Positions 1-10,290 are shown, counted from the first letter of the stretch. The stretch is DNA of 10,290 nucleotides from Promethearchaeota archaeon (GCA_048939465.1 JBHLPL010000069.1:1-10290), one strand, 5' to 3'. Notes: generated from the letters alone by a model not told the origin. Numbers and translations are program-made.

Positions 1-585
1 TGATACCTCTACCTCGTTAGCTCCTGCCACTGTTTTTTCCTGCAATATCTGATGTGCCAAATTCGCCCACATTGCCGATTGTCTAATGCATCGTAGTTCA
101 TCCTCATCTTTTATAATTCGCATGTTCGTAATCAGAGACGGCATCACTTTTACTGGAAAGCCGAGGACTTTTTCCAGCTTCGGACCTTCATAACCCCACC
201 GGCTTGGGCTACCGGGCGCCTCTGCTCCTAGGTGACCTGTTATTCTTAGTTCATCTTTCAGAAAGGTGGCGAGGAGTTTCATCGGGTGCTTCGAGCCCGG
301 ATAATCAAAATAGGTGCTGATGTGCGCAACACTTGGTACATCCTCTTGAACGTGCAGTCTCTCGAGCTCAGGTACAAAGAAGCTAATATCTGTTTCTTGA
401 ATGATAAGAGCCAAAGGACGTTCAGTAGGAAGATGTACAAATCCAGTTAAGTAATAGATGTGTATGGGATTGAATACTGCAAAGTGCTTTATGTCTTTTC
501 TGGCAAGCTCTTTTCGAAGTTGGTGTTGACGAAATTCAAAACGATTCTGAGGAATTTTGATCATAGACATTTCTTCACTCTCCAT
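1..585 (-). CDS. Xaa-Pro aminopeptidase / M24 family peptidase, N-terminal part (creatinase/prolidase N domain; runs off the window edge)
   Basis: Not in the ORF track. Manual translation of the minus strand from ATG at 585 (alternative ATGs 570, 564) is open to position 1: MESEEMSMIKIPQNRFEFRQHQLRKELARKDIKHFAVFNPIHIYYLTGFVHLPTERPLALII...YFDYPG...LITNMRIIKDEDELRCIRQSAMWANLAHQIL. IYYLTGF and MRIIKDEDEL are hallmark M24 (PepP/PepQ) N-domain and linker motifs. The catalytic domain lies outside the window. Confidence 0.88.
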   Translation of the reverse strand, partial: MESEEMSMIKIPQNRFEFRQHQLRKELARKDIKHFAVFNPIHIYYLTGFVHLPTERPLALIIQETDISFFVPELERLHVQEDVPSVAHISTYFDYPGSKHPMKLLATFLKDELRITGHLGAEAPGSPSRWGYEGPKLEKVLGFPVKVMPSLITNMRIIKDEDELRCIRQSAMWANLAHQILQEKTVAGANEVEVS

Positions 586-690
586 ATGATTACATTCCTT
601 TAGTATTGCCTTATAGATTTAGCTACTACAATGGATTTTCGGCCGAGACTGCTGAAATTCAACTGGGCAAGCGTGGTGTCATGTTTCTAA

Positions 691-706
691 GAAGAAGGTA
701 TTTATA
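691..706 (+). promoter_or_regulatory. Archaeal BRE/TATA promoter for the TPR gene
   Basis: Purine-rich GAAGAAGGTA followed by TTTATA (701-706); GGAGGT ribosome-binding site shortly before the ATG at 764. Confidence 0.45.
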
Positions 707-763
707 GTTTATTGAGTAGATGGATTAAACACTCGAGTAATTGCTAGGGAGGTAGCCAGGATA

Positions 764-1273
764 ATGTCTGCAAACGACCACTCCGGGAAGGGGAACACTC
801 TTCTTGAGAAGGGAGAGTATATGAAAGCCATGGAGGAGTTTGAAAAGGCACTGAAGATCAATCCCAATCATTTCAAAGCATGGTTAGGAAAGGGGAAGGC
901 TTATTTCTATTTGGTCGACTATGAAAAAGCTGTTGAATGCAGCAAAAAGGCCATAGAAATCAATAGTGACTTCGGAGAAGCATGGGGTTGGTTGGGAGCA
1001 ATCTGCAAATTCATCCACAAATACGAGGAGGCAATTCCATACTTCAAGAAATATGCAGAACTTGAACCTAACAACGCAATGATATACCTTGATATTGGAT
1101 CATGCTATGGCGGATCTAATGACCATTTCCATCAAATCGAATACTACGAAAAGGCGTTCGAAATCGATCCAAATGATTCGCTAACTAAGATTGTACTAGA
1201 CAAGGCACTAGAGAAGTATCCGCAATACTATGACGAAAAAAGCAAGAGAGAGAAAACCCAAGCAGAATGTTGA
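764..1273 (+). CDS. Tetratricopeptide repeat (TPR) protein, about 4 repeats, no catalytic domain
   Basis: 34-aa periodic pattern (KGNTLLEKGEYMKAMEEFEKALKINPNH; AWLGKGKAY...A...KAIEINSDF; AWGWLG...YEEAIPYFKKYAELEPNN; YEKAFEIDPND); upstream GGAGGT RBS. Confidence 0.93.
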   Translation: MSANDHSGKGNTLLEKGEYMKAMEEFEKALKINPNHFKAWLGKGKAYFYLVDYEKAVECSKKAIEINSDFGEAWGWLGAICKFIHKYEEAIPYFKKYAELEPNNAMIYLDIGSCYGGSNDHFHQIEYYEKAFEIDPNDSLTKIVLDKALEKYPQYYDEKSKREKTQAEC

Positions 1274-1476
1274 AGTTCTAGAATTAGCCTGGTATCAGAA
1301 TCTGTGAAGACCTCCCAGCTGTTTCTTACTTAACCGATCATCCCGTAATCAATGGGACCGCTTTTGGGAGAGACTCCTGCGGACGGATAAAACGGGGGAA
1401 GCCCGATGGAAAGGCAAAGAGAATTCTAGGTAAATCTTACTTTGGCCTCTAAGTCTTACATTAACGCCATATTCCC

Positions 1477-2388
1477 CTACCTTAGTTCTTTGATTATATC
1501 TTCAAGTTTCTCGTAAGTGCCGTCCTGGATTTTCTCCAGATAGTGTTTCGCATGCACTCTCGTTGTTTCTGTTAGATCAATAACCTTCCAACCCTGCTTT
1601 TTCATAAGCTCCTTCTTTGTGGTCGGAAACACAGCATCTTCCTTCAGTACTTCCTCCAGTGACTTGACCCCCAAATTCTTTGTGACTTTTGGAAATCTGC
1701 CTGTCTTCTGAAAAACCTTCAACCTGGCTGCATCTTTGTACATCTTGATTGGATGAAAGGTTATGATGGCTCTCTTTGCATCCGAAGACTTCACCTTTTT
1801 ATATATTTCTTCCAGTTCACCATCGGTGAACTGGTAGAGATTGTGTCGACCCTTCCCGAATAGACGCGTATATAATACGTCAGATTCAGTCAATGGAGTC
1901 TGTACCGAAAGGTCTACGCAGTGGATGATATTATAATCTTCCATGATTCTGATAATGTCTTTCGTCAATTCTCCTGTCAAGCTCCGAATCTCCCAAGCTA
2001 ATCTAACTCCTGCAGTATTTACGCTCGAAAGGAAGTCTCGAATGGATTGAGCTTTCCCCCTACCAAATTTCATTCTTGGAGGAGTCATGACATGTAGATA
2101 CCGCGATCCCAGCAGCTGACAGATTTCGATCATCTTGTCAAAGCTTTCAATATTCTCAGCAACAGGTTCTAAGAGGTATTGATGAGACACACTCTTGTGA
2201 CAGCGAACAGAGAATTCAAAATCCTTAGGAACTCGCCTTCTCCAAGATCTTACCGTTCTGTGATTAGGAATTTCATAAAAAGTCGAATTGACCTCAACAA
2301 AGTCGAACGCCTTAGAGTATGCTGAAAGATTATCCATCCCCTGAATTTGGAAGTATGCCCAACCGCCCGCACCAATTCGTATTTCCAT
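1477..2388 (-). CDS. DUF72 (YecE/UPF0759) TIM-barrel protein, divergent paralog A, with a ~75-aa C-terminal extension
   Basis: IGAGGWAY, YSKAFDFVEVNSTFY, W...VPKDFEFSVR and YTRLFG match DUF72 blocks; tail FPTTKKEL...LEKIQDGTYEKLEDII resembles DUF2795-type small helical modules. Confidence 0.88.
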   Translation of the reverse strand: MEIRIGAGGWAYFQIQGMDNLSAYSKAFDFVEVNSTFYEIPNHRTVRSWRRRVPKDFEFSVRCHKSVSHQYLLEPVAENIESFDKMIEICQLLGSRYLHVMTPPRMKFGRGKAQSIRDFLSSVNTAGVRLAWEIRSLTGELTKDIIRIMEDYNIIHCVDLSVQTPLTESDVLYTRLFGKGRHNLYQFTDGELEEIYKKVKSSDAKRAIITFHPIKMYKDAARLKVFQKTGRFPKVTKNLGVKSLEEVLKEDAVFPTTKKELMKKQGWKVIDLTETTRVHAKHYLEKIQDGTYEKLEDIIKELR

Positions 2389-2434
2389 AAGAGTTATTTG
2401 TTATTTCCAAATAAGAATATTTGGAGGTTAGACA
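2389..2434. promoter_or_regulatory. 46-bp bidirectional control region between the two DUF72 genes, with overlapping inverted repeats and the RBS of paralog B
   Basis: TTATTTG(2394-2400)/CAAATAA(2408-2414) and CCAAATA(2407-2413)/TATTTGG(2418-2424) inverted pairs; GTTATTT tandem at 2393 and 2400; GGAGG at 2423-2427 before the TTG start at 2435. Confidence 0.55.
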
Positions 2435-3631
2435 TTGGCTAAGCTTTTCTTTGGATGTTCTGGGTGGAGCTATAATGAATGGGTTGGTCCCTTCTACAAG
2501 CATGCCAAAAAGAGCAAATTATCAGCCTATTCTGATGTTTTCAAAACAGCGGAAATTAATAGCACTTTCTATGCCTACCCTAAGGCAGGCGTTGTTCAGG
2601 GTTGGGCAAGATATAGCCCCGAGGAATTCATATTCTCGGCAAAGATTCCGGGACAAGTAACCCACGACAAAGAACTCGAAGTTGAAAAAGACGTGGAAGA
2701 TGACCTCAATCATTTTTTTGCTCTAATGGATCCGCTCTCAAACGTTGGAAAAATGGGATGCTTCTTAATTCAATTGCCTCCGAGACTTAGATTTATGCCC
2801 AGCAAAGTTGAGGATTTCTACGCGCTTCTCCCAGATAAACATAGGTTCGCCGTGGAATTCAGAAATAGAACTTGGCTCAGTGACAGATCGATCGAATTAC
2901 TAAGCAAATACAACATAGCCTACACAATAATAGACGAGCCGCTATTACCGCCGGACGTCCACATCACAGCCGATTTTGCATATTTCCGATGGCACGGACA
3001 TGGAAAAGAGCCGTGGTATAATTACCTTTATACAGAAGATGAACTCAAGGAATGGATTCCAAAGGTACAGGAAGTTCAGGAAAACGTAGACGAGGTGTAT
3101 GGATACTTCAACAACCATTATCATGGATATGCACCTGAAAACTGCTTAGATATAATGGAAATGCTGGGTATTGCAACGCCATTGCAAAGGCAGATCAGAG
3201 AGAGAATCAAAGATTATCGTAGAAGACCTCCTAAACCGCCTCCCGAACCCAAAACACTGATGGACTTTATTGGAGAACCTTCCCCAGAAGCAGAAGAGAA
3301 AAGAAGAAGGATAGAGGAGAACACCGAGTCCCTTCTTCGGCTTTTTGCTGACGAAGGCAGGATTCTCAGAGGAAGGGTAATAAGAGATACTGAACTTGAA
3401 AACCTGAAGGCTGGAAAATCTAGAGTTTCAGCTAAGATTAGAGATTACAGCATAGTAATCGATCGTAAAGGCAGAATAATCCAACATGACTGCAATGATT
3501 GGCAAAGACGAAAGAATCGAAAGAAGTTTTGTAAACATATTGTGAAGTTGCTTCTTACTCTGCCTGAAAGGGAATCCAGAACCATACTTAGAGATATATC
3601 AAGGAATCTAGCAGGCTGGAGATTCGAGTAG
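2435..3631 (+). CDS. DUF72 protein, canonical paralog B, fused to a Pro-rich linker, PIP-box-like motif and C-terminal SWIM-type zinc finger
   Basis: FGCSGWSY, YSDVFKTAEINSTFY, FSAKIPGQVTH, LIQLPP, AVEFRN, YFRWHG and YFNNH are canonical DUF72 motifs; C-terminal HDC-x12-CKH. TTG start with GGAGG RBS 7 nt upstream. Confidence 0.92.
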   Translation: MAKLFFGCSGWSYNEWVGPFYKHAKKSKLSAYSDVFKTAEINSTFYAYPKAGVVQGWARYSPEEFIFSAKIPGQVTHDKELEVEKDVEDDLNHFFALMDPLSNVGKMGCFLIQLPPRLRFMPSKVEDFYALLPDKHRFAVEFRNRTWLSDRSIELLSKYNIAYTIIDEPLLPPDVHITADFAYFRWHGHGKEPWYNYLYTEDELKEWIPKVQEVQENVDEVYGYFNNHYHGYAPENCLDIMEMLGIATPLQRQIRERIKDYRRRPPKPPPEPKTLMDFIGEPSPEAEEKRRRIEENTESLLRLFADEGRILRGRVIRDTELENLKAGKSRVSAKIRDYSIVIDRKGRIIQHDCNDWQRRKNRKKFCKHIVKLLLTLPERESRTILRDISRNLAGWRFE

Positions 3632-3828
3632 GAGTGTTCTGTCCACTTTCAGAAGACGGTGACGTGGTTCTAAGATAACGGCAACGGACGAAGGTTCGTC
3701 GTCCTTTAATAATCCGCCATTGGATGGAACCAGATGGCCCCGCTCTTTTGGAAGGGGTCTCCTTGAGGCAGTTTGGATGAAGGTCTATTTGTGAGGCAGT
3801 ATAAGGGAGAAGAAGCTCATTCTCTGAA

Positions 3829-4902
3829 TTACGTCAATCTTGGTTCAATGACTCTTTTGTTTTGGTCATCCCATTTAAGCAATAAGGGGCCGTCTTTATC
3901 GATATAGATAAACGTATCATGGTCATAACGTGGATTCCTCATCCACGATCCACTGTTTACGAGAATCTTGCCGGTCTTTTTGACTATCTCTGGCGTGCTG
4001 TACTCCGGCACGTGAGTGTGACCGAAAATGACTGTTCTGGCCTGGATCATGGCTCCCTTATCTTTCTTCCAGAACTCTTCACCTACAATACGTTTCATAT
4101 CAACATATCTTGTCTTCGAATACGCACACCAGAATGGCCACGCCAGTGCTGTGAAGAGCCTTGGAAATGCAAAAATAAATGTGTAGACAATTAAGATCAT
4201 CATTATCGGCAGGGGTATGTATGCAAAATACCAAGAGAGCGGCGGCAAAAGATAGCCAAATAGAAACAAGAAGAAGAGAAAGACAGAAAGCCATCCTTTG
4301 GGCGGGAAATACTTTGAGGTTATGGATGAGAGCTTGAACATGGTGGAAGGAATCTTACTGAGGGGACCTGCCTGTCTGAAGATTCTGTCAAATTGGTGCC
4401 CATGAAGGAAAGCGTATGTCTCGTCACCTACCTGCTCAGAATCCGTACCAACTGATTCAGGATAGTGACGTGGCAGGACTTCAAGAGCAGGATCCTCTTT
4501 AAAAGGATAATCGCCCCTTGCTTTTGTGAGATCATCATCATGATTTCCCAACACATAGATCTTATCACAGTCAAGATCTAATATCTCAACCGCTGGACCG
4601 AATAGGTGCTTGAAAACATTGTATAATTCACCCTCGGAGGGAATCCAGAGTTCGAGAATATCTCCTAACAGGATTATTTTGTCTGGAAATCTGACCGCTC
4701 TTATCCTCCCGTCTCTTAGCTCGATCTGCACCCCTTTTTCGGAACCCTCTAGGCTTTTTATCCATCTTGCGAAATTGACAAATGCTTTGTAGTCTGAGTC
4801 TTCGTGACCGAGATGCAGATCGGAAACGACAATTATTCGCTTTGAATTGTACGTTTTCTCGGAGGCTTTTTCTGACATCATCCACACCGTCTTCAAATGC
4901 AT
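3829..4902 (-). CDS. Calcineurin-like metallophosphoesterase (LpxH/YbbF-like) with an inserted hydrophobic, likely 2-TM segment
   Basis: All five metallophosphoesterase motifs present: SDLHLG, LLGDILELW, GNHD, LHGH, GHTH. True start may be ATG 4881 or 4878 (GGTGTGG upstream). Hydrophobic stretch GWLSVFLFF...ALAWPFW at 4129-4296. Confidence 0.88.
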   Translation of the reverse strand: MHLKTVWMMSEKASEKTYNSKRIIVVSDLHLGHEDSDYKAFVNFARWIKSLEGSEKGVQIELRDGRIRAVRFPDKIILLGDILELWIPSEGELYNVFKHLFGPAVEILDLDCDKIYVLGNHDDDLTKARGDYPFKEDPALEVLPRHYPESVGTDSEQVGDETYAFLHGHQFDRIFRQAGPLSKIPSTMFKLSSITSKYFPPKGWLSVFLFFLFLFGYLLPPLSWYFAYIPLPIMMILIVYTFIFAFPRLFTALAWPFWCAYSKTRYVDMKRIVGEEFWKKDKGAMIQARTVIFGHTHVPEYSTPEIVKKTGKILVNSGSWMRNPRYDHDTFIYIDKDGPLLLKWDDQNKRVIEPRLT

Positions 4903-4938
4903 TTACAGTTAAAACGGGACTAATCTATCAAAAGGTAG

Positions 4939-4946
4939 TATATAAC
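4939..4946 (-). promoter_or_regulatory. TATA box for the metallophosphoesterase gene
   Basis: GTTATATA on the minus strand 37 nt upstream of ATG 4902; same GTTATATA core as upstream of pirin. Confidence 0.45.
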
Positions 4947-5203
4947 TCTTAGACCTGAAATCCACGTACATGGTTTGTTTCGGATCTTCTTGGCAGTTGC
5001 TGAAAGGATCAGCTGAAAAAGAATCGGCTTTCAACAAGCCTAAGAACTCTTCTGGGGATCGCTCAAAAGAATCACTGTTCGCAGAAGGGAATGAACATCG
5101 TGATTTATCCGACGAGATGATTCTTCTTGCGTATGCTAGAGTCTTGCGGTGTTTTTATCTACTGTCCGCAAGAAGACCCCATCTGGAAGCGTAGAGGCGG
5201 ATT

Positions 5204-5219
5204 GCGAGGAGCTTAAATA
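5204..5219 (+). promoter_or_regulatory. Archaeal promoter predicted to initiate at about 5240, upstream of the omegaRNA-like scaffold
   Basis: Purine-rich GCGAGGAGC then TTAAATA (5213-5219); the usual ~25-nt TATA-to-start spacing gives about 5240. Confidence 0.45.
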
Positions 5220-5230
5220 CTTACTTTCAC

Positions 5231-5380
5231 GACAAACACATGGAATTGAGTCGAGGTAGCACTCGCCGATTCGCGAAAGTGAAGCTTCAGGGCAGGAACT
5301 GCCCGTAGGGCCTGTAAGATATATCCCGTTGGGGAATGGATGAAACAGGAAGCTCCTTGCGAAGGCCAGGAGTAGTTCAC
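5231..5380 (+). mobile_element. Non-autonomous IS200/IS605-family remnant (MITE/PATE-like); right end well defined, left end tentative
   Basis: Right end GAAGCTCCTTGCGAAGGCCAGGAGTAGTTCAC: imperfect subterminal hairpin CTCCT/AGGAG, GAAG at its foot and terminal TCAC, consistent with the IS608/ISDra2 guide-cleavage-site rule. Vestigial TnpB tail peptides GQELPVGPV and (after a frameshift) MKQEAPCEGQE*. A second TTCAC at 5226-5230 is the candidate left boundary. Confidence 0.6.
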
Positions 5381-5396
5381 ACTCGGATAATGAGAA
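5288..5396 (+). ncRNA. TnpB-type omegaRNA (reRNA) scaffold (about 5288-5380) plus predicted ~16-nt guide ACTCGGATAATGAGAA
   Basis: Stem GGGCA/TGCCC with GGAAC loop (5290-5304); long-range stem CCTGT(5311-5315)/ACAGG(5345-5349) enclosing TCCC/GGGA hairpin; right-end hairpin 5352-5373; loop GAAC(5296-5299) complementary to GTTC(5375-5378) forming the pseudoknot; same element order as the ISDra2 TnpB reRNA. Confidence 0.7.
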
Positions 5397-5575
5397 ATCT
5401 GTGGCCTAGATCATACCAATATTGGGCGGGGTTGCGGGGTTCATGAGATGCCTTCTCATGAGTCGGGGGATGCTTGCGTCTAGTAGCTAGATGAAGCGAA
5501 TAATGATTCATTCTTTAGCGTCGATTTGTTGAGCATAAGACAACCTGCAAACCTTTGTGAGATCGATAAGCGAGT

Positions 5576-6445
5576 CTAACTCCTGTAGAAGTCTGTTGAT
5601 GGCTCAACCGGCCTGCTGTCTTTTATGAAGGTCCCCTCTCTCAAATCACGGAAGGCCTTCTCCAACTCATCCTGAGTATTCATAACTATGGGACCCCCCC
5701 AAGCTACGGGCTCGTTTATCGGCTTGCCGGACACCAGCAGAAAATCGAGTTTATCCTCAGATCTTATTCTGACGCTTTCACCGCGGCCAAACAAGACACA
5801 ATGCCGGGATTCAATCAACTCATCAGCAAAATAGCCACTGCCTTCTACAACATATGCAAAAACTCGTGCATCTGTCATCGTCTTATGAACGAATTCAGTC
5901 TCAGGTTGAATCTCTACATGCAGGTATTCAACATCGACAGCGAGGTCTTTAACAGGTCCCTTCACATCGTTGACCTTGCCCGCTATGATTTTGATTTTCA
6001 CACCTTCCTTTTCCAGCACAGGAATCTTATCACTTTCGATTCCACGATATCTCGGCCCCATCATTTTCCTAGCGGAAGGTAGATTTACCCAAAGCTGAAA
6101 GCCCTCCATTAAGCCATCATACCTCTGAGGCATCTCTTGGTGGATTATTCCGGAGCCAGCTGTCATCCACTGGACATCTCCAGATCTAATGATTCCTCTA
6201 TTGCCTATGCTGTCTCCGTGTTCAACCTCACCAGCTAACATGTATGTAACGGTCTCAATACCTCTGTGAGGATGCCAAGGAAAGCCCCGTATGTAGTCCT
6301 CTGGATTTCGAGATCCAAAGTGATCCAAGAGTAGGAAAGGATCAAACATCGGTACTTCTCGGAAACCGAAAACACGCTTCAGCTTGACACCGGCACCTTC
6401 CAATGTAGGTTTGCTTTTTAGAATATGCTCAACTTTTCTTTGCAT
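5576..6445 (-). CDS. Pirin family bicupin protein (Pirin + Pirin_C)
   Basis: DPFLLLDHF, FPWHPHRGIETVTY, VQWMTAGSGIIHQE, GFQLWVNLP, EPVAWGGPIVMNT; the His-His-His-Glu metal ligand set is intact. Confidence 0.96.
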   Translation of the reverse strand: MQRKVEHILKSKPTLEGAGVKLKRVFGFREVPMFDPFLLLDHFGSRNPEDYIRGFPWHPHRGIETVTYMLAGEVEHGDSIGNRGIIRSGDVQWMTAGSGIIHQEMPQRYDGLMEGFQLWVNLPSARKMMGPRYRGIESDKIPVLEKEGVKIKIIAGKVNDVKGPVKDLAVDVEYLHVEIQPETEFVHKTMTDARVFAYVVEGSGYFADELIESRHCVLFGRGESVRIRSEDKLDFLLVSGKPINEPVAWGGPIVMNTQDELEKAFRDLREGTFIKDSRPVEPSTDFYRS

Positions 6446-6469
6446 AGTTTTCGGGAGACTATTTGAGAA

Positions 6470-6479
6470 TATATAACTT
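6470..6479 (-). promoter_or_regulatory. TATA box for a leaderless pirin transcript
   Basis: AAGTTATATA on the minus strand about 25 nt upstream of ATG 6445, in the 40-bp intergenic gap. Confidence 0.5.
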
Positions 6480-6485
6480 CTCTTT

Positions 6486-6845
6486 TCATGGCAGTCTTCG
6501 TCCGCAACCTATACAGAATTGTGCATCACTCGGATTTTCATAACCACAGTCTGGGCATACAACATCAAAAGACTGTATCCCCTCACTTGATCTGGGCTCA
6601 GTTTCTCTAGGAAGATCTTCCCTTGAACGAGGAGATTCGGTCGGTTCAGGAATAACGGCCTCTCTGGATGACGACTTCAATCTGGGTAAAATTATCGCAA
6701 AAACCGCTAGAAATACCGTAATACCAAGGAAGACAATAAGGGAGGATGAATAAAGGAGATCAAAGTTCACTACCAAGTAGATCAGTATGACAATGACTGA
6801 GAAGAACAACCTAGCAAACTTCGACCTCGTACTAGATCCATTCAA
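6486..6845 (-). CDS. Small membrane protein: two N-terminal TM helices, low-complexity linker, C-terminal double zinc ribbon
   Basis: Hydrophobic LFFSVIVILIYLVVNF and LIVFLGITVFLAVFAIIL; CPDCGYENPSDAQFCIGCG matches the zinc_ribbon_2/DZANK-type CxxC-x10-CxxC pattern. Confidence 0.85.
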   Translation of the reverse strand: MNGSSTRSKFARLFFSVIVILIYLVVNFDLLYSSSLIVFLGITVFLAVFAIILPRLKSSSREAVIPEPTESPRSREDLPRETEPRSSEGIQSFDVVCPDCGYENPSDAQFCIGCGRRLP

Positions 6846-6949
6846 ACTATATTCTCCTCACCGACTATGACTGGAAAATCAAATCTAATAAACCTTAGCA
6901 AATCTTGGTTGACCGATGACCTGGCAAGCTAACAAGAGACTTCTGATTC

Positions 6950-6961
6950 AAAAGAAAAAAA
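6950..6961 (-). terminator. Oligo-T archaeal terminator after the 54-aa ORF
   Basis: TTTTTTTCTTTT on the minus strand about 40 nt after the stop at 7004. Confidence 0.5.
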
Positions 6962-7003
6962 TAAGAGGACCTGTGCTTAGCCTCTGGGAAGTAGACATTA
7001 AAG

Positions 7004-7168
7004 CTAATCTTTGAAGGAAATGATGCCTGCTATGGCCAAGACAATCAATCCAGCGCCAAGGATTGGTTCGGTGTCATAATCTCTAGGAATACCAGTGAAA
7101 GACAGTACAAGGGAGGCGAGTCCCAACACTATTCCTATTACATAAAGGGCCATTGCTCCGATCTTCAT
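7004..7168 (-). CDS. Unannotated 54-aa two-TM membrane protein
   Basis: MKIGAMALYVIGIVLGLASLVLSFTGIPRDYDTEPILGAGLIVLAIAGIISFKD*; GGAAGGTG RBS upstream, BRE/TATA at 7216-7234 and oligo-T terminator downstream. Confidence 0.8.
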   Translation of the reverse strand: MKIGAMALYVIGIVLGLASLVLSFTGIPRDYDTEPILGAGLIVLAIAGIISFKD

Positions 7169-7215
7169 CGTGGCAACACCTTCCGATGATTTGACACACC
7201 ATAATGCTATAGATA

Positions 7216-7234
7216 TTATAAAAAAGCTTTTTGC
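7216..7234 (-). promoter_or_regulatory. BRE/TATA promoter of the 54-aa ORF, overlapped by a 12-bp palindrome
   Basis: Minus strand GCAAAAAGCTTTTTTATAA; perfect palindrome AAAAAGCTTTTT at 7221-7232. Confidence 0.55.
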
Positions 7235-7305
7235 AACATTTCGCTCGCAAGCAGGGCAAAAAACACCTTCAGTCTCTTTTATGAAGCGCTAATAGGAATA
7301 GTCAC

Positions 7306-7986
7306 TCACTTTCTTAGCCTTCTTTGAACGGCTTCGCTTTCAAGTTCTCTAATGGCGTTGGAGGCGATCCAGCGGGCGGCCTTGGAATCAATCTGCCGAA
7401 TCTCGTTGGCGGTTCTAATGGCAGCCTTGTTCAGACTCAGATTCCTTTTTCCGATGTTCCTGAGTGCCCAGTTCACTGCTTTCTTCACGAAATTCCGATC
7501 ATCTGTGGCTTCGTTCTTCAGCACAGGAAACAGCCTTGTGAATTTCTCATCTTCAGCCTCCTTATCATGCCAAGCTAAGCAGGCTATGAGTGCAAAAGCA
7601 GCTCTCTTAACAAACTCCTCTTCCCGCTCGGACCACTCAAGGATTTTTTTCCAAGCAAGAGGTGTCTTTTCAAAAAGATTCATACATACCTGATCGCAGA
7701 TGTCCCAAGAGTTGATGTCCTTCACCCAATCCTCCATCTGATTCTCCGTCACCTTCTCAGGTTCGTCTACCATCGCTGCGACGATTCTTGCCTCAGCTAT
7801 CCGCGTTTCCCATAGATCTATTGCGAGTTGGTGATCCTTTCCCACCTCTTTTGCTATCTTTCGCATATCGGGCACGGATACCCCTAGTCTTTTTTCGGCT
7901 ACCATTCCGTATCGGGACATCCCTTCTAATTGATCAGGTCTAGCTTTTCCTTTTAGTTTCCTTAAAACCTCTTTGACAGAAGTCAT
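7306..7986 (-). CDS. alkD: DNA alkylation repair protein, AlkD-like HEAT-repeat glycosylase
   Basis: LGVSVPDMRKIAK, INSWDICDQ, EEFVKRAAF and DRNFVKKAVNWALRNIGKRN carry the Trp/Asp/Arg/Trp residues characteristic of the AlkD family; GGGGAG RBS upstream. Confidence 0.88.
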   Translation of the reverse strand: MTSVKEVLRKLKGKARPDQLEGMSRYGMVAEKRLGVSVPDMRKIAKEVGKDHQLAIDLWETRIAEARIVAAMVDEPEKVTENQMEDWVKDINSWDICDQVCMNLFEKTPLAWKKILEWSEREEEFVKRAAFALIACLAWHDKEAEDEKFTRLFPVLKNEATDDRNFVKKAVNWALRNIGKRNLSLNKAAIRTANEIRQIDSKAARWIASNAIRELESEAVQRRLRK

Positions 7987-8117
7987 GTTTAATCTCCCCT
8001 ATTCTTCTCACAGGCACGATTTGGCCGGAATTTAAGGGAATTGATTCCTTTCTGTTTTTTTAGCAAAAAGATAGAAATCTGAATAATCAGAGAAGACAGA
8101 GCTCAATAGACCTGTCT

Positions 8118-8702
8118 CTATTTCTTCATAGAAATATAGAGATCCCGGATTTTTCTCTCAAGACTCAACTGTTCCTCAAATTCTTCATCAGACATGATAA
8201 TCCTTCTTGCGGTTTTTGCAGCGTCCTGCTTAGTTATTAGATCAACATCTTCAAAAGAGGAAAGTTTTTCATAGTACTCCTCAGACTCTGCTAGGGCACT
8301 CAGTCTGTTTTCCGCTTTAACAATTCCTTCAGCAGTTTTTTTGTTATACTCCAATCCAAGACCGATCTTGTTTAAGCTATCGACCACCAGTTTTACAAGC
8401 TCCCTTTGAACCTTAACCCCTTCACGAGTCTCTCCTATCATAAAATTGAAAACTTCCGCCGTGGATTGATAGAAGCTTTCAATCAAATGTCCTGACCTCT
8501 TCTCACTGACCACCTGGACCATATCAGCTTTCTTCAGCTTCTGAATATGGTGGTAAACGGTCTGGGGGGACAGCTCCAAAGTTTCAGCGATTTGGCTTAC
8601 ACTCATTGGCTTGGCCCTGAGCAGGAATATTATTCTTCTCCTGGTCTCATCTCCAATTAATTGACAGCACTCTGGGTCTCTTATGATCTTTACAGGTTTC
8701 AC
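8118..8702 (-). CDS. ArsR/SmtB-like winged helix-turn-helix transcriptional regulator with C-terminal extension
   Basis: DETRRRIIFLLRAKPMSVSQIAETLELSPQTVYHHIQKLKKADMV is a typical ArsR/HTH_20 domain; GTG start with GAGGTG RBS. Confidence 0.9.
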   Translation of the reverse strand: MKPVKIIRDPECCQLIGDETRRRIIFLLRAKPMSVSQIAETLELSPQTVYHHIQKLKKADMVQVVSEKRSGHLIESFYQSTAEVFNFMIGETREGVKVQRELVKLVVDSLNKIGLGLEYNKKTAEGIVKAENRLSALAESEEYYEKLSSFEDVDLITKQDAAKTARRIIMSDEEFEEQLSLERKIRDLYISMKK

Positions 8703-8735
8703 TCAACTGCACCTCTGACTTGAGCTCTTACCATT

Positions 8736-8763
8736 TATATAAGTATTTTATTACTATATAAGT
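8736..8763. repeat. Direct repeat TATATAAGT x2 (19-bp period) in the divergent ArsR/microprotein promoter
   Basis: TATATAAGT at 8736-8744 and 8755-8763; the first copy doubles as the minus-strand TATA box (TTATATAA) for the ArsR gene. Confidence 0.6.
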
Positions 8764-8800
8764 GTTTGTATTCTAAGACATGGGTTTGTGGGAATGAAAG

Positions 8801-8815
8801 CGAAATCTTTATATA
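8801..8815 (+). promoter_or_regulatory. BRE/TATA promoter for the microprotein
   Basis: CGAAATC followed by TTTATATA (8808-8815). Confidence 0.55.
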
Positions 8816-8887
8816 CTGATATGTGTATTGTTATTATGATGTATATCTTCATATGGAGATATGCATCAGAGAGCGGAGGTAAAGTAA

Positions 8888-9001
8888 ATGGCTGTTATAA
8901 TAAAAGGAAGGAAAAACGTATCCAAGCGGATTGAAAACCCAAGAGATGGTTTGACTGCAAGTCAGACTGCTCAGCTGTTAAGACACCCGGCACTGATTTG
9001 A
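8888..9001 (+). CDS. Putative 37-aa basic microprotein of unknown function
   Basis: MAVIIKGRKNVSKRIENPRDGLTASQTAQLLRHPALI*; perfect GGAGGT RBS (8875-8880) 7 nt upstream, promoter upstream and hairpin/T-tract right after the stop. Confidence 0.6.
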   Translation: MAVIIKGRKNVSKRIENPRDGLTASQTAQLLRHPALI

Positions 9002-9005
9002 AGTC

Positions 9006-9050
9006 ACTCCTCGCGTCTCTAGGAGACGCATCCTGGGGTTTTATTTATTC
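9006..9050 (+). terminator. Hairpin plus T-tract terminator after the microprotein
   Basis: GCGTCTC-TAG-GAGACGC (9013-9029), outer ACTCC/GGGGT pairing, then TTTTATTTATTC. Confidence 0.55.
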
Positions 9051-9189
9051 TATATTTCCCTATGTTCTGTTGTTTTTGTTGATCGGTTTTTTGGTGCTTT
9101 ATGAGATCGAATTTGCGGCGTTTTAATAGCAGGTTCGTAATTAATAAGGGGAGACGATCTTTTACTATCCTCAAGAGAGGGCAACAAAA

Positions 9190-10125
9190 ATGAACAAAAC
9201 AAGAGTGACACAGAAGATATATGCTGGATTGAGGGAAAAAGGATATCAAGGACGTATAGTCTCTGCCCGCCACATTGGCGAACTTCAGAATGATATTAAA
9301 AGACTCCGCCAGAAAGGTCTCTTTGATCAAGAATTCTATCAGGATTATCGTTCATACTTTGAATTTGATCCCTCTGAAGTCCTACAGGAAATTAGTTCCC
9401 TGATCGTGGTCGCCGTTCCTCAACCTCAAACCCAAGTCAATTTCCGTTGGAATGGAGAAACGGTTTCCCTACTTGTTCCTCCGCACTATTTATTTGGGAG
9501 GGAAACCGATAAGGGAGTTGAAGACATCTTGGCGGGAATCCTTTCCCCGATCGGATACAAGATAGCGAGGGCTAGACTGCCTATTAAGCTTCTGGCAGTA
9601 CGGAGTGGGTTGGCAAAATACGGAAAGAACAACATTAGCTACGTCCCAGGAATGGGTAGTTTTCACCGGCTTGTGGCCTTCTACTCAAACCTTCCCTGCG
9701 AAGAAGATAACTGGCAGGAATCACAGATGTTGGAGAGATGTGAAAAGTGTTCTGCCTGTCTCCGTAAATGCCCTACCGAGGCAATCACTTCTGAACGGTT
9801 TCTGTTGCATGCCGAACGGTGTATTACATATCTTAATGAGAAACCCTCACACATACCCTTCCCAAGTTGGTTGGATCCTTCTTGGCACAACTGTCTTGTT
9901 GGATGCATTCTCTGTCAGAAAGCATGCCCAGAGAATAAGGATTTCCTAAACAGGATCGATCAAGGAGCAGAATTCTCAGATGAGGAAACAGCCATGCTTT
10001 TGAAGGGCGTGCCTTTCGATCAGTTTCCCGCTTCGCTTCTACAGAAATTAAGGAAGTGCGGTCTAATTGAATACGACTACATTATGCCCCGAAATCTAGA
10101 CGTTTTCCTCAAAACCAGCGATTAA
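9190..10125 (+). CDS. QueG / reductive-dehalogenase-like protein with two [4Fe-4S] clusters, probably cobalamin-binding; not a canonical epoxyqueuosine reductase
   Basis: LAVRSGLAKYGKNN...GMGSF, CEKCSACLRKCPTEAI, RCITYLNE and GCILCQKACP give the QueG-type CxxCxxCxxxCP...C...CxxCxxxCP arrangement; the QueG (V)DTG segment is replaced by ARARLP. Confidence 0.82.
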   Translation: MNKTRVTQKIYAGLREKGYQGRIVSARHIGELQNDIKRLRQKGLFDQEFYQDYRSYFEFDPSEVLQEISSLIVVAVPQPQTQVNFRWNGETVSLLVPPHYLFGRETDKGVEDILAGILSPIGYKIARARLPIKLLAVRSGLAKYGKNNISYVPGMGSFHRLVAFYSNLPCEEDNWQESQMLERCEKCSACLRKCPTEAITSERFLLHAERCITYLNEKPSHIPFPSWLDPSWHNCLVGCILCQKACPENKDFLNRIDQGAEFSDEETAMLLKGVPFDQFPASLLQKLRKCGLIEYDYIMPRNLDVFLKTSD

Positions 10126-10153
10126 AGTTGCCTGCAGTCAATAGGGGATAAAG

Positions 10154-10290
10154 ATGAGCAAAGAGAGAAGATTCCCTCAGTTGGAAACCGAAAGGTTAAT
10201 CTTAAGAGAGTTGACGCTGGATGATGTTGAGTTCTATTTTCACCATTTCAACAACGAAGAAATAATAGATGGCTCATGCTTTCCAGGACC
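10154..10290 (+). CDS. GNAT N-acetyltransferase, RimJ/RimL family, N-terminal part (runs off the window edge)
   Basis: Not in the ORF track. MSKERRFPQLETERLILRELTLDDVEFYFHHFNNEEI...; FPxLETERLILR is the classic RimJ/RimL N-terminus; AGGGGA RBS upstream. Confidence 0.85.
   Translation, partial: MSKERRFPQLETERLILRELTLDDVEFYFHHFNNEEIIDGSCFPG

Follow-up and report, generated by a model that had tools for sequence, protein, structure and literature searches.

The window analysed here, by which we mean the whole stretch of 10,290 nucleotides at JBHLPL010000069.1:1-10290, belongs to the Promethearchaeota archaeon assembly GCA_048939465.1 (1.96 Mb in 152 contigs, 43% GC, 91% complete), which we designate G000, with contigs C2, C105 and so forth. 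It carries a gene-less element of the IS200/IS605 type with no coding capacity beyond an 18-codon tail of tnpB. The original prediction had placed at 5204-5400 a promoter-bearing TnpB guide-RNA (omegaRNA) cassette; this extent must be corrected to 5159-5380, as set by an empty orthologous site in the genome G001. The motifs that it had listed are present, namely the TATA at 5213-5219 (a TATA-like TTAAATA), CCTG(T)/(A)CAGG at 5311-5315/5345-5349, a hairpin of the right end (5352-5373) and, with 5380 as its last base, the terminal GTAGTTCAC. Chance would account for far less than this, BLAST and nhmmer having recovered 14-16 near-full copies. The features of the locus are as follows.

5154-5158, plus strand: TTTAT target or transposon-adjacent motif (TAM), outside the element; defined by 17 left junctions and the empty site in G001.
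5159-5380, plus strand: gene-less IS200/IS605-type element (PATE/MITE), 222 bp; defined by the empty orthologous site on G001:C28 and by BLAST and nhmmer copies.
5177-5196, plus strand: left-end subterminal hairpin (TnpA recognition), degraded here; from the family consensus, with homologous left ends in the elements on C2 and C105.
5212-5219, plus strand: archaeal TATA box CTTAAATA (family consensus TTTAAATA); a conserved block, with the same box upstream of tnpB.
5243-5272, plus strand: family-specific 5' hairpin, GAATTG.../...CAATTC; 11 pairs kept in 20 of 20 gene-less copies.
5273-5286, plus strand: variable spacer containing most of TTCGC-GAAA-GTGAA; the family block of lowest identity (58%), its length varying in distant copies.
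5287-5343, plus strand: tnpB remnant, the last 18 codons and stop, overlapping the omegaRNA core; 17 of 18 residues identical to C2 TnpB residues 366-383.
5290-5295 with 5299-5304, plus strand: omegaRNA helix A, GGGCAG-GAA-CTGCCC, 6 bp; compensatory changes in tnpB-linked relatives.
5311-5314 with 5346-5349, plus strand: omegaRNA helix B, CCTG/CAGG, enclosing helix C; invariant.
5320-5327 with 5332-5338, plus strand: omegaRNA helix C; in tnpB-linked relatives 7 of 7 pairs kept, 6 of 7 compensatory.
5352-5360 with 5365-5373, plus strand: right-end hairpin, both the last omegaRNA stem and the TnpA-bound DNA hairpin; strong covariation in copies and relatives.
5376-5380, plus strand: transposon-encoded motif TTCAC, at which the right end is cleaved; almost all copies and relatives have it unchanged.
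5381-5396, plus strand: predicted 16-nt guide ACTCGGATAATGAGAA, host DNA flanking the right end; placed by the confirmed right end at 5380.

Thirty related genomes were searched for the locus, and in G001, which is from the same genus, both flanks of the window were found with a short gap between them. Read base by base, G001 runs ...GGTGTTTTTAT and passes at once into sequence orthologous to 5381 onward, which fixes both ends of the element (5159-5380) to the base; the same site confirms that a guide lying directly after the right end, as had been proposed, starts at 5381. In G001 the TTTAT abuts the right flank, and the insertion in the window is accompanied by no target-site duplication. 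Insertion without target duplication is the signature of IS200/IS605 transposition. The element has moved as a unit into TTTAT/ACTCGG without duplicating its target, and species of the genus are polymorphic for the insertion. When the empty-site junction of the window species was sought in metagenome contigs, no exact match was obtained. Seventeen left junctions in G000 have the consensus TTTAY (TTTAT in 7, TTTAC in 3, the remainder 1-2 nt off), and the terminal TTCAC is the element end in every copy and at the G001 empty site. The family, like the parent elements on C2 and C105, has an imperfect subterminal hairpin at each end, the two being on one strand, and has no terminal inverted repeats.

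Several other features of the window were recorded. A 74-aa open reading frame at 4970-5194 (plus strand) has no Pfam match and enters the left end of the element, and the segment 5038-5136 is unaligned to G001; this frame may be spurious, or may represent a gene whose end was changed by the insertion. Two divergent, adjoining DUF72 paralogues lie at 1477-2388 (minus strand) and 2435-3631 (plus strand). A scan of the window with Rfam 15 (E<=1) returned no match to an omegaRNA family; its sole match was a weak, C/D-box snoRNA-like one (RF00324, 24 bits against a threshold of 40, E 0.17) at 8070-8160 on the minus strand, which partly overlaps the start of an ArsR-type HTH gene and the region just upstream, and could be an archaeal C/D sRNA or a chance match.

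BLAST searches of G000 with 5180-5420 gave 19 strong matches, all ending at about query position 201, that is, window 5380; with longer flanks the homology spanned from about 5153 to 5380/5381. An nhmmer profile recovered 15 full-length copies of 189-233 bp. In the multiple alignment every copy terminates in GTAGTTCAC and is followed by an unrelated 3' flank, and similarity on the left begins after TTTAT or TTTAC. With the covariance model R1, described below, we detected in G000 two tnpB-linked copies (104-106 bits), 16 gene-less copies (46-102 bits) and three weak matches; as the assembly is incomplete, these copy numbers are lower bounds. Mean pairwise identity among the copies is 75% overall and is unevenly spread, reaching 82% in the TATA block (5201-5222), 83% in the 5' hairpin, 82-87% in helices A-C and 94% at the right-end tip, against 58-64% in the spacers.

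The family consensus of the left-end hairpin comprises 8 bp, CTCCATCC-GAAA-GGGTGGAG. Three of the eight positions form Watson-Crick pairs in the window copy, two form G-T pairs and three are mismatched, so that it is joint worst among the well-aligned copies, and DNA folding of the window left end yielded no hairpin; the folding energies of the end hairpins were weak in all copies, which is why pairs were counted instead. The right-end hairpin of the same copy has eight of its nine pairs formed. The right end and the RNA core of the window copy are intact; it may have lost its mobility and yet supply RNA.

The TATA box found in the window also precedes tnpB in the C2 element and in a relative of that element in another genome. 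To judge from the sequence, the window box is inherited from the tnpB promoter, and it would act as a promoter here as well. The 5' hairpin lies about 23 nt further downstream; among the 20 gene-less copies compared, which include copies from two other Asgard families, its changes are mostly G-U-compatible and one is a double compensatory change. Transcription in archaea typically begins about 23 nt past the TATA box. By this spacing, the predicted start would fall at the base of the 5' hairpin, giving a scaffold of about 138 nt plus guide. The hairpin was not found in tnpB-bearing elements, and 80 tnpB loci of other genomes yielded nothing similar to the segment 5220-5286. A second hairpin, TTCGC-GAAA-GTGAA at 5270-5283, had been put forward as a GNRA hairpin of the cassette; it can be read in the sequence, but it falls in the least conserved stretch (58%) and is absent from other copies. 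We rejected it as a family feature and regard it as a chance feature of the window copy.

Homologues of the tnpB gene were collected from other genomes. The closest, at 61-83% identity, are in Asgard metagenome-assembled genomes; next come those of Methanoperedens and Methanosuratincola. A conserved block which terminates in GTAGTTCAC is common to their 3' regions. R1 was built from 18 tnpB-linked 3' regions, of which 17 came from other genomes and one from the C2 element, and included no gene-less copies; RNAalifold predicted from these 18 sequences four helices with 26 pairs, 14 of them showing compensatory change. The model matches window 5271-5380 at 98.3 bits (E 3.6e-28), near the scores of the tnpB-linked copies. 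The RNA core of the window element therefore matches that of genuine tnpB loci, and the claim of an omegaRNA scaffold without a nuclease gene is borne out by a model made from tnpB-linked sequences only. Folding of 5230-5400 as a single sequence (z-scores of -2.2 and -2.0 on the two strands) was uninformative alone.

Two details of the predicted structure needed amendment. The stem GGGCA/TGCCC with a GGAAC loop does exist at 5290-5304, but in the consensus structure it is a helix of six pairs, GGGCAG/CTGCCC, closed by a GAA loop; tnpB-linked relatives have compensatory variants of it such as CCGTAG/CTACGG. The tnpB tail had been described as frameshifted; its last 18 codons are in frame, with a stop 10 codons upstream and no homology beyond, so that the gene is truncated rather than shifted. 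As to the predicted pairing of loop GAAC with terminal GTTC, the loop variants GAAC, GGAC and GGGC of relatives are compatible with it, whereas one pair is lost with UAAC and with GAAA; the 3' partner does not vary, which puts this pairing beyond the reach of covariation. With longer tnpB-linked sequences, RNAalifold paired GGACU of the coding region with AGUUC instead. The window element is compatible with a loop-to-3' pseudoknot, as far as its sequence and that of its relatives go.

When the gene-less copies were aligned to R1, 89% of the pair cells held standard pairs, compared with 33-50% when the partners were slid by 1-3 columns; paired cells amounted to 94% in helix A and 89-91% in helices B and C. 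Double changes in these copies cluster in the right-end hairpin, a structure that TnpA also requires in DNA form. Conservation prevails in helices A-C, where some G-U changes occur and several copies have disruptions. That the covariation of the gene-less copies lies mostly in the right-end hairpin, with helices A-C merely conserved, counts against reading them as sources of a guide RNA used in trans.

This distribution raises the alternative that the element functions at the DNA level only, its single-strand hairpins aiding excision and integration by TnpA, with no role as RNA. The hairpins of both ends are classical substrates of TnpA and bear most of the covariation among copies, and it is as single-stranded DNA that IS200/IS605 elements transpose (PMC10055086). 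Outside the terminal hairpins, however, lie helices A-C and the TATA box, and numerous elements of G000 have the same ends and lack these helices. We found at least 22 other paired left- and right-end elements of 132-409 bp without an R1 match (for example C39:18552-18917, C138:26983-27277 and C61:13282-13413), the shortest of which, at 132 bp, consists of the ends only; because such elements exist in G000, helices A-C are dispensable for mobilisation. In distant archaea, moreover, the same helices are the conserved, covarying 3' scaffold of tnpB and are accompanied by different end hairpins. We therefore consider a purely DNA-level role very improbable. About 47 solo left-end-like matches also occur in G000, and the family of about 300 bp among the elements without an R1 match carries the 3' region of another tnpB that is split over C70 and C55.

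A Pfam search of the six-frame translation of G000 detected one complete tnpB, on C2; C105 carries a second tnpB, and C70 and C55 carry fragments. The C2 protein has 383 aa and the domains HTH_OrfB_IS605, OrfB_IS605 and Cas12f1-like_TNB; it aligns with ISDra2 TnpB over residues 2-362 (E 1e-60) and possesses the motifs GVDVG, FENL and DRDVN of the D-E-D triad together with the zinc-finger cysteines CxxC...CxxC. The last 19 codons of the C2 gene plus 38 nt, down to ...GCAGTTCAC, are 91% identical over 97 nt to window 5285-5381, and the C2 element starts after TTTAT, with the same left-end hairpin and a TTTAAAT box. The window element is related to the IS1341-type tnpB element on C2. The cognate tnpB with a matching scaffold that the original prediction called for is accordingly present, its D-E-D triad intact, and G001 carries a tnpB that is 83% identical. 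At G000:C73:1803-2347 lies a degraded tnpB remnant, which comprises residues 236-361 at 25% identity as well as the tail; an omegaRNA core with a full score (104 bits) comes after it.

The sole Y1 TnpA gene is on C105, in a 1.86-kb tnpA-tnpB element with ends of the same type, and its product (G000:C105:1150-1554) is the only Y1 TnpA found among three genomes of the genus. An intact cognate TnpB and one Y1 TnpA are thus encoded elsewhere in G000. The C105 TnpA reads Y-F-H where ISDra2 TnpA and an Asgard relative in the genome G014 have the H-x-H of the HUH motif, so that Tyr replaces the first His; the region of the catalytic Tyr, WSRSYF, is present. The protein may be impaired or non-canonical, and mobilisation of the window family by it is a prediction. 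The second TnpB of G000, of 433 aa (G000:C105:1557-2837), has Gly at the position of the RuvC-II Glu of C2 TnpB (IIVGDLEV against IVFENLTI); its active site could be rearranged or inactive.

We consider it likely that the window element is a non-autonomous IS200/IS605 PATE/MITE whose omegaRNA would use the C2 TnpB in trans. The element keeps the left end, the tnpB TATA box, the 5' hairpin, roughly the last 95 nt of the parent and the right end. Transcription would start near 5242/5243, some 23 nt past the TATA box and where the 5' hairpin has its base, and would proceed through the scaffold into the flank, producing an omegaRNA that carries the guide ACTCGGATAATGAGAA; this RNA would be loaded in trans by C2 TnpB. 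The complex would then cut the site once the element had vacated it, and the occupied site would be spared, the guide match being preceded there by TTCAC and not by TTTAT. A MITE borrowing TnpB in trans was also one of the readings offered by the original prediction and is the simplest; it gains support from the cognate C2 tnpB and the 16 copies, with loading in trans as the presumed step. The TnpA weighs against it, since the only one found in the genus has Tyr in place of the first HUH His.

The same TnpA bears on another explanation, namely that the window copy, or the family in its entirety, is an inert relic which spread as PATEs do, its omegaRNA-like part being inherited baggage that is neither transcribed nor used by TnpB. 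The non-canonical HUH motif of the sole TnpA would agree with this, as would the decayed left hairpin of the window copy, the age of the copies as reflected in their mean pairwise identity of 75%, and the broken pairs of helices A-C in several of them. On the other hand, the TATA box, the 5' hairpin and helices A-C are conserved above the spacers, the layout is kept in three Asgard families, and the window copy scores 98 bits, almost at the level of tnpB-linked loci; PATE families without the core still spread, which argues that the core is not simply obligatory baggage. Such a relic seems to us unlikely, though by no means negligible.

The 3' flank, which would act as guide, differs in each of the 16 gene-less copies; dispersed copies with different guides were a possibility raised in the original prediction. 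Within G000 the window guide is unique at 0 mismatches, and its matches with 1-3 mismatches are at chance level, none of them after TTTAT. For 18 guides searched against G000, 0-mismatch matches were confined to the guides themselves and matches with 1-3 mismatches occurred at chance frequency; two of the latter follow TTTAT, each with 3 mismatches. Eight exact 16-mer matches to the window guide were found in IMG/VR, none with a TAM and none extending further, which is consistent with chance. Because the guides are local flanks without a second TAM-adjacent target, a role in homing or retention fits them and a domesticated guide with a fixed target does not; as the left hairpin of the window copy has decayed (3 of 8 mismatched), homing retention is perhaps moot for that particular copy. 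A tRNA-like 3' end (GGTTCGAATCC...CCA) was noticed at about 1412-1445 of L008 (G000:C68), some 30 nt upstream of the TTTAT of the C68 copy; ARAGORN called no tRNA in this stretch, which is possibly an intron-containing tRNA or a fragment.

The original prediction had also entertained a domesticated stand-alone guide for a TldR-like regulator without nuclease activity or for some other Cas12-like effector; in the version considered here, its target in the host or in a virus would be fixed. An own promoter without an adjoining nuclease gene would suit such a role, and the second TnpB, on C105, with Gly at the RuvC-II Glu position, could be taken for a candidate partner. The scaffold, however, matches the lineage of the catalytically intact C2 TnpB; the guide is a local flank that changes with each of the 16 copies, and neither the genome nor IMG/VR offers a second match next to a TAM; and the site is empty in G001, a genome of this genus, which means that the locus is no fixed host gene. 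We find this proposal hardly credible.

The cassette is not confined to G000. Gene-less elements L117-L121, from G014 and G024, which represent two other Asgard families, have the same layout with different end hairpins: a left hairpin, a TTTAAAT box, 22-24 nt, a GAATTG.../...CAATTC hairpin, a variable spacer, the scaffold and the right end. The architecture is thus widespread in Asgard archaea. One could take this further and suppose that the cassette is a dedicated, promoter-driven stand-alone omegaRNA gene, found in at least three Asgard families and outnumbering the nuclease gene 16:1, and not a mere deletion derivative, the 5' hairpin replacing RNA encoded within tnpB or making processing unnecessary. 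If so, a single TnpB would be fed by a dispersed guide array; we regard this more ambitious version as distinctly unlikely.

PATEs (palindrome-associated transposable elements) were defined in Haloquadratum walsbyi as gene-less IS605-derived elements (Dyall-Smith et al. 2011, PMC3119063) and are also described from Geobacillus stearothermophilus by Meers et al. 2023 (PMC10055086), according to whom PATEs often encode omegaRNAs, on which the TnpB of other insertion sequences has to act in trans. Like the PATEs of Haloquadratum and Geobacillus, the window family is gene-less, has IS605-type subterminal hairpins at both ends and many dispersed copies, inserts beside a short target motif without duplicating it, and shares its genome with parental tnpB/tnpA elements. 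It differs from known PATEs in its Asgard host, in the retention of the archaeal TATA box of tnpB, in having the 5' hairpin in place of the upstream part encoded within tnpB, and in its TAM (TTTAY, as against TTGAT or TTAC). For the stand-alone omegaRNAs of OMEGA systems, Altae-Tran et al. 2023 (PMC10691335) describe, after Altae-Tran et al. 2021, mobilised examples that function in trans with compatible effectors and that add target sites without duplication of the nuclease gene. As portrayed there, they resemble the window family in being mobilised loci without an effector or transposase, with effector-bearing loci in the same genome; their function in trans is reported, whereas that of the window family is presumed. 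With stand-alone omegaRNAs described there and PATE-borne ones in PMC10055086, the novelty of the locus had been over-rated.

The arrangement is also that of the ISDra2 TnpB-omegaRNA (Nakagawa et al. 2023, PMC10097598; PDB 8H1J, 8EXA), in which the transposon right end marks the limit of the scaffold, with the guide beyond it. The ISDra2 pseudoknot joins -5..-3 with -103..-105 (PMC10097598), and the window counterpart is similar in position: its hairpin is situated about 80-90 nt upstream of the guide, and the loop could pair with -6 to -3, a compatibility and nothing stronger. Unlike ISDra2, the window element has a helix A loop of 3-5 nt in place of a large stem 1 loop, and no RNA sequence similarity between the two is detectable.

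The Asgard host, the retained archaeal promoter and the family-specific 5' hairpin are modest variations on a published kind of element, and the window element reveals no new mechanism. It provides an archaeal case, clean and resolved to the base, of an IS605 element that has no gene but bears a TnpB guide-RNA scaffold, and for which the empty site, the nuclease and a candidate transposase are all known. As a natural cassette of promoter and scaffold, about 140 nt long, it is suited to tests of trans-acting omegaRNAs with the 383-aa TnpB. For the biology of the group, it means that guide RNA, nuclease and transposase, whose separation has been reported for bacteria, are separate in Asgard archaea too.
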